DNA from: an uncultured Nitrososphaerales archaeon
GTDB taxonomy: Archaea > Thermoproteota > Nitrososphaeria > Nitrososphaerales > Gagatemarchaeaceae
Length of the DNA: 64,000 nucleotides
Assembly (NCBI GenBank): GCA_963706445.1
Contig: OY970160.1
Span: forward strand, 1,376,001 to 1,440,000
Direction of reading: 5' to 3'
Position 1 is the first letter of the stretch, and the number at the start of each line of letters is the position of its first letter. The position numbers and the translations under genes are program-made. Of the stretch, positions 1 to 64,000 are shown one piece after another. The notes beneath the pieces are model-generated. The model worked only from the letters and a program-made list of their open reading frames with translations, did not search any database and was not told the DNA's origin.

Positions 1-616
1 CGCCGTTGACGTCGGCCGACTTTCCCGCGTACAGCCTCGGGTTCAACGAGTACTCCTTCGAAATGGCCGAAAGGACCGCGTGATCTATGAAGACGTCGAA
101 GAACCTGATCTCCCCCTTCGAGTTGTATGCCGCGGCTGCCTTCTCGACGTCTGCGAAGAACTCTGACCCAGACAGCATGGTCACCGCCTCGTTGACGTCC
201 TTGGCAGAGAGGACCTTGACCAGCAAGTCCCTCCGACCGACAAGTTCCTCCGCTTTCATGTCGATGTACTCGACGGTCTCCTCGTATGATCGGTTGAGAG
301 CCCTCGCCTTGAGGGCCAACTTCAGGTCCCACGCGATGTTCTTCAGGTAATAGAGTTCGAGGATGCCGTATCTCCCTGCACCCTGGGTGATGGAATGGTG
401 GACGACAGCGAGCCTCTCTCGCAGCGCGAGCTCGATCCTTCGGGCGTTGTATGGCGGCGACACGCTCGCTAGAGAATCCACGTATGGGGTGCCCTTGAGC
501 CTGTTGACGAGCTCATCGAGGGAAGTCGACTCTGCGAGCTTCTGGATGTTGGGGCCGTCCAGGAGTGACCCCCGGAGCGCAAAAGCCTTCGTTCCCACGT
601 AAGTCCTGCTCGACAA
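1..616 (-). CDS. atpC: A/V-type ATP synthase subunit C (partial, runs off the window)
   Basis: Manual translation from TTG at 616: MSSRTYVGTKAFALRGSLLDGPNIQKLAESTSLDELVNRLKGTPY...; resembles the AC39/AtpC N-terminus; open to the window edge; divergent from atpI. Confidence 0.8.
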   Translation of the reverse strand, partial: MSSRTYVGTKAFALRGSLLDGPNIQKLAESTSLDELVNRLKGTPYVDSLASVSPPYNARRIELALRERLAVVHHSITQGAGRYGILELYYLKNIAWDLKLALKARALNRSYEETVEYIDMKAEELVGRRDLLVKVLSAKDVNEAVTMLSGSEFFADVEKAAAAYNSKGEIRFFDVFIDHAVLSAISKEYSLNPRLYAGKSADVNG

Positions 617-778
617 TCGAAAAACCTGAATCCGTCGAAGCCGACCAAAGTTCGGCTTATAATTACTGCGCCGAGGAACGCGAGCCTTCGAAACCGAAAA
701 GACAGAAACTCCTGCCCGCAACCCCAGCACCCTTAATAACGGAACTAGGGCGCGGCAGAAATTGAAAGAGTGTAGCGC

Positions 779-2830
779 TTGGGCGTCGCCCGTCTCACCA
801 AAGTCACGATCATCTCCCCTCGCAGCGAATATGAGGAAGTAGCCAAGAGTCTAGCCAAGTTCGAGTATTTCCACCCGGTGGAGGGAGCCCAGCAGAACTT
901 CGATCCCGGGGTCCAAGAACTCACAGTGAAGTCGGTCAGGCTCTTCGCGCAGGCGGACCAGGCTGTGAAGGATCTAGGCCTAAAGCTGATGCCGGGGCAG
1001 ATGGACATCGTCTTCGGAGGGGCCAAGGTCCCACGGAGCACCTTCGAGGCCTCCGACTGGGAGGACCTGCTCAACAAGGCGGACGTTCAACTTGAGCCCA
1101 TAGCGGAGGAGGTCAGATCCGAGAAGATCGTGCTACAGAAGGCCCAGAAGGACGAGTCGGACTCGGAAGCTTTGATGGGAGCACTCCAGGTAGTCTCAAA
1201 GTTCTCGTCAGACCTGACTGGACTTGTTGGGTTGGGGTACTTCAAGGCGGTCGCGTCGATTGTGGGGAATGAGAAGGTGGACGAGTTCAGGAAGTCGCTC
1301 CCAGACGCCATCTTCCATTCTAACCTCGTCTCCAAGGAGCAGACCCTAGTCCTAGTGGCTGTCCCGAAGTCGGAGGAAGCCAGGCTCGACAAGATGATGA
1401 AGCTCCTCGAGCTCAAACCGTTGACGATTCCACCCGACTTTCCTCAGAACCCGGCCGAGGCCTACAAGAAAGCGGAGAGCGACCATGAGGCGGCTTCGGC
1501 GGAGAGGAAGAAGGCCGAGGCTCAGATGGTGGAAGGCAAGACCAAGCACGGCACGACCCTGCTGGCGCTGAGAGAGCTTTCGGAAGTGGCTCGCAAGACC
1601 CTGGACGAAGCCAGGGTTTCAGGCGGGATGCAAAGGATGGCCATGATTTCCGGATACATCCCCGCAAAGAGAGAGCAGGAGATGAAGAGCGTCTTCGGGC
1701 GCTGGATTGTGAACACGGAAGAGGTGAATCGGGAATCAGAGGAAGACCATGTGCCGACGCTTATGGAGAACAGGAAGGGACTGGGACTTTATCAGCCTGT
1801 GACCCTGGAGCAGGGAATCCCAGCTGCCCACGAGGTCGACCCGACCCCGCTGGTCTCGTTTGTCTTCCCAGTCTTCTTCGGGATGATGTTCGGGGATGTG
1901 GGGCACGGGCTCATCCTGACGGCGTTCATGCTGTTTGTCAGACAGAGGTCGACGGGGAGCATGAGGCAATGGGCGAACATGTTCGTCGTCGCAGGGATCT
2001 CGGCGATAATCTTCGGAATAATATTCGGTGAGTTCTTCGAGCTGTCGTTTTCGAATTTCGTCCCCATACCTGCGGCAATAGAAATCATACACAGGGCCGC
2101 GGGCGCAGTGGACACGTTCAACTTCCTTCCCACCCCGTGGGCAGGCGTCAACCTGATTCTGATCGTGAGCTTCCTCATCGGAATCGCCCACCTGACCACG
2201 GCGCTCGGGCTCGACATCTACCAGACCTACAAAGAGCACAACAGAATCGAGCTCTGGCTCGAGAAGGTCCCGCTGTTCCTGATGTACGTTTCAGGAGTGG
2301 GCTATGGGCTCGCGTTCGTGGGAGTGGGTTTCAGCTTCAACGTGTTCTCGAGTTCTTCTCCCAACCCGCTCCTTGGAATTCCGAACAACCTACTGGGGGC
2401 GGCTTCGCTCGTGGTGCTGGTGCCCTCCATGGTCGTGCTGCTGGCTGGTAAGAGCGTAGCCATAGCCATGGGGAAGCTGAAGGAGGGTTCCGTGCTGGGC
2501 GCCCTTTCCAACGGAGGGCTCGAAGTCTTCGAAAGGATCTCTCAGTTCATGTCCAACACGATAAGCTACGTTAGGCTCGCGGTCATGCTGCTAGTGCACG
2601 CGGCGCTGCTTCTTATCATCAATCTCATGCAGCCGTGGGGGAACCCGGTGTACATCGCCCCCTGGATAGTGTTGAACCTCCTCATACTCGCCTTCGAGGC
2701 GTTCATTGTATACGTGCAAGACCTGAGGCTACACCTCTACGAGTTCTTCACGAAATTCTATACAGGCGAAGGCAAGCCCTTCAGGAAGATATTCCCTGAC
2801 AGGGCCAGGTTCAAAATCAACTGGCTCTAG
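779..2830 (+). CDS. atpI: A/V-type ATP synthase subunit I
   Basis: EVDPTP, FGMMFGDVGHG, SNTISYVRL and LRLHLYEFFTKFY motifs. Confidence 0.97.
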   Translation: MGVARLTKVTIISPRSEYEEVAKSLAKFEYFHPVEGAQQNFDPGVQELTVKSVRLFAQADQAVKDLGLKLMPGQMDIVFGGAKVPRSTFEASDWEDLLNKADVQLEPIAEEVRSEKIVLQKAQKDESDSEALMGALQVVSKFSSDLTGLVGLGYFKAVASIVGNEKVDEFRKSLPDAIFHSNLVSKEQTLVLVAVPKSEEARLDKMMKLLELKPLTIPPDFPQNPAEAYKKAESDHEAASAERKKAEAQMVEGKTKHGTTLLALRELSEVARKTLDEARVSGGMQRMAMISGYIPAKREQEMKSVFGRWIVNTEEVNRESEEDHVPTLMENRKGLGLYQPVTLEQGIPAAHEVDPTPLVSFVFPVFFGMMFGDVGHGLILTAFMLFVRQRSTGSMRQWANMFVVAGISAIIFGIIFGEFFELSFSNFVPIPAAIEIIHRAAGAVDTFNFLPTPWAGVNLILIVSFLIGIAHLTTALGLDIYQTYKEHNRIELWLEKVPLFLMYVSGVGYGLAFVGVGFSFNVFSSSSPNPLLGIPNNLLGAASLVVLVPSMVVLLAGKSVAIAMGKLKEGSVLGALSNGGLEVFERISQFMSNTISYVRLAVMLLVHAALLLIINLMQPWGNPVYIAPWIVLNLLILAFEAFIVYVQDLRLHLYEFFTKFYTGEGKPFRKIFPDRARFKINWL

Positions 2831-4284
2831 CCGACGAAGGTGCTCGCGGCGCTGGAGGCGAAGTTGATCACCGCCTGCGGGAACAGGCCTATCCCGATTA
2901 TCAGCCCGACCAGGACTGCGAAGACGACCACGAACCAGAAGGGCTCCTTGACCTTCTCCGTACTCTCCGGCTCGTCGATGTACATTCGTTTGATGAGCCA
3001 CGCGTAGTAGCCGAGGCTGAAGGCTGAATTCAGGATGGCCGCCAGCGCCAGCCATGCGTAGGGGCCGTTGGCCACTGACAGGACCAGCAGGAGCTTGCTC
3101 CAGAAGCCGGACAGCGGCGGGACCCCGGCCAGGCCGAGGAATGCCACAGTCAGGGTGAAAGCAGTGATTGGCATACGCTTCCCTAGGCCGTCGTAGGCGC
3201 GGAGGTCTGCCCTCTTGAGCACCAGCAGAACTGCGGCGGCGGCGAGGAATGCGGCCCCCTTCATGACCGCGTGGTTGATCACATGGAAGATTGACCCCGT
3301 GAGGCCGAGGGTCGCGGCCGCGGACCCCGGGGCGTTGGAATAAGCCACGAATCCGATCAGGATGTAACCTGCCTGGGCGATGCTGGAGTAGGCCAGAAGC
3401 CTCGTCATGCTCTTTTGGGTCAGGGCTGACACGTTGCCGACGGTCATCGTGATGACGGCCAGCACGGCGAACACGTTGGCCATGGAGAACACCGGGCTGC
3501 GGGTGACTGCGTACACGGTAGTGATGGCCAGGAGGACTCTGATGGCGGCGATGAAGCCAGCCTTCTTGGTGGCCGCGGCCAGCAGGGTGCTGATGGTGGT
3601 GGGAGCCCCCTCGTAGGCGTCAGGGATCCACATGTGGAACGGAACGATGGACATCTTGAAGCCGAACCCGGCCACGAAGAGGAGGGTCGCGACCCCGGCA
3701 AGGGCGGACGGGTGCGAGGTGAAGCCGGAAACCACGGCGGCGATGGAGGTGCTGCCGGTCAGGCCATAGGCCAGGCTGATCGCATAGAGGATGACGGCCG
3801 ATGACATGGCCCCGATTATCGCGTACTTCACCGACGCTTCGTTCGACCTGAGCTTCTTGTCGAAGCCGGCCAGGACGTAGGTGGGGAGACTCATCAGCTC
3901 CCAGGATACAAACAGCATCAGCAGGTCCTGCGAATAGGCGAGGAGGACCATGCCGAGGGCGGTGAAGCCGAGGAGGCTGTAGTAGACCGGGTTGCTCGTG
4001 CTCTTTTCGAAGTCGAATGACGCCACAGTTACAGCAAGGGTGATGCCGACGGTGACCAGGGCGAAGATCCCGCCGAGCTGGTCGGGGATAAGCAGGGATG
4101 CAGCCCACGGCACAGACGTCGGGTTGAGGGTGAAGAGACCGATGAAAAGCAGCGCCGCTGCGAGGACCAGGGCGAGGATGTACCCGGCGAGGTTGGGGTT
4201 CCTTCCCTTCGTCAGCTGCAGGAGAGGAAGGAGTAACGCGGTCCCCGCGAGTAGGACTACGGTCGTCGTTAGATAGTCAATCAT
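2827..4284 (-). CDS. nuoN: NADH-quinone oxidoreductase subunit N
   Basis: WELMSLPTY, FKMSIVPFHMWIPDAYEGAP, RLLAYSSIAQAGY. Confidence 0.95.
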   Translation of the reverse strand: MIDYLTTTVVLLAGTALLLPLLQLTKGRNPNLAGYILALVLAAALLFIGLFTLNPTSVPWAASLLIPDQLGGIFALVTVGITLAVTVASFDFEKSTSNPVYYSLLGFTALGMVLLAYSQDLLMLFVSWELMSLPTYVLAGFDKKLRSNEASVKYAIIGAMSSAVILYAISLAYGLTGSTSIAAVVSGFTSHPSALAGVATLLFVAGFGFKMSIVPFHMWIPDAYEGAPTTISTLLAAATKKAGFIAAIRVLLAITTVYAVTRSPVFSMANVFAVLAVITMTVGNVSALTQKSMTRLLAYSSIAQAGYILIGFVAYSNAPGSAAATLGLTGSIFHVINHAVMKGAAFLAAAAVLLVLKRADLRAYDGLGKRMPITAFTLTVAFLGLAGVPPLSGFWSKLLLVLSVANGPYAWLALAAILNSAFSLGYYAWLIKRMYIDEPESTEKVKEPFWFVVVFAVLVGLIIGIGLFPQAVINFASSAASTFVG

Positions 4285-4285
4285 C

Positions 4286-5776
4286 CTATGTCAACCCCTT
4301 CAGGAACTCCGCGACGGGGAGCGCCGGATTCAGTATGACGTAAGACGTCACGATGAGGATGACCAGCGGGATCAGGTAGACTGCGAAGGCTGCGACGTCA
4401 GACCACCCCATGTCGTGTGCCTCGTGTCCCGGCTCGGGGGAAGACAGGACTGTCCTCTTGATCATCCAGAGGAAGTAGCCTGCAGTTATGACGGGGACCA
4501 GTATCGAGATCGCAGTAATGGCGGACGCCGAGATGCCGGCCGCTATCACCAAGAACTCGGCCAGGAAGCTAGAGAAGGGAGGCAGGCCCATGGCCGCCGC
4601 AGAGGCCAGCACGAGAATGGCAGCAGTCCTGGGCATGGAGGTCCCAAGCCCCTTCAGCAGCGGGATCTCTCTGGTCCCGGCCTGATGTTGGATGTACCCT
4701 GTGAGCATGAAGAGGCTCCCGATGGCGAGGGCGTGGGTGAACATCTGGAATATGGCCCCTTGAATACCGAGGACGTTGCCTGAGATCAGTGTGGCATAGG
4801 CTCCGAACAGGACGAAGCCCATGTGGTTGATGCTGGTGAACGCTATCATCTTCTTCAGGTCCTTCTGGAGGACGGCCGCGACGGCTCCGTAGAACATCGA
4901 GAACAGCCCTAGTATGAGGAACACCCAGGCGTACTGGACCGAAGCACCCGGGAACAGCCCTATGCTTATCCTGAGGAATCCGTAGCCGCCCATCTTCAGC
5001 AGAACCCCGGCCAGAAGGACCGAGATCGGGGACGGAGCCTCGACGTGGGCGTCAGGGAGCCAGGTGTGGAACGGGACAAGCGGGAGCTTGACGGCGAACC
5101 CGATGAAGGACGCTGCGAGTGGGACGTATTCGAGAGCGGCAGGTATCTGATGGCTCAGCAGCATGGCCTGGATGGTGGGGATGTCGAAGGATGGCGTGGG
5201 CATCCCCATGTAGAAGTAGAGGAAGCCGAACAGCATTATCGTGCTCCCGGTGAAGGTGAAGATGATGAATTTCAGGGCCGCGTACTTTCTGCGCGGCCCC
5301 CCCCAAACCCCTATGAAGAAGAACATCGGGATGAGGACGACCTCCCAGAAGATGTAGAACAGGATGAGGTTGAGGGAGGTGAACACCCCCATTATCGCGC
5401 CCTCGAAGAGGAAAATGAGCGAGTAGTATTCGGCCTCGTGGTGGTCGATCAGCTTCCTCGACCCGAATATCACGAGGACAGTGAGCAGGGCCGAGACGAA
5501 TAGAAGCGGAGAGCTGAGTCCGTCGGTCCCCAAGAAGTAGTCGAGGCCGAAGCTGCTGATGCTGACCCAGCTGTCCTTCTCCTGGAACAGGTACTGGCCC
5601 GGAGCGGGAGGAGCCGCGTACACCTGCCAGAAAACGTAGCCGGCTATGAGGAGGACGAAGGCTGACAGGCCGAGGGAAGCGTAGATTCCCAGCTTCTTGT
5701 TGACCTTGGTCAGGGCGTAGACGAGAGGCGCGGCGAAGACAGGAAGTGCGATCAGCAGCGAAAGGACGTAGCTCAT
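4286..5776 (-). CDS. nuoM: NADH-quinone oxidoreductase subunit M (M1)
   Basis: FWEVVLIPMFF, VKLPLVPFHTWLPDAHVEAP, LLKMGGYG. Confidence 0.95.
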   Translation of the reverse strand: MSYVLSLLIALPVFAAPLVYALTKVNKKLGIYASLGLSAFVLLIAGYVFWQVYAAPPAPGQYLFQEKDSWVSISSFGLDYFLGTDGLSSPLLFVSALLTVLVIFGSRKLIDHHEAEYYSLIFLFEGAIMGVFTSLNLILFYIFWEVVLIPMFFFIGVWGGPRRKYAALKFIIFTFTGSTIMLFGFLYFYMGMPTPSFDIPTIQAMLLSHQIPAALEYVPLAASFIGFAVKLPLVPFHTWLPDAHVEAPSPISVLLAGVLLKMGGYGFLRISIGLFPGASVQYAWVFLILGLFSMFYGAVAAVLQKDLKKMIAFTSINHMGFVLFGAYATLISGNVLGIQGAIFQMFTHALAIGSLFMLTGYIQHQAGTREIPLLKGLGTSMPRTAAILVLASAAAMGLPPFSSFLAEFLVIAAGISASAITAISILVPVITAGYFLWMIKRTVLSSPEPGHEAHDMGWSDVAAFAVYLIPLVILIVTSYVILNPALPVAEFLKGLT

Positions 5777-7965
5777 GGGAGAGGCACCCCCACGCCCGCC
5801 CGCCAGATGGCGAGCAGGAACAGTACCACGAGCACCAGTATGCCGAAGGCGAAGACCTGGGCGTACTCCTCGACGATCCCGGTCTGGATCCTTCTGAAGG
5901 CCCTCGAGAGATCCTGACCTAACTCAGAGAACCCGTTGGCGGCCCCGTCCACGATGTTGACGTCGACCCAGTTGCCGATGGTGGAGGCATAGACCCCGAA
6001 CAAGGAGCCTGCGCTGTTGATTCTGAACAAGCCCCGGAAGTCGAACACGTCGCTCAGCCACCTGGACGCGGCGAGGGGGGCGTTAACGAACACCTTGTAG
6101 TAAATCGCGTTGATGTACCACCTCTTCTCAAGGAAGTTGTAAAGGCCGTGCATGAATCCGGTCTGGCCGACGAACCGCGTAGGTGGGACCCTCCGGATGA
6201 TGTAGATACCGTAGGCAGCCACGAAGCCGAGGACTACGATGGCCAGGGTGAGCCCGGCGGGGGCCCAATTGACCGCGCCTGACGGCGGTGCCAGAGAAGC
6301 CGTGGGGAAGAGTGCTACGATGTAGTTCTGTGCTGCGGCCTGGAGCGAAGCGTCGATGTTCAGCGCGGGGATGCCGAGTCCAGCGAAGGCGGTCACCCCG
6401 ATGATGACGGTTAGCCCCGCGAGAATCGTGTAGGGGACCCACATTATCGGGCTAGGCTCATGGACGTGATGGCCCTGGCCCTCGACCTCGGCGAGCCTCT
6501 TGCTGCTGTCTCCGTAGAATACCATCCCCAGCATCCTGAACGAGTAGAAGGCGGTCATCCCGGCGGTAAGGGCTCCGACTATGAAGAGGCCGTACTGCCC
6601 TGCCCCCCAGGCGGCGCCAAGGACTGCGTCTTTACTCCAGAAGCCGCTGAAGGGAGGGATCCCCGAGAGGGAGGCGACGGCGATGAGCACCGCCGCGAAT
6701 GTCAGTTTCATCTTGTTTCTCATCCCACCCATGTCGCTGATGTACTTCGAGTCGGCCGCGTGGATGAGCGCGCCCGCGGCGAGGAACAGGCACGCCTTGA
6801 AGATGGCGTGGCTCATCAGCTGGTAGAGAGCGGCAGAGAGGCCGTCGGAGAAGTTGACCGACAGGCCCGCGACCCCCACTGCGAGCATCATGTAGCCGAT
6901 CTGCGACACCGTCGAATAAGCGAGGATCTTCTTGAGCTCAAAGCCGACCAGCGCCTGGCTCGCGGCCAGCACGGCGGTGAAGGCCCCGATCCAAGCTACC
7001 GTCAGGAAGAACGGCTGCACCGTGGCAATGCCGAAGCCTGCGGTACCGATGGCGATGAAGTAGAAGATAGGGGCGATTCTCGCGACAAGGACCACCCCGG
7101 CCTTGACCATGGTCGCGGCGTGGATCAGAGCAGAGACAGGGGCGGGGCCGGCCATGGCGTCTGGGAGCCACTCGTGCAGGGGGAACTGGGCGGACTTTCC
7201 TACCGCTCCACCGAAAATCAGGAGCGCGACCGGGACAAGAAGGCCATTGCTGTACAGGTTCTGGAACCATGACCCTTTGTCGGCGGCGAGCTGATAGTAG
7301 TTGAACGTCCCCGAGTAGAAGAAGAGTATCAGGATCCCTGCCAGCATGGCGACATCCCCTATCCTCGTCATGACGAAGGCCTTCATCCCCGCCTGTGAAG
7401 GGGAGTATGCCTGGTCCTCGCCGAGGACCTTCTCTCCCGGAGTTCCGACCCAGTCCTTGGTCTCGTCTTTCCAGTAATGCCCGATCAGCGCGTAGCTGCA
7501 GAGTCCCACCATCTCCCATCCGATGAATAGCGAAAGGAGGTTGTCGGAGAGGACGATGAGCTGCATGCTCCCGATGAACAGGGAGATGAAGAAGAAGTAA
7601 CGGTTGTGGCCCCCGTCGTCCTTCATGTACTCCAGACTGTAGAAGACGATGAGGAAGCTGACCCAGGCCACGACGTTTGCGAGTATGGCCGTGTATGAAT
7701 CGGTGAGCACGCCCATTGTGATATTCAGGCCCGAGATCCAGGGGACGCTGACGGTCAGAGGTCCGACGTTGGAGATGGTGATGGGCTGGCCCTCCAGGAC
7801 CGGGAGGAGCATGATCAGTGCGAATCCAGCGGAGAGCAAGGCGAACGCTGCGGCTGCGTAATCGCCCATCCTGCCGAGCTTCCTAAGCGCGATTGTGACG
7901 AGGGCGCCAGCGTAGGGGAGTATGAAGATCAGCCAGATGAAGTAGGACGGGATGGCGAAGCTCAT
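5773..7965 (-). CDS. nuoL: NADH-quinone oxidoreductase subunit L
   Basis: GWEMVGLCSYALIG, GKSAQFPLHEWLPDAMAGPAPVSALIHAATMV, C-terminal lateral helix ending RIQTG. Confidence 0.97.
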   Translation of the reverse strand: MSFAIPSYFIWLIFILPYAGALVTIALRKLGRMGDYAAAAFALLSAGFALIMLLPVLEGQPITISNVGPLTVSVPWISGLNITMGVLTDSYTAILANVVAWVSFLIVFYSLEYMKDDGGHNRYFFFISLFIGSMQLIVLSDNLLSLFIGWEMVGLCSYALIGHYWKDETKDWVGTPGEKVLGEDQAYSPSQAGMKAFVMTRIGDVAMLAGILILFFYSGTFNYYQLAADKGSWFQNLYSNGLLVPVALLIFGGAVGKSAQFPLHEWLPDAMAGPAPVSALIHAATMVKAGVVLVARIAPIFYFIAIGTAGFGIATVQPFFLTVAWIGAFTAVLAASQALVGFELKKILAYSTVSQIGYMMLAVGVAGLSVNFSDGLSAALYQLMSHAIFKACLFLAAGALIHAADSKYISDMGGMRNKMKLTFAAVLIAVASLSGIPPFSGFWSKDAVLGAAWGAGQYGLFIVGALTAGMTAFYSFRMLGMVFYGDSSKRLAEVEGQGHHVHEPSPIMWVPYTILAGLTVIIGVTAFAGLGIPALNIDASLQAAAQNYIVALFPTASLAPPSGAVNWAPAGLTLAIVVLGFVAAYGIYIIRRVPPTRFVGQTGFMHGLYNFLEKRWYINAIYYKVFVNAPLAASRWLSDVFDFRGLFRINSAGSLFGVYASTIGNWVDVNIVDGAANGFSELGQDLSRAFRRIQTGIVEEYAQVFAFGILVLVVLFLLAIWRAGVGVPLP

Positions 7966-7966
7966 C

Positions 7967-9475
7967 TCAGCCTAGCACTCCTGTACTGAATATGCCGGCG
8001 AAGCCTGTAAGGAATTTCGTCACGATGTCTGGGTAGATGCCGATGAGTATCGAAGCCACGACAATGGCCAGGAGCGGGAGGGTCATCGTCAGGGGTGGGT
8101 CTTTGGCCGCGTCGAGCCCTGGAGCCTGAGGCCCGAAGAAGATCTTCTTGATGGGCCAGAACGTGTATGCGACTGTCAGCAGGGTCGCTATTATGCCAAG
8201 CAGGGCGACGACCATGTAGAGGGATGAGCCCTGGGCGCCCTGAGAGAAGATCCCGGCGAACATGATCCACTCCGCCTGGAACCCGCTGGTTGGAGGGACC
8301 GCGGAGAGAATCAGCGCACCGAGGACGAAGAGCGCGGCCGTGAACGGCATTTTGGCCGCGAGGCCTCCCATTTTCTTGACGTCCCTCAGCCCCGTCTGCG
8401 TTAGGAGAATACCGGCTACGGAGAACAGCACGAACTTGCCGAGGATGTGGCTCCCGAAGTAGAACACCCCTCCCACCGCGCCGAGGGCAGAGGCGCTCGC
8501 CAGACCTAGGATGGAGTAGGCGTTCTGGCTCATGGTCGACCAGGCGAAGATGTACTTCACGTCGTTCTGGGCGAGGGTGACAGCCCCCCCGTAGAACATG
8601 GTCAGGACAGCCCAGGCCATGAGTGGGAGGCTGAAGGAATGGAACACTGTCGGCATCTCGAAGAACAGGAGCCGGGCGATTACGTACGCACCCATCCCCG
8701 ACACTATCGCCATCGTGGGAGCGAACGAAGTCGGGGGCTCGGCCTCGGTGATGGGGAGCCACATATGGAGACCGAAGATGCCCATCTTCAGGAGCCATCC
8801 CACGAGAATCAGGGCCGCTATCCAATAGGCCAGGGAGCTGGACTGGGCGGCGGTCAGTGAAGAAATGTCGAAGCTCCCCGTGGCGGAATATGCCAGCGCT
8901 ATACCGGCGAGGAAGACGAAGGCGCCTAGCTGGTTCCAGATGATGTAGATTATCCCGACCCTTTCTTTCTGGACGTAGCCGAACAGACTGATTATGATGA
9001 AGGTGGGGATCAGGACGAGCTCCAGGAACAGATAGAGCTCGATCAGGTTCGTCGAGAGGACGATCCCGACCAGCCCCGAGGCAACGAGGAGGAAGCTCAT
9101 GTAGTAGACCCCGTACCTTGCGGGTCGGTCTTCCCCGTAGAGGCTCTTGATCCTGTTCTGCATGTAGGGCATGGAGTAGATTGCCGTGGCGGCCAGAACA
9201 AGGTTGACCAGAATAGCGACGGGGAACGACAGGCCGTCAGCGAGGAACCCGAAGGTCAACCCAGCCGTCGGAGCCCAAGTATAGGACTCGGTGAGAGGGG
9301 AGCCTCCTGAAAAGAGCTGGGACCAACCTCCTCCAATCAGGACAAACGTTGTGAACAGGAGGGCGACGAACGCGATCCAGCCGACGTGCCTCCCCAACTT
9401 CGGGGCGGCGAGGTAGCAAGCGGCCGCAGCGGCTAGCGGTATCACTACCGATTGAAGTAGAAGATATTGTGACAC
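7967..9475 (-). CDS. nuoM: second NuoM-like antiporter subunit (M2)
   Basis: DGLSFP, ELVLIP, LKMGIFGLHMWLP, PPTSGFQAEW; between nuoK and nuoL; GTG start. Confidence 0.85.
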   Translation of the reverse strand: MSQYLLLQSVVIPLAAAAACYLAAPKLGRHVGWIAFVALLFTTFVLIGGGWSQLFSGGSPLTESYTWAPTAGLTFGFLADGLSFPVAILVNLVLAATAIYSMPYMQNRIKSLYGEDRPARYGVYYMSFLLVASGLVGIVLSTNLIELYLFLELVLIPTFIIISLFGYVQKERVGIIYIIWNQLGAFVFLAGIALAYSATGSFDISSLTAAQSSSLAYWIAALILVGWLLKMGIFGLHMWLPITEAEPPTSFAPTMAIVSGMGAYVIARLLFFEMPTVFHSFSLPLMAWAVLTMFYGGAVTLAQNDVKYIFAWSTMSQNAYSILGLASASALGAVGGVFYFGSHILGKFVLFSVAGILLTQTGLRDVKKMGGLAAKMPFTAALFVLGALILSAVPPTSGFQAEWIMFAGIFSQGAQGSSLYMVVALLGIIATLLTVAYTFWPIKKIFFGPQAPGLDAAKDPPLTMTLPLLAIVVASILIGIYPDIVTKFLTGFAGIFSTGVLG

Positions 9476-9531
9476 TTGTGTTTACTCCAAGGAAGATATT
9501 CCAAGAACAGATTGAGTTTGAACCACCATTC

Positions 9532-9861
9532 TTATCCCTCCATGGACTTCAGTTCGCTGACGTCCACATCCTGGTGGAGCCGGTAGGCGACCACCACTAT
9601 CGCAAGTATCACTGCAGCCTCGGCCGCCGCCAGAGCTATCGAGAACAGGACGAAGGTCTGCCCCAGGGCGTTGGGGGCAACCGCGGCGCTTCCTTCGAAG
9701 GGAAGGTATTGACCGAAGGCGATGAAATTCAGGTTGGCAGCGTTGATCATCAGCTCGACGGCGAAGAGCAGCCGGAGGGCGTTCTTCTTGGTCACCAGCC
9801 CGTAGACGCCGATGCCGAAGAGCATGGCCGAGACTACGACGAAATCGCTCAGGTCATTCAT
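9532..9861 (-). CDS. nuoK: NADH-quinone oxidoreductase subunit K
   Basis: ELMINAANLNF, AAAEAAVILA. Confidence 0.95.
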   Translation of the reverse strand: MNDLSDFVVVSAMLFGIGVYGLVTKKNALRLLFAVELMINAANLNFIAFGQYLPFEGSAAVAPNALGQTFVLFSIALAAAEAAVILAIVVVAYRLHQDVDVSELKSMEG

Positions 9862-10364
9862 TGACCCTTGTCCTCCTTGTCAGCCCTCGAAAGTGTGAGA
9901 GCCCCTACCACAGACGCGGCTAGCACCAGGGCAAGCACCAGAAGAATCGGGGCGTAGCCCGTTGAAATGAGCTGACCTATATCGACGAACGTCGCGGTGT
10001 TGACGATGTTGGTGAATTGGGCCAGGTTGGTGTCGACCACCGCAAAGATGAGGGCCACAGCGATGGCAGCGCCCGTCATGATCCCGGCCAGCTTGGTTAG
10101 CGATGTAGGGGGGAGCTCCTTCGACCACTTCTCCTCGCGGACGAGCATGACGGTGAAGAGGATTAGGACCGCTACCGCTCCGATGTAGACGGCGATCTGG
10201 AAGACGGCGACGTAGGGGGCGTTGAGAAGGAAGAACAGGGTCGCGACCCCGAAGAGTGAGCCGGCGAGCCCGATGGCACCGTAGATGATCTCCTTCGCTT
10301 CGAGGGCGACGATGGCGCTCCCGAGGGTGAGGACGGCCATCCCGATGAAGACGATGTCAGCCGT
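9858..10364 (-). CDS. nuoJ: NADH-quinone oxidoreductase subunit J (first ATG at 10340; in-frame ACG at 10364 may be the true start)
   Basis: LNAPYVAVFQIAVYIGAVAVLILFTVML motif; lies between nuoI and nuoK. Confidence 0.9.
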   Translation of the reverse strand, partial: TADIVFIGMAVLTLGSAIVALEAKEIIYGAIGLAGSLFGVATLFFLLNAPYVAVFQIAVYIGAVAVLILFTVMLVREEKWSKELPPTSLTKLAGIMTGAAIAVALIFAVVDTNLAQFTNIVNTATFVDIGQLISTGYAPILLVLALVLAASVVGALTLSRADKEDKGQ

Positions 10365-11976
10365 ATCTGACCTCTCCCTTCTCGGTGTCGAACTCGACCT
10401 TGTACTTCTTCCCCTCCAACTTCGGAGGGACCGCGAGCATGTCAGGGGTGTACTTCAGCCCCATCTTGTCGTAGGCGGACAGCTCATAGTCGTTGGTCAT
10501 GAACAGAGCGTCGAAGGGACAAGCATCCACACACAGGCCGCAAAAAACGCAATTATGGACAGAAATATTTGCGGCAATATAGCTATTATCTCCCTCAACC
10601 TCAAAGTTTTGCACAAAATAATCCTTCACCTCTCGGATGTCTATCTTGACGACTGGCGAGACAATCATTCCATCCGTCAGATGCACGTAGCTGTGGGAGA
10701 CTTCGTTGTTCTTTGCGGGGACATCAACCAGTTGCCCCATGGCTTCAACATATGGAGTGTGTACTGTCACGGAATAGCAGAGTTTTCGAGCTTTCTGTCT
10801 TTCTGTACTAATCGAGGAGAGTATACCGATACGCCCCAGCATGTAGTGCATCTGCAAAGCCAAGTCCTTCGAAGTCGTTCGAGTTGTGAAGAAATTCGAG
10901 TGCATCTTGGTCTTGTATGCGTAGTGTTTGTTGGAGTAATGCCCGTCGCCCCAGAACTCTCCGCGCACTATGTCCTTGATGTTCTCGACTGGGAGCAGAA
11001 CCATTGACCAAGGAAGCTTCTTTTCGTCGCAATGACGGCCGAACTGGGAGAAGAACGATGCGACTCGGACCGAGTCTACGCAAAGCTTCAACCCCAGGGA
11101 ATCTGGATCAGGTTTGACCGAGACCTCTGCGCCGAAAACCTTGGCGACGGCCTGCGTAATGTCCTGCTTGAGATCCACTTCGTTCTTGTGGATATCGAAG
11201 GAGACCCTATATCGGTCTGAGGAGCCTTCGGCGAGATAGTATCCAATCAGGCGCATGAGTTCCGCAGTGACAGGCATAGAGACCAACTCCGTCGTGAACG
11301 AACCGCCTTTTCCAGCTGGATGGTAGAGTTCGTAGGTGTACTGGATCACTTCCGCTGGGAGTTCTTCGCTGATTATCGGCCTGGTAAGGTATGTTCGGTA
11401 CTTGATTTCATTCGCAAAGAGCCACGAAGTACCCTTCTCACTATACACGAGGATTGGGTGGTCCTCTGTGGTGGTCAGGGGCTCGAAGCTGCCGAGGGTC
11501 CTAAAGGTGAAGAGCTTCCCAGTGTAGCTCCGACTAAAGAGCCTCGACACCCTTCTGAACTTCCCTGTGTGAGTGAGAACTCTGTCCCCAACCCGGATTT
11601 CTGAGATGGGTTTGACTCCGTCGATGGTGATGATGGGTGTGTCCGGAGGCACGCACCTCCCATAGTCAACCGCGGGCCAGATGTCCTTTTTGTTCTGGGG
11701 CCGTCCCTTGGTGACCTTCTGCATGTCAATGGCGACAGCGACCCCGTCGCATGCGATGGCACAGAGCTGGCACCCTGTGCACTTCTCAAAATACAATATG
11801 TGCCGCCCCTTGAACCCGGCGAGACCCACCCCCTGCTTGGCGTCATACTGGTACCCGGGCCCTTCGAGGTCGAGCTTCTGCTCCGGGTAGCGGAGGGTCA
11901 TCCTCGGGTGGAAGAAATGCCTGACCCCGGACCAGGTGGCGACGAAGACGCCTTTGATGTATGACCAGGTGTTCAT
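10357..11976 (-). CDS. nuoI: NADH-quinone oxidoreductase subunit I precursor containing an intein (predicted spliced product 171 aa)
   Basis: TLRYPEQK, FKGRH, CTGCQLCAIAC; second motif DYGR|CVFCGLCVDACP interrupted by 368 aa. Confidence 0.95.
   Translation of the reverse strand: MNTWSYIKGVFVATWSGVRHFFHPRMTLRYPEQKLDLEGPGYQYDAKQGVGLAGFKGRHILYFEKCTGCQLCAIACDGVAVAIDMQKVTKGRPQNKKDIWPAVDYGRCVPPDTPIITIDGVKPISEIRVGDRVLTHTGKFRRVSRLFSRSYTGKLFTFRTLGSFEPLTTTEDHPILVYSEKGTSWLFANEIKYRTYLTRPIISEELPAEVIQYTYELYHPAGKGGSFTTELVSMPVTAELMRLIGYYLAEGSSDRYRVSFDIHKNEVDLKQDITQAVAKVFGAEVSVKPDPDSLGLKLCVDSVRVASFFSQFGRHCDEKKLPWSMVLLPVENIKDIVRGEFWGDGHYSNKHYAYKTKMHSNFFTTRTTSKDLALQMHYMLGRIGILSSISTERQKARKLCYSVTVHTPYVEAMGQLVDVPAKNNEVSHSYVHLTDGMIVSPVVKIDIREVKDYFVQNFEVEGDNSYIAANISVHNCVFCGLCVDACPFDALFMTNDYELSAYDKMGLKYTPDMLAVPPKLEGKKYKVEFDTEKGEVRYG
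10552..11655 (-). mobile_element. intein with LAGLIDADG homing endonuclease
   Basis: Block A CVPPDTPI, block B TTEDHP, LAGLIDADG-like LIGYYLAEGS and IVRGEFWGDG, block H TTSKDLA...LGRIGI, block F VQNFEVEGDNSY, terminal VHN followed by Cys; visibly AT-richer than the flanks. Confidence 0.95.
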
Positions 11977-11977
11977 C

Positions 11978-13150
11978 TTACTTCACTATCCCCGCTGAGA
12001 TGATGACCATGGTGATGAATATGTTCGCAAAGGCGAGGGCTAGGAGCTTGACCCACCCGGCCCTGAGGAGCATGTCGATCCTGAGCCGGGGCATTATCGA
12101 CCTCGGCAGCATCATCAGAATCATGACGACTGTGACCTTGGCGATGAACCAGACTTCTGGAGGGACAGGCCCGGGCCCGAGCCAGCCGCCAAGAAAGAAC
12201 GTCGTGAAGAGCCCCGCCATGATGTACATGCGGGTGAAGTTAGCGAGCTGAAACGTCCCGAAGAGCATGCTCGAGTACTCTGTCTGCCAGCCGGCGACGA
12301 GCTCGCTGTCAGCTTCGGGGATGTCGAAGGGGATCCGCTCAAGCTCGGCCAGGGCTCCAATGTAGAAGACAATGGCTCCAAGAGGCTGAAGGATGATGTA
12401 CCAAACACCATTCTGGGCCGTGACGATGCCCATCAGGTTGAGAGAACCGGACAACAAGACTGCTCCGACAAGCGAGAGGATCATAGGGATCTCATAGGCG
12501 ACGAGCTGGTGCAGGGCCCTGAGCCCTCCCAAGAACGGGTACTTGCTGTTGCTCGCCCACCCCGCTAGGAGCACGACAAGGGGGGTGAAGCCAAGGATGG
12601 CGAAGATGAGGACCGCCCCGACCGAGGGGTTCGCTATGTAGGTCGTCGGCGACAGAGGGACGAGAGCGATAAGGGCCCCGGCCACCGCCATGAGCGCAAA
12701 AGGTACGGCCAGGAAGGTCGCCCTGTCGACCCCGTCCGGGATGATTATCTCTTTGAAAGCGAGCTTGAAGAAGTCGGCGACGTTCTGGGCGATTCCCTCC
12801 ACTCTCCCTGCGTTCATGGGCCCGGTCCTGAGCTGGATCTTGGCTGTCATCTTCCGCTCGACCCACCCCATGAAGATGGTGCCGTACACCGCCACAAAGG
12901 TGAACCCGGGGAAGGTGGTCAGTGCGAACAGGGTCTTGTAAGGCTCCGTAGAAATGAGGTTGAGCTGGAACTGCAGGAACTGGTCGGGCTTCACCGTCAT
13001 CAGGGCGAAGATGTCGGGGGAGAAGTGAAACTCGGCGTATAGTATGTAATAAATCGGGACTAGAAGGACGACAGAGACAAGGGCGACCCAGAATACGTCT
13101 ATCAGAATCCGTTTCACGAAGTCTTCGAAGGTCGTGATGGGCTTCGACAT
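11978..13150 (-). CDS. nuoH: NADH-quinone oxidoreductase subunit H
   Basis: ERKMTAKIQLRTGP, GWASNSKYPFLGGLR, RIPFDIPEADSELVAG. Confidence 0.97.
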   Translation of the reverse strand: MSKPITTFEDFVKRILIDVFWVALVSVVLLVPIYYILYAEFHFSPDIFALMTVKPDQFLQFQLNLISTEPYKTLFALTTFPGFTFVAVYGTIFMGWVERKMTAKIQLRTGPMNAGRVEGIAQNVADFFKLAFKEIIIPDGVDRATFLAVPFALMAVAGALIALVPLSPTTYIANPSVGAVLIFAILGFTPLVVLLAGWASNSKYPFLGGLRALHQLVAYEIPMILSLVGAVLLSGSLNLMGIVTAQNGVWYIILQPLGAIVFYIGALAELERIPFDIPEADSELVAGWQTEYSSMLFGTFQLANFTRMYIMAGLFTTFFLGGWLGPGPVPPEVWFIAKVTVVMILMMLPRSIMPRLRIDMLLRAGWVKLLALAFANIFITMVIISAGIVK

Positions 13151-13236
13151 GATGCCTTGTTGACAGCTTGCGCCTCGGATTAGCCTTTAAAAGTTTGAGA
13201 GAGGATTTTTCACACGAGACGGCAGACGAACCCTAG

Positions 13237-13533
13237 TTAGATTATCTCTATGGCGCTTTCGGAGAAGCCGTTCTCCTTGAGCATCCTGGCGGCATTCTCC
13301 CTGTGGTCTCCCTGGAGAATCATTATGCCGTCCTTCACGGTCCCTCCGGTGGCAAGGGCCCGCTTCATCTTGGAGTTCAGTTCGTGGAGGTCCTTGTCGC
13401 TCATCTTGATGCCTTCGATGACCGTGGTGGGCTTTCCGAAGCGCCTCATTTCCATCCTGATTTTCACACGTGCTTCTTCGCGGTCGAGTTCGGCGAGAAT
13501 ATCCTCAAAGCCCTCGTCTTGGTCCTTGCTCAC
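13237..13533 (-). CDS. translation initiation factor aIF1 (SUI1)
   Basis: RRFGKPTTVIEG, LATGGTVK, LQGDHR. Confidence 0.93.
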   Translation of the reverse strand: MSKDQDEGFEDILAELDREEARVKIRMEMRRFGKPTTVIEGIKMSDKDLHELNSKMKRALATGGTVKDGIMILQGDHRENAARMLKENGFSESAIEII

Positions 13534-13609
13534 TGTGACTGGGAATTGACTGATAGCGGGGCTATTTAGGATTTGGTTAAATTCGCCGTGTTGGGAGGAG
13601 CGTGAAGGT

Positions 13610-13729
13610 GGGCCCGTAGCTCAGAGCCAATCGGCGGGCAGTTCGGTTAGAGCGACCAACCATAGCGACCGGCTCATACCTTCGGGAGACACCGGTCGGT
13701 CGAGCGTTCAAATCGCTCCGGGCCCACCA
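13610..13729 (+). tRNA. tRNA-Ile2(CAT) (alternatively Met) with three introns: 15/16 (13625-13641), 22/23 (13651-13663), 37/38 (13679-13690); CCA encoded
   Basis: Removing the three segments gives GGGCCCG TA GCTC AGTTCGGTTA GAGC G ACCGG CTCATAA CCGGT CGGTC GAGCG TTCAAAT CGCTC CGGGCCC ACCA; the first two introns form BHB-like motifs; TTAAAT box about 28 bp upstream. Confidence 0.9.
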
Positions 13730-13945
13730 GAATTGCGTGTGTATATTACGCGCCCCCCATTCGCCGGCGTATTCTCGGCTACGTAGTGGCAGAATAGGTC
13801 CAAAATGGGAGAATGAATGACCAGAGACGTCAAAATGCGGTGCCCAAGATTGGAACTTGTGGCACTCGCTATTGCGGGTTTGTAGTAACTTCGTTCGGAT
13901 TGAGAACCCTGTCCATGTCACACACCACCCCACCAGAATTGCATG
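13723..13945 (+). repeat. direct repeat of the tRNA 3' end, CCCACCAGAATTGC(G/A)TG, at 13723-13739 and 13929-13945 (att-like)
   Basis: 14-bp perfect match, 16/17 with extension, seen directly. Confidence 0.7.
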
Positions 13946-14010
13946 GTCTGCTCCCTAAGGTTAATCTGGTTTGGTTTCGGCATCATTGGACATTGAGCGG
14001 TGAAGCCGCT

Positions 14011-15009
14011 GTGCCTGGGAAGGAGGAATGGCCACATCCCTACTGGTTCAGGGTCGTCGAGGTCATCGTCGGGATCCTGACCATCGTGGTCGCAGGCATC
14101 GTCATCGCAAGCCCGTACATTGGCGCGCAGAACCTGGTCCCACTCGTCTCCCTGGCCCTGATCTTCAGCGCCGTGAGGATGATCGCGGTAGGGGGGGTAA
14201 AGCAGAGGCTGAGGAGCTTCGAGGGGCTTGGACTAGTGGGGACAGGGGCCATTGCTCTGATTCTCGTCATAGCCGTCGAGGTCGTCCCCGGCCTCAGCCT
14301 GCAGACTCTGGTCTTCCTGCTCGCGGTCAGCCTTTCCGTCCAGGGGCTCGGCAGGATGCTTTATTCAGCTGGGCGCAGAACACCCAATTGGCTTCGGGAC
14401 TCCACACTTGCAGCCGGAATCGCTATGGTGCTCCTGGCGGCCGTTGTCGAGTTCGTGAAGGGGGTAGCCCTCCTGACTCTTGTCGAACTCCTCGCGCTGA
14501 CAGTCCTCGTAGGCGGCGCGGAAGCCGTCCTCGCTGGGCTGGGGCCGACCAATAAGAGACAGCAGACCCTCCTCAAGTTGATTCTGTTTGCGGCCTTCTA
14601 CGGCATCGTCTTCGTCAATTGGATCGACCTGTTCAATGGTGGGGCCTACATCTACGTCGTCCCCGGCTACCACATCTGGGTGATCATGGCCTACCTGATT
14701 CCCTTCGGAGTCCTTTTGGTGACCCAGGGACGGAAGGATTGGGAGCTGGCCCTGTCTCTCGGCTTGATTGCTTCGCTGGGGAACGACCTAGGCTATTTTG
14801 TGGTCGGAGACGCCTTCTTTGGTTTTCATGTGAACCTGCTCGACTGGTACGCCCACCAGCTTGGGTTCTACGGGACCACGACTCTGTTCGTCTTCAATGG
14901 AGGGCTCTTCTCATTCAGCGTCCCGTCGTGGCTCATGGGAGCGGCAATCTACGCCAGGATAGCAGTGGTGCTGCTGACCCTTCGCCGGTGGTGGAACAAG
15001 AAATTCTAG
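14011..15009 (+). CDS. polytopic membrane protein with HdeD/DUF308-like N-terminal part
   Basis: Many hydrophobic helices; WFRVVEVIVGILTI and WLRDSTLAAGIAM repeats; GTG at 14011 preferred over the ORF start at 13813. Confidence 0.6.
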   Translation: MPGKEEWPHPYWFRVVEVIVGILTIVVAGIVIASPYIGAQNLVPLVSLALIFSAVRMIAVGGVKQRLRSFEGLGLVGTGAIALILVIAVEVVPGLSLQTLVFLLAVSLSVQGLGRMLYSAGRRTPNWLRDSTLAAGIAMVLLAAVVEFVKGVALLTLVELLALTVLVGGAEAVLAGLGPTNKRQQTLLKLILFAAFYGIVFVNWIDLFNGGAYIYVVPGYHIWVIMAYLIPFGVLLVTQGRKDWELALSLGLIASLGNDLGYFVVGDAFFGFHVNLLDWYAHQLGFYGTTTLFVFNGGLFSFSVPSWLMGAAIYARIAVVLLTLRRWWNKKF

Positions 15010-15096
15010 GTCTAGAAGGGAACTGCCGCAGCCTGCGGCTCCCTCGACTTGTTCGGGGATGACCTGCTGCGACCCCAAAGCCTCCGGAAAATCCGC

Positions 15097-15540
15097 CTAG
15101 CGCTTCTGAGCGACCTGGTCGGGGAACCGGCTCAAGTGCTCGTGGGCAACTCGCCATCCTTTGGCCGTCCTTCCTAGGACCATGGTGACCCGGGTCTTGG
15201 ACTTAACGGGAGACCCTTCGAAGGAGTAGTCATTGACGAACATCCCAGAGTAGGTCAGGTAGAAGGTCGCGATGGCAACATCTCCGAATAGGTCTATTCG
15301 AAGCTCGTCGATGGAGTAGTTGTAGTCCGAGATGTTGGCGAACGCCGCCTGCTCGTAGACGAAAGCCTCTTCAGAGTTCTGCCGCGTGTATGGAGGGTTC
15401 TCATCGAACTTCGTGAACTGATCCCTTGGCCCGTGGAAGTTGGCGAGGGCTGCCAGGTCCTTGCTCTTGCCGGCGTCGAAGAAGGCCCGGATTAGAGCCT
15501 CGACGTCATTTCTGTCCTTGTCCGAAGGGCGGAGGTCCAT
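15097..15540 (-). CDS. NTF2/SnoaL-like (DUF4440) protein
   Basis: GDVAIATF ... RVTMVL...GWRVAHEHLS pattern. Confidence 0.75.
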   Translation of the reverse strand: MDLRPSDKDRNDVEALIRAFFDAGKSKDLAALANFHGPRDQFTKFDENPPYTRQNSEEAFVYEQAAFANISDYNYSIDELRIDLFGDVAIATFYLTYSGMFVNDYSFEGSPVKSKTRVTMVLGRTAKGWRVAHEHLSRFPDQVAQKR

Positions 15541-15609
15541 CTAGTATAGCCGACCCTTGAGAGGGATTAAACAACGTTTTTGAGCGCAACTCTTTGCCCA
15601 CGGAATCGC

Positions 15610-15705
15610 GGCGACGTAGCTCAGAAGTCGAGAAACGGCTGGGCAGCGTGGTAGAGCAATTGGCTGTTAACCAATTGGTCGTCGGTTCGAGTCCGACCGT
15701 CGCCG
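15610..15705 (+). tRNA. tRNA-Asn(GTT) with 22-nt intron at 15/16 (15625-15646)
   Basis: GGCGACG/CGTCGCC acceptor stem, ATTGG-CTGTTAA-CCAAT anticodon arm; BHB GCTC AG|A AGTCG-AGAAA-CGGCT GGGC AG|C. Confidence 0.93.
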
Positions 15706-15812
15706 CTTTTTCCATACACTCAGAATAGACTCTGTTAGGCGAAACAAGGTTGATTCAGGCCTTTCCTGTGTTGTTCGTCATAGCGCTCCTGCGGTACCGA
15801 TCACTCAAGTTG

Positions 15813-17535
15813 TCAGGGACCCTTCGGTTCCGGAGAAGGACCTGGCAGGTCCTGCCTCACCTTCCCCGGCCACCAGTTGTACTTCTGCGCGATTGCCATT
15901 AGCGAAGGCACGAAGAGGAAGATCACGACCCCAACGTCCACCATTAAGGCTAAGGCTGCGCTCACGCCAATTTCAGCGAGCAGTCCAATCCCGCTGGCAG
16001 CCAAGGAACCGAAGACGCTCGACAGTATCAATCCCAGACCAAGGAGGGTGATCCAAGTCTTGTTCATGGCGGTCTTGATTGCGTCCAAGTCCGATATGCC
16101 GCGCATCGCCTCCTCTCTTATCCTGGTGACTAGGAATATGTCGTAGTCTACGCCCACTCCGAGCATAGTGACGACGACGAAGAGCGGGGCAAGGCTGACC
16201 ACGGGGGTTTGAAGCACGTAGTAGAACAGGATGGAGAGCAACCCGAGTGCGAAGGAGACGCTGCAGAGAATCGTGAAAATCAAACGAACCGGTGTGAAGA
16301 TCGAACGCAGTTGGGCGAATAGTATGAAGAAGACCCCCACGGCGAGAATCAACACGACGAAGGGGAGAACCCCGTTGATGAGATCAAGAGTGTCGACGGC
16401 AGATTGAGTGGACCCACCGAAGTAGACAGTCGTCCCCAGAGGGAGCGGGATGGCCCCTACCGCGGCCTCGATACTTCCCAAGTCGGTGATCGCGGCTGAG
16501 CTTTGCGAAGGCTGAGAGAGGCCGATGGTGAAAAGGGCGGTCCTGTTATCTTTGCCAACCATCGACAACATTCCACCAAGATATTGGGCCTGAACGGGTG
16601 GCGGCAGGGATGCCAAGCCTGTGTAATTGAAAGAAGCACCGTAGGGCCTTGTAGGGCTGCTGATTGTTTCGACACCCGGAGAGGCCGAAATTACTGACGA
16701 GATTGTTTCAATCTGTCTGAGTTGCGTTTGGTTGAACTGGTAGCGGCTGTTTACGATGGGATATGGAAACGTCACCACGACCAAGGTTGGGGCGACCGTC
16801 GAACCGCCGAAGTTGTTAGTGATGACGGTGAGCCCTTGGTTGCTCTCGAAGTTTGGAATCAGTTTCGAAATGTCAATCCCGCTCGGCGTCTGATAGGCGA
16901 CGTAGAAGGATCCCAGGGCCAGCAGGCTGATTACGACTGAAATGGCCACTTTATGCCGCAGGATTTTGTCTGGGACACTCTCCAGTTTTCTCTTCGCTAC
17001 TGAAGGAGGACCCTCGGCGTTCTTGTCTTGTCGGGGCCAGAACAGCCTCTTTCCCACTGTGAGCTGAACCGAGGGCAGTAGAGTGAGGGATGCAGCCAAC
17101 AGGATGGCGACGCCAATCGCTATTGCCTCTCCCACATCGCCGAAGAATGGCACCTTGGTGATTGCAAGGACGATGTAGGCAACGACCACCGTCAACCCTG
17201 CGGTGAGGACCGCCTGGCCCGCCCACCTCACGGATATGCCCACGCTCTCCTGGATGGTCTTGCCTTTGGACAACTCTTCCTTAGTCCTCCTAAGCTGAAG
17301 TACTCCGTAGTCCACAGCGAGACCCAGCATTGTCAGGATCATCAAGAACGGGACGGCGAAGTTGATCTGACCATGCTGAACGCTGACAAACAAGCCATAG
17401 ACTGCGCCTAGCGAGATTCCAATGGCGACCCCTCCTATCAATAGTGGAACAAGAGCTGCGACAGGCGAAAGGAACAAGAGGCCAGCAACGAGCAATGAGA
17501 CCGCGAGGCCAGGAACTATGCTAGTGTCAAGGGGG
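15813..17535 (-). pseudogene. MMPL/RND-family transporter, N-terminally truncated and fused in frame to an amidohydrolase fragment
   Basis: GLAVDYGVLQLRRTKEE and GVGVDYDIFLVTRIREE repeats; the first TM and first extracytoplasmic domain are absent. Confidence 0.7.
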
Positions 17536-18241
17536 GTCCCGAATAGGATCTTCTCGGCCCCGCCGGCGAAGTAGACTGCTTCGCAGATCTTTCTGGCGAG
17601 CCACCCAGCGAACTTCTGTCGGTAGGCACCCCCTCCTGTGGTGAGACCTGACATGTCGGCGTAGACCTTCGGGTGCTTGTAGATCAGTTCGGCCGCGTCC
17701 TCGAACCATGGATTGCCGAAATGGCAGAGGACGATGGTGAGTTCCGCCCTCTTGTTCGCCAGGCGGTCCAGGGTCAGGGGGTGCGAGCGGACCAAGTCTC
17801 CGCCTTTGGTCGCGGTGTCACCGGTGTGGAAAAGGACCGGGATTCCCTTCTCTTCCGCGAAGTCGTAGGCACCGCTGAACACCGGGTCGTCTGCTGAAGC
17901 GTCGACGTATCCCAGCCTTACCTTGAATGCCTTCACCTCCCCGATGTTTTTGTCAGCGAGTTTCACAGCGGCAGCCACGGCTTTCTTGGTCGGTTCGACA
18001 GTGATGACCGGAGACAGCAGTCCTCGGCTCCTTCGGCAGAGCCTGATGATTTCCTCATTGGGGAGGGGAGTCCCGTCGTTCATGGGTGGGCTGAGCAGGA
18101 GCCCCGTTCGACCTGGTGCTTCCGCATCGAGTCGACAAGTTCGTCCAGAGTGTAGGTCAGGCCGTTCAACTTTGCGAACCCCCGGAGCGCGTCGTCTCGT
18201 CTCTCTGAGAGATGGACGTGCGCGTCGATTATCTTCTGCAC
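17536..18241 (-). pseudogene. amidohydrolase_2-family gene, frameshifted near 18102-18105 and truncated at ILFGT
   Basis: GTG at 18241 gives MQKIIDAHVH...; continuation (LLLSPPMNDG, VLFHTG, LCHFG, YADMSG, ILFGT) is in another frame; terminal Asp motif missing. Confidence 0.75.
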
Positions 18242-18337
18242 ACTCGAAGCATGTCTGGATTCTGAATAAGTCTGCTGGTGTTTGGGGCTACAGGCGCTGG
18301 GTCTAATTACCGGGCGCTGGAGCTAGGTATCGAGAGT

Positions 18338-20008
18338 GTGACCGACCCGGATAGCAGGTTCACCCTTTGGGCGTCGTTTTCCAGGGGTTTCAATGCCGGT
18401 TTCATCGTTCTAGTGCTCTGGTTCATAGTTAGGCTCGGGGGGTTGGCGCCCTTCCCTCCTGAGACTGCCCTGGTCTACTTCTTCTCAGTGGTGCCCGCGT
18501 CCATCGAGGAGCCGGCCGTGCAGACGTTGGGAGAGGTCGCAGGCCTCCTAGGACTCTTCGCCGCTATTCTGGCAGCAGCTGGAATCTACGGTCTGCTGTC
18601 GGTTCTCTACGATAGATACTACATTCCAAGGGTAGCCGCGTCCAACTCGCTTTCCAAGCTGGAGAACACCCTGGTCTACTCCCTAGTGCCTTGGGTGATC
18701 TTTGGCGTCTTGGTCCTCCCTCTGACCGGCGCGTACTTCTTCGGCCTAGGGTCGGACTTCGCATCCCCCAGCGTAGTCTGGGTCTTTCCGTTCACTATCC
18801 TAGTCTTCCAGTTGCTCTGGGGCGCCCTGCTTTGGGGGAGGTCCCCCATGCCTTTGGCTCCGACCCCAGCCGTCGGGGCAGGGGATGTCACAGTCGCGGT
18901 CCCGCGCGACCCAGCGAGAAGGACCTTCGTCGAAAGGGCGGTTGTCATAGGAGCCTCTGGGATTCTCGTCCTAGCTAGCCTTGGCTCGGCCTTCGGCGCA
19001 TTTCTGGCGGAGGGAGGGCTACTGGACCTGGGGAGCGAGGCGATACTCCCCGGAACCCCCATCGATACTAGCAACGCACCGGCGATATTCAGCGACCCGC
19101 GTCTCGTCGCTCTGGTGGACTCGGAGGTCACCAATAACGACTCGTTCTATCGGGTGGCTATCGACATCTTCGACCCCAGCGTCGACGTCTCCGCCTGGTC
19201 CCTCGCCCTGACAGGCATGGTGGCCAGCGCGAAGGCATACTCCCTCGCGGGTGTCAAGAACCTGCCGAAGGTCGAGCAGTATGACACATTCATCTGCGTA
19301 AGCGACACGGTCAACGGGAACTTCATCAGCAATGCAAGATGGGGCGGGGTGAGGATCTCCGACTTGCTGGCCGATGCGGGCGGGGCTGCGCCTGGCGCGA
19401 CCTATGTCGTCTTCCACTCTGTTGACGGCTACAGCGTTGGGGTCCCGCTCTCTCGCGCGATGCTCCCCGAAAGCATGCTCGCCTATGAGATGAACGGGGC
19501 TGACCTTCCTCAGAGGCATGGGTACCCCCTGCGGGCGGTGATCCCTGGGCTTTATGGAATGATGAGTGCGAAGTGGGTTCGGCAGGTAGAGTTGACCGAC
19601 GGGACCTACGTGGGGTTCTGGCAGACTAGGGGGTGGTCGAACGACGCCTTGGTGCAGACGGCGTCCTTCATCAGAGTCCCGCAGGACGGGGCGACAGTCA
19701 GTCTTTCGCAGAGTGGTGGCTCGGTCCTCCTAGGAGGGATGGCGTTCGCAGGAGACAGGGGCATATCGAAGGTGGAAGTGAGCGTCGACGGCGGTTCGAC
19801 CTGGCAGCTCGCCACACTCAAACCCCCGGCTTCAGAGCTGACCTGGGTCCTCTGGGCCTTCGAATGGAACCCCCCAAACACAGGGAGCTACGTGGTCTAT
19901 GTCAGGGCCACGGATGGCCAGGCCCAGGTCCAGACGTCCGAACAGGCGGACAGCTTCCCATCGGGCGCTACGGGATACGCGATGTCGTCGGTCAATGTGA
20001 CTTCGTAG
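18338..20008 (+). CDS. membrane-bound sulfite-oxidase-family molybdopterin oxidoreductase
   Basis: Mo-ligand TFICVS, SVDGY, RHGYPLR..PGLYGMMSAKW, C-terminal dimerisation domain (ISKVEVSVDGG); internal RRTF motif; GTG at 18338. Confidence 0.9.
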   Translation: MTDPDSRFTLWASFSRGFNAGFIVLVLWFIVRLGGLAPFPPETALVYFFSVVPASIEEPAVQTLGEVAGLLGLFAAILAAAGIYGLLSVLYDRYYIPRVAASNSLSKLENTLVYSLVPWVIFGVLVLPLTGAYFFGLGSDFASPSVVWVFPFTILVFQLLWGALLWGRSPMPLAPTPAVGAGDVTVAVPRDPARRTFVERAVVIGASGILVLASLGSAFGAFLAEGGLLDLGSEAILPGTPIDTSNAPAIFSDPRLVALVDSEVTNNDSFYRVAIDIFDPSVDVSAWSLALTGMVASAKAYSLAGVKNLPKVEQYDTFICVSDTVNGNFISNARWGGVRISDLLADAGGAAPGATYVVFHSVDGYSVGVPLSRAMLPESMLAYEMNGADLPQRHGYPLRAVIPGLYGMMSAKWVRQVELTDGTYVGFWQTRGWSNDALVQTASFIRVPQDGATVSLSQSGGSVLLGGMAFAGDRGISKVEVSVDGGSTWQLATLKPPASELTWVLWAFEWNPPNTGSYVVYVRATDGQAQVQTSEQADSFPSGATGYAMSSVNVTS

Positions 20009-20020
20009 GCGCGGCCACTG

Positions 20021-20260
20021 CTACATCGGCTGGGGCGCCTGAGACTGGGCCGCCTTCGACTTCGCAGATCCGACCATAGTGGACCAGGCGATCAGGGCCA
20101 GCCCGATGATTGCGACAACCGCCCCGACGTAGATGTAGGTGCTGTTCCCGCTCATCAAGGAGCTTCCCGTAATCACGTTCGCCCCCTGAAGGGCGAAGAC
20201 GATGCCCGCCAGCAGGAAGAGGATTCCGACCACCAGCAAGGCAAGCTTTCTGGAGTTCAA
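20021..20260 (-). CDS. small two-TM hypothetical protein
   Basis: LLAGIVFALQG...GSSLMSG...two hydrophobic helices; TTG at 20260 assumed. Confidence 0.6.
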   Translation of the reverse strand: MNSRKLALLVVGILFLLAGIVFALQGANVITGSSLMSGNSTYIYVGAVVAIIGLALIAWSTMVGSAKSKAAQSQAPQPM

Positions 20261-20351
20261 GAAGGAAAGCCTCGTCAGCCTCACAATTAACGATTTTCCA
20301 AGTAGGGAATCGTCTCCGTTGATTAAATAAGCCAAGGGAGGAGCGTGGCCT

Positions 20352-20621
20352 ATGGCGTCCGAAGACATGAAGCAAGGTGGCCCCTGGTACCCGGACTGGG
20401 AGCACAGCAGGCCGTTGGGAGGCATCGTATTGACGATGCTTGCCATCATCGCGTGGCTCGTCTTCATCCTCCTCTTCGCACTATACTGGTCAGGCGGGTT
20501 CGACCTGTTCCAGGACATAGTGGTGGTAATAGTCTCACTTGGAATTACGGGCCTGGTGATAGGGCTAGGCTGGGTCGTCTGGGGCTTCAGGCACATGAAG
20601 AACTGGAAGAGCTCGAGCTAG
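20352..20621 (+). CDS. small two-TM hypothetical protein
   Basis: TATA (TTAAATA) and GGAGGAG upstream; two TM helices. Confidence 0.65.
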   Translation: MASEDMKQGGPWYPDWEHSRPLGGIVLTMLAIIAWLVFILLFALYWSGGFDLFQDIVVVIVSLGITGLVIGLGWVVWGFRHMKNWKSSS

Positions 20622-20661
20622 GTCAAGAAAATCTTCACGGCGCCCTCCCTTCTCGGGCCGC

Positions 20662-21711
20662 TCACTTGACGTAGAGCGCAGCGAACTTCGTGTAGGCTTC
20701 CTCGTAGTGCATTGGCTTGGGAGGGGACTTGAACCCATAGGCGCTTATTTCGTTCACAGTGCCGAGCCTCCCCACCTTCATGCACCGGTAGGTGGCCCGG
20801 ATTACATCGAGGAGCACGTTGGCTGCGTTCGCCCCGTCGGAGGACCGGAGGTGGATGTCCACAGATATTCCGCTGTCCATGAATGTGGACCCCTCGAACC
20901 AGAAGTAGCTCGTCCTGTCGTTCCCCATGTAGTCTACGTAGTCCGTCGTGCCTGCGATTGTCTCGAACTTGTAAGGGACCTCCGAGGCGACGGTCGTCGT
21001 CTTCACCTCCCGCTTCGCCATCTTGATGCCTTCGTCAATGGTGTTCAGGGTCTCCGACCCGCCGCCGACGTCCAGCTGGTAGCTCTTCGAGACCTTGATC
21101 CCGCGCTTGACCATGAGGCTGAGGAGGCCCTTGTGGAATACTGTCCCTCCGAACTGGCTCATGAGGTCGTCACCTATGAGCGGGAGCTTGGCCTTCTGGA
21201 AGTCAGCGCTCAGCTTGTTGTTCCTGAGGACGAGCGAAGGGGTGCAGTTGATGTAGGCGCACCCCGCCTTCAGGGCAGACCTGGCGTACTCCTCGGAGGA
21301 CGCGGCCGTCCCGGACGAGATCAGGTTCAGCAAAACCTCCGCTCCCGACTCTTCGAGTCGCTTTGCAACGTCGTCGGACCCTGCCTTTGACAGCTTTTCG
21401 TTCCTCAAGTGAGGGGCCGTGTCTCCCTTCGAGATGCCTGGGTCCACCATCACCTTGGTCTTAGGGAGCGAGATGTACCGGTGCGCTACGTTCGGGGGGG
21501 CGAAGGCCGCCTTCGAAAGCTCTAAGCCTACCTTTCTACTGTCGACGTCGAACGCGGCCACGATCTGGAGGTCCTTCGGCTTGAGCCCGGCGACGTTCGG
21601 GTGCCAGAGCCCCCTTCTCTCGTCCCCGGAGTAGAACCTGAGGCCCTGGATGAAGACAGAGGCACAGTTGCCCACACCAACCAGGGCGATCTTGACCGCC
21701 AAGCCTGTCAC
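20662..21711 (-). CDS. ino1: myo-inositol-1-phosphate synthase
   Basis: VGVGNCAS, VAAFDVD, LIGDD, YGFKSPP. Confidence 0.9.
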   Translation of the reverse strand: MTGLAVKIALVGVGNCASVFIQGLRFYSGDERRGLWHPNVAGLKPKDLQIVAAFDVDSRKVGLELSKAAFAPPNVAHRYISLPKTKVMVDPGISKGDTAPHLRNEKLSKAGSDDVAKRLEESGAEVLLNLISSGTAASSEEYARSALKAGCAYINCTPSLVLRNNKLSADFQKAKLPLIGDDLMSQFGGTVFHKGLLSLMVKRGIKVSKSYQLDVGGGSETLNTIDEGIKMAKREVKTTTVASEVPYKFETIAGTTDYVDYMGNDRTSYFWFEGSTFMDSGISVDIHLRSSDGANAANVLLDVIRATYRCMKVGRLGTVNEISAYGFKSPPKPMHYEEAYTKFAALYVK

Positions 21712-21917
21712 TTGAACTTCGCGAATGTCGCGAGGAGGCCCACGCCGGAGAGGAGGAGGCCCAGTCCGTAGTTGACCGTTATGATGATTGGGTCTATTCC
21801 CTGGCCGGTCGCGTTCGAGTACGTGAAATAGACCAGCGCCAGGCCGAAGAGGAGGACCACGACCCCGAGCATCCGCACGAGGGCGTCCACCCTTGACTGC
21901 TGGGCTTCTACGGTCAT
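21708..21917 (-). CDS. small membrane protein
   Basis: Two TM helices; stop overlaps the ino1 start (GTGA). Confidence 0.6.
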   Translation of the reverse strand: MTVEAQQSRVDALVRMLGVVVLLFGLALVYFTYSNATGQGIDPIIITVNYGLGLLLSGVGLLATFAKFK

Positions 21918-21992
21918 GTTGGTTTTCAGGGCAAATGGCGCAGGGTATTTAGCGGTTATTCGCCGTGAGAGGGGCCCGTCGTCGGTGGAGGC

Positions 21993-23123
21993 TCAGGCGC
22001 TCTTCATGAGCTCGAGCTTCTCCGGCAGGTACTTGTCGACGATGTAGCTCAGGCCGTACCTTGCGAAGGCCTCCTGCTCGCTCTTGCGCTTGTATTTCAG
22101 GAAGGTCTCAAGCTCGTCGTGCCACATCTTCTCGGTGTAACGGGGGTCGGCCTTCAGCTCGTAGAGCCTCTTGATGTCGACGTCTGTCAGTTTGTCGGAG
22201 GGGAGTTTGTACTTCTGGATGTCGCTCGCCCAGACCCCCAGCCAGACGGCTTCGGGGGTGGTCAGCTCTCTGAGGTGGGCCGCGTTGGCGGACCCGGACT
22301 TTATGACCATCGCGATGTGCGCTCCCCAGGGGTCGGCGTCACAGAGGATGCCCACGGGGAGCCCGAGTTCCTGGTTCAACCGCCGAATCAGATAGCGCGT
22401 CGACCGCGGGGGCTGGCCCGCGGTGTTGATCAGTATCGCCTTGTATTTCTCGTGGACCCTCTCTTCGGTGAACCGTGTGAATAGGCCGCCCTTCTCGATG
22501 GCGAGGACCATCTCGGCGTCCGTGTCCCTGAACTCCGCGGTCGTGAGCGCCGGCCCGATCATGACCCCGTCCGGGTTGGCCGAGAGGTCGGCGGTCCTTC
22601 CCTCGTAGCCAGGCACCGTGTACTCGATTGTCATGTTCCCAAAGATGGCGCTTCTCTCTTCGGGGTAGATGTTCATCCCCTCCCGGGCCATGGCCATCAG
22701 GACCTCGAGGTCGGTGATCAGTTCGTCCGACTCCGCCTGATCCTGGAACTCGACGTTGAACGCCTGGGCTGAATAGAAGACGTCTCTGAGGGTCGACGTT
22801 CGCTTCTCGTCGACTAGTTTCTTAGCGAAATAGGCCAGCCAGACCAGCTGAGTGAATGGGCGGATGTGCTTGATGTTCCCTGAGGACTTCTTGACGGTGG
22901 TCGCGCCCAGGATGAACTGCTGAAGCTTCTTGTCGTAGACTATGTTCCTCACGGAACGGCTCGCCAGGGTCAGGCTCGGGAAACGGCCGGAGTCCAAGTC
23001 GTTGTAGACGCTTCCTCCAAGGTCCTTCAGGAGGCCCTGGACGACGGCCTGCCTAGTCTCCACCGTACTTGTCGATTGTTTCTTGGTCACTTTCTTCTTG
23101 CTTGGCATTTTCTCCTGCCTCAC
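21993..23123 (-). CDS. top6A: DNA topoisomerase VI subunit A (start possibly ATG 23108)
   Basis: TLRDVFYS (catalytic Tyr), IEKGG, DADPWG, KSEQEA. Confidence 0.96.
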   Translation of the reverse strand: MRQEKMPSKKKVTKKQSTSTVETRQAVVQGLLKDLGGSVYNDLDSGRFPSLTLASRSVRNIVYDKKLQQFILGATTVKKSSGNIKHIRPFTQLVWLAYFAKKLVDEKRTSTLRDVFYSAQAFNVEFQDQAESDELITDLEVLMAMAREGMNIYPEERSAIFGNMTIEYTVPGYEGRTADLSANPDGVMIGPALTTAEFRDTDAEMVLAIEKGGLFTRFTEERVHEKYKAILINTAGQPPRSTRYLIRRLNQELGLPVGILCDADPWGAHIAMVIKSGSANAAHLRELTTPEAVWLGVWASDIQKYKLPSDKLTDVDIKRLYELKADPRYTEKMWHDELETFLKYKRKSEQEAFARYGLSYIVDKYLPEKLELMKSA

Positions 23124-24690
23124 CTTCTACGGTGGTCTGCTCGGCCTCGACCGGAACTTCAGCCTCTTCTTCGGGGACCTCGCCCTCTTCGCCTATGAGC
23201 GGTTTGTAGTTCGGGAGGTCCTTCCTGCCGGCGAGCTCGGTCGAGAACTGCGCTATCAGAGGGAGGTACTTCCCGTAGATGTTTATCTTCCGTTGGACGG
23301 CCTCCATGCTCCCCTTCCTCGACAGGAAGATCCCGAGCTGCCTCAGGGCCTCCCTGGCTGCGTTGCGAATCTCTCTCTGGATCTCGGGCCTGTCGGCGAT
23401 ATACTCCTTGCCGACCGTCTTGTAGGGGATCCTTGTGGAGCAGATGTGCGTGATCACCCCGACCGGCGCGTCGGGAGGGACGTGGTATCTCCGCCAGTCA
23501 ACCTCCTCGTTGAGGACCTCGAAGCTGACGTCGCTGCTCTCGTCATAGAGCAGGGGGATGCGGTTGGCGAACCTGAAGAGCTTGACCCCCGGCTGGAGGA
23601 CCTTACCTCCGTAGGCGACTCCCACTTCGACCAGAAATGGGAACCCGGAGTAGGACGAGGGGGGCCTGGTAACTACTGTGGAGAACTCGGGGCCGAGCTC
23701 TTTGTTGATTCCCGTCATGAGGATGTCCTTCCCGATGGGGGAGAGGACCGCGGCGTCCGGCTGCAGGAAGTCGGGGAAGCGCTGGAGTGCATCTACGACA
23801 GCGACGATCTGGTTGGTGTTCAGCCTCTTCGGGGGGAGCTTCGGGCTGACCCCTGCGAACTCCAGGAACTTCGTAGCAATCTTATCCCCGACCCTGTGGA
23901 AGTGCGTCACCATGAACGACTTCATGTCGTGCTCCTCGGAGAGCTTGACTATGCGCTTGAACGCCTCCACGTCGACCCCGTAGGGGTGGGGGAGAGTCTC
24001 CTTCGGCGGGACCGGCATGGCGGTGGTCGCCCGCTCGTAGAAGGTGATCTGGCCCAGAGGGTCGACGAAGGTCAGGTTGGCGTAGCTCGCGACCATGGCT
24101 GTCTGCTTGAAGTAGTCGCCTATCTTCTGAGACGCGCGAAGGTAGTCCCCTTCGAGGACGATGTCGACCCTGGTCCCCGTGGTCCCGTTTGCGTTTGTGT
24201 TGAACCTCTTGAGGACAGTGGGCCTGTTCTCGCCTATGTCTATCATCATCTGGAAACCGTACCTGCGCTTCCCGTCAGGGGAAGTGGTGATCGTCACAGG
24301 TCTGTTGGTGGTGATCTGGCCGTAGAGTATCGCCATGGTCCCGCCGAGGCCGAACATCCCGCGCGACTGTCTGAGGACGTACTTTGAGCCGTAGAACACC
24401 TTCCCGAAGGCGCTGGGGACGTGCTGTGGTGCGACCCCCGTCCCGTTGTCGATCACGCTCAGCCTGTAGGGTTTCGGGTCGGGTACCTCGGGGTTGGGAT
24501 TGTCGGCGACGATCCTGATGTAGACGTCAGGCCTTATCCCTGCCATTTCAGCGGAGTCGAGGGAGTTCTCCACGAGCTCCCTGACCGCCATGTAGAGGGC
24601 GCGGGCAGGATTGGTGAACCCCGCCAGGTCGCGATTGCGGTAGAAGAACTCCGATGGTGAAATTTCAGCGAATGTAGTCTCGCTACTCAA
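23053..24690 (-). CDS. top6B: DNA topoisomerase VI subunit B
   Basis: RELVENSLDS, DNGTG, QSRGMFGLG, RFANRIPLLYD. Confidence 0.97.
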   Translation of the reverse strand: MSSETTFAEISPSEFFYRNRDLAGFTNPARALYMAVRELVENSLDSAEMAGIRPDVYIRIVADNPNPEVPDPKPYRLSVIDNGTGVAPQHVPSAFGKVFYGSKYVLRQSRGMFGLGGTMAILYGQITTNRPVTITTSPDGKRRYGFQMMIDIGENRPTVLKRFNTNANGTTGTRVDIVLEGDYLRASQKIGDYFKQTAMVASYANLTFVDPLGQITFYERATTAMPVPPKETLPHPYGVDVEAFKRIVKLSEEHDMKSFMVTHFHRVGDKIATKFLEFAGVSPKLPPKRLNTNQIVAVVDALQRFPDFLQPDAAVLSPIGKDILMTGINKELGPEFSTVVTRPPSSYSGFPFLVEVGVAYGGKVLQPGVKLFRFANRIPLLYDESSDVSFEVLNEEVDWRRYHVPPDAPVGVITHICSTRIPYKTVGKEYIADRPEIQREIRNAAREALRQLGIFLSRKGSMEAVQRKINIYGKYLPLIAQFSTELAGRKDLPNYKPLIGEEGEVPEEEAEVPVEAEQTTVEGEAGENAKQEESDQETIDKYGGD

Positions 24691-24801
24691 TGCGCGTCCC
24701 CTCCAAATCGAAAGTCAGCGGCAAATTTCCCATTCGAATTATTTCCTTTTTGTACGGCCCGGTTCCCCGCGGCGTTGGTATCGGCGGAGAGGGGATATAT
24801 G

Positions 24802-25401
24802 CTAAGACCCCAATTTTCGTAGTTTTTCCTCGATGTTCTCCGGGGATGTGCCTTCCCAGAGGAACATCCTCTCCATTTTCCGCTTGGTCCTCGCCTTCTG
24901 GAGGGTGGTGTAGACAGTCTTGTGCTGGCTCCCGGTGGCGAGGGACCTTACGGCGTCCGACGCGAGTCTGACCTCGTCAGCCTCCCCGATGATCGCCACT
25001 GTCCTCCCGAAGATCGAGAGGTAGCAGTCGGTGAGCTCCTCTATGACCCTCCTCGATTTTCCCTTGAGCCCGATGACCCGGCCTCGGATCCTTTCGAGGG
25101 AGTTCGCACTCCTCCCTGCGTAGTCCCTCAGGTCGATGACTTCGAGGACCGTCCCGTCGTCCAGCAGGCGCCTGGCCCTCTGGGGGGAGAAGCCGCGCCC
25201 GATGGCCTCAATGACCCTGGTGGCCGAGAACGGATCGGTCTTCAGGGCCGAATCCCCTTTCACGGTGACGAGGCCTTCCTTGCTGTCGACGTTCAGCTTG
25301 ACCCCCATCTCTTCTTCGAGGAACTTCTTGGTGCCACCCTCCTTGCCTATGACCGCACCCACCCTTTCGACCGGTATCCTGACGACCTGTTCGAAGCTCA
25401 T
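24802..25401 (-). CDS. KH-domain ribosome biogenesis protein (Dim2/Pno1)
   Basis: GAVIGKEG, AIGRGFSP, RGRVIGLKG; co-located with rio1. Confidence 0.92.
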   Translation of the reverse strand: MSFEQVVRIPVERVGAVIGKEGGTKKFLEEEMGVKLNVDSKEGLVTVKGDSALKTDPFSATRVIEAIGRGFSPQRARRLLDDGTVLEVIDLRDYAGRSANSLERIRGRVIGLKGKSRRVIEELTDCYLSIFGRTVAIIGEADEVRLASDAVRSLATGSQHKTVYTTLQKARTKRKMERMFLWEGTSPENIEEKLRKLGS

Positions 25402-26171
25402 TTCAACAACTTCTCCATGATAGAATCTGCGTCATCCCGGGTGATTCCCCGCTTCCTAAAGAACCTGACCATGTTCGAAACGTCTCTTTTCAGGAACTCC
25501 ACGGCCTGGGGGTGGGAGGATAGGACAGCAGATCCCATGTCGAATAGGACCCTCTCCGTTTCGGTCTTGAAGACGTTGAATTCAGACAGATCTGCGTGCA
25601 CCAGCTTCCCCCCCTTCCAAAGCTTCCGGATGGTTTCGAAGGTCCAATCGTAGTCCCCCTCGTCGACCTCTGCCTCTTTGAACGTAAGGGCGGGCTGGGG
25701 CGGAACCCCGATGTACTCCATGATCAGGATGTTCTTGAGGAATGCGATCGGCTTCGGCACCCGGACGCCTGCGCTGTCTGCTATCTGCAGGTTCTTGAAC
25801 TCCTTCCGAGTCCAGAGATAGATGGTCTCCCGGGAGCCCGACGGCAGCTTCCCGAACCGCCTGTCCCCGGCGATGTACCCCATCCGCTTGCGGAAATCCG
25901 AGGCCGAGATGAGGTAAATCTTGACTGCGACGGGGTTCCCCTGCCTGTCCTCCCCGAAGTAGACGCTGGCCTCCTTCCCTGAGTTGACGACCCCGTTCAG
26001 CTCTGCGAGGTCCTTCCGGGCGACTAGTTCCTCAACGGCAAGCAGGGTAGCCCGGTCGAAGACCCCCTCGATGACCTTCCTCTGGTCGGAGTCCTTCCTC
26101 AGGTATCTGTTCTCCCTATCGGATCGGAGGAGCCTTTCACTCAGCTTCCTTGAATCGTCGTCCTCGGCCAC
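25398..26171 (-). CDS. rio1: RIO1-type serine/threonine kinase
   Basis: SGKEASVY, AVKIY, KEFKNL, LVHADLSEFN. Confidence 0.93.
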   Translation of the reverse strand: MAEDDDSRKLSERLLRSDRENRYLRKDSDQRKVIEGVFDRATLLAVEELVARKDLAELNGVVNSGKEASVYFGEDRQGNPVAVKIYLISASDFRKRMGYIAGDRRFGKLPSGSRETIYLWTRKEFKNLQIADSAGVRVPKPIAFLKNILIMEYIGVPPQPALTFKEAEVDEGDYDWTFETIRKLWKGGKLVHADLSEFNVFKTETERVLFDMGSAVLSSHPQAVEFLKRDVSNMVRFFRKRGITRDDADSIMEKLLK

Positions 26172-26225
26172 GCGAGGCCCAATTCTCCTGAAAATTTATA
26201 CCTATGAGGCCAACCGTGGAAAATC

Positions 26226-26801
26226 GTGGTCAAGGCGCAAGGAGAGAGTAGAATGGAGACGAAGGGGAGCAAAGAAGTGGAGGAAAAGCCGGAGGACGAA
26301 GCGGAGGCTCTGAAACAGGAGCTTGCCGAGCTAAGGAAGCGCAACGAGGACCTGCTGACGCGTCTGAAGTACATGCAGGCAGACATGGAGAACTACAGGA
26401 AAAGGATGGACAAAGAACTCAAGGACGCGGGGGAGTCCTTGGCAAAGGGCCTGTTGGCTAGGCTGCTGGTGGTCCAGGACGAGCTCGACCTGGCGGCGAA
26501 GCACGCGGAAGAGGAGGGGCGGGAGGGCGACGCCCTGAAGGAGGGAATCGCCATGGTCAGGAGGAACCTCCAGACTGCGATGGAGTCGGTCGGGCTTGAA
26601 AGGATCGAGTCCGTCGGGAAGCCCTTCGACCCAGCGTTCCACGAAGCCGTCGAGAAGGTCCAGGGGGACTCCAAGGTGAAGGACACCGTGGTCGAGGAGA
26701 TCCGGCCCGGGTTCACGTTCAGGGGGACGCTGCTCAGACCGAGTATGGTAAAGGTTCAATTGGCATCCAAGGCGCCCAAGGAGGAGATGGAAGATGAGTA
26801 G
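26226..26801 (+). CDS. grpE: nucleotide exchange factor GrpE
   Basis: [27 protein letters not shown]. Confidence 0.95.
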
Positions 26802-28650
26802 CGCGAGGGAGAAGATAATCGGGATAGACCTCGGCACCACCAACTCCGCCGCGGCCGTGGTGGAGGCGGGGAGGCCCGTGGTCATACCAAGTGCCGAGGG
26901 GGCGACGCCCGCCGGGAAGATGTTCCCGTCTGTGGTGGCGTTCACCAAGGACGGCCAGCTGCTGGTGGGAGACCCAGCCAGGAGGCAGGTGGTGACGAAC
27001 CCCGACGGGACGATATTCGAGATAAAGAGGAAGATGGGGACGGACCATCGGGTCAGCCTTAACGGCAAAGACTACTCCCCGGAGCAGTTGAGCTCCTACA
27101 TCCTCCAGAAGATCAAGCACGACGCGGAGGTCTTCCTCGGGTACCCAGTGAAGAAGGCGGTCATCACGGTCCCGGCTCACTTCAACGACAACCAGAGGCA
27201 GGCGACCAAGGACGCAGGAGAGATCGCGGGGCTCGATGTGGTACGCATCATCAACGAGCCGACTGCTGCCTCCCTCGCCTACGGGCTGGACAAGTCTGAT
27301 AAGGAGATGAAGATCCTCGTGTTCAGCTTCGGCGGAGGGACCCACGACGCGACGATAATGGAGTTCGGGAAGGGGGTCTTCCAGGTACTTGCGACCTCAG
27401 GGGATACGCAGACCGGCGGGACGGACATCGACAGGGTCATCATCCAGGTCCTCCTCGACGACTTCCGCTCGAAGACAGGCATCGATCTTTCGTCGGACAG
27501 GACGGCGATGGCCAGGCTCAAGGAGGCCGCTGAGCAGGCTAAGATCCAGCTTTCGAACCTCACTTCGACCGACGTCGACCTCCCGTTCATCGCGAGCGAC
27601 TCCGCGGGGCCGAAAAACCTCCACTACACATTGACGAGGACGAAGCTCGAGGAGGTTTCGAGGCCCATCGTATCGAAGACCGAGAACACCATCAGGAAGG
27701 TCATGAGCGACGCCAAGCTGACGCCCGACCAGGTGGACAAGGTAATACTCATCGGAGGGATGACCAGGATGCCGCTGGTACGGAAGTTCGTCGAAGATGT
27801 CGCAGGCAAGCCCGCCGAAAGGGGGGTCGACCCGATGGAGGCGGTCGCCATCGGCGCGGCCATCCAGGGGGCTGTCCTGGCGGGGGAGATCAAGGACATA
27901 CTCCTGCTTGACGTGACTCCGTTGTCGCTGGGGGTCGAGACCCTCGGGGGGATCACAGAGCACCTGATAGAGAAGAACGCCACCATCCCCACGAAGCGGA
28001 GCAAGACGTTCACGACGGCGGCGGATATGCAGACGGCCGTCACGATTCATGTGGTGCAGGGGGAGAGGAGCATGGCGGGGGACAACGTCTCTCTCGGGAT
28101 GTTCAACCTGTCAGGGATACCTGCGGCGCCGAGGGGGGTACCTCAGATTGAGGTGACCTTCGACATAGATGCCAACGGCATACTGACCGTGGGCGCCAAG
28201 GATCTGGGAACGGGGAGGGAGAACAAGATCACAATCACAGCTTCGACGAAGCTCTCTAAGGAAGAGAAGGAGAGACTCATCAAGGACGCCGACTCGTTCT
28301 CGGACCAGGACAAGAAGAAGAGGGAGGAGGCGGAGCTGAGGAACGAGGCTGACTCCATACTTTACACCAGCGAGCGGACAAGGCGGGACCTGGAAGGCAA
28401 GGTCGACAAGGCGAGCCTCGACCGAGTGGATGCGGCCGCCAAGGATCTCAGGACGGCCCTCGGAGGGCAGGACGTCACCCAAATCAGGGACAAGAACGAG
28501 GCCCTCAAGAAGGTGCTTCAGGAGGTCGGAGCATCGGTGTATCAGCAGGCACAGAAGCAGCAGGCTCCGGGTCAGGCCCCACCAGGGGGAGCAGGAGACG
28601 GGTCGAATGTCAGCGATGCTGACTATAAGGTAGTGGACGAAGGGAAGTAG
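26794..28650 (+). CDS. dnaK: chaperone DnaK
   Basis: [44 protein letters not shown]. Confidence 0.98.
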
Positions 28651-28663
28651 GGAGGTCGCGGAC

Positions 28664-29734
28664 GTGGCGGCGAAGGACTACTACGAAGTACTCGGTGTGC
28701 AGAAGGGGGCCACCAAGGACCAGATCAAGGACGCATACAGGAAGCTAGCGCTCCAGTTCCACCCTGACAGGAACAAGGCCCCCGAGGCTGAGGCGAGGTT
28801 CAAGGAGATCTCAGAGGCATACGCGGTGCTCTCGGACGACGAGAAGCGGAGGCAGTATGACGTCGGGGGGAGGGAAGGGGTATACCAGAGGTACAGTCAG
28901 GAGGACATATTCCGCGGGGCAGACTTCGGGGAGTTCTTCAGGGGGATGGGAGGGTCCGGCTTCGATGACATATTCTCCCAGTTCTTCGGGGGCGGAGGAC
29001 GGGGTCCCCGGCGGGGGGAGGACCTGACCTATCACATGCAGGTCAACCTCGAAGACATCGTCCAGGAGTCGAACAGGGAGATAGAGATCCCGAGAAACGA
29101 GGTGTGCTCCACCTGCGACGGTAGCGGGGCCAGGCCGGGGACGACGCCACGGAGGTGCGAGACCTGCGGAGGGACTGGGCAGGTGCAGAAGGTCCAGTCT
29201 GCGGGGTTCGCAAGGCTGGTGAGGATAACTGCGTGCAGCAAGTGCGGGGGGAGGGGATACATGATAGACAACCCCTGCAAGGAGTGCCACGGACGGGGGA
29301 CGGTCCAGAAGACGAGGAAGATCAGCATAATGATTCCGGCCGGGGTCGAGGATGGGCACACCCTCAGGTTGAGGGGGGAAGGGAACGCCGGGGAGAGCGG
29401 GGTCCCGCCGGGGGACCTGTACCTAGTTGTGAACGTGGCCCCCCACAGGCTCTTCGCCAGGCAGGACAGCGACCTGTACCTTGAGGCAAAGGTGGGAGTG
29501 GTCCAGGCGATGCTGGGGGCGGAACTCACGGTGCCGACCCTCTACGGGGACGTCAAGTTCTCTGTCCCCCACGGGACCCAGCCTGGGACGGTCTTCAAGG
29601 TGAAGGGGAAGGGGCTCCCCAACTACGGGAGTTGGGGGAAGGGGGACCAGTACGTTAAGGTGAACGTGGATGTCCCGAAGAACCTGTCAGACCAGCAGAA
29701 GGACCTTCTCAAGAAGTTCGGGGACCAACGCTAG
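28664..29734 (+). CDS. dnaJ: chaperone DnaJ
   Basis: J domain with HPD; four CxxCxGxG repeats. Confidence 0.97.
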   Translation: MAAKDYYEVLGVQKGATKDQIKDAYRKLALQFHPDRNKAPEAEARFKEISEAYAVLSDDEKRRQYDVGGREGVYQRYSQEDIFRGADFGEFFRGMGGSGFDDIFSQFFGGGGRGPRRGEDLTYHMQVNLEDIVQESNREIEIPRNEVCSTCDGSGARPGTTPRRCETCGGTGQVQKVQSAGFARLVRITACSKCGGRGYMIDNPCKECHGRGTVQKTRKISIMIPAGVEDGHTLRLRGEGNAGESGVPPGDLYLVVNVAPHRLFARQDSDLYLEAKVGVVQAMLGAELTVPTLYGDVKFSVPHGTQPGTVFKVKGKGLPNYGSWGKGDQYVKVNVDVPKNLSDQQKDLLKKFGDQR

Positions 29735-30042
29735 CCCGCGAACTTGTAGATCATCAGGAAAGGGATCTCTTCGATCTCGCGGATGGCTTCGGAGGCGCCC
29801 ACCTTGTTGTCGACGGCGAGGGAGACGCTCCGTGAGCCAGCCAGGTTGATGATGGAGCAGGTGCGGATGAGCCTGAGGGCCTCGCCCTTGTCTACCACCT
29901 CCCCAGAGTAGAACTCCTTCGAGAGGTGGACCTGCAGTTTGCCTTCGCTCACAGTCCTCCCCACCAGCTCCTCGTCACACATGTTCACCAGAATGGTCCC
30001 TTTGTACTCCGCAGTGCGGACGGAGAATCCCCCTTCGGCCAA
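29731..30042 (-). CDS. DUF424 family protein
   Basis: NMCDEELVG, FYSG, IINLAG; adjacent to aIF2-beta; TTG at 30042. Confidence 0.8.
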   Translation of the reverse strand: MAEGGFSVRTAEYKGTILVNMCDEELVGRTVSEGKLQVHLSKEFYSGEVVDKGEALRLIRTCSIINLAGSRSVSLAVDNKVGASEAIREIEEIPFLMIYKFAG

Positions 30043-30044
30043 GG

Positions 30045-30461
30045 CTACGCAACCTTTGCTACCGATCGGGCCCCACAGGCTTCGCAGACCATGAACCACA
30101 TCCGCTTTTCCTTGTCGAGATGGGTGTCAGGACTGCCGCAGACGGGACAGATGACGCCGTCCTTGAGGTACCTCTGGAGGAGCTGCGAGAACGAGTCGCG
30201 GTCCTTCCTCCCGATGAATATGGCCCGCTCTCCGTCCAGGGACGCGGCGGTGGCTAGCTCCTTCGCCAGGTACATCAGCACCCGTCCTGACTCCCTCCTC
30301 AGCAGTTTGGGGAACTCGGAGTAGTTGCGGAATATCGTCTTGTTCCCGACCCAGATGACGTCGGGCTCGGGGAGCTCGAGCCTTAGGGCTCCGGACTTCT
30401 TGGCGTCCTTGTCGAGGCCGGCCCTGGCCCTTGAAAGTAGCTCCTCGTACGATCGGGGCAT
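30045..30461 (-). CDS. translation initiation factor aIF2 subunit beta
   Basis: YEELLSRA, KELAT, CPVCGSPDT...CEACGA. Confidence 0.95.
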   Translation of the reverse strand: MPRSYEELLSRARAGLDKDAKKSGALRLELPEPDVIWVGNKTIFRNYSEFPKLLRRESGRVLMYLAKELATAASLDGERAIFIGRKDRDSFSQLLQRYLKDGVICPVCGSPDTHLDKEKRMWFMVCEACGARSVAKVA

Positions 30462-30555
30462 GGCTGAATCCTTCGGTCATGGTATTTCAAGTCTTCTGGA
30501 ACTGAGAGTCTCCTGGCTGATTCTCGGGCCTTGAGAGAAACACCAGGTGCTTCGA

Positions 30556-31338
30556 CTACGGCCTCACTGACCTGATGTAGAATCTTCTTGCCGTAACCGT
30601 GAAGGTCCCTTTTCGGCCGATGTCCCTGTGCAACTCTCTTAACTTGTCCGAGTACGCATCGATGGTGAATCCTTCGATCTCCCAGGGGATCGCCAGCAGA
30701 TAGTACACGACGGCGCCGATGTCCTTGAACCATGCCTGAAGGAGCGCCTCCCGTCCCTCTGCCACCGAAAGGCCAGCCTCGGATATCTGGCGGCGGGCAG
30801 CTCCCAGGTCCCAAACCTCCTCGTCCTCGGAGTGCCCAAGGAACTCTTTCAGCTCAGGGTAATTGGAAGTACCGGCTTGTTGGGTTATGAAGACCCCTCC
30901 CTTTCGAAGAACTCTGTAGACCTCCGTTGCCACAAACGATTCGTGTCTGTCTATGACCATGTCCAGGGATCCCGTTCGGAAGGGGAGTGCCCCCGTCTGA
31001 GGGCTCACCGTGTTGTCGTCGGCGAGTGTCCGTACGATGTCGATGCCCAAAGGCTTCAGCCTGTCCCTGGCGACGATGGCGTTGGGAGGATATCCTTCTG
31101 TGACACATGTCTGTCGAGGCAGCGAGCCAAACGAGGAGAGTAGTTCGCCGCCTCCGGTCCCAAGGTCGAGGAGGGATTCGGCCTGCCCGAGCGCCTTTGC
31201 CACCTCCTGCCTGTAGTCCCAAGGCGGACTTTCTTCCATCAGCCTGCCTTGGAGCCATACGAAGTCCCATCCTGAGAACTTCGCGGATTGGGCGTCTCCG
31301 ACCAACCGGTTGAACTTTTCCTCTTCGCTTTCGACCAA
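30556..31338 (-). CDS. class I SAM-dependent methyltransferase
   Basis: LLDLGTGGGE motif; FSGWDF, LRKGGVFITQQ. Confidence 0.88.
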   Translation of the reverse strand: MVESEEEKFNRLVGDAQSAKFSGWDFVWLQGRLMEESPPWDYRQEVAKALGQAESLLDLGTGGGELLSSFGSLPRQTCVTEGYPPNAIVARDRLKPLGIDIVRTLADDNTVSPQTGALPFRTGSLDMVIDRHESFVATEVYRVLRKGGVFITQQAGTSNYPELKEFLGHSEDEEVWDLGAARRQISEAGLSVAEGREALLQAWFKDIGAVVYYLLAIPWEIEGFTIDAYSDKLRELHRDIGRKGTFTVTARRFYIRSVRP

Positions 31339-31418
31339 ATTTCGGGCCTTGGCGCTGATTTCGGTCCTAATCTGAATTTCGTTGGAAAGATTAAATCGGA
31401 AAGTGAGGGGGGCGACAT

Positions 31419-32225
31419 GTGAAGCCGACGGCGGAAATGGGCGTTTTTGGCGGCTCGGGGTTCTACAAGTTTCTCAAGGGGGGAGAGGAGATTGCCGTCA
31501 GGACCCCCTACGGGAGGCCCAGCGGAAGGGTGACCCTCTCGGACGTCGGCGGGAAGACGGTTGCGTTCATCCCTAGGCATGGAGTACATCACGAGTACCC
31601 GCCCCACATGGTGCCCTACAGGGCGAACGTCTATGCGTTCAAGCAGCTAGGAGCGTCAAGGATCATCGCACCCAACGCCGTCGGGAGCCTGAAGGCAGGG
31701 ATAGCCCCGGGGGACATTGTCATCTGCGACCAGTTCGTGAATTTCACTACGGGGAGGAAGGACACCTACTACGACGGGCCGGAGACGACCCACGTGGGCA
31801 TGGCCCAGCCCTATTGCCCCCAGATGAGGGAGGTGGCGATCAAGGCCGCCATGAGGCTGGGGATTAAGTTCCACGAAGCAGGGACGGTGGTGGTGATACA
31901 AGGGCCGAGGTTCTCGACTACGGCCGAGAGCAGGTTCTTCTCGAAACAGGGGTGGGACGTCATCAACATGACCCAGTACCCAGAAGTAGTACTGGCAAGA
32001 GAGCAGGAACTCTGCTACCTCAATATCTCTCTGGCCACCGACTACGACGCTGGACTCGAGGGGGACCCTAGCGTGAAACCTGTGTCGCATGAGGAGGTCA
32101 TCAATGTGTTCAACAGCAAGATGGAGAGCCTGAGGGAGCTGATCGTTGAGGTCGTGAAGGCGCTCCCGGAGAAGAGGACCTGCGAGTGCGGGACGGCACT
32201 GAAGCATGCGAGGATGAGCGCCTGA
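31419..32225 (+). CDS. mtnP: S-methyl-5'-thioadenosine phosphorylase
   Basis: GGSG, PRHG, GPRFSTTAES, INMT, TDYD (6-aminopurine type). Confidence 0.92.
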   Translation: MKPTAEMGVFGGSGFYKFLKGGEEIAVRTPYGRPSGRVTLSDVGGKTVAFIPRHGVHHEYPPHMVPYRANVYAFKQLGASRIIAPNAVGSLKAGIAPGDIVICDQFVNFTTGRKDTYYDGPETTHVGMAQPYCPQMREVAIKAAMRLGIKFHEAGTVVVIQGPRFSTTAESRFFSKQGWDVINMTQYPEVVLAREQELCYLNISLATDYDAGLEGDPSVKPVSHEEVINVFNSKMESLRELIVEVVKALPEKRTCECGTALKHARMSA

Positions 32226-32755
32226 TGGGGAAGCTCGAGACGGACATCAAGAAGAGCATCAGGACCATCCACGACTACCCGAAGAAGGGGATACCGTTCA
32301 AGGACCTCACCACCCTCTGGCGGAACGGGAACCTCACCCATAGGGTCATGGACGCCCTCGTCAGGGAATGGAAGGGGGCCAAGCTCGACAAGATAGTGGG
32401 GATAGAAGCGAGGGGGTTCATCGTAGGGGCGCCCATGGCCGACAGGCTCGGCGTCGGGTTCGTCCCCGCGAGGAAGATAGGGAAGCTCCCAGCGTCTAAG
32501 GTCAGCCTGAACTACGAATTGGAGTATGGGAGGGCGGGGCTGGAGATGCACACTGACTCGATCTCCAAGGGAGACCGGGTGCTTGTCGTGGACGACCTGC
32601 TCGCGACGGGGGGGACGTCCTGGGCGGCGGCGGCCCTAGTCAAGAGGTTGGGAGGCAAGGTGGTGGGCTTCGCCTTCGTCACGGAGCTTAGCAGCCTGAA
32701 TGGAAGGAAGAAGCTCAAGGGGTACGAAGTCTACTCCCTGGCGAAGTATGACTAG
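32225..32755 (+). CDS. apt: adenine phosphoribosyltransferase
   Basis: DYPKKGIPFKD, IEARGF, VDDLLATGGT; ATG at 32225 overlaps the mtnP stop. Confidence 0.93.
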   Translation: MGKLETDIKKSIRTIHDYPKKGIPFKDLTTLWRNGNLTHRVMDALVREWKGAKLDKIVGIEARGFIVGAPMADRLGVGFVPARKIGKLPASKVSLNYELEYGRAGLEMHTDSISKGDRVLVVDDLLATGGTSWAAAALVKRLGGKVVGFAFVTELSSLNGRKKLKGYEVYSLAKYD

Positions 32756-33485
32756 GAGCGTCCCCCCTGTCGGGGTCATCACTGGCACCGGGGTTACTGA
32801 GCACTTCGACCTCAGCAGGCCCAGACTGGTTAGCACACGCTTTGGAAAGGCGACTGTGTTCTCGCACCAGGGAGGGGACTACCTGATAATCCCGCGGCAC
32901 GGAGCAGCCCACAAGTCTCCGCCCCACGGGATCAACTATCGGGCGAACATAGCGGCCTTCGGACATCTCGGGGTCAAGCAGGTGATTGCCACCAGCGCCG
33001 TGGGCTCCATGAACCAGGGGCTCCGGGTTGGGGGGATAGGACTCATAGAGCAGTTTCTGGACTTCACAAAGCGGAGGCAGACGACGTTCTTCGAGGAGAA
33101 GGTGGTGCACACGGACATGACTTATCCGTACAGCAGGCACCTCAATCTGGAGCTGACTGTGGCCGCTCGGAAAATGGGGATTGAGCTCCGGCCCCACATG
33201 GTATACGTCTGCGCGGAGGGCCCGAGGTTCGAGACGGCGGCGGAGATCAAGATGTACAAGATACTCGGCGGGGACGTGGTCGGGATGACAGGGGTGCCGG
33301 AGGTCGTGCTAGCCAACGAGATGAAGCTGGAGTACGCGTCTGTCGTGCTAGCCACCAACTGGGCCGCGGGAATGCAGCCGAAGGTCAGCCATGAGGAGGT
33401 CCTGAAGGTGATGGGGCGCTCCGGGAAGGTAGTCAAACAGCTCATAGAGACCACCATCGCAGGACTGAGGGGGGAGAAGAGTTGA
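32748..33485 (+). CDS. MTAP-family purine nucleoside / methylthioinosine phosphorylase
   Basis: PRHG, GPRFETAAEI, VGMT, TNWA (6-oxopurine type); ATG at 32748. Confidence 0.85.
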   Translation: MTRSVPPVGVITGTGVTEHFDLSRPRLVSTRFGKATVFSHQGGDYLIIPRHGAAHKSPPHGINYRANIAAFGHLGVKQVIATSAVGSMNQGLRVGGIGLIEQFLDFTKRRQTTFFEEKVVHTDMTYPYSRHLNLELTVAARKMGIELRPHMVYVCAEGPRFETAAEIKMYKILGGDVVGMTGVPEVVLANEMKLEYASVVLATNWAAGMQPKVSHEEVLKVMGRSGKVVKQLIETTIAGLRGEKS

Positions 33486-34714
33486 CCAAGATCGCCGACC
33501 CGAAGCTGAGCGCGGAGGGGGAGAGGAACTTCCTCTGGGCCAGGGCGCACATGGGCACCCTGACGACCCTCGCCGAGAAGTACGGGAAGTCCAGGCCGCT
33601 GGAAGGGGTCAAGCTGGGTGTCTGCCTGCATGTCACCAAGGAAACGTCGGTGCTCATCGACGCCCTGCTGATGTGTGGCGCGGAAGTAAAACTGGCCGCA
33701 GCGAACCCCCTTTCGACCCAGGATGACGTAGCCGCCTATCTCGCGACAAGGACGGACGTCTGGGCATGGAGGGGGGAGTCGACGAGGGAGTACGGCCGGT
33801 GCATCGGGGAGGTGCTCCGCTCGCGCCCTGACCAGCTCATCGACGACGGCGCTGACCTGCACGTGGCGGCCCACACATCGCGGGCCAGGGGAATCGTCGG
33901 GGGGTCGGAGGAGACGACGACGGGCGTGGTTAGGCTGAAGGCACTCGAGGCCGAGGGGATGCTCGCCTACCCTGTGATAGCGGTCAACGACGCCAAGACG
34001 AAGTATCTGTTCGATAACAGGTATGGGACTGGGCAGAGCACCATGGACGGGATTATGAGGGCCACGGCGCTGCTGCTTGCCGGAGTCAAGACCGTCGTGG
34101 TGGGGTACGGCTGGGTCGGGAAAGGGTTGGCGATGCGGGCCCGCGGGATGGGGGCCAGGGTGACGGTGGTCGAGGTAGACCCAGTAAGGGCCCTGGAGGC
34201 ACACCTGGACGGGTTCGACGTCGAGAACATCGACCGCGCAGCCTCAGATGGGGAGCTGTTCATCACGGCCACAGGGCAGAAGAACGTTGTCCCCTACGGA
34301 GCGATTTCGAAGATGAAGGAGGGAGCGATACTGGCCAACGCCGGGCACTTCGACGTGGAGATCGATGTAAAGACGCTGATGTCGAAGGCGAAAGGAACGA
34401 AGGCGGTCAGGCCCAACGTCGACGAGGTCACCCTTCCGTCAGGAAAGAGGGTCTACCTAATCGCCAAGGGGAGGATCGCAAACCTGGTGGCAGCAGAAGG
34501 GCATCCGCCTGAGGTGATGCAGATGTCGTTCGCGAACCAGATGATGGCGGCGATCAGAATCCACAGAGAACACGGCAGGATGGGGAAGAAGGTGTACGGC
34601 GTCCCGGCGGAGCTGGAGGACGAAGTCGCTCGGGCGGCCCTGAAGTCCATGGGGGTCTCCATCGGCGCCGCCACCAAGGAACAGAAGGATTACGGGAAGA
34701 GCTGGAAAATCTGA
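33482..34714 (+). CDS. ahcY: adenosylhomocysteinase
   Basis: LHVTKET, NPLSTQD, EETTTG, FDNRYGTGQS, GHP. Confidence 0.97.
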   Translation: MTKIADPKLSAEGERNFLWARAHMGTLTTLAEKYGKSRPLEGVKLGVCLHVTKETSVLIDALLMCGAEVKLAAANPLSTQDDVAAYLATRTDVWAWRGESTREYGRCIGEVLRSRPDQLIDDGADLHVAAHTSRARGIVGGSEETTTGVVRLKALEAEGMLAYPVIAVNDAKTKYLFDNRYGTGQSTMDGIMRATALLLAGVKTVVVGYGWVGKGLAMRARGMGARVTVVEVDPVRALEAHLDGFDVENIDRAASDGELFITATGQKNVVPYGAISKMKEGAILANAGHFDVEIDVKTLMSKAKGTKAVRPNVDEVTLPSGKRVYLIAKGRIANLVAAEGHPPEVMQMSFANQMMAAIRIHREHGRMGKKVYGVPAELEDEVARAALKSMGVSIGAATKEQKDYGKSWKI

Positions 34715-34754
34715 CCCAATCTTTATACTGAAAGGGACGAGGTCGCAGTCAGCC

Positions 34755-36458
34755 GTGGCGAAGAAGTCCAAGGGACGGGTGCTGGTGCTCTGCGCCCTTC
34801 CATACACCAACGCAGTCCCTCATGTCGGGAACTTGGTGGGCTCTCACCTCCCAGCTGACATATTTGCGAGGTACTGCAGGCTCAAGGGCCTTGAGACGCT
34901 ATTCGTCGGAGCGACGGACGAGAACGGGACCCCCACCGAAGTCGCCGCCCTGGAGCTCAAGGTAACGCCGAAGGAGGTGACTGACACTCTCTACAAGGTA
35001 CACAGGGACATCTATTCGTGGTTTGAGATCTCCTATGACAACTTCTCGAGGACGTCTAGCCCTACCCACCACAGGACGACCCGCGAGTTCTTTCTGAAGA
35101 TCTACAAGAAGGGGTTCGTCAGCGAGGGGGAGCAGCGCCTCCCTTACTGCGAGAACGACAAGATCTTCCTCCCGGACAGGTACGTCGTGGGGAAGTGCCC
35201 TGTCTGCGGCTACGAGTTCGCCAGAGGGGACCAGTGCGAAAGGTGCGCCACCCTCCTCGACCCCATCCAACTCATTGAACCCCGGTGTAAGATCGATGGT
35301 AGCGCGCCTGTGTTCAGAGACAGCAAACAGCTTTTCCTTGAGCTGGGGAAGGTGCAGGACCGGCTCGAGAAGTGGATAACCTCCCGGGAGATCTGGCGGA
35401 GCCAGGTGAAGGCCTTGGCCCTTGGATGGATCAAGGAGGGGCTGAAGAAGCGGTCCATCACCCGGGACCTTCGTTGGGGAGTCCCTGTCCCACTGGAGAC
35501 CTTCAAGGACAAGGTGTTCTACGTCTGGTTCGATGCGCCCATCGGCTACATTTCTGCCACGAAGGAGTGGGCCGAGGCCATGGGGAAGCCCAACAAATGG
35601 AAGGAGTTCTGGCTCGACAAGGACTCCCGGATCTACAACTTCCTCGGGAAGGACAACATACCATTCCATACGATATTCTGGCCGGGGATGCTTTTCGCCC
35701 ATGGGGGGATCGACCTCCCCTACGACGTGGTAGGGCTGCAGTTCTGCAACTACGAAGGGGACAAGATATCGAAGAGCAGGAACTGGGGGATATTCTGCGA
35801 GAACGTGCCGCAGGTGGGGCTGGACCCGGACATCTGGAGGTACTACCTAGTCCAGATAATCCCAGAGACAAGGGACACCGAGTTCAAGTGGGAGGAGTTC
35901 AAGAGCAAGGTGAACAACGAGCTCGTCGCCAACATAGGGAACTTCATCCACAGGACATCCACCTTCGCCTGGAACAACTTCGGCGGGGACGTCAGCATGC
36001 ATGCGAGGAACAAGGAGGAGCGGGAGCTGCTCGGGCGCGCCCAGAAGCTGGCCGAGGAGGCGGGAGAGCTCCTCGAGCAGGTGAAGTTCAGGGATGCGAT
36101 GACGAAGATCCTCGCCATATCAGACCTGGGGAACGAATACTTCCAGCGGAGTCAGCCTTGGAAGGTGATCAAGGAAGACAAAGCCGCCTGTCAGCAGATA
36201 ATCCACACCTGCCTTTCGATGTGCGAGATGGTGGGGATACTCCTCCAGCCGTTCCTCCCCGCCTCGTCCGACAGGATACTCGCGATGTACGGCGTGTCCA
36301 AGCCCAGGCTCGAAGACGTCGGAAAGACAAAACGGAGGATCAAGCTCGCAGCCGAGCCCAAGATCCCCTTCAGGAAGCTCGAAGACGAGCAGATAGAGAA
36401 GGCGAAGACGCTGTCGACCAGGAGCCGTCCCGTAAAGGACTACTTCGTGAAGGCCTGA
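34755..36458 (+). CDS. metG: methionine--tRNA ligase
   Basis: ALPY, HVGN, YVWFDAPIGY, KISKS. Confidence 0.97.
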   Translation: MAKKSKGRVLVLCALPYTNAVPHVGNLVGSHLPADIFARYCRLKGLETLFVGATDENGTPTEVAALELKVTPKEVTDTLYKVHRDIYSWFEISYDNFSRTSSPTHHRTTREFFLKIYKKGFVSEGEQRLPYCENDKIFLPDRYVVGKCPVCGYEFARGDQCERCATLLDPIQLIEPRCKIDGSAPVFRDSKQLFLELGKVQDRLEKWITSREIWRSQVKALALGWIKEGLKKRSITRDLRWGVPVPLETFKDKVFYVWFDAPIGYISATKEWAEAMGKPNKWKEFWLDKDSRIYNFLGKDNIPFHTIFWPGMLFAHGGIDLPYDVVGLQFCNYEGDKISKSRNWGIFCENVPQVGLDPDIWRYYLVQIIPETRDTEFKWEEFKSKVNNELVANIGNFIHRTSTFAWNNFGGDVSMHARNKEERELLGRAQKLAEEAGELLEQVKFRDAMTKILAISDLGNEYFQRSQPWKVIKEDKAACQQIIHTCLSMCEMVGILLQPFLPASSDRILAMYGVSKPRLEDVGKTKRRIKLAAEPKIPFRKLEDEQIEKAKTLSTRSRPVKDYFVKA

Positions 36459-36459
36459 C

Positions 36460-37488
36460 CTAGTCGCAGGACTGCAGGGCTTCGAGCCCCTCGGGGAGGG
36501 CGAAGTCCATGTCGTCGTCGAGGACCCGGTCTCCGAAGACCTTGTTCAGCGGGTCGTAGTCGTCGTATTTCGTCGAGCTGAACCCAGATGCTAGCACGCA
36601 GACCTGGAGTTGCGAGGAACCGGTGTAATCGACCCCGTACTCCACATCCAGAGCCTGGTTTCCTGTCGCCGTGCCCAGCCTCTCCACGGCCAATGCGACC
36701 TCGGGAGCGGTGAGGCTCGAGTCTCCGTTCAAGCTGACTACAGCCCGCGAGGCTTCCTTGGCGTCGGCGAGCTTCCCCAGGGAGACCACGGCCCCTGCGA
36801 GTGCGTCCTCGGTCTTGTCGGCCGAGGTGCTGCTTGAAAGCCCGAGCAGCGAGTACCCGTCCTGGAGCACCGTGCCAAGGAGCTTGTTCATCCCTATCGG
36901 TTTCGAGCCTTCGGCCGCTCCTGCCAGCAGCGATCCCAGGGCCTTGACTGCGGCTTTGTTGGCGGTGTCATAGATGCCTGCGAGGGTGGAATCCTCGGAG
37001 GACGAGCGCATCAGAGTGTCGTTGTCCACTACGACTACCCCCTTGGATGAAGCCCTGAGTCGCCTGAGCGAGACCCCGGCGTAGAACTTCATCTTCTTCT
37101 CAAAGTCAAAGGGCATTATCGCGACCCCCACGGCCGTGGCCCCACAGGCCTGTGAAAGCGAAGCGACGAGAGGAGCAAGCCCGCTCCCTGTAGCGCCCCC
37201 GAGACCGGCCACGATGAAGACGACTTCGGAACCGCTCACTAGTTCCCTTATGCGCTCCTGGTACCCCATGGCCAGGCCCCGGACCATGGCCGGGGTCAGC
37301 TTCTGCTCCACCGGCGAATCAATCAGCATTGCGTCCTTCAGGTCAACGGTCGAGAAGTCGTTGTCGTCGCAAGAAATGTAGGCGTACCTGTCCACCATCA
37401 ACGATTTTCTGCTCAGGAGGGAGACCACCTTGATCCCCGCACTTCCTATCCCTACTGCCACTGTCTTTGCTCGATTATTGACAACCAA
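36460..37488 (-). CDS. ftsZ: divergent FtsZ/tubulin-family protein
   Basis: GLGGATGSG signature, MPFDFEK, VVDND; TTG at 37488 assumed. Confidence 0.75.
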   Translation of the reverse strand: MVVNNRAKTVAVGIGSAGIKVVSLLSRKSLMVDRYAYISCDDNDFSTVDLKDAMLIDSPVEQKLTPAMVRGLAMGYQERIRELVSGSEVVFIVAGLGGATGSGLAPLVASLSQACGATAVGVAIMPFDFEKKMKFYAGVSLRRLRASSKGVVVVDNDTLMRSSSEDSTLAGIYDTANKAAVKALGSLLAGAAEGSKPIGMNKLLGTVLQDGYSLLGLSSSTSADKTEDALAGAVVSLGKLADAKEASRAVVSLNGDSSLTAPEVALAVERLGTATGNQALDVEYGVDYTGSSQLQVCVLASGFSSTKYDDYDPLNKVFGDRVLDDDMDFALPEGLEALQSCD

Positions 37489-37596
37489 TTCTGGGGCGCA
37501 GACCATGTTAGCGGCGAGAATAAACAAACCCACCACTGAATTTTGTTGACGATGGAGTAGTTTTTGTTTACCCTGCGTCCAATGATATTGCCGGGG

Positions 37597-37911
37597 TCAC
37601 TTTCCGAAGTTCGGCACGGGAGCGTCCTCGTTGACGAGCCTGTTGACTAGGTCGTCCATCATGTGCCCCGAGCACTCGACCCTGACAGCTTGGACTCCGG
37701 CGACAGACAGGGCAACCTGCTTGATGCTCCTCCCCGTGTCCACGGCGATGGGGCTGTAGGCGGAGAGGGGCTGGAATCTGACCCTGATAGAGCCGGTGGC
37801 CATCTCGTTGACATCTGTGACTATGTTTAGCTCCCCGAGCTTCCTCTTAGTCTCCTCGTCGACGATGTCGTTCAATCGCTCGGCGACTCGCATGGAGAGT
37901 TCGCTTGGCAA
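37597..37911 (-). CDS. DUF59/SufT-like Fe-S assembly domain protein
   Basis: LNDIVDEETKRKLGELNIV resembles the DUF59 N-terminus; the usual CP is SP here. Confidence 0.6.
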   Translation of the reverse strand: MPSELSMRVAERLNDIVDEETKRKLGELNIVTDVNEMATGSIRVRFQPLSAYSPIAVDTGRSIKQVALSVAGVQAVRVECSGHMMDDLVNRLVNEDAPVPNFGK

Positions 37912-37953
37912 GTTGAGAGACCCCGAAATTCCTGAGCCTATTTGACTTTTGGC

Positions 37954-39429
37954 TCACCAGTGAACCCTGAGAGTCATGGGGTGCGAAGCCTTCACTTCGT
38001 CTATCTTTCCTACGCTGGTGTTCTTGGGGACGGAGCCCAGGGTCCCCTGCCTCATCTCCTTGTAGATCTCGTTCAGGGCGGCCGCGTACTCGTCGAGCAT
38101 CTCGAGCGGCTCGGACTCAGTAGGTTCTATCATTAGGGCTTCGTGGACGATGAGTGGAAAATAGATGGTGGGGGCATGCATCCCATAGTCGAGTATCCCC
38201 TTGGCGATGGTGAGGGCGGACCCGGGGAGCTCGCTCTTCACAGAAACGACCGCCTCGTGCTTCCTGTGCAGGTCCTTGCCGTGGGATGCGGGGAAGGCCT
38301 CGGGGTCGAGGCTCTTCCATAGGTAGTTGGCGGCTAGCACCGCCAGAGATGACACGTCTGCCAGGCCTGATGCGCCCAAGAGCCGGATGTATACGTAGGC
38401 CCTGAGGAGTACGGCCGAGTTTCCCACGAACCCCTTGAGTGGGCCTATGGTGTGTTTCAGGTCGTAGTCCAGCGAGTAGGCATCCTTGGCCTTCGAAACA
38501 ACCGGGACGGGAAGGTATTGGGTGAGCTTCCTGGTGACTCCGACCGGCCCTGCGCCGGGGCCCCCTCCTCCGTGCGGGGTGGCAAATGTCTTGTGCAGGT
38601 TCAGGTGGACTACATCGAACCCCATGTCTCCGGGCCTGGCCCTGCCCAGCAGTGCGTTCATGTTGGCCCCGTCGTAGTACATCAGCCCTCCTGCGGCGTG
38701 TACGGCACTGCACACGTCAGCGACTTCGCTTTCGAATAGACCGAGGGTGTTGGGGACGGTGAACATCATCCCAGCTGTCCTGTCGGAGCAGAGCTCCCTG
38801 ACCGCCGAGGCTCTCACCTGTCCGGACGGGTCAGATGCGACCTTCACGACCTGGAACCCCGCCATGGCGGCGCTCGCCGGGTTCGTCCCGTGGGCGGAGT
38901 CGGGGACAAGGATCTCGTCCCTCTTCCCCTGGCCGTGGTCCCTCAGGTACTTCCTGATCATGAGGACCCCCGCCAGCTCCCCCTGGGCCCCGGCGGCCGT
39001 CGAAAGGGAGAATCGGTGCATGCCTGTCAACTCTTTGAGGTATCTCTCGAGCTCGTAGAATATCGACAGGAGCCCCTGGACCGTGTCCTCGGGTTGGAGG
39101 GGGTGGGCGTTCTTCATCCCGTCTGACCCGGATATCATCTCGGAGACCTTGGGGTTGTACTTCATCGTACAGCTCCCGAGGGGATACATCCCGAGCTCTA
39201 CCGAGAAGTTCATCTGGGACAGGCGGTTGAAATGCCTGAGCACCTGGAGCTCGGAAAGCTCGGGGAGGTTGACGGAGCTCCTCCTCAGGGAGGCCGGGAC
39301 CAGCGAGCCAGGGTCCTTGAACCGGGCAGATATCTTGACGTCGTTCGGGACGGACATCCCGACCCTTCCCGGCCTGCTGAGCTCCTTCAGGAGGGGTTCG
39401 TCCCAGAATGCCTGGGTGAACTTCTTCAC
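37954..39429 (-). CDS. gcvPB: glycine dehydrogenase (decarboxylating) subunit 2
   Basis: YPLGSCTMKYNP, HGTNPAS, LHKTFATPHGGGGPG. Confidence 0.96.
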   Translation of the reverse strand: MKKFTQAFWDEPLLKELSRPGRVGMSVPNDVKISARFKDPGSLVPASLRRSSVNLPELSELQVLRHFNRLSQMNFSVELGMYPLGSCTMKYNPKVSEMISGSDGMKNAHPLQPEDTVQGLLSIFYELERYLKELTGMHRFSLSTAAGAQGELAGVLMIRKYLRDHGQGKRDEILVPDSAHGTNPASAAMAGFQVVKVASDPSGQVRASAVRELCSDRTAGMMFTVPNTLGLFESEVADVCSAVHAAGGLMYYDGANMNALLGRARPGDMGFDVVHLNLHKTFATPHGGGGPGAGPVGVTRKLTQYLPVPVVSKAKDAYSLDYDLKHTIGPLKGFVGNSAVLLRAYVYIRLLGASGLADVSSLAVLAANYLWKSLDPEAFPASHGKDLHRKHEAVVSVKSELPGSALTIAKGILDYGMHAPTIYFPLIVHEALMIEPTESEPLEMLDEYAAALNEIYKEMRQGTLGSVPKNTSVGKIDEVKASHPMTLRVHW

Positions 39430-40815
39430 CTAGAGCGCCTCCTCCAAAGCGGCGGAGAGAGCTTCAATGTCTTCCCTGGTGTGGACTTCGGTGACGCAGA
39501 AGAGCCCGGCCTGGGCGCCGACGCCGTAGCCGCTCAACGGGTAGCCTGCGAGAACCCCCTTCTTCGCCAGGCGCCTGTAGACTAGGTCAGCCTTCGACTT
39601 CCGATATGAGACCGTGAACTCCTTGAAGAATGCGCCTCCAAAGTGGGGTGAACGGACCCCGTCGATCCTGGACAGCAGCTTGGCCGCGTAGTGGGAGTTG
39701 GAGATTATCGTCTCCCCCAGCTTCCGGTACCCCTCCTTGCCGAGGAGAGAGAGGTAGCTTGCCGCTGCCACGGCCATGAGGGATTGGTTGGTGCAGACGT
39801 TGGACGTAGCGGCCTCCCTGCGGATGTGCTGCTCCCTTGCCTGCAGGACCATGGCGAATGCCTTCCTGCTCGGGTCGGCGACGGCGTTTGTGATTCCTAT
39901 GAGCCTCCCCGGCATGCTCCTCGCGAGCTTGATGTCTTTGACGGCGAAGATCCCGAGGTGAGGGCCCCCGTAGTTCATGGGGATCCCGAGGGGCTGCCCC
40001 TCCCCCACGGCGACGTCCGCCTCGTAGGCACCCGGCTCCTTGATCAGAGAAAGCGAGATCGGATCGACCCCCACTACAGCGAGCCCGCCAGCGCCATGGA
40101 CCTTCTTCACGATCCTCGGGATCTCTTCCTCGATGACCCCGAAGAAGTTCGGGTTTTCGACGTAGAGGCAGGCTATGTCGTCGGACAGCTTGTGTTCAAG
40201 GTCGGAAAGGTCCACCGTCCCCCGGGACCTGTCGAAGGAGACAGCCTCCAGCTCCATCCCCATGGGCTCGGTATATGTCCTGATGACGGCCAGGCGCTGG
40301 GAGCCTGAATTGGAGGCGATGAGCGCCTTCCTTCTCCCGGTGACCCTCCCGGCCATCCTTACGGCCTCGCCGGCGGCGGAGGCCCAGTCGTAGAGGGAGC
40401 TGTTGCAGACCTCCATCCCCAGAAGGTCGCACATGAGACTCTGGTACTCGAAGAGGGCCTGGAGCATCCCCTGGCTGACCTCTGGCTGGTAAGGGGTGTA
40501 GCTGGTGTAGAACTCCTGTCGGGATGTGATCGACTCGACCGCGGCGGGGATGTAATGGGGCCAGACCCCTCCGCCCAAGAAGCACAACGTTCCCGGCGGG
40601 GTCCTGTTCCTACCGAGCCTCGCCTGGACCTCGCGCCTGATCTCATATTCGGAGGCGCCCTCAGGGAGCCTCAGTTTCCTCTTGAGCCTGACCTTCGGGG
40701 GGATGTCTGAGAAGAGCTCGTCGATGGAGCTGGCCCCTGCCTTCTCAAGCATCTTCGATACGAGGGACTCGTCGAGGTTGGGGAGGAGGGGGTGGCCCTC
40801 GTGAGATGCCTGCAT
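39430..40815 (-). CDS. gcvPA: glycine dehydrogenase (decarboxylating) subunit 1
   Basis: TSYTPYQPEVSQG, REQHIRREAATSNVCTNQ; ATG at 40815. Confidence 0.96.
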   Translation of the reverse strand: MQASHEGHPLLPNLDESLVSKMLEKAGASSIDELFSDIPPKVRLKRKLRLPEGASEYEIRREVQARLGRNRTPPGTLCFLGGGVWPHYIPAAVESITSRQEFYTSYTPYQPEVSQGMLQALFEYQSLMCDLLGMEVCNSSLYDWASAAGEAVRMAGRVTGRRKALIASNSGSQRLAVIRTYTEPMGMELEAVSFDRSRGTVDLSDLEHKLSDDIACLYVENPNFFGVIEEEIPRIVKKVHGAGGLAVVGVDPISLSLIKEPGAYEADVAVGEGQPLGIPMNYGGPHLGIFAVKDIKLARSMPGRLIGITNAVADPSRKAFAMVLQAREQHIRREAATSNVCTNQSLMAVAAASYLSLLGKEGYRKLGETIISNSHYAAKLLSRIDGVRSPHFGGAFFKEFTVSYRKSKADLVYRRLAKKGVLAGYPLSGYGVGAQAGLFCVTEVHTREDIEALSAALEEAL

Positions 40816-40870
40816 CTTTCGTGGCCGAAAAACGCTTAAAATAAGAACGTAGCGGCGAGGGCTCACTCGT

Positions 40871-42538
40871 TTGAGGCGTTTAGTTTCAGTCGCACTTCTT
40901 TTCTTGCTCCTTCTAGCGGTCATGCCGGCCCTGGGGTCTGCCCATGCCCAGGGGTCTCCGAACATATCGGTCAACAGCCTCTACACCCTGAACAGATACG
41001 GGTTCGCCACCATCACCGAGGCCGTGTTTCTGACAAACAACCAGTCGTCCGCGGTCCAGGCACCGACTCTGACGTTCGGCTTCGGGAACCTTTCTTCCAA
41101 GGTAGTCACAGCCAATTTCACGGGGATTGGGTTCAACTCGGCCCCCGGGGCAGGAGGGATGTACACCATAGCGGGCACCCAGTCCATTGCCGCGAAGGGG
41201 AACGCGAGCTACACGCTGAGCGTCCTGCTCAACGGCGTAGTCACGGAAAGCAGTGGGAACATCACGGTGCTGACCCTTTCGTCTCCCTCCATCAACTCCA
41301 TGGTCAATTCGATCAACAACATCATACAGATGCCAGTCTCCACCAGCTTCGAGACCGCCCACGCACCTGTTGGGCTGACCGCTGACCTCACCGGGTCGAG
41401 CAACACCTACTCCTCGACCAAGACTGATACTACTCCCTCCGCAGTGACTTCAACCGACACGATCGCGTATTCGGCTGCCCAGGACTTCAACCCGCTTCAC
41501 GTATACTCCGCCGTGAGGACGATCTCGACAGACTCCGGCGGGAACCCAGTTGTGACCGACACTGTCGAGTTCCAGAACATGGGTACCACCCCTCTGCAGA
41601 CGCTTTACGTGAACGCCCTCGCAAACTCGGGCGCCGACGTGACAGTGGAGACGGTGACCGAGCCGAGGCTGGTCAGTCCGGTCACATTCCAATTGGTCAG
41701 CGGGTCCATCGACCTCACCCAGTTCGAGTCGGGTTCCCTGAGCAGCGGCGTGCCGCCCGGGGGGAACTTCACCATAACCTACCAGTATTCGCTCTCGGGG
41801 ACCTACTACAGGATCTCCGGGGGTCAGGTGACAGTGAACGTCCCCGAGACCCCTCCTGTCAGCGCGTTCGTCGACCAGTTCACAGTCAACCTCGCTCTCC
41901 CCCATGGAGCGGAGGCGGCCCAGGCAGCTCCGGTCGTCCTGCAATCGGTGGCACCGTGGCAGACCGCGACGACGACATTCGCCTACACCCTTTCGGTCGG
42001 GTGGGCAATCGCTGACGGGGTCCCCCTGGCCACCATCGTGTTCGCACTGTTGCTGATCGGGCTCTTCGTCTCGAGGACGACGACGGCGCAAACGGAGGAG
42101 ACGGAAGAGGAGGAAACCTCCACGGAGCTCGCTTCGAACCTGATCCAGGCCTTCGAGGAGAAGACAAACCTCATCAACGGACTCTGGTCTGAGATTTCGT
42201 CAAAGGACCCCAACGAACTTGACAAGGAGTACTTCGACGAGCTCAGGGGGCGCCTCGACACGTTCAGGAGCAGGGCCCTGCAGAGGCTGAACGAGGTCAA
42301 ACAGAAGGCCACCAGTCAGAGGTTCTCGGAGGTCCTAAACCAGATGCACGTGACAGAGAGGGAGATAGACAGGGCCGCCAAGGACAAGCTCAACCTCTAC
42401 CAGCAGTACTACATGAGACAGATGCGGAAGGAGGTATACGACAGGCTCCTGCCGCAGTACACGAAGAGGCTCGAGAAGGCCCTCAACCAGATCTCCGACG
42501 AGCTCCACACCGTCCAGAGAGAAGCCAAGCTCCTCTAG
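40871..42538 (+). CDS. type I membrane protein with ribophorin-I-like architecture (tentative)
   Basis: Signal peptide, S/T-rich beta-type ectodomain with NxS/T sequons, single TM, about 130-aa charged helical tail. Confidence 0.6.
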   Translation: MRRLVSVALLFLLLLAVMPALGSAHAQGSPNISVNSLYTLNRYGFATITEAVFLTNNQSSAVQAPTLTFGFGNLSSKVVTANFTGIGFNSAPGAGGMYTIAGTQSIAAKGNASYTLSVLLNGVVTESSGNITVLTLSSPSINSMVNSINNIIQMPVSTSFETAHAPVGLTADLTGSSNTYSSTKTDTTPSAVTSTDTIAYSAAQDFNPLHVYSAVRTISTDSGGNPVVTDTVEFQNMGTTPLQTLYVNALANSGADVTVETVTEPRLVSPVTFQLVSGSIDLTQFESGSLSSGVPPGGNFTITYQYSLSGTYYRISGGQVTVNVPETPPVSAFVDQFTVNLALPHGAEAAQAAPVVLQSVAPWQTATTTFAYTLSVGWAIADGVPLATIVFALLLIGLFVSRTTTAQTEETEEEETSTELASNLIQAFEEKTNLINGLWSEISSKDPNELDKEYFDELRGRLDTFRSRALQRLNEVKQKATSQRFSEVLNQMHVTEREIDRAAKDKLNLYQQYYMRQMRKEVYDRLLPQYTKRLEKALNQISDELHTVQREAKLL

Positions 42539-42596
42539 ACCCGCTCGGCCCGGGGGCAGATTTATGAGGCGGGGAAGGGCCATAACCTCGAACGAT

Positions 42597-43541
42597 ATGG
42601 AAGAGAAAGCCGAGAAACTAGTGATAATTGGGTCGGGGCCGGCGGGCCTCACGGCGGCGATCTACGCCTGCAGGGCGGACCTCGAGCCCCTGGTCTACAT
42701 GGGGACGAAGTACGGTGGCCAGCTCATGCTCACCAGCGAGGTGGAGAACTTCCCTGGGTTCCCGGACCCTGTGCTTGGGCCGGACCTCATCACGAGGATG
42801 AAGTCCCAGGCTGAGAGGCTCGGGGCCAGGCTGGTCCAGGATGACGTGGTGAAGGTCGACTTCAAGACGTATCCGTTCGAGGTGTCCACGAGCTCTGGGG
42901 TCACCAAGGCGCTCTCGGTGATCCTAGCGACGGGCGCCAACCCGAGGAGGCTCAACCTCCAGTCGGAGATGAAGCTCATGGGGAAGGGTGTGTCCAACTG
43001 CGCTGTATGCGACGGCTTCTTCTTCAGGGGGAAGAAGGTCGCGGTCGTCGGAGGGGGGGACACGGCCATGGAGGAGGCGACGTTCCTCACGAAGTTCGCC
43101 TCGACGGTGCAGGTGATACACCGCAGGGACGAACTAAGGGCGAGCGCGGCGCTGAAGAAGGAGGCTGTTGCGAACCCGAAGATCAGCTTCATCTGGGATT
43201 CGGCGGTCACGGAGGTCCTCGGGGAAGGGAAGGTGCAGGGGGTCAGGGTCAAGAACCTGAAGACAGGGAAGGAATCCGACCTCCAGGTCGACGGATTGTT
43301 CGTCGCCATAGGATATGACCCGAACACGGAGATATTCAGAGGACAGGTCGAGCTGGACCCGAAGGGGTACATCGCCGTGAGGAACGGGACCGAGAGCAGC
43401 GTCCCCGGGGTCTTCGTGGCTGGGGACGTCCACGACTTCCGGTACAGACAGGCCATCACAGCGGCCGCGGACGGGTGCAAGGCGCTTCTGGACGCAGAGA
43501 AGTTCGTGAAACAGAAGCTCGAAGTAACAGTCGTCAGCTGA
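42597..43541 (+). CDS. trxB: thioredoxin reductase
   Basis: GSGPAG, CAVCD, VGGGDTAMEEA, QAITAA. Confidence 0.96.
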   Translation: MEEKAEKLVIIGSGPAGLTAAIYACRADLEPLVYMGTKYGGQLMLTSEVENFPGFPDPVLGPDLITRMKSQAERLGARLVQDDVVKVDFKTYPFEVSTSSGVTKALSVILATGANPRRLNLQSEMKLMGKGVSNCAVCDGFFFRGKKVAVVGGGDTAMEEATFLTKFASTVQVIHRRDELRASAALKKEAVANPKISFIWDSAVTEVLGEGKVQGVRVKNLKTGKESDLQVDGLFVAIGYDPNTEIFRGQVELDPKGYIAVRNGTESSVPGVFVAGDVHDFRYRQAITAAADGCKALLDAEKFVKQKLEVTVVS

Positions 43542-44652
43542 TCACGGAGACGAACCGGTCTTCGTTGACGGACCTGCTCAGCGGCCCTACTATGGGGGTC
43601 TTGTACCCGCAGGCGGTGCACCTGTTCTTGTCGTCCAAGTTGTATTCCAGGATCTCGTAGCCGTACCGTTTGATCAGGACCGCCTTGCACTCTGGGCAGT
43701 AGGTGCTCTCGTCTGGATGGCCTGGGACGTTGCCGATGTAGACGTAGTTGAGCCCGGCTGCCCTGCCTATCCTGACGTGCTTCTCCAGGGTCTCGACCGG
43801 GGTCCACGGGAAGTCCATCATCTTGTAGTCCGGGTGGAACCTGAGGAAGTGGACAGGGGTGTCTGGCCCGAGGTTGTCGTAGACGAAGCGGCAGAGCTTC
43901 TCGGCCGCCTCCAGGGACTCCCCGACTCTGGGGACGATCAGGTCAGTGATCTCGACGTGCACCTTGGCCCTCTTCTTGATCTCAAGGAGGCTGCTGAAGA
44001 TCGGGTCGGCGTTGGGGATGGAGATGTACTTGCGGACGAAGTTGGTCTCCCCGCTCCCCTTGAAGTCGACGGTGGCGCAGTCGAGGAAGTCGTCCATCAT
44101 CGCGACGGTGTCAGGGGTGTCGTAGCCGTTGGAGACGAAGATGTTGAAGAGTCCCTTGGACCTGGCGATCCTTCCGACGTCCCTCGCGTACTCCATGAAT
44201 ATAGTCGGCTGATTGTAAGTGTAGGCAATCCCTTCGCAGCCGTGCGACAGGGCGTTGTCGACTATCTCGTCTGGGGTGGCTTCGAATCCCTCGATCTTCC
44301 TCAGCTGGCTGATGTCGGAGTTCTGACAGTACGAGCATGCCCATGAGCAGCCGCTGGTGGCGATGGAGAAGATCTTCGAGCCAGGCCTGTAGTGGACGAC
44401 TGGCTTCTTCTCTATGGGGTCGATGTGGCCAGCCATCACCCGGCCGTAGACAAGGAGGTACAGCTTCCCCCCGACGACCCCTCTGACGCCGCAGAAGCCC
44501 ACTTGTCCTTCGCCGATCTGGCAGTTCCTTGCGCAAGCGGTGCACTGGACCCTGCCGTTGGGGAGGTCTCTGTAGAGCTCCGCCTGCTTTCCAGAGGGCG
44601 CGGAAAGCTTGGACCGGAGTGACATCGGAGGTAATGAATGCGACTTGGCCAT
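43534..44652 (-). CDS. amrS: AmmeMemoRadiSam-type radical SAM enzyme
   Basis: DPIEKKP, CSWACSYCQN, RFHPDY, YVYIGNV, C-terminal CxxC pairs. Confidence 0.88.
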   Translation of the reverse strand: MAKSHSLPPMSLRSKLSAPSGKQAELYRDLPNGRVQCTACARNCQIGEGQVGFCGVRGVVGGKLYLLVYGRVMAGHIDPIEKKPVVHYRPGSKIFSIATSGCSWACSYCQNSDISQLRKIEGFEATPDEIVDNALSHGCEGIAYTYNQPTIFMEYARDVGRIARSKGLFNIFVSNGYDTPDTVAMMDDFLDCATVDFKGSGETNFVRKYISIPNADPIFSSLLEIKKRAKVHVEITDLIVPRVGESLEAAEKLCRFVYDNLGPDTPVHFLRFHPDYKMMDFPWTPVETLEKHVRIGRAAGLNYVYIGNVPGHPDESTYCPECKAVLIKRYGYEILEYNLDDKNRCTACGYKTPIVGPLSRSVNEDRFVSVIS

Positions 44653-44723
44653 AAGTCTTGCAGGCCAGAGTCGGTCGTCTCAACAAATGGTTATAACATA
44701 TGTTATTTCCCGCAAGCATCCCA

Positions 44724-45473
44724 ATGGCCGACTTCCTGGAATCAATCATACTTTCAACAGTCATGGGATTCTCGATCTACCTTTCGCTCCCCATCATCTT
44801 GAGCAAGAACCAGAACGAGAGGAGTGTGCGCTTCATGAATGCCGTGGCGATAGGGATACTCATCTTCCTGATAGGAGACGTGTTCCTCGACGCCGCTGGT
44901 TCGCTGTACAACGGGTCACTGTATGGATACGGTTCCTCCCCGAGCTATGACCTGGTTTTCACCCTGTCGATGGCCGCGGGGTTCCTGGTGCTCTTTGTCG
45001 CCGGGTACAGGAGGAAGGTGACATTCACTCACACACAACTCGCCATGGTCATCGCCCTGGGAATAGCCTTCCAGAACCTGACAGAGGGGCTGCTCTTTGG
45101 CGCTCTGAGCGTCGGGATCGGGCTCACCGGGGCCGCCCTGGTGGTGCTCGTCGGATTCATCTTCCAGAACTCTACCGAAGGGTTCCCAATAGCGTCCCCG
45201 TTCCTGGGAGAAACGGAAGGGAAGAAGGGGATAATAGCGGCGGCCCTGCTCGTCGGAGGGCTCCCGACCGTATTCGGGGGTGCAGTCGGTTACTTCTACA
45301 ACGCGACGACTTTCGACCTCGTTTTCTACGGTCTGGCTGTGGGGACCATGCTCTATGTCATCCTCCCGATGCTCAGAAGCCTGCTCGCAGTGTCGGACTC
45401 GGGGAAACTAGGGATCGCCTATGCCGGAGTGTTCGTCGGCTTTGTCCTCGGGTTCGCAGTGAACCTGCTTTAG
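44724..45473 (+). CDS. ZIP-family metal transporter
   Basis: GILIFLIGDV; QNLTEG and QNSTEG at the HNxPEG positions; multiple TM helices. Confidence 0.75.
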   Translation: MADFLESIILSTVMGFSIYLSLPIILSKNQNERSVRFMNAVAIGILIFLIGDVFLDAAGSLYNGSLYGYGSSPSYDLVFTLSMAAGFLVLFVAGYRRKVTFTHTQLAMVIALGIAFQNLTEGLLFGALSVGIGLTGAALVVLVGFIFQNSTEGFPIASPFLGETEGKKGIIAAALLVGGLPTVFGGAVGYFYNATTFDLVFYGLAVGTMLYVILPMLRSLLAVSDSGKLGIAYAGVFVGFVLGFAVNLL

Positions 45474-45507
45474 GAACTCGAACATCAAAGAGCAGCTCGG
45501 GAGAGAA

Positions 45508-45581
45508 TAGCCCGGCTAGGATTCGAACCTAGGTCGCCGGCTCCAAAGGCCAGCATCCTTGACCAACTAGACGACCGGGCT
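45508..45581 (-). tRNA. tRNA-Gln(TTG), no intron
   Basis: AGCCCGG...CTGGC-CTTTGGA-GCCGG...CTAGG-TTCGAAT-CCTAG CCGGGCT A. Confidence 0.95.
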
Positions 45582-45609
45582 GCGGGTTTGCGCACGCGCC
45601 GTAGGTGAT

Positions 45610-46662
45610 TTAGCCTTGATTGGCTGTCTTGGCGATGAACCGGGCAATCTTTGGGACAGGGTCCTCCATGGAATCGAGGGTCCGCTTCGCCTTCTTCGCA
45701 AATGCGGCCCTGAACGTGTCGTCCGTCAGTCGCCTGGCCTTCGAGACGAGTACCTTCGGCGTCAGGGCCTTTTCCATCAGCCCGACGGACTCGAGGTAAC
45801 GGTCGGTGTACAGCGAGCCCTGGAACGCGGAGATCGTCGGGACCCCCATCAAGGCCGCTTCGGCGTTCATTGTCCCTCCCATGCCCACGAAGAGGTCGGT
45901 CTCGGCGAGGAGGTCGTGTCCGCTCACCACCTCGTCGGGGACGATTACCTTCTGTCCGAACTTGCTCCTCACTTCCTCGACCTGGAATTCGTAGCGGCAG
46001 AGCGCGACGATGTTGTGGCCTGGGAAAGCGTCTATCAGTGCCCCAAGCAGTTTGTCGGTCCATGTCATGTCGGCCTTTGCCAGATAGGGGGCGTCGCTCT
46101 CCTGGACCCGAACGGTGATGGTCTTCTTTCCGGGGTCAAGCTGTGGGACCGGTCCGGCGAGGGGCTCCCTCTTCAGCCATGCCGCCGGGTCGAGGGCGCG
46201 GTAGGTGGTGACCTGGTTCCGCCGGATCCCGAAGCGCTCCCAGGCTTTGTATGGGATGACCCATGGGCAGAGCAGGTGATAGCTGAGGGGGATGGACAGC
46301 CTCCCGGCTACCTCGGAGTGCGGCGAGTCGTTGACCGCGATGTGCTTGGTCCCGAGTCCAAAAGCCACCCTTGCGCAGACGGCAGAGGCTATCGAAACAG
46401 CTACGTCAGGCTTGAAATCCTGGATGATGGGGATCATCTCGGCCTGGCGCCTGGTGGCCGCCAGGAGTTGGTCTTCCGGTCCCTTCGTCCCCCTGTCCCC
46501 GACGTAGTTCAGTTTGAGACTCGCCCTCTCGGCGAGCGGCCCCACCTCCCTGTACCTCCGCGAGGTGGCGAGGACGGAAGCGCCCGAGGCTTCCAGTTCG
46601 TCTATTATCGGCTTGAAAAACAGGATTTGTTTCGGAGTGATTAGATCAAACCATGCTCGCAA
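45610..46662 (-). CDS. DUF354 family (putative glycosyltransferase-fold) protein
   Basis: WFDLITPKQILFF, AFGLG, GGTMNAEAALMGVPTI. Confidence 0.85.
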   Translation of the reverse strand: MRAWFDLITPKQILFFKPIIDELEASGASVLATSRRYREVGPLAERASLKLNYVGDRGTKGPEDQLLAATRRQAEMIPIIQDFKPDVAVSIASAVCARVAFGLGTKHIAVNDSPHSEVAGRLSIPLSYHLLCPWVIPYKAWERFGIRRNQVTTYRALDPAAWLKREPLAGPVPQLDPGKKTITVRVQESDAPYLAKADMTWTDKLLGALIDAFPGHNIVALCRYEFQVEEVRSKFGQKVIVPDEVVSGHDLLAETDLFVGMGGTMNAEAALMGVPTISAFQGSLYTDRYLESVGLMEKALTPKVLVSKARRLTDDTFRAAFAKKAKRTLDSMEDPVPKIARFIAKTANQG

Positions 46663-46783
46663 GACCCTTGGTTCCCTCGCGTTTTCAGACCGCCATTCAG
46701 CATACTAATCCGTTTGCCTCGGCTCGCACTCCGAAAGCTGTTCAAAGTATATCTAGAAACCTCCTCTGAGGCACAAAGAGCTT

Positions 46784-47914
46784 TTGCCAAAGATCAAGGC
46801 CGCGATGTACGGGTTCACCAGCGAGGCATACAGGCTGGCTGCGGCCCTAGTCGACAAAGCTCAGGTGACTATCGTCGATGAAACACTTCAGATGGCTATG
46901 GACGTCGACGCTCCGTTTCTGAAGAGGAACCCGAACCTGCAGGAGCTCATGGCCGAGGAGCCACTCCTTTCGTTTAAGCCGCTAGAGCAGGAGCTGGGGG
47001 ACGCCCAGGTGATCTTCTTCACCCCAAAGCTCAGGAGGCCCTCTGACGAGACCCTGATTGAGGCGAGTTCTAAGCTCAGGGACCTGGCCAGGTACCTTTC
47101 GAAGGGGGTGACCCTGGTCAACTCCCTTCCGACGGGGCCCGGAGGGAACTCCGACAACATCATGATTGTGGAGAAGGCGACGGGGCTACAGGTGGGCGGG
47201 GGTCTGACCTACGCGTACATGCCGCTGAGGCCAGGGGAGTCGAAGCCTGCCGTGGTCTCGGTCGCAGGGCCCGAGGAGAAAGGACAGCTGGCGGTATTGG
47301 GTTTCGTTCCGAATTCCCAGAACGTGTTTTCGGCTGAACTCGAGTACGCTTCCAGCGTTATGGAGACTGCGGTGGTCTCGGTCACCGAAATCGAGATGGC
47401 GAGGAGGGCGAGAGAAGCCAAAGTCTCTCTCCAGAAGCCGTCGAGCGCCTACCTGGACGAGTTCTCGAAGTACCTCTATGAGCTGAAGGCGATCCAGTCG
47501 AGCGAGGAGACCGGGGAGGCCATCGCGTACCTTGCCGGTGCGGCCCTCAAGAGCTTCGACAACTACGTCCGGTATGTGGTCGACGAGACCCGGGAGGTGT
47601 TGAAGGAGAAGCAACTCAAGGCGAGCAGGACCAAAATCTCCTTGCTGTGGAACCTGGACAAATACGAGATCCGGGGGGAGAGGCTGCAGGTCGCCGAGAG
47701 CATACAGCAGCGCCTGAGGGACTACGTGACCGACGTGGACATCGTATCGCGCCAGAAGGGGAAAGGTGGGGCTGACCTTCTCGACCCGCTCAAGCACAAC
47801 GTGGTGATCGTCTGCTCCAAGGACGACTGGGACCTCATGAAGTCAGCCAAGAAGGACCAGAGGAGCGCTGAGACGACTGTGATCTTTGCGACGCCAAGCC
47901 TCAGCAAGGAGTGA
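46784..47914 (+). CDS. degenerate nucleotide-sugar dehydrogenase-like protein
   Basis: LVNSLPTGPG and AYMP segments resemble the ESTVxPG and AFSPER motifs; no GxGxxG; precedes WbpB/WbpD-like genes. Confidence 0.5.
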   Translation: MPKIKAAMYGFTSEAYRLAAALVDKAQVTIVDETLQMAMDVDAPFLKRNPNLQELMAEEPLLSFKPLEQELGDAQVIFFTPKLRRPSDETLIEASSKLRDLARYLSKGVTLVNSLPTGPGGNSDNIMIVEKATGLQVGGGLTYAYMPLRPGESKPAVVSVAGPEEKGQLAVLGFVPNSQNVFSAELEYASSVMETAVVSVTEIEMARRAREAKVSLQKPSSAYLDEFSKYLYELKAIQSSEETGEAIAYLAGAALKSFDNYVRYVVDETREVLKEKQLKASRTKISLLWNLDKYEIRGERLQVAESIQQRLRDYVTDVDIVSRQKGKGGADLLDPLKHNVVIVCSKDDWDLMKSAKKDQRSAETTVIFATPSLSKE

Positions 47915-47957
47915 GCCGCATAACCCTATATCGACTTCGCAGCGGGAGGCGGCCGCA

Positions 47958-48896
47958 TTGACCCGGGTAGCCGTGGTCGGCACGGGGGGGTGGGGGAAGA
48001 ACCACGTCAGGGTCCTCAACGAGCTGCAGAGCCTCGCGGCAGTCTGCGACATGAACGAGGAGAGGGCGAACGCGTTCTCCAAGAATTTCCACGTTCCAGC
48101 CTACAACTCGCTCGAGACGATGCTGAAGAAGGAGAAGTTGGACGGCGTCACCATCTGCACGCCTGCTTCGACCCACTTCTCGATGGCCTCCAAGGCCCTG
48201 GAGGCTGGAGTCAACACCTTCGTGGAGAAGCCGATGACGACCACCCTGAAGGACGGGGAGCTGCTAATGGAGGCGGCGAAGAGGGCGAACCGGAGCCTCA
48301 CGGTGGGGTTCATCGAGAGGTTCAACCCCCCGATAACCGACCTCAAACAGATGATCAAGGAGGGGAAGATGGGGGAGCCGATTCTCATGGAGTTCCACAG
48401 AGAGAACAGGCGCGGGGAGAACATAAGCGACGTTGGGATTGTAAAGGACGCGTCGGTCCACGACATAGACACTGCCTGCTGGCTCTTCGGGGAGGCCCCG
48501 AAGGTGGTCTACGCCAGGGTGGGGGTCATGTACGTCCCCCTGGAGCATGAGGACTTCGCGGCAATCCTTCTAGGGTTCTCAGGCCAGAAGACGGCATTCC
48601 TGGTGACCAACTGGATCACCCCCAACAGGGTCAGGACGCTGAGCGCAGTGTTCTCCGGGGGGGTTGTAGACGTGGACTTCGTCACCCAGAAGACAAGCAT
48701 ACACGAAGGCGCGGCCACGACGGTCCCCACGACGACCTATCAGGAGCCGCTGATGCTCGAACTTCGCGAGTTCGTCACGGCCATCCAGGAGAAGAGGCAG
48801 CCCCTGGTGACTGGGAAGGACGGGCTCAACGTGACGAGGGTCGCGGAAGCGGTGCTGGCGTCAAGCTCGTCGGGGACCCCGATCTACCTTGGTTGA
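47958..48896 (+). CDS. Gfo/Idh/MocA oxidoreductase (WbpB-like)
   Basis: [30 protein letters not shown]; TTG at 47958. Confidence 0.9.
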
Positions 48897-49386
48897 GAAG
48901 ATGAAGGTCACCAACTTCGTCGCCCCGGACGCCAAGCTGGGGAAGAACGTCAGGATCTGGAATTTTGCGTATGTGGGCTCGAAGACTACGATAGGGGACA
49001 ACGTGAAGATCGGTTCCCTGGCGCATGTGGACTACGACGTGAAGATAGGCAGCGGGACCAAGATCGAAGGACTCGTCTACATCCCGCCGATGTCGAGGAT
49101 CGGAAGGAACGTCTTCATTGGGCCGGCCGCCGTGCTGACGAACGACCCGTACCCCCCGAGCAAGAAGATGATCGGAGTGGTCGTCGAGGATGACGCTGTG
49201 ATAGGAGCCAGGGCCGTCATCAGGGCCGGAGTGAGGATCGGCAAGGGAAGCGTCGTAGCCATGGGGGCGGTGGTCACCAAGGACGTGCCGCCAGGCAAAG
49301 TCGTCATGGGGGTCCCCGCGAGGGTGAAGTACACCCGGAAAGAGTTTGACGCTAAGTTGAAGGCTTGGGAGCGGTCGCGATCCTAG
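48889..49386 (+). CDS. hexapeptide-repeat N-acetyltransferase (WbpD-like)
   Basis: IG-repeat beta-helix, FIGP..LTNDPYP, VTKDVP..GVPA. Confidence 0.88.
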
Positions 49387-49603
49387 ACCTGACGTAGAGC
49401 CTCGTCAGGCCGACCATCACGACGAACCAGAGCGCGACCAGGGCTATGATCAGGATAAGTTTCAGCAGCGCCAGACCGGTGTAGTCTGTCAGAGAGTGAG
49501 GTATCGGGCCGAGGGGGACCACGAAGTCGAAGAAAAGTACAGTCTCCGCTATTATCAACAGGAATGCGACCGCTTCAATCCCGATGAGAGGAGCTAGTTT
49601 CAT
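49352..49603 (-). CDS. small membrane protein
   Basis: Two TM helices, immediately downstream of the GT4/MraY gene. Confidence 0.6.
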
Positions 49604-49604
49604 C

Positions 49605-50639
49605 TTATTGCACCCAGGTCAGGGCGGAGATTGCGAAGGAGAACAGGCAGGCGACGACCGTCAGGTAGATGATGCTCTTCACCAGGTCCTTCTCCGACAG
49701 GGCCCCTCCGAGCAGGATGAGTCTGATCAGGGTATTCGGAGCGTTTGGCTCGGTGGACGGATAGAGAAGGCCGTCGCCCCCTATGTAGGTGGGCCTGGAC
49801 AGCATCTTCCGCCTTTCGACAAACCCTCGTATGCTTGACAGTGTGTAGAATGAGTTCAGTATGGCCGGGACGATGGCGATTATCGCCGCTATCTCGACGC
49901 CCCCGGTTATCGCGAGGCCTGCGAACATGGCCCCCAGCATCAGGCTCCCGCTGTCACCGTCGAAGGCCCTCGACGGGTATCGGTTGAAGATGAGGAATCC
50001 CGCTGCCACTGCGACGAGTGGGAGGGTGGCGGCCACCCTCGCAAGTGAAAAGCCCGAAGTGTATGCGGCATGCAGGACCACCCCTACGAGCAGAGCCAAC
50101 GACGTGAGGAGGGCGAACCAAGAGATCTCGCCGTTGAATGCGTCCATCATATTGAACGCGTTCGCCACAACTGGGAAGGCGACCACCGCAAGAACGGTGT
50201 AGATGATGGAGTGGGGGGCCGTATCCCCGAGGATTGGAAACGTCAGGACGGGCTGGTAGAGGTCCGGCCTGATGGCGATGACTCCGACGAAGGCGAACCC
50301 GGCCAGAAGGAGCAGCAGTGGCTTGGCTTTCCCCCCTAGGACGAAGAGGTCGTCTGTCAGTCCGACCAAGAACGCGACACCGGCCCCCAGCATGACGGCC
50401 ACCGGGATCCAGGAATGGAAGCCCGCGGCGACGAGGGCCTCGCCCACCAGGGCGGCGGCGAATAGCATCGGCCCGGCAGGCTCAGGAACCTTTGAGGGAG
50501 GGCGCTTGTGGACGTCGTCGGAGACCTTCCCCATCCGGGTCAGGAGCCTGAGGAAGGGAGGGAGTCCGAAAATCAGTATCAGGAAGGGGACAATGAATGA
50601 AAGCAGAAGGAGGCCCACGTCGGCCAGCCCCATTGGCAA
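49605..50639 (-). CDS. UDP-GlcNAc:dolichol-P GlcNAc-1-phosphotransferase (AglH/MraY family)
   Basis: DVHK, GLTDD, NAFNMMDAFNG, FNRYPSRAFDGDSGS. Confidence 0.88.
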   Translation of the reverse strand: MPMGLADVGLLLLSFIVPFLILIFGLPPFLRLLTRMGKVSDDVHKRPPSKVPEPAGPMLFAAALVGEALVAAGFHSWIPVAVMLGAGVAFLVGLTDDLFVLGGKAKPLLLLLAGFAFVGVIAIRPDLYQPVLTFPILGDTAPHSIIYTVLAVVAFPVVANAFNMMDAFNGEISWFALLTSLALLVGVVLHAAYTSGFSLARVAATLPLVAVAAGFLIFNRYPSRAFDGDSGSLMLGAMFAGLAITGGVEIAAIIAIVPAILNSFYTLSSIRGFVERRKMLSRPTYIGGDGLLYPSTEPNAPNTLIRLILLGGALSEKDLVKSIIYLTVVACLFSFAISALTWVQ

Positions 50640-50736
50640 CGGTGTCGGCCGGCGATTTCTTTCTGATTAAACGGTTTCCAGAGGGCGCTTTCGCGCGTTC
50701 AATGTTAAATAATGCCATCCGGCGACCGTCCCTCGT

Positions 50737-51030
50737 ATGAACGTAGCCGACTTGCGGGACGGTATGAGAAGGGTCGACGCCGAAGGGGAGATAGTCGAGA
50801 TGTCAGAGCCGAGGAACGTCAACCTCAGGACAGGCGGAGAGGCGAGGGTGGCGGACTGCATGCTGAAGGACGACAGCGGACAGATCAAGCTCTCCCTCTG
50901 GGACGACCAGATCGACATGGTCAAGCAGGGCTCAAAGGTCAGGGTGACCAACGGTTACACCAACAGCTTCAGGGGCGAAATGCGCCTGAATGTTGGAAAA
51001 TATGGAAAGCTCGAGGTCGTCCAAGCCTAA
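50737..51030 (+). CDS. single OB-fold ssDNA-binding protein
   Basis: LKDDSGQIKLSLW, NGYTNSFRGEMRLNVGKYG. Confidence 0.9.
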   Translation: MNVADLRDGMRRVDAEGEIVEMSEPRNVNLRTGGEARVADCMLKDDSGQIKLSLWDDQIDMVKQGSKVRVTNGYTNSFRGEMRLNVGKYGKLEVVQA

Positions 51031-51070
51031 AGCTTCTAAAGCACACCTCAAACAATAATCCTGAAGGTTT

Positions 51071-51568
51071 TTGGGCACCGGCGGAATCTTTCTGAGGAAG
51101 CTAAGGGCCAAGGTATCTGACGAGCCGACGGGGTTCGTATGGGTGGAGAAGGCAAAGCTCGCGGGGACAGGGTACCCCTCATCAAGGGGACAGGTGGAAT
51201 GGCTCGTCGCCCAAGGCATAGCTTCGATACTGACACTCACTCCAGACCCACTGCCGCGCGAATATACCGAAGGCCTCCGTCTGGATTTGGGGCACGTCCC
51301 AATGCTTGACCACGCCGCTCCCCCTGTCGCTGCACTTGACAAAGCCGTGGAGTTCATCAGGGAGCAGCTGGAGGATGGGAAGCCAGTTGCGGTCCACTGC
51401 CTGGCAGGAGAAGGCAGGACCGGATGCGTGTTGGCTGCTTACCTGATTTCAGAGAGGCACATCGGGGCTGACGAGGCTCTGCGCACGCTGAGGGAGGTCA
51501 AACCTCAATTCGTCGAACGGGCCCAAGAAAAGGCAGTATACGACTACGCCGCGGCTAGAAAGTTATAG
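51071..51568 (+). CDS. dual-specificity / tyrosine protein phosphatase
   Basis: VHCLAGEGRTG CX5R loop. Confidence 0.92.
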   Translation: MGTGGIFLRKLRAKVSDEPTGFVWVEKAKLAGTGYPSSRGQVEWLVAQGIASILTLTPDPLPREYTEGLRLDLGHVPMLDHAAPPVAALDKAVEFIREQLEDGKPVAVHCLAGEGRTGCVLAAYLISERHIGADEALRTLREVKPQFVERAQEKAVYDYAAARKL

Positions 51569-52087
51569 CGGCTGTCGGCTCGAAGACGTCCTAGCCTTGA
51601 CCACCAGATAGGAACCAAGCACCAGGGCGGTGAATACTGCGACGGCTAGGGCCCCAAGTGGGAACTCGGGGACCGCAGTAGCCGTGGTCGAGGATGTAGA
51701 AGTTGATGGAGCTCCGAGAACTATCACCGTCCCTTTGATGTAGGTGTGAATCGAGCAATGGTAGGCGTAGGTCCCGGCGGTCGTGAAAGTGAATGTGAAA
51801 GTCTTTCCCGGCGGGAGTGTACCGCCGAATGTCCCGTTATTGGAGGTGACAGTGTGGGTCACGGCATCATTGTTCGTCCAAGTCACAGTGTTGTTGACGC
51901 CAATAACCACGGTGAAGCTTGCGGGGTTGTAGGCGTAGTTCTTGATGGTCACATTTGTGGTGCTTTGCGCCGTCGCAACAGGGGTCGCGAAGACGGCAAA
52001 GACCCCCGCCGACACAAGGAGCGCGAGTAATGCCAATGTGCGGCCCCTCGCGGAATGCGTCTTGACAGTTCCTCGTGTGTTTGGCAA
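51563..52087 (-). CDS. cupredoxin (plastocyanin-like) with PEF-CTERM sorting signal
   Basis: Signal peptide, VTWTN..HTVT, YHCSIH, S/T linker, VPEF + TM + basic tail; start uncertain. Confidence 0.88.
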   Translation of the reverse strand: MPNTRGTVKTHSARGRTLALLALLVSAGVFAVFATPVATAQSTTNVTIKNYAYNPASFTVVIGVNNTVTWTNNDAVTHTVTSNNGTFGGTLPPGKTFTFTFTTAGTYAYHCSIHTYIKGTVIVLGAPSTSTSSTTATAVPEFPLGALAVAVFTALVLGSYLVVKARTSSSRQPL

Positions 52088-52128
52088 CGTAACTTCTTGA
52101 CGCTGTTTTCCTCTTTGCAGATATGAAG

Positions 52129-52140
52129 GTTCTTCCAAAT
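52129..52140. promoter_or_regulatory. candidate operator GTTCTTCCAAAT, copy 1 (upstream of the cupredoxin gene)
   Basis: Identical 12-mer at 52502-52513; abuts a TATA-like element on the minus strand. Confidence 0.5.
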
Positions 52141-52178
52141 CTCCTCCATATTCGGACAGGAAGGAAAGCTCAGGGGGT

Positions 52179-52463
52179 TCAGAGCGTGACCCGGAGGAGG
52201 ATCAGAAGGCCCGCGAACTCGAGGATGGATAATGCGGCGAAGTAGGTGGAAAGCGTCGAGTTGTAGGAGTAGTCGGTGAGGAAGCCGCACACGTACACCA
52301 TGCCTGAATTCTGCGCCAGCAGGAGACCTGAGAAGCCCAACAGCCCGTAGGAAAATCCTGCGTGAGTCTTGCTGGCCACCCTTCCATAGAGGTAGATCAG
52401 CCCGACCAGGAGGACTACGTTCAGGACTGACATTCCCGTTGCGATCGTGGCGTATGTGTCCAT
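52179..52463 (-). CDS. three-TM membrane protein associated with a wHTH regulator
   Basis: LNVVLLVGLIYLY, GLLGFSGLLLAQN, LEFAGL. Confidence 0.75.
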   Translation of the reverse strand: MDTYATIATGMSVLNVVLLVGLIYLYGRVASKTHAGFSYGLLGFSGLLLAQNSGMVYVCGFLTDYSYNSTLSTYFAALSILEFAGLLILLRVTL

Positions 52464-52501
52464 GCGGATATGAGCCGAATCTTGCCCCAGGACTAATAAC
52501 A

Positions 52502-52513
52502 GTTCTTCCAAAT
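52502..52513. promoter_or_regulatory. candidate operator GTTCTTCCAAAT, copy 2 (divergent promoter region)
   Basis: Identical to 52129-52140; abuts TTATTA on the minus strand. Confidence 0.5.
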
Positions 52514-52564
52514 GTTGAGAGGCCGACCAAGCCCTAAATAGAATCGGAACCTCAGCGTGGGCAG

Positions 52565-52891
52565 ATGCAAGAGGATCCCGAGCTTCGCAGGACCCTCTGG
52601 TTCCTCCTCGGCGGGAAGCGGGGAGGAGAGAACAGGGCCAGGATCATCTGGAGCCTGCGGAAGAAGCCCAGCAACATCAACCAGCTGGCGACCGAGCTGA
52701 ACCTGCAGTACAAGGCGGTCCAGCACCACATGAAGATCCTCGTAGGGAGCTCGCTCTTGGCGCCAGCCGGGGAGGGGTATGGCGCTGTCTATCTACTTAC
52801 TCAATGGTTCGAATTTCATTTCGAGTCTTTCGAGCTGATATGCGGCAAGCTTGGATTCGGGGACGGTCCCAAGCCAACCGGGACGTCTTAG
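52565..52891 (+). CDS. ArsR-like winged-helix transcriptional regulator
   Basis: LWFLLGGKRGGENRARII, NINQLA.ELNLQYKAVQHH, GYGAVY. Confidence 0.88.
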   Translation: MQEDPELRRTLWFLLGGKRGGENRARIIWSLRKKPSNINQLATELNLQYKAVQHHMKILVGSSLLAPAGEGYGAVYLLTQWFEFHFESFELICGKLGFGDGPKPTGTS

Positions 52892-52906
52892 AATATGGGT
52901 TGGCGC

Positions 52907-53779
52907 CTAATTCGGGTGTTTGGCTAAGAAGGTCAGGACCCTCTTCATGAAGGATTCCCTTTCTTCCCAGAATGCTAGATGAGAACTGTTCGGGAAGATG
53001 GTAAGCTCTGAGCCCTTGATGTGCTTGTGGAGGTCCCTGGCGACAACGGGGGAGACCTCGTCGTACCTGCCCCCGAGCACAAGCGTGGGCACACGTAGGT
53101 TCTTCAATTTGGGTGTCACGTTCCAGTAGCGTGTGTTGCCGATTATCGTGAATTCGTTTGGACCGTTCATGGTCCCGTAAACGGGCTTGCTCAGGTGCTC
53201 CAAGGAGTAGGTAAGTTCGGACGGCCATGGCGACAGTCTGCATAGGTGTTTGTTGTAGAAGACCATGACCGCTTTGACGTATTCGGGGTTCTCGTAATCC
53301 CCGTCCGACTCGTATCTTGCCATCGTCTTCTGCGTTTCAGCGGGGAGACCGCGTTTCATTCTTTGCATCTCCTGAATGGTCAGCGGGACGCTGTGGAGTC
53401 CGCCCACAGTCGTCATCGTCGCCATGTTCCTTTGATACTTGAGGGCGTAGGCGATGGAAAGCATCCCTCCCCAGCTCGAGCCGATGAAGTGGGCCCTTCC
53501 GAGCTTCATCTTCCGCCGGAATGCTTCGACTTCCTCGACGTAGCGCTCGGGGACGAAAAGGGTGACGTCCTTGGGGACTCGCGAGCGGCCGCACCCCAGC
53601 TGATCGTAGAAGGTGACCCGATACCCATGCTTGGAGAGATCGGACATTGACAGGAGGTAGTCGTGGGTGGCGCCGGGACCTCCGTGGAGGCAGAGTATCT
53701 CCCCTTTTTCGGGCTCGCCGAACTGCTTGTAGAAGAGGTCGAAGCCCAGGACGCTAACAAAGCCTTCAGTGGGCTTCAC
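52907..53779 (-). CDS. proline iminopeptidase (alpha/beta hydrolase)
   Basis: HGGPG, YDQLGCGRS, GSSWGG, MNGPNEF; GTG at 53779. Confidence 0.9.
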   Translation of the reverse strand: MKPTEGFVSVLGFDLFYKQFGEPEKGEILCLHGGPGATHDYLLSMSDLSKHGYRVTFYDQLGCGRSRVPKDVTLFVPERYVEEVEAFRRKMKLGRAHFIGSSWGGMLSIAYALKYQRNMATMTTVGGLHSVPLTIQEMQRMKRGLPAETQKTMARYESDGDYENPEYVKAVMVFYNKHLCRLSPWPSELTYSLEHLSKPVYGTMNGPNEFTIIGNTRYWNVTPKLKNLRVPTLVLGGRYDEVSPVVARDLHKHIKGSELTIFPNSSHLAFWEERESFMKRVLTFLAKHPN

Positions 53780-53822
53780 AGACAGCCGGTTGGTGGTCCG
53801 AGGGAGATAAGATTTGATTCGA

Positions 53823-54116
53823 TCATTGCCCGAAGGTCGATGAATCAACCAGATTCAGCTCTGGCTTGCAGACTTTGCATCGCCTGGCTTGGAACTCGCG
53901 GGCGGCCGTCGCTATGTTGTCGACCCAGAAGTAGCTCCCCTCCTTGCGACCATCGATGGTCACCTTGAGGTTGAAGCTGTCGACTTTGATGCATGTCGCG
54001 TTGACCTTGTGGATGATGGCGGGGCGGACCGAGTCGGTGATCACGAAGTATCCTTCGTCCGCAAGTCGGAGGTTGCGCAACTCGTCGAAGGTCTCGATTT
54101 CCTTTGCTTCTGCCAT
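53823..54116 (-). CDS. small hypothetical protein, possibly Zn-binding
   Basis: IHKVNATC ... RRCKVCKP. Confidence 0.6.
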   Translation of the reverse strand: MAEAKEIETFDELRNLRLADEGYFVITDSVRPAIIHKVNATCIKVDSFNLKVTIDGRKEGSYFWVDNIATAAREFQARRCKVCKPELNLVDSSTFGQ

Positions 54117-54136
54117 GTGGTGTTCCGCAGTGGTTA

Positions 54137-54499
54137 CTACTTCTTGCCCTTGCCGTATTCGACCATGCCCTGGAAGTCGATAACGGTCACCGGCTCAACT
54201 CCGACCACCCAGGCGTCATGACCAGGTGGGAGCATGGAGACTTCCCCGGGCCCAACGTCGAACTCCGCTCCATCGTCCATTTTGACGTGGAGGACTCCTG
54301 TCACGTGGTACTGAAAATGCGGGGCCTCGCAGCTCTTTGTCTTGGCCATGGGCTTGAGGTGCTTGGACCACTTCCATCCCGGCTCGAACACTGCCCTGCC
54401 CACAGCCGCTCCTCCAAACTTGACTAGCTGCAACTTACCCTTCTCAAACTTCCTTGTCTCGTCGGGCGCTCCGAACTTCTTGACCTTTGCCTTGGCCAT
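54137..54499 (-). CDS. cupin domain protein
   Basis: FEPGWKWS, CEAPH, PPGHDAWVVG. Confidence 0.88.
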   Translation of the reverse strand: MAKAKVKKFGAPDETRKFEKGKLQLVKFGGAAVGRAVFEPGWKWSKHLKPMAKTKSCEAPHFQYHVTGVLHVKMDDGAEFDVGPGEVSMLPPGHDAWVVGVEPVTVIDFQGMVEYGKGKK

Positions 54500-54576
54500 G
54501 CACCTGACGAACACTATTTGTTAGATAAAGGCTTCAGTGGGAGTCATCCACGTTCCAATTCGCTCAGCAGCAGGCA

Positions 54577-54661
54577 TGCGGGGGGAGGGATTCGAACCCT
54601 CGAACCCCTAAGGGATGGGAGCCTCAGTCCCACGCCGTTGACCATGCTGGGCGACCCCCGC
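54577..54661 (-). tRNA. tRNA-Leu(GAG), no intron
   Basis: GCGGGGG acceptor, TGGGA-CTGAGGC-TCCCA, long variable arm, GAGGG-TTCGAAT-CCCTC. Confidence 0.95.
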
Positions 54662-54748
54662 GCGCAAACTCACGCCCTTTGAGACAATTCTAAAACCCTT
54701 TCCGCGAGCACAAGGATTTAACGCCCAGTGGGGTCGGGTCGAGACCAA

Positions 54749-54840
54749 GCCGGCGTAGCTCAGCCTGGTAGAGCACACCCAAGTTGGGGCTCAGACGCCT
54801 CGTAAGCGTGGGGTCCCGCGATCAAAGCGCGGCGCCGGCT
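54749..54840 (+). tRNA. tRNA-Thr(CGT) with 18-nt intron at 27/28 (54777-54794)
   Basis: BHB GAGC AC|A CCCA-AGT-TGGG GCTC AG|A; spliced anticodon arm CACGC-CTCGTAA-GCGTG. Confidence 0.9.
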
Positions 54841-54845
54841 CGCTT

Positions 54846-55337
54846 TTACTTTGACGACCTGGTGCTGGTTTCTCGGAGCCTGCTCATCTCGGTCAGCTCG
54901 AAGGGGAAGACGACCCACTTGTCAACCACTTCTAGGTAGTATTCGGGCTCGAACTTGCTCCATGGTTTCTTGAACAGGACGGCCGTCTCAAGAAGTTTCG
55001 GGTTCTGTCCATTGAGGTACTTCTTCACAGTCTCCATCGTGTCACCCTGGTCGACAAGATCATCGACCACTAGGATGTTCTTTCCCGCTACACCCTCGCT
55101 GAGAGTCGAGAGGATTTTGGGACTGTTTCTCTGGCCTATCCCTTCATATGATTTCACGTTGATGAAATCGATTGTAACCCCCAGGTGGTCAGAGACCACC
55201 ATGGCAACGGGCATCCCTCCTCTGGCGATCCCGATGACGATATCAAATTTCACTCCTCTGGAACGTACCTTCTCCGCCAAGGCCTGGGCGAGGTTGCCGT
55301 ACTCGGGCCAGCTGATGTACCTGAACTCGGTCAACAA
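54846..55337 (-). CDS. purine (hypoxanthine/guanine/xanthine) phosphoribosyltransferase
   Basis: GIARGG, LVVDDLVDQGDT, WVVFPFE. Confidence 0.85.
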   Translation of the reverse strand: MLTEFRYISWPEYGNLAQALAEKVRSRGVKFDIVIGIARGGMPVAMVVSDHLGVTIDFINVKSYEGIGQRNSPKILSTLSEGVAGKNILVVDDLVDQGDTMETVKKYLNGQNPKLLETAVLFKKPWSKFEPEYYLEVVDKWVVFPFELTEMSRLRETSTRSSK

Positions 55338-55523
55338 TCAACCGAGCGGGGTCTTTGTAGATAACCATTCGAATGGGGATTCGCACGAGGTTGCAAAGTC
55401 GGAATGATTCAAGAAGAAATCACGAACACTTAAATCACGATTTTCTCTCGTTGGTTTTGACGTTCAAGGTCTTCTGTTTGTCAATGAGACACACCCGGAG
55501 CTCGCACGAGTAGGCGCGGAGGA

Positions 55524-56477
55524 TTGTCTGGAGAACTCGTCGTCGTAGCCCTCGGAGGGAACGCCCTTCTTCAGCGTTCGCAGAAGGGTACATTCGATGA
55601 TCAGTATGCCAACGTCAAAAGGACGGCGGAGAAGATCGCCGACCTGGTCCAGGGCGGGTATGAGATCGTGCTCACCCATGGCAACGGCCCTCAGGTCGGG
55701 GCGACGCTCCTGAGGCACGAAGCCGGCAAAGGGCTCGTCCCCCCGCTCCCTCTCGACGCATGCGGTGCCGAAACCCAGGGCTTCATCGGCTACATGATCC
55801 AGCAAGCGCTCAGGAACGTGCTGAAGTCTCGTGGAGTGGACAAGTACGTGGTCACAGTCGTGACGAGGGTCATTGTCGACAAGCATGATCCCGCGTTCGA
55901 GCATCCGACGAAGCCCGTCGGGCCCTTCTACACGAAAGAGGAAGCCGTCCGTCTGAGCCAGAGCATGCCAAACATGACGATCAAGGAAGACGCAGGACGC
56001 GGATACAGAAGGGTTGTACCTTCCCCCGACCCGAAGGTGATAGCCGAGAGGTCTGCCATTCGGACTCTCGTGGACGCGGGCTTCGTGGTAGTGTCGACGG
56101 GGGGCGGAGGGATTCCGATAGTCGAGGAAGATTCGCAAGCAAGGGGGGTAGAAGCGGTGATCGACAAGGACCTTGCCGGCCAGCGCCTCGCCACCTTGAT
56201 CCACGCGAACATCTTCGTGATACTCACGGACGTCGACGGGGCTTACTTGGGTTTCGGAACCCCAAGGCAGGAGCTCATCAAAGAGGTGACGACCGGGAAG
56301 CTGCAAAGATACTTAGACGAAGGACAATTCAAGGAAGGGAGCATGGCACCCAAGGTGCTCGCCGCGATACGTTTCGTCGAAAGCGGCGGAGAAAGGGCGA
56401 TAATAGCAGAGCTTGGAAAGTTGCCTGAAGCGTTGGCGGGCAAGTCAGGTACGCAGGTGGTAGGTCCAGGGGCTTGA
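55524..56477 (+). CDS. arcC: carbamate kinase
   Basis: ALGGNAL, THGNGPQVG, RRVVPSP, EAVIDKD, GSMAPKV. Confidence 0.96.
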   Translation: MSGELVVVALGGNALLQRSQKGTFDDQYANVKRTAEKIADLVQGGYEIVLTHGNGPQVGATLLRHEAGKGLVPPLPLDACGAETQGFIGYMIQQALRNVLKSRGVDKYVVTVVTRVIVDKHDPAFEHPTKPVGPFYTKEEAVRLSQSMPNMTIKEDAGRGYRRVVPSPDPKVIAERSAIRTLVDAGFVVVSTGGGGIPIVEEDSQARGVEAVIDKDLAGQRLATLIHANIFVILTDVDGAYLGFGTPRQELIKEVTTGKLQRYLDEGQFKEGSMAPKVLAAIRFVESGGERAIIAELGKLPEALAGKSGTQVVGPGA

Positions 56478-56486
56478 CCTTTCGCC

Positions 56487-57863
56487 TTGGCCGACCCTAG
56501 CTCCGTTCTGATCGAAGACGCCATAATAGTCACCATGGACCCTCGACGGAGGGTCATCGAAGGGGGGCATGTCCTCGTCGAAGGGGGAAGGATATCCGCA
56601 ATCGCTGGGCCGGGTTCGAAGGCGAGACTCAAGGCAGAGCAGACGATCTCGGCGAAAGGGATGGCCGTGATACCGGGACTGATTGACACTCACATCCATC
56701 TGGCCCAGAGCCTCCTGAGAGGGTGCGCAGACGACCTCTCTCTGGTCGACTGGCTGAAGAAAAGGGTCTGGCCCATCCAGGGGTGCTTCACCACGAGCGA
56801 CGGAAGGGTTAGCGCCGAACTCTCGATGCTGGAGATGGTCAAGAGCGGGACCACTTCGTTCGTCGGGGTCGATGTCGTGTCAAGGTATGGGTTCGACGGG
56901 ATAGCGGACGCGGTGGTCGGGGCTGGGATGAGAGGGGCGCTGGCCAAGACGATCATGGACAGCCCAGGATACGGGAGGAAAGGGAGCATGATGCCCGCGG
57001 GGCTCGTGGAAGAGAAAGACGAATGCATCAGAGAAGCGAAATCAATGATCAGGAAGTGGAACAGAATCAAAGGGGGCCGGGTAAGGACCTGGGTAGCCCC
57101 GAGATCCCTTGGCGGGTGCAGCAGGGAGCTCTATGAGGAGGTAGCCGAGCTCGCAAATGAACAGGATACGAGGGTGACGATGCACCTGGCAGAGGTGAGC
57201 GAGGACGTCAAATACGCGAAGGAGAACTTCGGGCTGACTCCTTTCGGGTTCATCGAGAAGGTGAGTCTGGCGGGCCCCCGCTCGCTCTTCGCCCACATGG
57301 TCTGGCTCAGCGACGGCGACGTTGGGAAGGTGGGAAAGACGAAGTCCAACGTGGCGCACTGCCCTTCGTCCAATCTCAAGCTTGCGTCAGGCATTCCAAA
57401 GGTGCCCGAACTGTTGCGGGCGGGGGCGAACCTCGGGCTCGGGTGCGACGGCGCCCCGTGCAACAACTCCCACGACATGATAAGGGAGATGAAACTCGCG
57501 GCAGTGATACAGAAGGGGAGGCTACTCGACCCGCTCACGATGCCCGCCGCGACGGTACTGGAGATGGCGACCCTTGGGGGAGCCCGGGCCATGGGGATGG
57601 AATCGGATGTGGGGTCCATCGAAGTCGGGAAGAGGGCGGACCTGGTGCTCATCGACCTGAAGAAACCCCATCTTGTCCCATACAGAGACATCGTGTCGAA
57701 CTTGGTCTACTCCGCCATGGGGAGCGACGTCGACAGCGTGATGGTGGACGGCAAGCTCCTTCTCCGGCGAGGGAGGGCCCTGACCCTCGACGAAGAGAAG
57801 ATCATGGGTGAGGCGCAGAAGCGGCAGGACGAGCTTATCTCAAGGTCAGGCGTCGGTGCCTAG
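56487..57863 (+). CDS. metal-dependent amidohydrolase (MtaD/nucleobase deaminase family)
   Basis: DTHIHLAQ, MHLAE, HCPSSNLKLASG, GCDG. Confidence 0.9.
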   Translation: MADPSSVLIEDAIIVTMDPRRRVIEGGHVLVEGGRISAIAGPGSKARLKAEQTISAKGMAVIPGLIDTHIHLAQSLLRGCADDLSLVDWLKKRVWPIQGCFTTSDGRVSAELSMLEMVKSGTTSFVGVDVVSRYGFDGIADAVVGAGMRGALAKTIMDSPGYGRKGSMMPAGLVEEKDECIREAKSMIRKWNRIKGGRVRTWVAPRSLGGCSRELYEEVAELANEQDTRVTMHLAEVSEDVKYAKENFGLTPFGFIEKVSLAGPRSLFAHMVWLSDGDVGKVGKTKSNVAHCPSSNLKLASGIPKVPELLRAGANLGLGCDGAPCNNSHDMIREMKLAAVIQKGRLLDPLTMPAATVLEMATLGGARAMGMESDVGSIEVGKRADLVLIDLKKPHLVPYRDIVSNLVYSAMGSDVDSVMVDGKLLLRRGRALTLDEEKIMGEAQKRQDELISRSGVGA

Positions 57864-57875
57864 GAAGTCCGGGCA

Positions 57876-59249
57876 GTGGATCTCCTGGTTACGAACGCTA
57901 GAGTAGTCACCGGCTCCCAGGTCGTCGAGGCAAACATAGGGGTAGAAGACGGGAAAATCGCCTCGGTTTCCCCCAGCCTCCAAGCCACGGGGGCCAGGGT
58001 CATCGATGCGGAGGGGATGATAGTCGTCCCCGGGGGGATAGATGCCCACACCCACATGGAGCTCCCTGTCACTAACACCTCGTCGGCGGACGACTTCTAC
58101 TCGGGGACCGTAGCCGGGGCCTGCGGCGGAATAACGACGATAGTAGATTACGTCGACCCCCAGGCAGGTCAGACGATGCTCGAAGCAGTAGCCGATTACA
58201 GACTGAGGGCGGACAGCAAGGTGGCGGTCGACTACGGCCTGCATATGATGTTCAAGGGGCAGCAACTTCCCGAAATCGACAGGATCCCCGACCTGGTCGA
58301 GGAGGGGATCCCGAGCTTCAAGGTCTACACGGCGTACAGGAAGCGGGGGTTGATGCTGGAAGATCAAGACATCTCAAGGGTGATGAAGAGTGTGGCGTCG
58401 ACCGGGGGGCTGGTAGCCGTGCACGCCGAGAGCGAGGGGATGATCGAGCGCCTGACCAAGGAGAACCTGGCTGTTGGAAACGTGGGGACGAGGTACCATG
58501 CGCTGAGCAGGCCTCCGGCTGCCGAGGCAGAAGCGATATCCAGGGTCACCCGGCTGGCGGACGAAGCCGGGGCGAGGATCTACATCGTCCACCTTTCTAG
58601 CAGGGCGGGGAAGGAGGAGGTCGAGGGGGCGAGGAGGCGCGGGACGAATGTGTTCGCCGAGACATGCCCTCACTACCTGGTCCTCACTGACGATGTCTAC
58701 GAAAGGGAGGACGGACGGAACTTCGTCATGTCACCGGCACTGAAGAAGCCAGAAGATCGCGCCGCCCTCTGGGAAGGGCTGAAGGCAGGTGGGGTCATCG
58801 AGACTGTCGGGAGCGACCACTGCCCGTTCCCGAGCTCGCAGAAGGACTGGGGGATGGACGATTTCACGAAGATACCTAACGGGGTTCCCGGGACGGAGGC
58901 TATCATCCCCATCCTGTACTCAGAAGGGGTGAGGAAAGGGCGAATCTCGATCTACGATATGGTCAGGGTGATATCGGAGGGGCCTGCGAGGCGCTTCGGG
59001 CTCACCCCGTCGAAGGGGTCCATCGCCGTCGGTTCGGATGCAGATTTCGTAGTCATCGACCCGAACAAGCGCGTGAGGATGACCGCGGAGGTGATGCACA
59101 GCAACATCGACTACAGCATCTACGCCGACGTCACGACCGAGGGGTACCCGGTCCTGACGGTGAGCAGGGGGGAGGTCGTGATGGAGGACGGCGAGTTCGT
59201 CGGGAAGAAGGGATGGGGCAGGTTCGTTCCTAGAAGGGCCGCGTCGTAG
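57876..59249 (+). CDS. hydA: dihydropyrimidinase / D-hydantoinase
   Basis: PGGIDAHTH, SFKVY, VHAE, ETCPHYL, SDHCPF, IPNGVPG. Confidence 0.93.
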   Translation: MDLLVTNARVVTGSQVVEANIGVEDGKIASVSPSLQATGARVIDAEGMIVVPGGIDAHTHMELPVTNTSSADDFYSGTVAGACGGITTIVDYVDPQAGQTMLEAVADYRLRADSKVAVDYGLHMMFKGQQLPEIDRIPDLVEEGIPSFKVYTAYRKRGLMLEDQDISRVMKSVASTGGLVAVHAESEGMIERLTKENLAVGNVGTRYHALSRPPAAEAEAISRVTRLADEAGARIYIVHLSSRAGKEEVEGARRRGTNVFAETCPHYLVLTDDVYEREDGRNFVMSPALKKPEDRAALWEGLKAGGVIETVGSDHCPFPSSQKDWGMDDFTKIPNGVPGTEAIIPILYSEGVRKGRISIYDMVRVISEGPARRFGLTPSKGSIAVGSDADFVVIDPNKRVRMTAEVMHSNIDYSIYADVTTEGYPVLTVSRGEVVMEDGEFVGKKGWGRFVPRRAAS

Positions 59250-59288
59250 CGCCCGCTCAGGTGGACTGGTCAGATGAGGAGCCGAACC

Positions 59289-60653
59289 CTAGCCCAGGGG
59301 CTCCACAGCTTCCGACGGAGATGACCCAAGCCTGCGCCAGAGACCGTCCATGGCCTTCAGCACTTTCGCTTCGGATTTCTGAAGGTCGACCCTCAGGACC
59401 TGCTTGCTTCTCATAATCAATTCGCCGTCCACCACCACGTCCCTCACGTTCGGCCCCTTCAGGCCGTTCACAATGTAGCCGTAGACAGAACCGGCGTAAG
59501 GCGTGGCCAGGAACGACGGACGCACCACGATCAGGTCGGCCCGCTTGCCAGCTTCGAGGGACCCGAGGGACTTCAGCTCATAGGCTTTCGCCGCGTTGAC
59601 GGTGCACATCTCGACGACTTCCTGGGGAGACGGCCTGTTCGGATTCCTCCTCGCCACCCTCTGCAGGAGGAAGGCGGCGCGCATGTTCTCGAACATGTCG
59701 AAGATGTACCCGTCGTTGCCGGCACAGACGTTCACCCCCTTGTCAAGCATCTCCAGAAGGGGAGCGACGCCGACGGCGTTGAGCATGTTGCTCATGGGGT
59801 TGTGGGCAATGCTTGCCGATGAGGCGGCAATCAGATCAATCTCCTCCTCGCTCAGATGGACGCAGTGGGCGAGTACAGACCTCGACGACAGGAGGCCTAC
59901 GTCCTTCAGCCTCTCGACGGACCTCTTGCCATAGCGCTCCATGTTGTGGTAGCCGTCGTTGGGTCCCTCCGAGACGTGGATGGTGAGCGGGACCCTGTGC
60001 TTCTCACTGGCCTCCGCCCCCCGCGAAAGCAGGTCGTCCGAGACGGTGAACGATGCGTGGAGGCTTACCATCCCCATGGCCCTCCCCTTGTCTTTCTTCG
60101 CGATGAACCTCAGACTCTCCTTCAGCCCCCTTCTCCCTTCCTCGATGCTCCTCCTCTCCGTCGCCTCGAATGAGATTATGCCCCTGATGCCAACTTCGTT
60201 CGAAGCCTTCGCGATTTCGTCGAGGGAGCCTTCTATCGAGTTGGGGGCGGAGTATGTGTCCGCAAAGCAAGTCGTCCCGTTCATCAGCGACTCGACGGAC
60301 GCCGACAGGGTCGTCGCATAGGCGTCGGCGTTGGTAAGCGCCTCGTCCACGGGCCACCACACCCTCTGGAGGATCTGAAGGAAGTCTGACGGGGGCTTCA
60401 CGTTCAGCGCTGACCCCCTGAGGGCTATCCCGTACAGATGGGTATGGCCGCAGATGAGCCCCGGCATCACAATGCACCCCCTCGCGTCGATCACCTCGTC
60501 GGGCCCGAAACCCCGGGCGACTCTGTCTGACGGTCCCACGGCAAGTATCCGGCCGTCTTCGATGGCTACGGCTGAATCGTAGATGACTCTCCTGTGTTCG
60601 TCCATGGTCACCACGGTGCCCCCCTTCACGAGGAGTTTGCTTGACAAGGGCAA
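59289..60653 (-). CDS. ssnA: SsnA-like amidohydrolase
   Basis: MPGLICGHTHLY, DFLQILQRVWWPVD, SFEATER, HASFTV, HNPMSNMLN, DMFE match recalled SsnA features. Confidence 0.8.
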   Translation of the reverse strand: MPLSSKLLVKGGTVVTMDEHRRVIYDSAVAIEDGRILAVGPSDRVARGFGPDEVIDARGCIVMPGLICGHTHLYGIALRGSALNVKPPSDFLQILQRVWWPVDEALTNADAYATTLSASVESLMNGTTCFADTYSAPNSIEGSLDEIAKASNEVGIRGIISFEATERRSIEEGRRGLKESLRFIAKKDKGRAMGMVSLHASFTVSDDLLSRGAEASEKHRVPLTIHVSEGPNDGYHNMERYGKRSVERLKDVGLLSSRSVLAHCVHLSEEEIDLIAASSASIAHNPMSNMLNAVGVAPLLEMLDKGVNVCAGNDGYIFDMFENMRAAFLLQRVARRNPNRPSPQEVVEMCTVNAAKAYELKSLGSLEAGKRADLIVVRPSFLATPYAGSVYGYIVNGLKGPNVRDVVVDGELIMRSKQVLRVDLQKSEAKVLKAMDGLWRRLGSSPSEAVEPLG

Positions 60654-60667
60654 TCACCGACTCTTCG

Positions 60668-61681
60668 CTACGCCAGCGACTTGACCACGTATTCGATGTT
60701 GCCACTGAGTGGAAGGAGTAGTGGGGACTTGCACCCGGCGGCCATGTACTCCTCGATCTTGGCTCTGCACTCTTGAGGCGTCCCCGACGCGGTGAGCATG
60801 CGGACGATCTCGTCTGGCACGATCTTCGTCGCTCTCTCGATGCCCCCTGGCTTGGCTGGCCACCCGCCCATCTCCTTCTGGACGGCGGCAATCAGGTCCT
60901 CGGCCACCCCACTCGCCCTCATGATGTGCGGCTGCTGCCCCAGGGTCATGGTTACATGGCTCTTGGCAAGCTTCACGGCCTTGTCGGAATCCTCGTCCAT
61001 CGAGCATGCGATGAGTTGAGGGGAATCAATCTTGTCGGGGTCCCTTCCAGCCTTCTGAGCCCCGCGCCTGATGCTCTCCCAGGCCTTCTTGTTGTATTCC
61101 GGAGATACGAGGTAGTTCAGCAGGACGCCGTCGGCTATCTCGCCTGCGAGCTCGAGCATCTGGAATCCAGTCCCGCCGATGTATATGGGGACAGCTCTCG
61201 GACCCGCCCCAGTCCCGTGCAGGGTGTCGAGGCTCACGCCGTCCATCTTGACGAACTCCCCCTGGAAGGTGACCTCTTCGGCGTTGAACAGTCGTTTGAT
61301 TACCTGTACGTACTCTCTCATGCACAGTAGGGGCTTGGTCCTGTCTATCCCCACCTTCTTCGCGAGTGGGTCCCACCATGCCCCGAGACCCAGGATGGCC
61401 CTCCCCGCTGAGAGCTCGTCGAGGGTGGCCCAGGTCTGGGCGATTAGGGCGGCGTTCCTAGTCCAGGTGTTTATGACGCCGGCCCCCACCTTGATCCTCT
61501 TTGTGTCCGTCGCGATGGCGGTTACGGGGACGACTGCGTCCCTTGCCAGCCTCGACTCTGCAATCCAGACAGAATCGAACCCATGGTCTTCCGCCACCTG
61601 TGAGAACCTGACCATCTCCCGGACGTGCATGTCCTGGAGGTACAGTCCCAGCCTGCTCAACGAGCCTGGAGCTTTGGACAA
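60668..61681 (-). CDS. LLM-class (Mer-like, possibly F420-dependent) oxidoreductase
   Basis: GFDSVWIAE, TLDELSAGRAILGLG, PIYIGGTG..MLELAGEIADG. Confidence 0.88.
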   Translation of the reverse strand: MSKAPGSLSRLGLYLQDMHVREMVRFSQVAEDHGFDSVWIAESRLARDAVVPVTAIATDTKRIKVGAGVINTWTRNAALIAQTWATLDELSAGRAILGLGAWWDPLAKKVGIDRTKPLLCMREYVQVIKRLFNAEEVTFQGEFVKMDGVSLDTLHGTGAGPRAVPIYIGGTGFQMLELAGEIADGVLLNYLVSPEYNKKAWESIRRGAQKAGRDPDKIDSPQLIACSMDEDSDKAVKLAKSHVTMTLGQQPHIMRASGVAEDLIAAVQKEMGGWPAKPGGIERATKIVPDEIVRMLTASGTPQECRAKIEEYMAAGCKSPLLLPLSGNIEYVVKSLA

Positions 61682-61844
61682 CCGTTTCGCCTCAATCGCA
61701 GGCCTTCACATTCGATTTAAAGCAATTCCCTATCTGGGCCTGCAGTCCGAGCCTCCGGTAGGTCCCAAGTCCACATTGGGCGAATCTCTTTTCTTTGCAT
61801 GGACAATACTTATAGAATATCGTCGGTCCGTTAAATTTTCCAAA

Positions 61845-63194
61845 TTGGGAGAGATAACTGCAATCGCCAATGGGGTAGTCATTACAGTCGATCGTAGCGA
61901 CACAATCTACGGAGACGGCGCGGTAATAGTCGAAGATGGAAGGATAATCGATGTTGGTAAGACGGACGAAATCCTGCCAAAGTATAGAAAGGATATTGTC
62001 ATTGATGCGAAGAAGTGCGCAGTGCTACCTGGTTTTGTGAATGCTCACTTTCACTCTGGCACCATCCGAGGAATTGCCGAAGACCTTCCACTGTGGGAGT
62101 GGCTTAGAAGATACATTGATCCGAAGCACCGTGTTCTGACCCCAAGCGATGCCCATGCTTCATCCAGGCTTTGCTACACAGAATCCATCAAAGCGGGCGT
62201 AACCACTGTGCTCGACATGGAGAGGTTCATGGATAGATGTGCTGATTCGGCCGAAGAGGTCGGGCTTAGGGCGGTTCTCGCACCATATGTTTCTGATAAA
62301 TTCGAAGGCTTCGAAAAGCCGGAGGACAACTACAGGCTATTGGCCGAGAGAAATGGCTCGGCGAACGGCAGGGTCAACGTCTGGCTCGGCATGGAGCATC
62401 TGATGTATTGCAGCGAAGAACTCTACAGAAAAGGGGCCGAGCTCGCAAGAAAATACAACGTCGGGATACACACCCACGGGGAAGAGTCAAAAGAGATGGC
62501 AGAGAGGATAACAAAAGAACACGGCGGAAGAAGACCCACGAAGGTTCTGCGCGACTACGGAATCCTAGGGCCACGTACCGTCTTGGCTCACTGCGTCTGG
62601 CTGGATGACGAAGAGATGGGAATAATAGCCGAAACCAAAACCTCCGTAGCTCATTGTCCGGTGAGCAATTTCAAGCTTGCAAGTGGAGTTGCAAGGGTTC
62701 CGGAAATGCTAGGTCTAGGGATAGTAGTGGGCCTTGGAAGTGACGGCATTGAGGAAAACAACAGGATTGACCTCATGCAGGAGATGAAGATGGCTGGACT
62801 GATTCAGAAGGGAACGCATAGAGACGCAACTCTCATGCCCGCGAAAAAGCTGCTTAGGATGGCAACAATCGATGGTGCGACAGCGCTTGGGCTCGGAGGC
62901 GAGGTCGGGTCTTTAGAGAGAGGAAAGAAGGCGGATATCTCGATCCTAGATCTAAATCAACCCCATTTGACACCCGCGCTCACCGGAGAGTTCTTCAATG
63001 TGGTAAGCAACATAGTGTACGCTGCGCAATCTGATGACGTACAAACGGTAATGGTCGACGGTAGAGTGATAATGGAGAATAGAAAGATTGCTCACCTGAA
63101 CGAGCAGGAAATCATTGATGAAGCAACAAAAGCTTCCGTTGGAGTTCTTGAGAGAATAAAGGAACTCGTCCCGCCTGATATCAAGTCGAAGTAA
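61845..63194 (+). CDS. metal-dependent amidohydrolase (MtaD-like)
   Basis: NAHFH, HTHGEE, HCPVSNFKLASG, GSDG; TTG at 61845 downstream of TTATA. Confidence 0.9.
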   Translation: MGEITAIANGVVITVDRSDTIYGDGAVIVEDGRIIDVGKTDEILPKYRKDIVIDAKKCAVLPGFVNAHFHSGTIRGIAEDLPLWEWLRRYIDPKHRVLTPSDAHASSRLCYTESIKAGVTTVLDMERFMDRCADSAEEVGLRAVLAPYVSDKFEGFEKPEDNYRLLAERNGSANGRVNVWLGMEHLMYCSEELYRKGAELARKYNVGIHTHGEESKEMAERITKEHGGRRPTKVLRDYGILGPRTVLAHCVWLDDEEMGIIAETKTSVAHCPVSNFKLASGVARVPEMLGLGIVVGLGSDGIEENNRIDLMQEMKMAGLIQKGTHRDATLMPAKKLLRMATIDGATALGLGGEVGSLERGKKADISILDLNQPHLTPALTGEFFNVVSNIVYAAQSDDVQTVMVDGRVIMENRKIAHLNEQEIIDEATKASVGVLERIKELVPPDIKSK

Positions 63195-63293
63195 CCGCGA
63201 TTCGCTTAGGTCGACTAACGAGTTAGACGCCTACAACCGGAGAACTGCGACCCTGCGTCAAATATTAAAACCAATCAATTCCGCGTGACTGAT

Positions 63294-64000
63294 ATGACTC
63301 GGGAAGTGGATCTGCTAATCAAGGGTGCAGACATCCTTACTTTGGACCCTAGCCGCCCCGAGCTGCGCAACCATGACGTCGCCATTAAGGATGGGAAAAT
63401 CGTCGAAGTCCAGGCAGGCCTAAGATACGATTCTAAACTTGATGTGGCAGGGAAAGGAAAGGTCGTTCTGCCCGGTCTTGCCGACTGTCACACCCACTGT
63501 TTTCAGATTTTTCTTAGAGGCTCGCTTTCCGCAAGAGACAGAACCATACATCCGATCTGGTTGAAGGTCCTGATGCCGTTTGAAGCGGATATGCAAGAGG
63601 ACGAGGCGCAGGTCAGCGCAGAACTCGCATGCCTTAACATGATTAGAAAAGGGATAACCGCCTTCGCCGACGCAGGAGGGCCCTATCCTCAGACCCTTGC
63701 CAGGGTGGCCGAGGACGCAGGACTCAGGGCAAGGATAACCCACTCGACCATGGACAAAGGACCTGAGAACTACAACCGAGGAATCAAGTACAACAAAAAG
63801 CTGGTCAGCCAACTCAAGGGTCCAAGGGTCAAGGGCTGGTATTCGATTCGACAGATCATGGTCTCGAGCGACGAGCTCATCGAAGAAACCATCGCGGAAG
63901 CGAGGAAGGACGATGTGGGAATCCACATCCATCTTAATGAGGAAACATCTGAAATCGAACATTCGATGACTCGTTGGAACGAAAGACCATTCGAACACTT
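63294..64000 (+). CDS. metal-dependent amidohydrolase (partial, runs off the window)
   Basis: Manual translation MTREVDLLIKGADILTLD...VLPGLADCHTHCFQ...IHIHLNE. Confidence 0.88.
   Translation, partial: MTREVDLLIKGADILTLDPSRPELRNHDVAIKDGKIVEVQAGLRYDSKLDVAGKGKVVLPGLADCHTHCFQIFLRGSLSARDRTIHPIWLKVLMPFEADMQEDEAQVSAELACLNMIRKGITAFADAGGPYPQTLARVAEDAGLRARITHSTMDKGPENYNRGIKYNKKLVSQLKGPRVKGWYSIRQIMVSSDELIEETIAEARKDDVGIHIHLNEETSEIEHSMTRWNERPFEH

Follow-up and report, generated by a model that had tools for sequence, protein, structure and literature searches.

The interrupted nuoI gene and its genome setting

The gene nuoI occupies positions 10357..11976 of the window (the whole stretch of 64,000 nucleotides that was analysed) and encodes a 539-aa precursor in a single frame without a stop, with NCBIfam matches to NuoI flanking an insert on both sides. 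All features described here lie on the minus strand. The host is a soil/peat archaeon of the Nitrososphaerota, and the gene is part of an operon of the order nuoH-I-J-K-M-L-M-N, in which domain and family matches identified nuoH (11978..13150), nuoJ (9858..10340), nuoK (9532..9861), an extra nuoM-like antiporter subunit gene (7967..9475), nuoL (5773..7965), nuoM (4286..5776) and nuoN (2827..4284). The four antiporter-like subunits encoded between 2827 and 9475 (M-L-M-N) represent the doubled-NuoM type of complex I, and an aIF1/SUI1 gene precedes nuoH. Thaumarchaeotal complex I lacks NuoEFG and has a doubled NuoM ('2M'). The system described here shares with this type the gene order, a separate nuoABCD cluster, located about 32 kb from the nuoI operon and with an uninterrupted nuoB, and the lack of a match to NuoF in this genome (95% complete), but differs from it in that nuoI is interrupted. 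The genome also contains two heme-copper oxidase frames of about 800 aa each, which agree with the coxAC fusion known from Group I.1c / Gagatemarchaeaceae (PMC10640624) and suggest that the host belongs to this family.

The best model for the host protein was TIGR01971, yet the score of an empty allele (102.6 bits) stayed below the curated cut-off of 113.05 bits. Its identity as NuoI is based on matches to NuoI/Nqo9 in the PDB, on two CxxCxxCxxxC motifs and on the slot between nuoH and nuoJ; its homologues are labelled Nitrososphaerota. The only other NuoI-like gene in the genome (35% identity) is part of a hydrogenase-like cluster, and the interrupted gene is therefore the sole complex I nuoI found. 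A second complex-I-like cluster (L128, G000 C1:1171000-1179700) encodes, besides a large subunit of the NiFe hydrogenase type (PF00346, PF00374), a 2x4Fe-4S subunit of its own. Within nuoI, no Rfam family was detected, and promoter and terminator signals did not exceed those of shuffled sequences. Elsewhere in the window, a 756-aa frame (15813-18083, minus strand) combines an amidohydrolase-like start with an MMPL/RND domain.

The N-extein (aa 1-107; 11656..11976) ends in AVDYGR, is 83-88% identical to empty alleles and carries, in the precursor translation, the first 4Fe-4S motif C66-x2-C69-x2-C72-x3-C76 (11749..11781), which ends in C-D rather than C-P. It is followed by the insert at what we call site a, an intein of 368 aa (aa 108-475; 10552..11655) that runs from Cys1 to a terminal His-Asn, and by a C-extein of 64 aa plus stop (10357..10551) that begins with Cys+1. 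The two junctions read AVDYGR|CVPPDTP and ISVHN|CVFCGLCVDACP, where CVFCGLCVDACP (10516..10551) is the second 4Fe-4S motif and Cys+1 its first cysteine, as seen both in the precursor translation and in the match to the second motif of NuoI/NDUFS8 (PMC9783039). Excision yields a NuoI of 171 aa with its cysteine motifs at 66-76 and 108-118. Frame, insert and product lengths, the two motifs of the product and the place of Cys+1 had all been given in a preliminary description of this DNA, and each of them was confirmed. The intein has a GC content of 51% and a GC3 of 0.64, compared to 0.82 for the exteins and 0.79-0.85 for the remaining genes of the operon.

Cys1, the TxxH motif, the penultimate His, the terminal Asn and Cys+1, as well as two LAGLIDADG motifs, are all present, as that description had stated. 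Across 118 full-size site-a inteins, Cys1 (11653..11655), Thr63 and His66 of block B (T63-E-D-H66; 11458..11469), His367 and Asn368 (10552..10557) are invariant. The LAGLIDADG homing endonuclease domain (about intein aa 128-312; 10720..11274) matched PF14528 above its cut-off and resembles I-DmoI and PI-SceI in fold; it contains the motifs LIGYYLAEGS (11221..11250) and IVRGEFWGDG (10942..10971), with the acids E143 (conserved in 111 of the 118 inteins) and D237 (conserved in 116), respectively, and a block D Lys212 (11020..11022), invariant in all 118 and probably catalytic. An in-frame insert, a colinear host after its removal and empty alleles in relatives agree with a class 1 intein. The block F Asp (F4) that is usual, though not universal, in this class is replaced: N350 and N357 stand where many class 1 inteins have Asp and His, and this Asn/Asn pair is a fixed variant of the clan (Asn350 in 118/118). 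Among Pfam models, LAGLIDADG_3 scored above its cut-off on the insert, and Hint_2 and Intein_splicing scored below theirs; TIGR01445 was above cut-off in a profile search of the genome, and the NCBIfam models of NuoI were broken in two by the insert. The AlphaFold model of the intein (pLDDT 85.9, with the last 11 residues of low confidence) had inteins as its top structural matches, in line with a HINT fold, and aligned with TliVMA, PhoVMA, PI-PkoII and PI-SceI over the whole length (best E 3e-18; TM 0.67 for TliVMA).

Judging from the conserved residues, Cys1 would make the N-S shift, Cys+1 would accept the thioester and Asn368 would cyclise, so that the joined 171-aa NuoI would regain both ferredoxin motifs and could load two 4Fe-4S clusters. 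In the 2x[4Fe-4S] fold, each cluster draws ligands from both motifs. Since the intein parts these motifs, mature NuoI should need splicing, as the preliminary description had soundly reasoned.

The genome is an assembly from environmental DNA, and an insert of this kind could accordingly be an assembly chimera or a dead remnant. However, the same 4620 bases occur with zero mismatches in a separate JGI metagenome assembly (3300010379), the identical two junctions are found in more than 100 homologous clusters and in three families of the class or phylum, and the other NuoI-like gene lies in a hydrogenase-like cluster. A dead remnant is at odds with the open frame and with dN/dS values far below 1, which amounted to 0.03-0.05 for the splicing domain and 0.06 for the endonuclease in comparison with the two closest homologues and indicate purifying selection on both parts. 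We thus regard an artefact or remnant as highly improbable. The conserved residues, the fold match, the empty alleles and the recurrent junctions bear out the original assignment of a homing-endonuclease intein in NuoI.

Two neighbouring insertion sites in relatives

The 55 genomes of the genus gave, after dropping identical loci, 42 distinct complete nuoI alleles. Of these, 16 (about 38%) are empty. The empty relatives encode a NuoI of 171 aa in which DYGRCVFCGLCVDACP is uninterrupted, and they include sister lineages of filled ones with 92-95% DNA identity. Site a alone is filled in nine alleles. Another 12 carry a different intein at a site b alone (CVFCGL|CVDACP; 10533..10534), which was recognised by comparison with relatives, is empty in this genome and lies six codons (18 nt) downstream of site a. 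The remaining five combine a full intein at site b with mini-a, a nuclease-less copy of the site-a intein. The site-b intein has 368-372 aa, is 32-36% identical to intein a and mostly ends in Thr-Ser-Asn. It begins with C-[VIL]-[DE], which resembles the CVD of the extein and through which 8 further bases of the site-a target may remain intact; such starts are common in inteins generally.

Full doubles were found in metagenomes as 21 clusters of 829-924 aa, with only CVFCG/AL(F) between the inteins, and most of them retain both acid pairs; full doubles arose many times. In double alleles, a single cluster motif has to be assembled from three separate pieces, one of them an internal extein of 6 residues. 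Mutual exclusion of the two inteins was rejected, as doubles were observed 5 times versus 5.7 expected from the allele frequencies, in addition to the 21 full-double clusters. Likewise, a restriction of mini-a to neighbours of b was rejected, as P0221 carries mini-a alone. In addition, both sites are filled in a second order of the class and, rarely, in other lineages of the phylum; for the largest family of the order, 180 genomes were searched without a match at E 1e-40. Intein-bearing NuoI proteins of 540-910 aa bear the annotation '4Fe-4S binding protein' or 'hypothetical protein', and complex I can therefore be scored incomplete in these genomes. Identical or near-identical nuoI loci occur across species representatives (G031/G067/G069, G024/G012, G015/G026, G023/G026), and G026 and G075 have two nuoI genes each; these cases are probably shared or mis-binned contigs.

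Probable mobility and inheritance of the inteins

In several pairs of alleles, the inteins have diverged much less than their hosts. The inteins of G023 and G031 are 95% identical with a dS of 0.10-0.15, whereas their exteins are 84% identical with a dS of 0.73; G029, the sister of G023 (92.5%), is empty, and the extein relatives of G031 bear inteins that are just 56-67% alike. The same holds for the site-b inteins of G014 and G033 (dS 0.01-0.03 versus 0.30 for the exteins) and for the inteins of G144 and G125 (0.27-0.32 versus 1.05). The extein tree, based on 492 columns, rejected a single clade for the site-a carriers (AU 1e-9), for G023 plus G031 (1e-4) and for the carriers of mini-a plus b (1e-5), with the tested groups chosen after the tree was seen, and with G125, G142 and G144 excluded because of mis-trimmed N-exteins. 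The minis of the mini-a plus b carriers nevertheless cluster with support of 99/95, and their site-b partners with 86/84. Since both elements cluster though the clade of their carriers is rejected, the simplest reading appears to be that mini-a and b moved as one block, mini-a being co-converted with b over 18 nt.

In filled alleles, GC3 drops to 0.58-0.70 in extein codons up to about ten away from the site, compared to 0.85 elsewhere, whereas empty alleles have no such dip (0.82 near the site versus 0.81); the nominal p of 3e-4 refers to alleles that are kin and not independent. A dip beside the site is the signal that would be expected of a co-conversion tract. In this genome's copy, GC3 is 0.58 near the site versus 0.85.

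Patchy spread, tree conflict and signs of co-conversion are thus seen across the genus, and we consider it very probable that the element is a class 1 homing intein that spreads selfishly into conserved Cys codons and is, or recently was, mobile. According to the comparative evidence, the target of its LAGLIDADG domain would be the DYGR|CVF codons of intein-free nuoI, where the cut would be repaired on the template of a filled allele, with the intein and a few flanking codons copied in. The second intein (about 34% identical) uses the third Cys, 18 nt downstream; the two occur alone or together, and the endonuclease-less copy of the first intein appears to ride along with the second. Site a would be favoured because the invariant Cys ligand serves both as +1 nucleophile and as a DNA target immune to drift or imprecise loss, and the position is thereby explained without a regulatory role.

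Compared to its two closest homologues, the intein of this genome has a dS similar to that of the extein and of nuoH (about 0.7-1.1). The arrival of this copy was therefore not recent, and it has been inherited vertically for a while. Vertical inheritance together with a nuclease under purifying selection points to homing cycles within the lineage, or to another role. Phages in GenBank yielded just distant inteins with about 25% identity, and no viral vector was thus identified.

Known inteins and a possible redox dependence of splicing

The closest known inteins include the archaeal LAGLIDADG elements with solved structures TliVMA (7qsu, 7qss), PhoVMA (7qst), PI-PkoII (2cw7) and PI-PfuI (1dq3), as well as yeast PI-SceI (PMC8966425). 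The NuoI intein shares with the TliVMA/PI-SceI group the HINT fold with accessory strands, the two-motif LAGLIDADG domain and the Cys...Asn termini, but is only 11-16% identical to them, has Asn/Asn in block F and resides in NuoI instead of an ATPase or polymerase. As in haloarchaeal MCM-a/MCM-d (PMC10643990), two independent LAGLIDADG inteins per gene occur in empty, single and double alleles with tree conflicts; unlike there, only 18 nt, encoding a 6-residue internal extein, separate the two sites in NuoI, and the two target sites therefore probably overlap. Co-homing of the haloarchaeal MCM inteins was found to be inefficient and without phylogenetic support (PMC10643990), in contrast to mini-a and b of NuoI, which appear to have moved together. 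With the mycobacterial SufB intein, the element shares a Cys+1 in Fe-S biology, and related inteins reside at EG|C of SufB in this genus; SufB, however, is a cluster-assembly scaffold and NuoI an electron-transfer subunit.

In the MoaA intein of P. abyssi, a Cys of the N-extein bonds Cys1 and forms a redox trap (PMC10663303). Both this and the NuoI element are Cys1 inteins that interrupt an oxygen-sensitive protein at a Cys that binds an Fe-S cluster, and the hosts differ in fold (radical SAM for MoaA, ferredoxin-type for NuoI). Unlike in MoaA, no N-extein Cys able to bond Cys1 is adjacent to site a, whereas site b has one at -3, making a CxxC with Cys1, but is filled in relatives only. The preliminary description had proposed an O2/redox/metal switch at this junction. 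As a domesticated switch, the intein would stay unspliced while O2, oxidants or metals act on its Cys1 and on the thiol-rich C-extein, and would thus gate complex I assembly. The redox-gated splicing of MoaA (PMC10663303) is a precedent for such a switch; the four Cys after the junction, the Cys-3 of site b, the stand-alone mini-intein allele and the two heme-copper oxidases, which show that the host meets O2, also speak for it. Inteins of the genus also sit at Fe-S or Mo ligand Cys of NuoB (two sites), the beta subunit of 2-oxoacid:ferredoxin oxidoreductase, SufB, a radical SAM protein and a Mo enzyme. However, at the filled site a the N-extein ends in DYGR and its nearest Cys is 32 residues upstream, which leaves none within 30 residues of the junction; 16 of 42 alleles are empty, some of them sisters of filled ones; most copies retain the nuclease; and the element behaves as recently mobile. 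Furthermore, of the Cys inside the intein, C192 and C209 show no conservation and C293 belongs to the nuclease domain, inteins also occupy proteins without a redox role (Hel308, GHMP kinase, endonuclease IV, PurD-like), and the same clan precedes Cys in many unrelated proteins. A selected redox function is disfavoured because sister alleles are empty and the nuclease is actively kept, and we consider the proposed switch unlikely and not supported at this locus. It seems weak at site a, where Cys-3 is missing, and the geometry of site b would suit it better.

Alternatively, a selfish intein could be incidentally sensitive, with Cys1 and Cys+1 slowed in vitro by oxidants or metals and no selected role. 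This would be compatible with a selfish homing intein, and we rate it just short of an even chance. The junction is rich in thiols, and oxidants or Zn affect the majority of the Cys-dependent inteins tested so far, judging by reports such as PMC7360933 and PMC8557812; as mere chemistry, such a sensitivity of Cys1/Cys+1 is likely.

All four complex I intein sites of the lineage, two in NuoI and two in NuoB, are at Fe-S ligand cysteines. The NuoB site HLETAC|CSVE, between tandem Cys, is filled in about 17 of 55 genomes and MGA|C(A/S)ITGG in 4 distinct genomes, with G005 having both; nuoB is filled in about a third of the relatives and empty here (loci L087-L103, L117-L120). A reading that unites the four sites as redox-conditional maturation of complex I, through the CxxC of site b and thiol-rich junctions and with endonuclease-less copies persisting by co-homing or domestication, appears improbable to us: the sites and double alleles are observed, and the redox gating is speculative. 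The wider clan is large: at E 1e-30 it comprises 703 representatives, and of the 240 junctions that were parsed, 179 place a Cys at +1. Their hosts are unrelated and include SufB, ferredoxin domains, glycosyltransferase-like and probable phage proteins (recognised from flanking motifs).

The selfish homing intein favoured here is of an ordinary kind. Novel features are its residence in NuoI, the presence of two sites only 18 nt from each other within a single cluster motif, alleles filled at both, and an indication of co-homing. No paper linking an intein with NuoI, NuoB or complex I was found in the searchable literature, with InBase and most subscription journals outside the search, in agreement with the preliminary description, to which no described intein in a complex I core subunit was known; the main text of a 2015 intein-host survey makes no mention of NADH, ferredoxin or Fe-S. 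The range of intein hosts is hereby extended to a core subunit of respiratory electron transfer. The range of alleles (empty, a, b, a+b, mini-a+b, mini-a) constitutes a natural experiment on whether inteins at adjacent sites obstruct or transport one another and on whether those at Fe-S ligands are sensors or mere parasites. A control is built in, as the two sites of one motif differ in Cys-3, which is absent at a and present at b.

The genus is unusually rich in inteins outside replication proteins. This genome has three further ones: in a molybdopterin oxidoreductase (PF00174; L129:420-2219, minus strand; G000 C1:1708916-1710718; RSFH|CVTRWS), with the rare terminus Thr-Gln-Asp and a Cys+1 that is likely the Mo ligand; in a Hel308/Ski2-like helicase (G000 C1:281568-284828, minus strand; SPTA|SGKT), ending in Gly-Asn; and in a PurD-like ligase (C1:512668-514992, minus strand; TGEMG|T; 350 aa), also ending in Gly-Asn. 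In the beta subunit of 2-oxoacid:ferredoxin oxidoreductase, an intein lies in WCPG|CGDFG with a Cys at -3 (L034, L035, L132), and it also occurs in one genome of another family of the order. Related inteins (L036-L053, L121-L126) were found in SufB (two sites, including EG|C), endonuclease IV, geranylgeranyl reductase, a radical SAM protein (CSWACAY|CQN), GHMP kinase and a HATPase-like protein. Further clan members (P0199, P0237, P0297, P0247, P0167) reside in a small ferredoxin, an ABCE1/Rli1-like Fe-S domain, a thioredoxin reductase-like CxxC and site b of a distant NuoI-like protein.

Follow-up and report, generated by a model that had tools for sequence, protein, structure and literature searches.

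The closest described systems

In E. coli and Clostridium sporogenes, the reductive uric-acid (2,8-dioxopurine) pathway is specified by xdhD-ygfM, ygfK (DOPOR), ssnA, hyuA, ygeW, ygeY, ygeX and yqeA (Li et al. 2025; Liu et al. 2025, bioRxiv 10.1101/2025.04.24.650524). An XdhD-type insert with Glu606 has been tied to the formation of 2,8-dioxopurine, and YgfK requires coupling to SsnA in vitro (Li et al. 2025). For Chloroflexota, it has been proposed on bioinformatic grounds that an F420 enzyme acts in YgfK's stead (Li et al. 2025, Life Metab, PMC12507026). This exchange is thus predicted in print for Chloroflexota and is not reported for archaea.

Here we describe an archaeal locus that we read, with a probability of about 0.6 for the whole scheme, as an F420-type LLM version of the reductive purine pathway. 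The original prediction had called this an undescribed variant in which an F420-dependent enzyme replaces YgfK. The replacement is probably right; the claim of novelty falls to the Chloroflexota proposal. The novelty lies in the host, an oxygen-respiring archaeon, which sets the locus apart from that proposal, and in the altered downstream steps. As a whole, the earlier interpretation is partly supported and probably right.

A probable purine-catabolic island in a soil archaeon

The window is the whole 64,000-nt stretch of DNA that was analysed; all coordinates are positions in it, and those above 64000 lie beyond its end. The window contains the first third of a purine-catabolic island of 27.7 kb (54842 to ~82400), which most likely serves purine breakdown via the reductive uric-acid route, as in gut bacteria. 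The island begins directly after the 3′ end of a tRNA-Thr gene (54749..54841, + strand; 93 nt, probably intron-bearing). Just outside it, a conserved flank carries tRNA-Leu(GAG) (54577..54661, − strand), in a stretch 80% identical to the same-genus genome G164; both tRNA genes were called by ARAGORN. The DNA from flank to flank spans ~4.2 kb in G164 versus 27.7 kb here, and neither flank comparison nor orthologue search found the island in that complete genome. Since it is missing from this relative, the island is dispensable. The host genome contains two heme-copper oxidase subunit I genes, and the host is therefore not an anaerobe. Overall, we lean towards an accessory island in an oxygen-respiring soil archaeon of the Nitrososphaeria type.

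All eight genes of the original prediction were found in the places and families it had given them. At the island's edge is a gene for a purine-type phosphoribosyltransferase of the salvage kind (54846..55337, − strand; PF00156 at 96 bits), divergent from the carbamate kinase operon. Its top NCBIfam matches, xanthine PRT and HGPRT, are both below cut-off, and in L023, a syntenic MAG, it adjoins the cluster as well. The carbamate kinase (55524..56477, + strand) scored 426 bits against TIGR00746 arcC (cut-off 358), is 45.7% identical to E. coli YqeA, and is the only carbamate kinase found by tblastn of the genome. After 9 bp follows amidohydrolase A (56487..57863, + strand), of the TRZ/ATZ-guanine-deaminase type (PF01979 at 241 bits). 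Among NCBIfam models it matches deaminase and chlorohydrolase families best, though below cut-off, and it is placed outside the SsnA clade; it is probably a purine deaminase feeding the pathway. A further 12 bp downstream lies a hydantoinase/dihydropyrimidinase gene (57876..59249, + strand; TIGR02033 at 489 bits, cut-off 393), whose product aligns over its full length with E. coli HyuA at 39.6% identity and, as the HyuA equivalent, would open the second ring.

Convergent with the hydantoinase gene, 39 bp away, is that of an SsnA-type amidohydrolase (59289..60653, − strand). Upstream of the latter lies the gene of a Mer-like LLM oxidoreductase (60668..61681, − strand; PF00296 at 239 bits). The spacer between them (60654..60667, − strand) is exactly the 14 bp of the original prediction, as read from the sequence, with LLM stop TAG, SsnA start TTG and a GGTGA ribosome-binding motif. 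A reductase gene immediately upstream of ssnA is also the arrangement in E. coli and C. sporogenes, where that gene is ygfK. The reported need of YgfK for SsnA coupling fits so close a spacing. The putative divergent promoter region shared by the LLM-SsnA operon and amidohydrolase C (61682..61844, neither strand assigned), likewise read from the sequence, has TTTAAAT ~35 nt upstream of the LLM start. Amidohydrolase C (61845..63194, + strand; TRZ/ATZ type, PF01979 at 230 bits) was given the TTG start at 61845 from the sequence, not the long-ORF start at 61179. It falls outside the SsnA clade, is absent from L023 and is probably a deaminase. Amidohydrolase D (63285..64000, continuing to 64625 past the window, + strand; TRZ/ATZ type, PF01979) groups as sister to the SsnA clade on a long branch.

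Pathway components beyond the window

As the original prediction stated, no carbamoyltransferase, YgeX, YgeY or Xdh is encoded in the window. Just past it are genes for two carbamoyltransferases and two three-subunit Xdh-type enzymes (4.6-18 kb beyond the window end) and for an adenine deaminase. Besides the latter, the cluster encodes four or five deaminase-type hydrolases. YgeX and YgeY are not merely outside the window: neither was found anywhere in the host genome. In the place expected for YgeX are ThrC-like and CysK-like PLP enzymes, which recur in the Chloroflexota version. The carbamoyltransferases score higher with acetylornithine and ornithine carbamoyltransferase models than with that of YgeW, and their roles, like those of the PLP enzymes, are putative. 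Neither HIU hydrolase nor OHCU decarboxylase of the oxidative route was found.

The locus thus shares with E. coli and C. sporogenes homologues of SsnA (31.6% identity), HyuA and YqeA, Xdh-family enzymes, transcarbamylases and a carbamoyl phosphate that would yield ATP. By contrast, it has no YgeX or YgeY, its transcarbamylases are not YgeW orthologues, and the XdhD-specific insert that holds Glu606 was not found in either Xdh. No enzyme was therefore identified for the 2,8-dioxopurine-making step. The Chloroflexota Xdh is fused and XdhD-like, whereas both enzymes here are three-subunit and nearer XdhA (33% identity) than XdhD (29%). A further difference from Chloroflexota is the presence of two carbamoyltransferases and no YgeY.

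The LLM protein resembles F420-dependent Mer

Profile and fold matches bear out the assignment of the LLM as Mer-like and of the F420 type. Its 16 best NCBIfam matches are all F420 families or Mer, the best being F420_mer at 207.6 bits, below the equivalog cut-off of 348.7. The closest solved structures are those of Mer with F420 (PDB 8QPL, 1Z69), with a TM of 0.85-0.89, an rmsd of 2.3-2.7 Å and 31-32% identity; F420 enzymes alone fill the first 26 fold ranks. Gly68-Val69 aligns with the cis-peptide that forms the backstop under F420 in Mer, and Asn189 supplies the carboxamide that ends strand 6, invariant in the orthogroup. The Mer substrate is likewise a fused N-heterocycle. The proteins differ on the substrate side, where the residues of the LLM are unlike those of Mer and do not map to any known purine site. 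More specifically, Mer Asp96 falls opposite Trp103, part of an invariant GAWWDP motif, and the catalytic Glu6 of Mer is without a counterpart, for which Tyr14 probably substitutes. In addition, the host here is not a methanogen. We predict that the LLM is an F420H2-dependent reductase of an oxopurine, 2,8-dioxopurine, in the YgfK position; its substrate and the reductive direction are assigned by analogy. If so, a TIM-barrel LLM does the work of an unrelated 1032-residue Fe-S flavoprotein, and F420H2 would supply the hydride that comes from NADPH in E. coli and C. sporogenes.

The statement that Nitrososphaerota make F420 is borne out here only in part. Besides six LLMs, the host genome encodes CofD, two CofE and two Fno, but searches of it for cofG and cofH, the genes of FO synthase, found neither. 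Therefore, F420 supply depends on another FO source. In Chloroflexota, the F420 module lies between LLM and SsnA, whereas here LLM and SsnA are directly adjacent and the F420 genes sit elsewhere in the genome.

Linkage of LLM and SsnA across genomes

The LLM orthogroup is tight, with 52-85% identity across archaea and bacteria and 84 positions at least 97% invariant among 78 full-length members. The Chloroflexota proteins are 52-57% identical to the LLM here over the full length. The linkage drawn on by the original prediction is widespread: an SsnA-type gene lies within 10 kb of the LLM gene in 46 of 80 orthologue loci and is directly adjacent in 19. Among 251 Nitrososphaeria genomes, 21 have orthologues of both LLM and SsnA, two of LLM only, two of SsnA only, and 226 of neither. 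Several families of Nitrososphaeria, and Bathyarchaeia too, have both genes but not side by side; all five LLM-bearing genomes of Bathyarchaeia encode an SsnA orthologue elsewhere. The link to F420 is also genetic: in 26 of the 80 loci, all from Chloroflexota (26 of 33), cofC is found no more than 1 kb upstream of LLM, in most of them preceded by fno, cofE and cofD. In Thermoflexus, the operon order is SsnA, Fno, CofE, FbiB-C, CofD, CofC, LLM.

A genuine ygfK had been named as evidence against the prediction. None was found in the host genome (best match 245 bits, cut-off 835), in the 251 Nitrososphaeria genomes or in the 80 LLM-orthologue loci. Similarly, the Chloroflexota loci pair an SsnA-family gene with a nearby PF00296 LLM and have no YgfK or UacX.

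The best family of the SsnA-type protein is SsnA (NF005540, 375.6 bits, cut-off 444); it falls below both curated SsnA cut-offs, and the next-best family scored 285 bits. It is 31.6% identical to E. coli SsnA (192 bits, versus 81-95 bits for three paralogues), which is also its best BLAST match within the E. coli cluster. In the tree, it lies inside the clade holding E. coli SsnA (SH-aLRT 100), with which it shares the metal ligands and eight clade-only invariant residues. The archaeal proteins form a separate subclade there, whereas the Chloroflexota SsnA is genuine. We predict that this protein is the ring-opening hydrolase for the reduced purine.

Proposed pathway and alternatives

In the proposed scheme, amidohydrolases A, C and D, the adenine deaminase and the two Xdh-type molybdoenzymes would convert purines to an oxopurine, which by analogy with bacteria would be 2,8-dioxopurine. 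The LLM would then transfer a hydride from F420H2 and dearomatise the ring, which in E. coli and Clostridium is the job of the Fe-S flavoenzyme YgfK, with Fno regenerating F420H2 from NADPH. The SsnA-type hydrolase, presumably co-transcribed with the LLM, would open the reduced ring at once and thereby pull the unfavourable reduction forward. The hydantoinase would open the second ring to yield 2,3-diureidopropionate, and carbamoyl phosphate set free by the two non-YgeW carbamoyltransferases would fuel ATP synthesis by the single carbamate kinase of the genome. The ThrC-like or CysK-like enzyme may replace YgeX.

F420H2-dependent reduction and SsnA-type hydrolysis could act on another substrate, such as xanthine, urate, 6,8-dioxopurine or another oxidised N-heterocycle, and bypass 2,8-dioxopurine. 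The XdhA-like Xdh enzymes without the Glu606 insert, the own subclade of the archaeal SsnA below the SsnA cut-offs, and the substrate-side residues of the LLM, which match no known purine site, are consistent with such a route. However, archaeal and E. coli SsnA have the eight clade-specific invariant residues in common, the 52-57% identical Chloroflexota LLM orthologues lie beside genuine SsnA (529 bits) and XdhD-like fused enzymes, and YgfK, among three xanthine isomers, is specific for 2,8-dioxopurine. We consider a different substrate unlikely. A reductive pyrimidine or hydantoin pathway is very improbable. In it, the LLM would be an analogue of dihydropyrimidine dehydrogenase, the hydantoinase a dihydropyrimidinase and a carbamoyltransferase would stand in for beta-ureidopropionase, with Xdh and the SsnA-type protein in unrelated deaminase or hydroxylase work. 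The hydantoinase does exceed the cut-off of the dihydropyrimidinase equivalog, and there is no PydA-like gene nearby, the only DHO_dh above cut-off being 1.3 Mb away. Yet HyuA, of the same hydantoinase family, serves the urate pathway in E. coli, SsnA has no role in a pyrimidine route, LLM co-occurrence is specific to SsnA and Xdh across phyla, and adenine deaminase, guanine-deaminase-like hydrolases and the purine phosphoribosyltransferase flank the cluster.

Many FMN monooxygenases belong to PF00296 and the host respires oxygen, as would suit an FMNH2-dependent enzyme of the RutA/SsuD kind that uses O2 to open or hydroxylate the ring. Nevertheless, FMN-type models and structures score far below F420 types (at most 55 versus 207 bits in NCBIfam; at most 47 versus 166 bits in the PDB), and the best FMN fold has a TM of ~0.70-0.75. 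The backstop Gly-Val is invariant, orthologues occur in operons with fno and cofCDE, and no flavin reductase partner was seen in the cluster, which makes an oxidative role the most remote of these alternatives. Finally, whatever its ancestral function, the island could be a horizontally acquired remnant that does not work in this strain. Its absence from G164, the missing FO synthase and three adjacent mid-island genes (APC permease, nucleotidyltransferase-like and phosphoesterase), frameshift-split here and intact in L023, would agree with decay. Against this, all of the ~20 enzyme genes of the island are full-length and stop-free, the frameshifts fall within a single 3.7-kb stretch, and no carbamate kinase was found in the genome outside the island. 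Decay is accordingly quite unlikely, and the F420-dependent reductive pathway may be active in this strain. The permease gene, spread over at least three frames, encodes the likeliest importer of the island. Directly upstream of the LLM in Haloarcula salina, the genome encodes an ABC importer of the BMP/PnrA type for nucleosides or nucleobases.

Gene content of the cluster

ORFs and family matches bore out the gene content and arrangement given in the original prediction, that of an archaeal purine/urate-degradation cluster in which a luciferase-like oxidoreductase, LLM, replaces YgfK upstream of ssnA. A PRTase gene (window 54846-55337, minus strand) stands beside a plus-strand operon encoding carbamate kinase (55524-56477; 426 bits against a cut-off of 358), a TRZ/ATZ-type amidohydrolase, A (56487-57863), and a hydantoinase/dihydropyrimidinase of the HyuA type (57876-59249; TIGR02033, 489 bits against a cut-off of 393). 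Judging from the nucleotide sequence, the gaps within this operon are 9 and 12 bp. Converging on it are the LLM gene (60668-61681, minus strand; PF00296 at 239 bits) and, downstream of it, an SsnA-like gene (59289-60653, minus strand), separated by a 14-bp spacer that contains a GGTGA ribosome-binding motif. Two further amidohydrolase genes follow on the plus strand: C, whose TTG start at 61845 was set from the sequence, and D (63285-64625), which crosses the window end.

The genes that follow the window end encode a nucleotidyltransferase-like protein, an APC permease and a metallophosphoesterase. Each of these genes is frameshifted, being broken over two or three frames (window ~64900-68600; L001:4936-8594 in a locus reading past the window end), and is intact in a syntenic MAG (L023). 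The surrounding enzyme genes are intact, and the frameshifts could reflect local pseudogenisation or a local assembly error. Next is a seven-gene minus-strand operon encoding carbamoyltransferase 2, a CysK-like enzyme, a ThrC-like enzyme, the large, FAD and 2Fe-2S subunits of an Xdh, and carbamoyltransferase 1. Beyond this operon come a second set of Xdh genes, encoded on the plus strand, and then an adenine deaminase gene. The DNA past position 64000, which the original prediction had proposed to inspect for further pathway genes and transporters, contains Xdh sets, carbamoyltransferases and the frameshifted permease; ygeX and ygeY were found nowhere in the genome. The carbamate kinase of the cluster is the only one found in the genome.

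Genomic setting

The genome is archaeal according to its SSU and LSU rRNA, comprises one contig of 1.82 Mb and is rated 95% complete. The cluster occupies a 27.7-kb island (genome positions 1430842-1458400) that starts just past tRNA-Thr (window 54749-54841) and ends at about window 82400. Abutting the island is a tRNA-Leu/tRNA-Thr pair (window 54577-54841), of which the 93-nt tRNA-Thr probably carries an intron. In a complete genome of the same genus (G164), both flanks are present but only ~4.2 kb apart, and neither LLM nor SsnA has an orthologue, indicating that the island is accessory. Integration of the island at the tRNA is unsupported: no att-like copy of the 3' end of tRNA-Thr could be found at the far end of the island, and none of the annotated genes was recognised as an integrase. 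The genome has two genes for heme-copper oxidase subunit I, indicating that the host respires oxygen.

LLM resembles Mer on its cofactor side

The top 16 NCBIfam matches of LLM were all to Mer or to F420 families, with FMN types scoring at most 55 bits. The best of these matches was Mer (TIGR03555), at 207.6 bits against an equivalog cut-off of 348.7, and the nearest solved structures by sequence were also of Mer (166 bits). A structural model of LLM (pLDDT 88.7) matched Mer with TM scores of 0.85-0.89; in fold comparisons, ranks 1-26 were all F420 enzymes, before any FMN enzyme. Its domain and best family matches place LLM among the F420-dependent oxidoreductases of the Mer/FGD/Adf branch of PF00296.

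In Mer, the F420 backstop is a non-prolyl cis-peptide that follows strand 3, Gly61-Val62 in jMer (Gehl et al. 2024, PMC11094777). In a sequence alignment, Gly68-Val69 of LLM, invariant to at least 97% across 78 orthologues, corresponds to this backstop. The LLM residue opposite Mer position 178, where strand 6 ends, is Asn189. With respect to the substrate side, Asp96 of Mer aligned with Trp103 of LLM, inside the invariant GAWWDP motif. The catalytic Glu6 of Mer has no counterpart in LLM, in which the end of strand 1 carries Tyr14, Gln16 and Asp17; the mapping of Glu6 to Tyr14 lies outside the HMMER alignment, was made by eye from the strand positions of the model and is uncertain. It appears, then, that the cofactor side of LLM is Mer-like and that the substrate side is not.

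LLM is not a true Mer, judging by its sub-cut-off score and active-site residues. It is also not a member of the YgfK/DOPOR family (TIGR03315), since its fold is unrelated to that of the Fe-S flavoprotein; for the same reason, LLM is a candidate analogue of YgfK and not a member of its family. GAWWDP and QQPH motifs constitute the signature of the LLM orthogroup, and 78 full-length orthologues have 84 nearly invariant positions in common, many of which are absent from the genome's five LLM paralogues. A genuine ygfK, whose presence the original prediction had listed as evidence against a replacement, is absent from the genome: the best match to TIGR03315 reached 245 bits against a cut-off of 835, and covered the GltD-like part only. 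Overall, we consider it probable (roughly 60%) that LLM is an F420-dependent analogue of YgfK.

The SsnA-type protein

The SsnA-type protein scored under both curated cut-offs of the SsnA family (IPR017700), at 375.6 bits against 444 for NF005540 and 350.9 against 455.5 for TIGR03314. Nevertheless, SsnA outscored the next-best family by about 90 bits. Against E. coli SsnA, the protein had 31.6% identity and scored 192 bits, as compared to only 81-95 bits for the three paralogous amidohydrolases. A quick tree of 58 amidohydrolases from the clusters, built with a limited set of outgroups, placed all SsnA-type proteins in a single 38-row clade (SH-aLRT 100) that comprised E. coli SsnA together with archaeal, Chloroflexota and Actinomycetota rows; amidohydrolases A and C fell outside it. 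The metal ligands H70, H72, H226, H263 and D314 are retained. Moreover, F91, W99, D103, E163, H199, N292, V294 and W439 are invariant in the SsnA clade, and none of the 20 non-SsnA rows has any of them. On the strength of these sequence comparisons, we treat the protein as a putative, divergent archaeal SsnA.

Distribution of LLM and its linkage to SsnA

A scan with the LLM alignment over one genome per species yielded 80 loci at 52-85% identity, many of them on short contigs. The archaeal hosts belong to the Caldarchaeales, Nitrososphaerales, Conexivisphaerales, Bathyarchaeia and Halobacteriales, the last including the cultured Haloarcula salina and H. japonica; the bacterial hosts belong to the Chloroflexota, Actinomycetota and Acidobacteriota, and this list of hosts is not exhaustive. 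At least one purine-cluster gene occurred within 10 kb of LLM in 56 of the 80 loci. The linkage of LLM to ssnA, non-conservation of which would have told against the original prediction, recurred in more than half of the loci: an SsnA-type gene was found within 10 kb in 46 of the 80 loci, and was directly adjacent in 19. Within the same distance, ThrC-like and CysK-like genes were each found in 20 of the 80 loci, YgeY in 8, YgeX in 2 and YgfK in none.

In a sample of 251 genomes of the class Nitrososphaeria, 23 have an LLM orthologue and 23 an SsnA orthologue, with both in 21 and neither in 226; these genomes are related and the counts are therefore not independent. The 4 genomes that have just one of the two are all incomplete. 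No YgfK was detected in any of the 251. Unlike in the host genome and the Caldarchaeales, where LLM and SsnA form a tight pair, in the Nitrososphaeria families f11, f6 and f10 the two genes occur in the same genomes but usually either on separate contigs or 190 kb from each other (G063:C2:76399-77724 and 269404-270387 being one example). Co-occurrence at the level of the genome is thus stronger than adjacency. Similarly, in all five Bathyarchaeia genomes that carry LLM, an SsnA orthologue (51-56% identity) is encoded at another genomic location. In the three Acidobacteriota genomes with LLM, the amidohydrolase matches were ambiguous (197-213 bits).

In Haloarcula salina YGHS18 (L059:3296-15290), genes for two BMP/PnrA-type binding proteins and an ABC transporter are directly upstream of LLM, which is followed by a ThrC-like gene, a hydantoinase gene and an SsnA-type gene. 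LLM orthologues at 54-55% identity are encoded in both H. salina and H. japonica DSM 6131 (L060). As the orthogroup has signature motifs and occurs in these cultured species, the proposed function of LLM is directly testable. Separately, an SsnA-LLM-Xdh cluster was observed in a Bifidobacterium breve bin, on an apparently mis-binned actinobacterial contig of 7.7 kb (L062).

Relation to the bacterial reductive urate pathway

To our knowledge, YgfK, an oxygen-sensitive Fe-S flavoenzyme, is the only enzyme known to carry out ring reduction in the reductive urate pathway; for UacX this activity has been inferred. The bacterial pathway was established by two groups (Li et al. 2025, PMC12507026; Liu et al. 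2025, 10.1101/2025.04.24.650524): 2,8-dioxopurine is formed from urate in a reduction by XdhD or DOPDH and is reduced in turn by YgfK with NADPH, HyuA opens the hydantoin ring, YgeW and YqeA yield ATP, and YgeY and YgeX complete the pathway. In one of these studies, no product of YgfK could be detected unless SsnA was included (Li et al. 2025). Li et al. further defined an F420-type cluster, and the archaeal cluster conforms to this definition in having SsnA and a PF00296 protein within 15 genes of each other and neither YgfK nor UacX. The description of the cluster as an "undescribed variant" consequently does not stand, as the F420 swap is already in print for Chloroflexota as a prediction (Li et al. 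2025); the central inference has thus been published for bacteria. The original interpretation is probably right in substance, and it is not new as a concept; what is new here is the archaeal context and the comparative evidence. Neither Li et al. nor Liu et al. mentions archaea, and literature searches on SsnA in archaea and on F420 with isoxanthine or dioxopurine yielded just Li et al. and a commentary, with no archaeal report and no biochemical test of the F420 enzyme.

The island differs from the known systems in that its host is an oxygen-respiring archaeon and the gene for LLM is coupled directly to that for SsnA. Relative to the E. coli-type cluster, HyuA (TIGR02033) and carbamate kinase are matched in the island, whereas XdhD, YgeW, YgeY and YgeX are not. 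The Xdh enzymes of the island have three subunits and are XdhA-like, without the Glu606 insert of XdhD. The second Xdh large subunit (L100:1226-3571, window about 78226-80571) is 41% identical to the first and likewise XdhA-like. Neither is therefore of the XdhD type, as both are nearer XdhA and lack the 11-residue insert that holds Glu606. The second Xdh may make the substrate of LLM. An oxidative urate route would be an alternative, and there is no sign of one: HIU hydrolase and OHCU decarboxylase had no match in the genome. A single DHO_dh domain scored over its cut-off; it lies at a distance of 1.3 Mb and probably belongs to PyrD.

Where the bacterial pathway employs YgeW and YgeX, the island encodes two non-YgeW transcarbamylases and the ThrC-like and CysK-like enzymes, respectively. 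With the YgeW model (cut-off 453), the two carbamoyltransferases scored 153 and 147 bits, less than with other transcarbamylase models. YgeY was absent, the best match in the genome reaching 124 bits against a cut-off of 321.5, which leaves room for a possible release of both ureido groups as carbamoyl phosphate. The best match to YgeX was 35 bits against a cut-off of 274. The ThrC-like enzyme (NF006050, over cut-off) and the divergent CysK-like enzyme are encoded at L001:13436-15737 (window 73436-75737), and both are found repeatedly in the F420-type SsnA clusters of Chloroflexota, Actinomycetota and archaea, haloarchaea among them (for example, L057:45-4171 and L059:11062-12333). Neither is a YgeX orthologue by BLAST, which gave no match at E 1e-5. 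A shared PLP fold type and the recurrence in F420-type clusters suggest that they may replace YgeX, and they are candidates to fill the missing diaminopropionate step.

If LLM acts as proposed, it would represent a new F420 reaction, on the purine ring. The reductive route would then not be limited to anaerobes or bacteria, and would provide nitrogen and ATP from nucleobases to archaea of soil, peat, hot springs and hypersaline habitats. Considerably more tentative is the wider scheme that F420H2-dependent oxopurine reductases, widespread and horizontally shared among Nitrososphaerota, Bathyarchaeia, haloarchaea, Chloroflexota and Actinomycetota, make the 'anaerobic' reductive purine pathway oxygen-tolerant, with no need for an Fe-S flavoenzyme. 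In archaea, this scheme would have two new transcarbamylases release both ureido groups as carbamoyl phosphate, for a yield of two ATP per purine, with the ThrC-like/CysK-like pair in place of YgeX. Taken as a whole, we regard it as rather unlikely.

Supply of F420

F420 genes that scored over their cut-offs in the host genome are cofD (C1:965874-966770) and cofE (966784-967521 and 1747606-1748202), which serve tail synthesis, and the reductase gene fno (10055-10675 and 1296897-1297484); the genome encodes six LLMs. The FO synthase genes cofG and cofH had no match at all in this one-contig genome rated 95% complete, and the organism may obtain FO by scavenging or possess an FO synthase of an unrecognised kind.

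In Thermoflexus, F420 genes are part of the purine cluster: a single operon encodes ThrC-like and CysK-like enzymes, SsnA, Fno, CofE, an FbiB C-terminal domain, CofD, CofC and LLM, followed by an XdhD-like fused enzyme. The SsnA of this LLM-linked cluster scored 529 bits and is a genuine SsnA (compared with 375.6 bits for the host's SsnA-type protein). More generally, CofC lies at most 1 kb upstream of LLM in 26 loci, all from Chloroflexota, and is preceded in most of them by fno, cofE and cofD. In the host genome, the second fno directly adjoins another LLM paralogue (C1:1296897-1298217), suggesting an additional F420-dependent module with no relation to the island.
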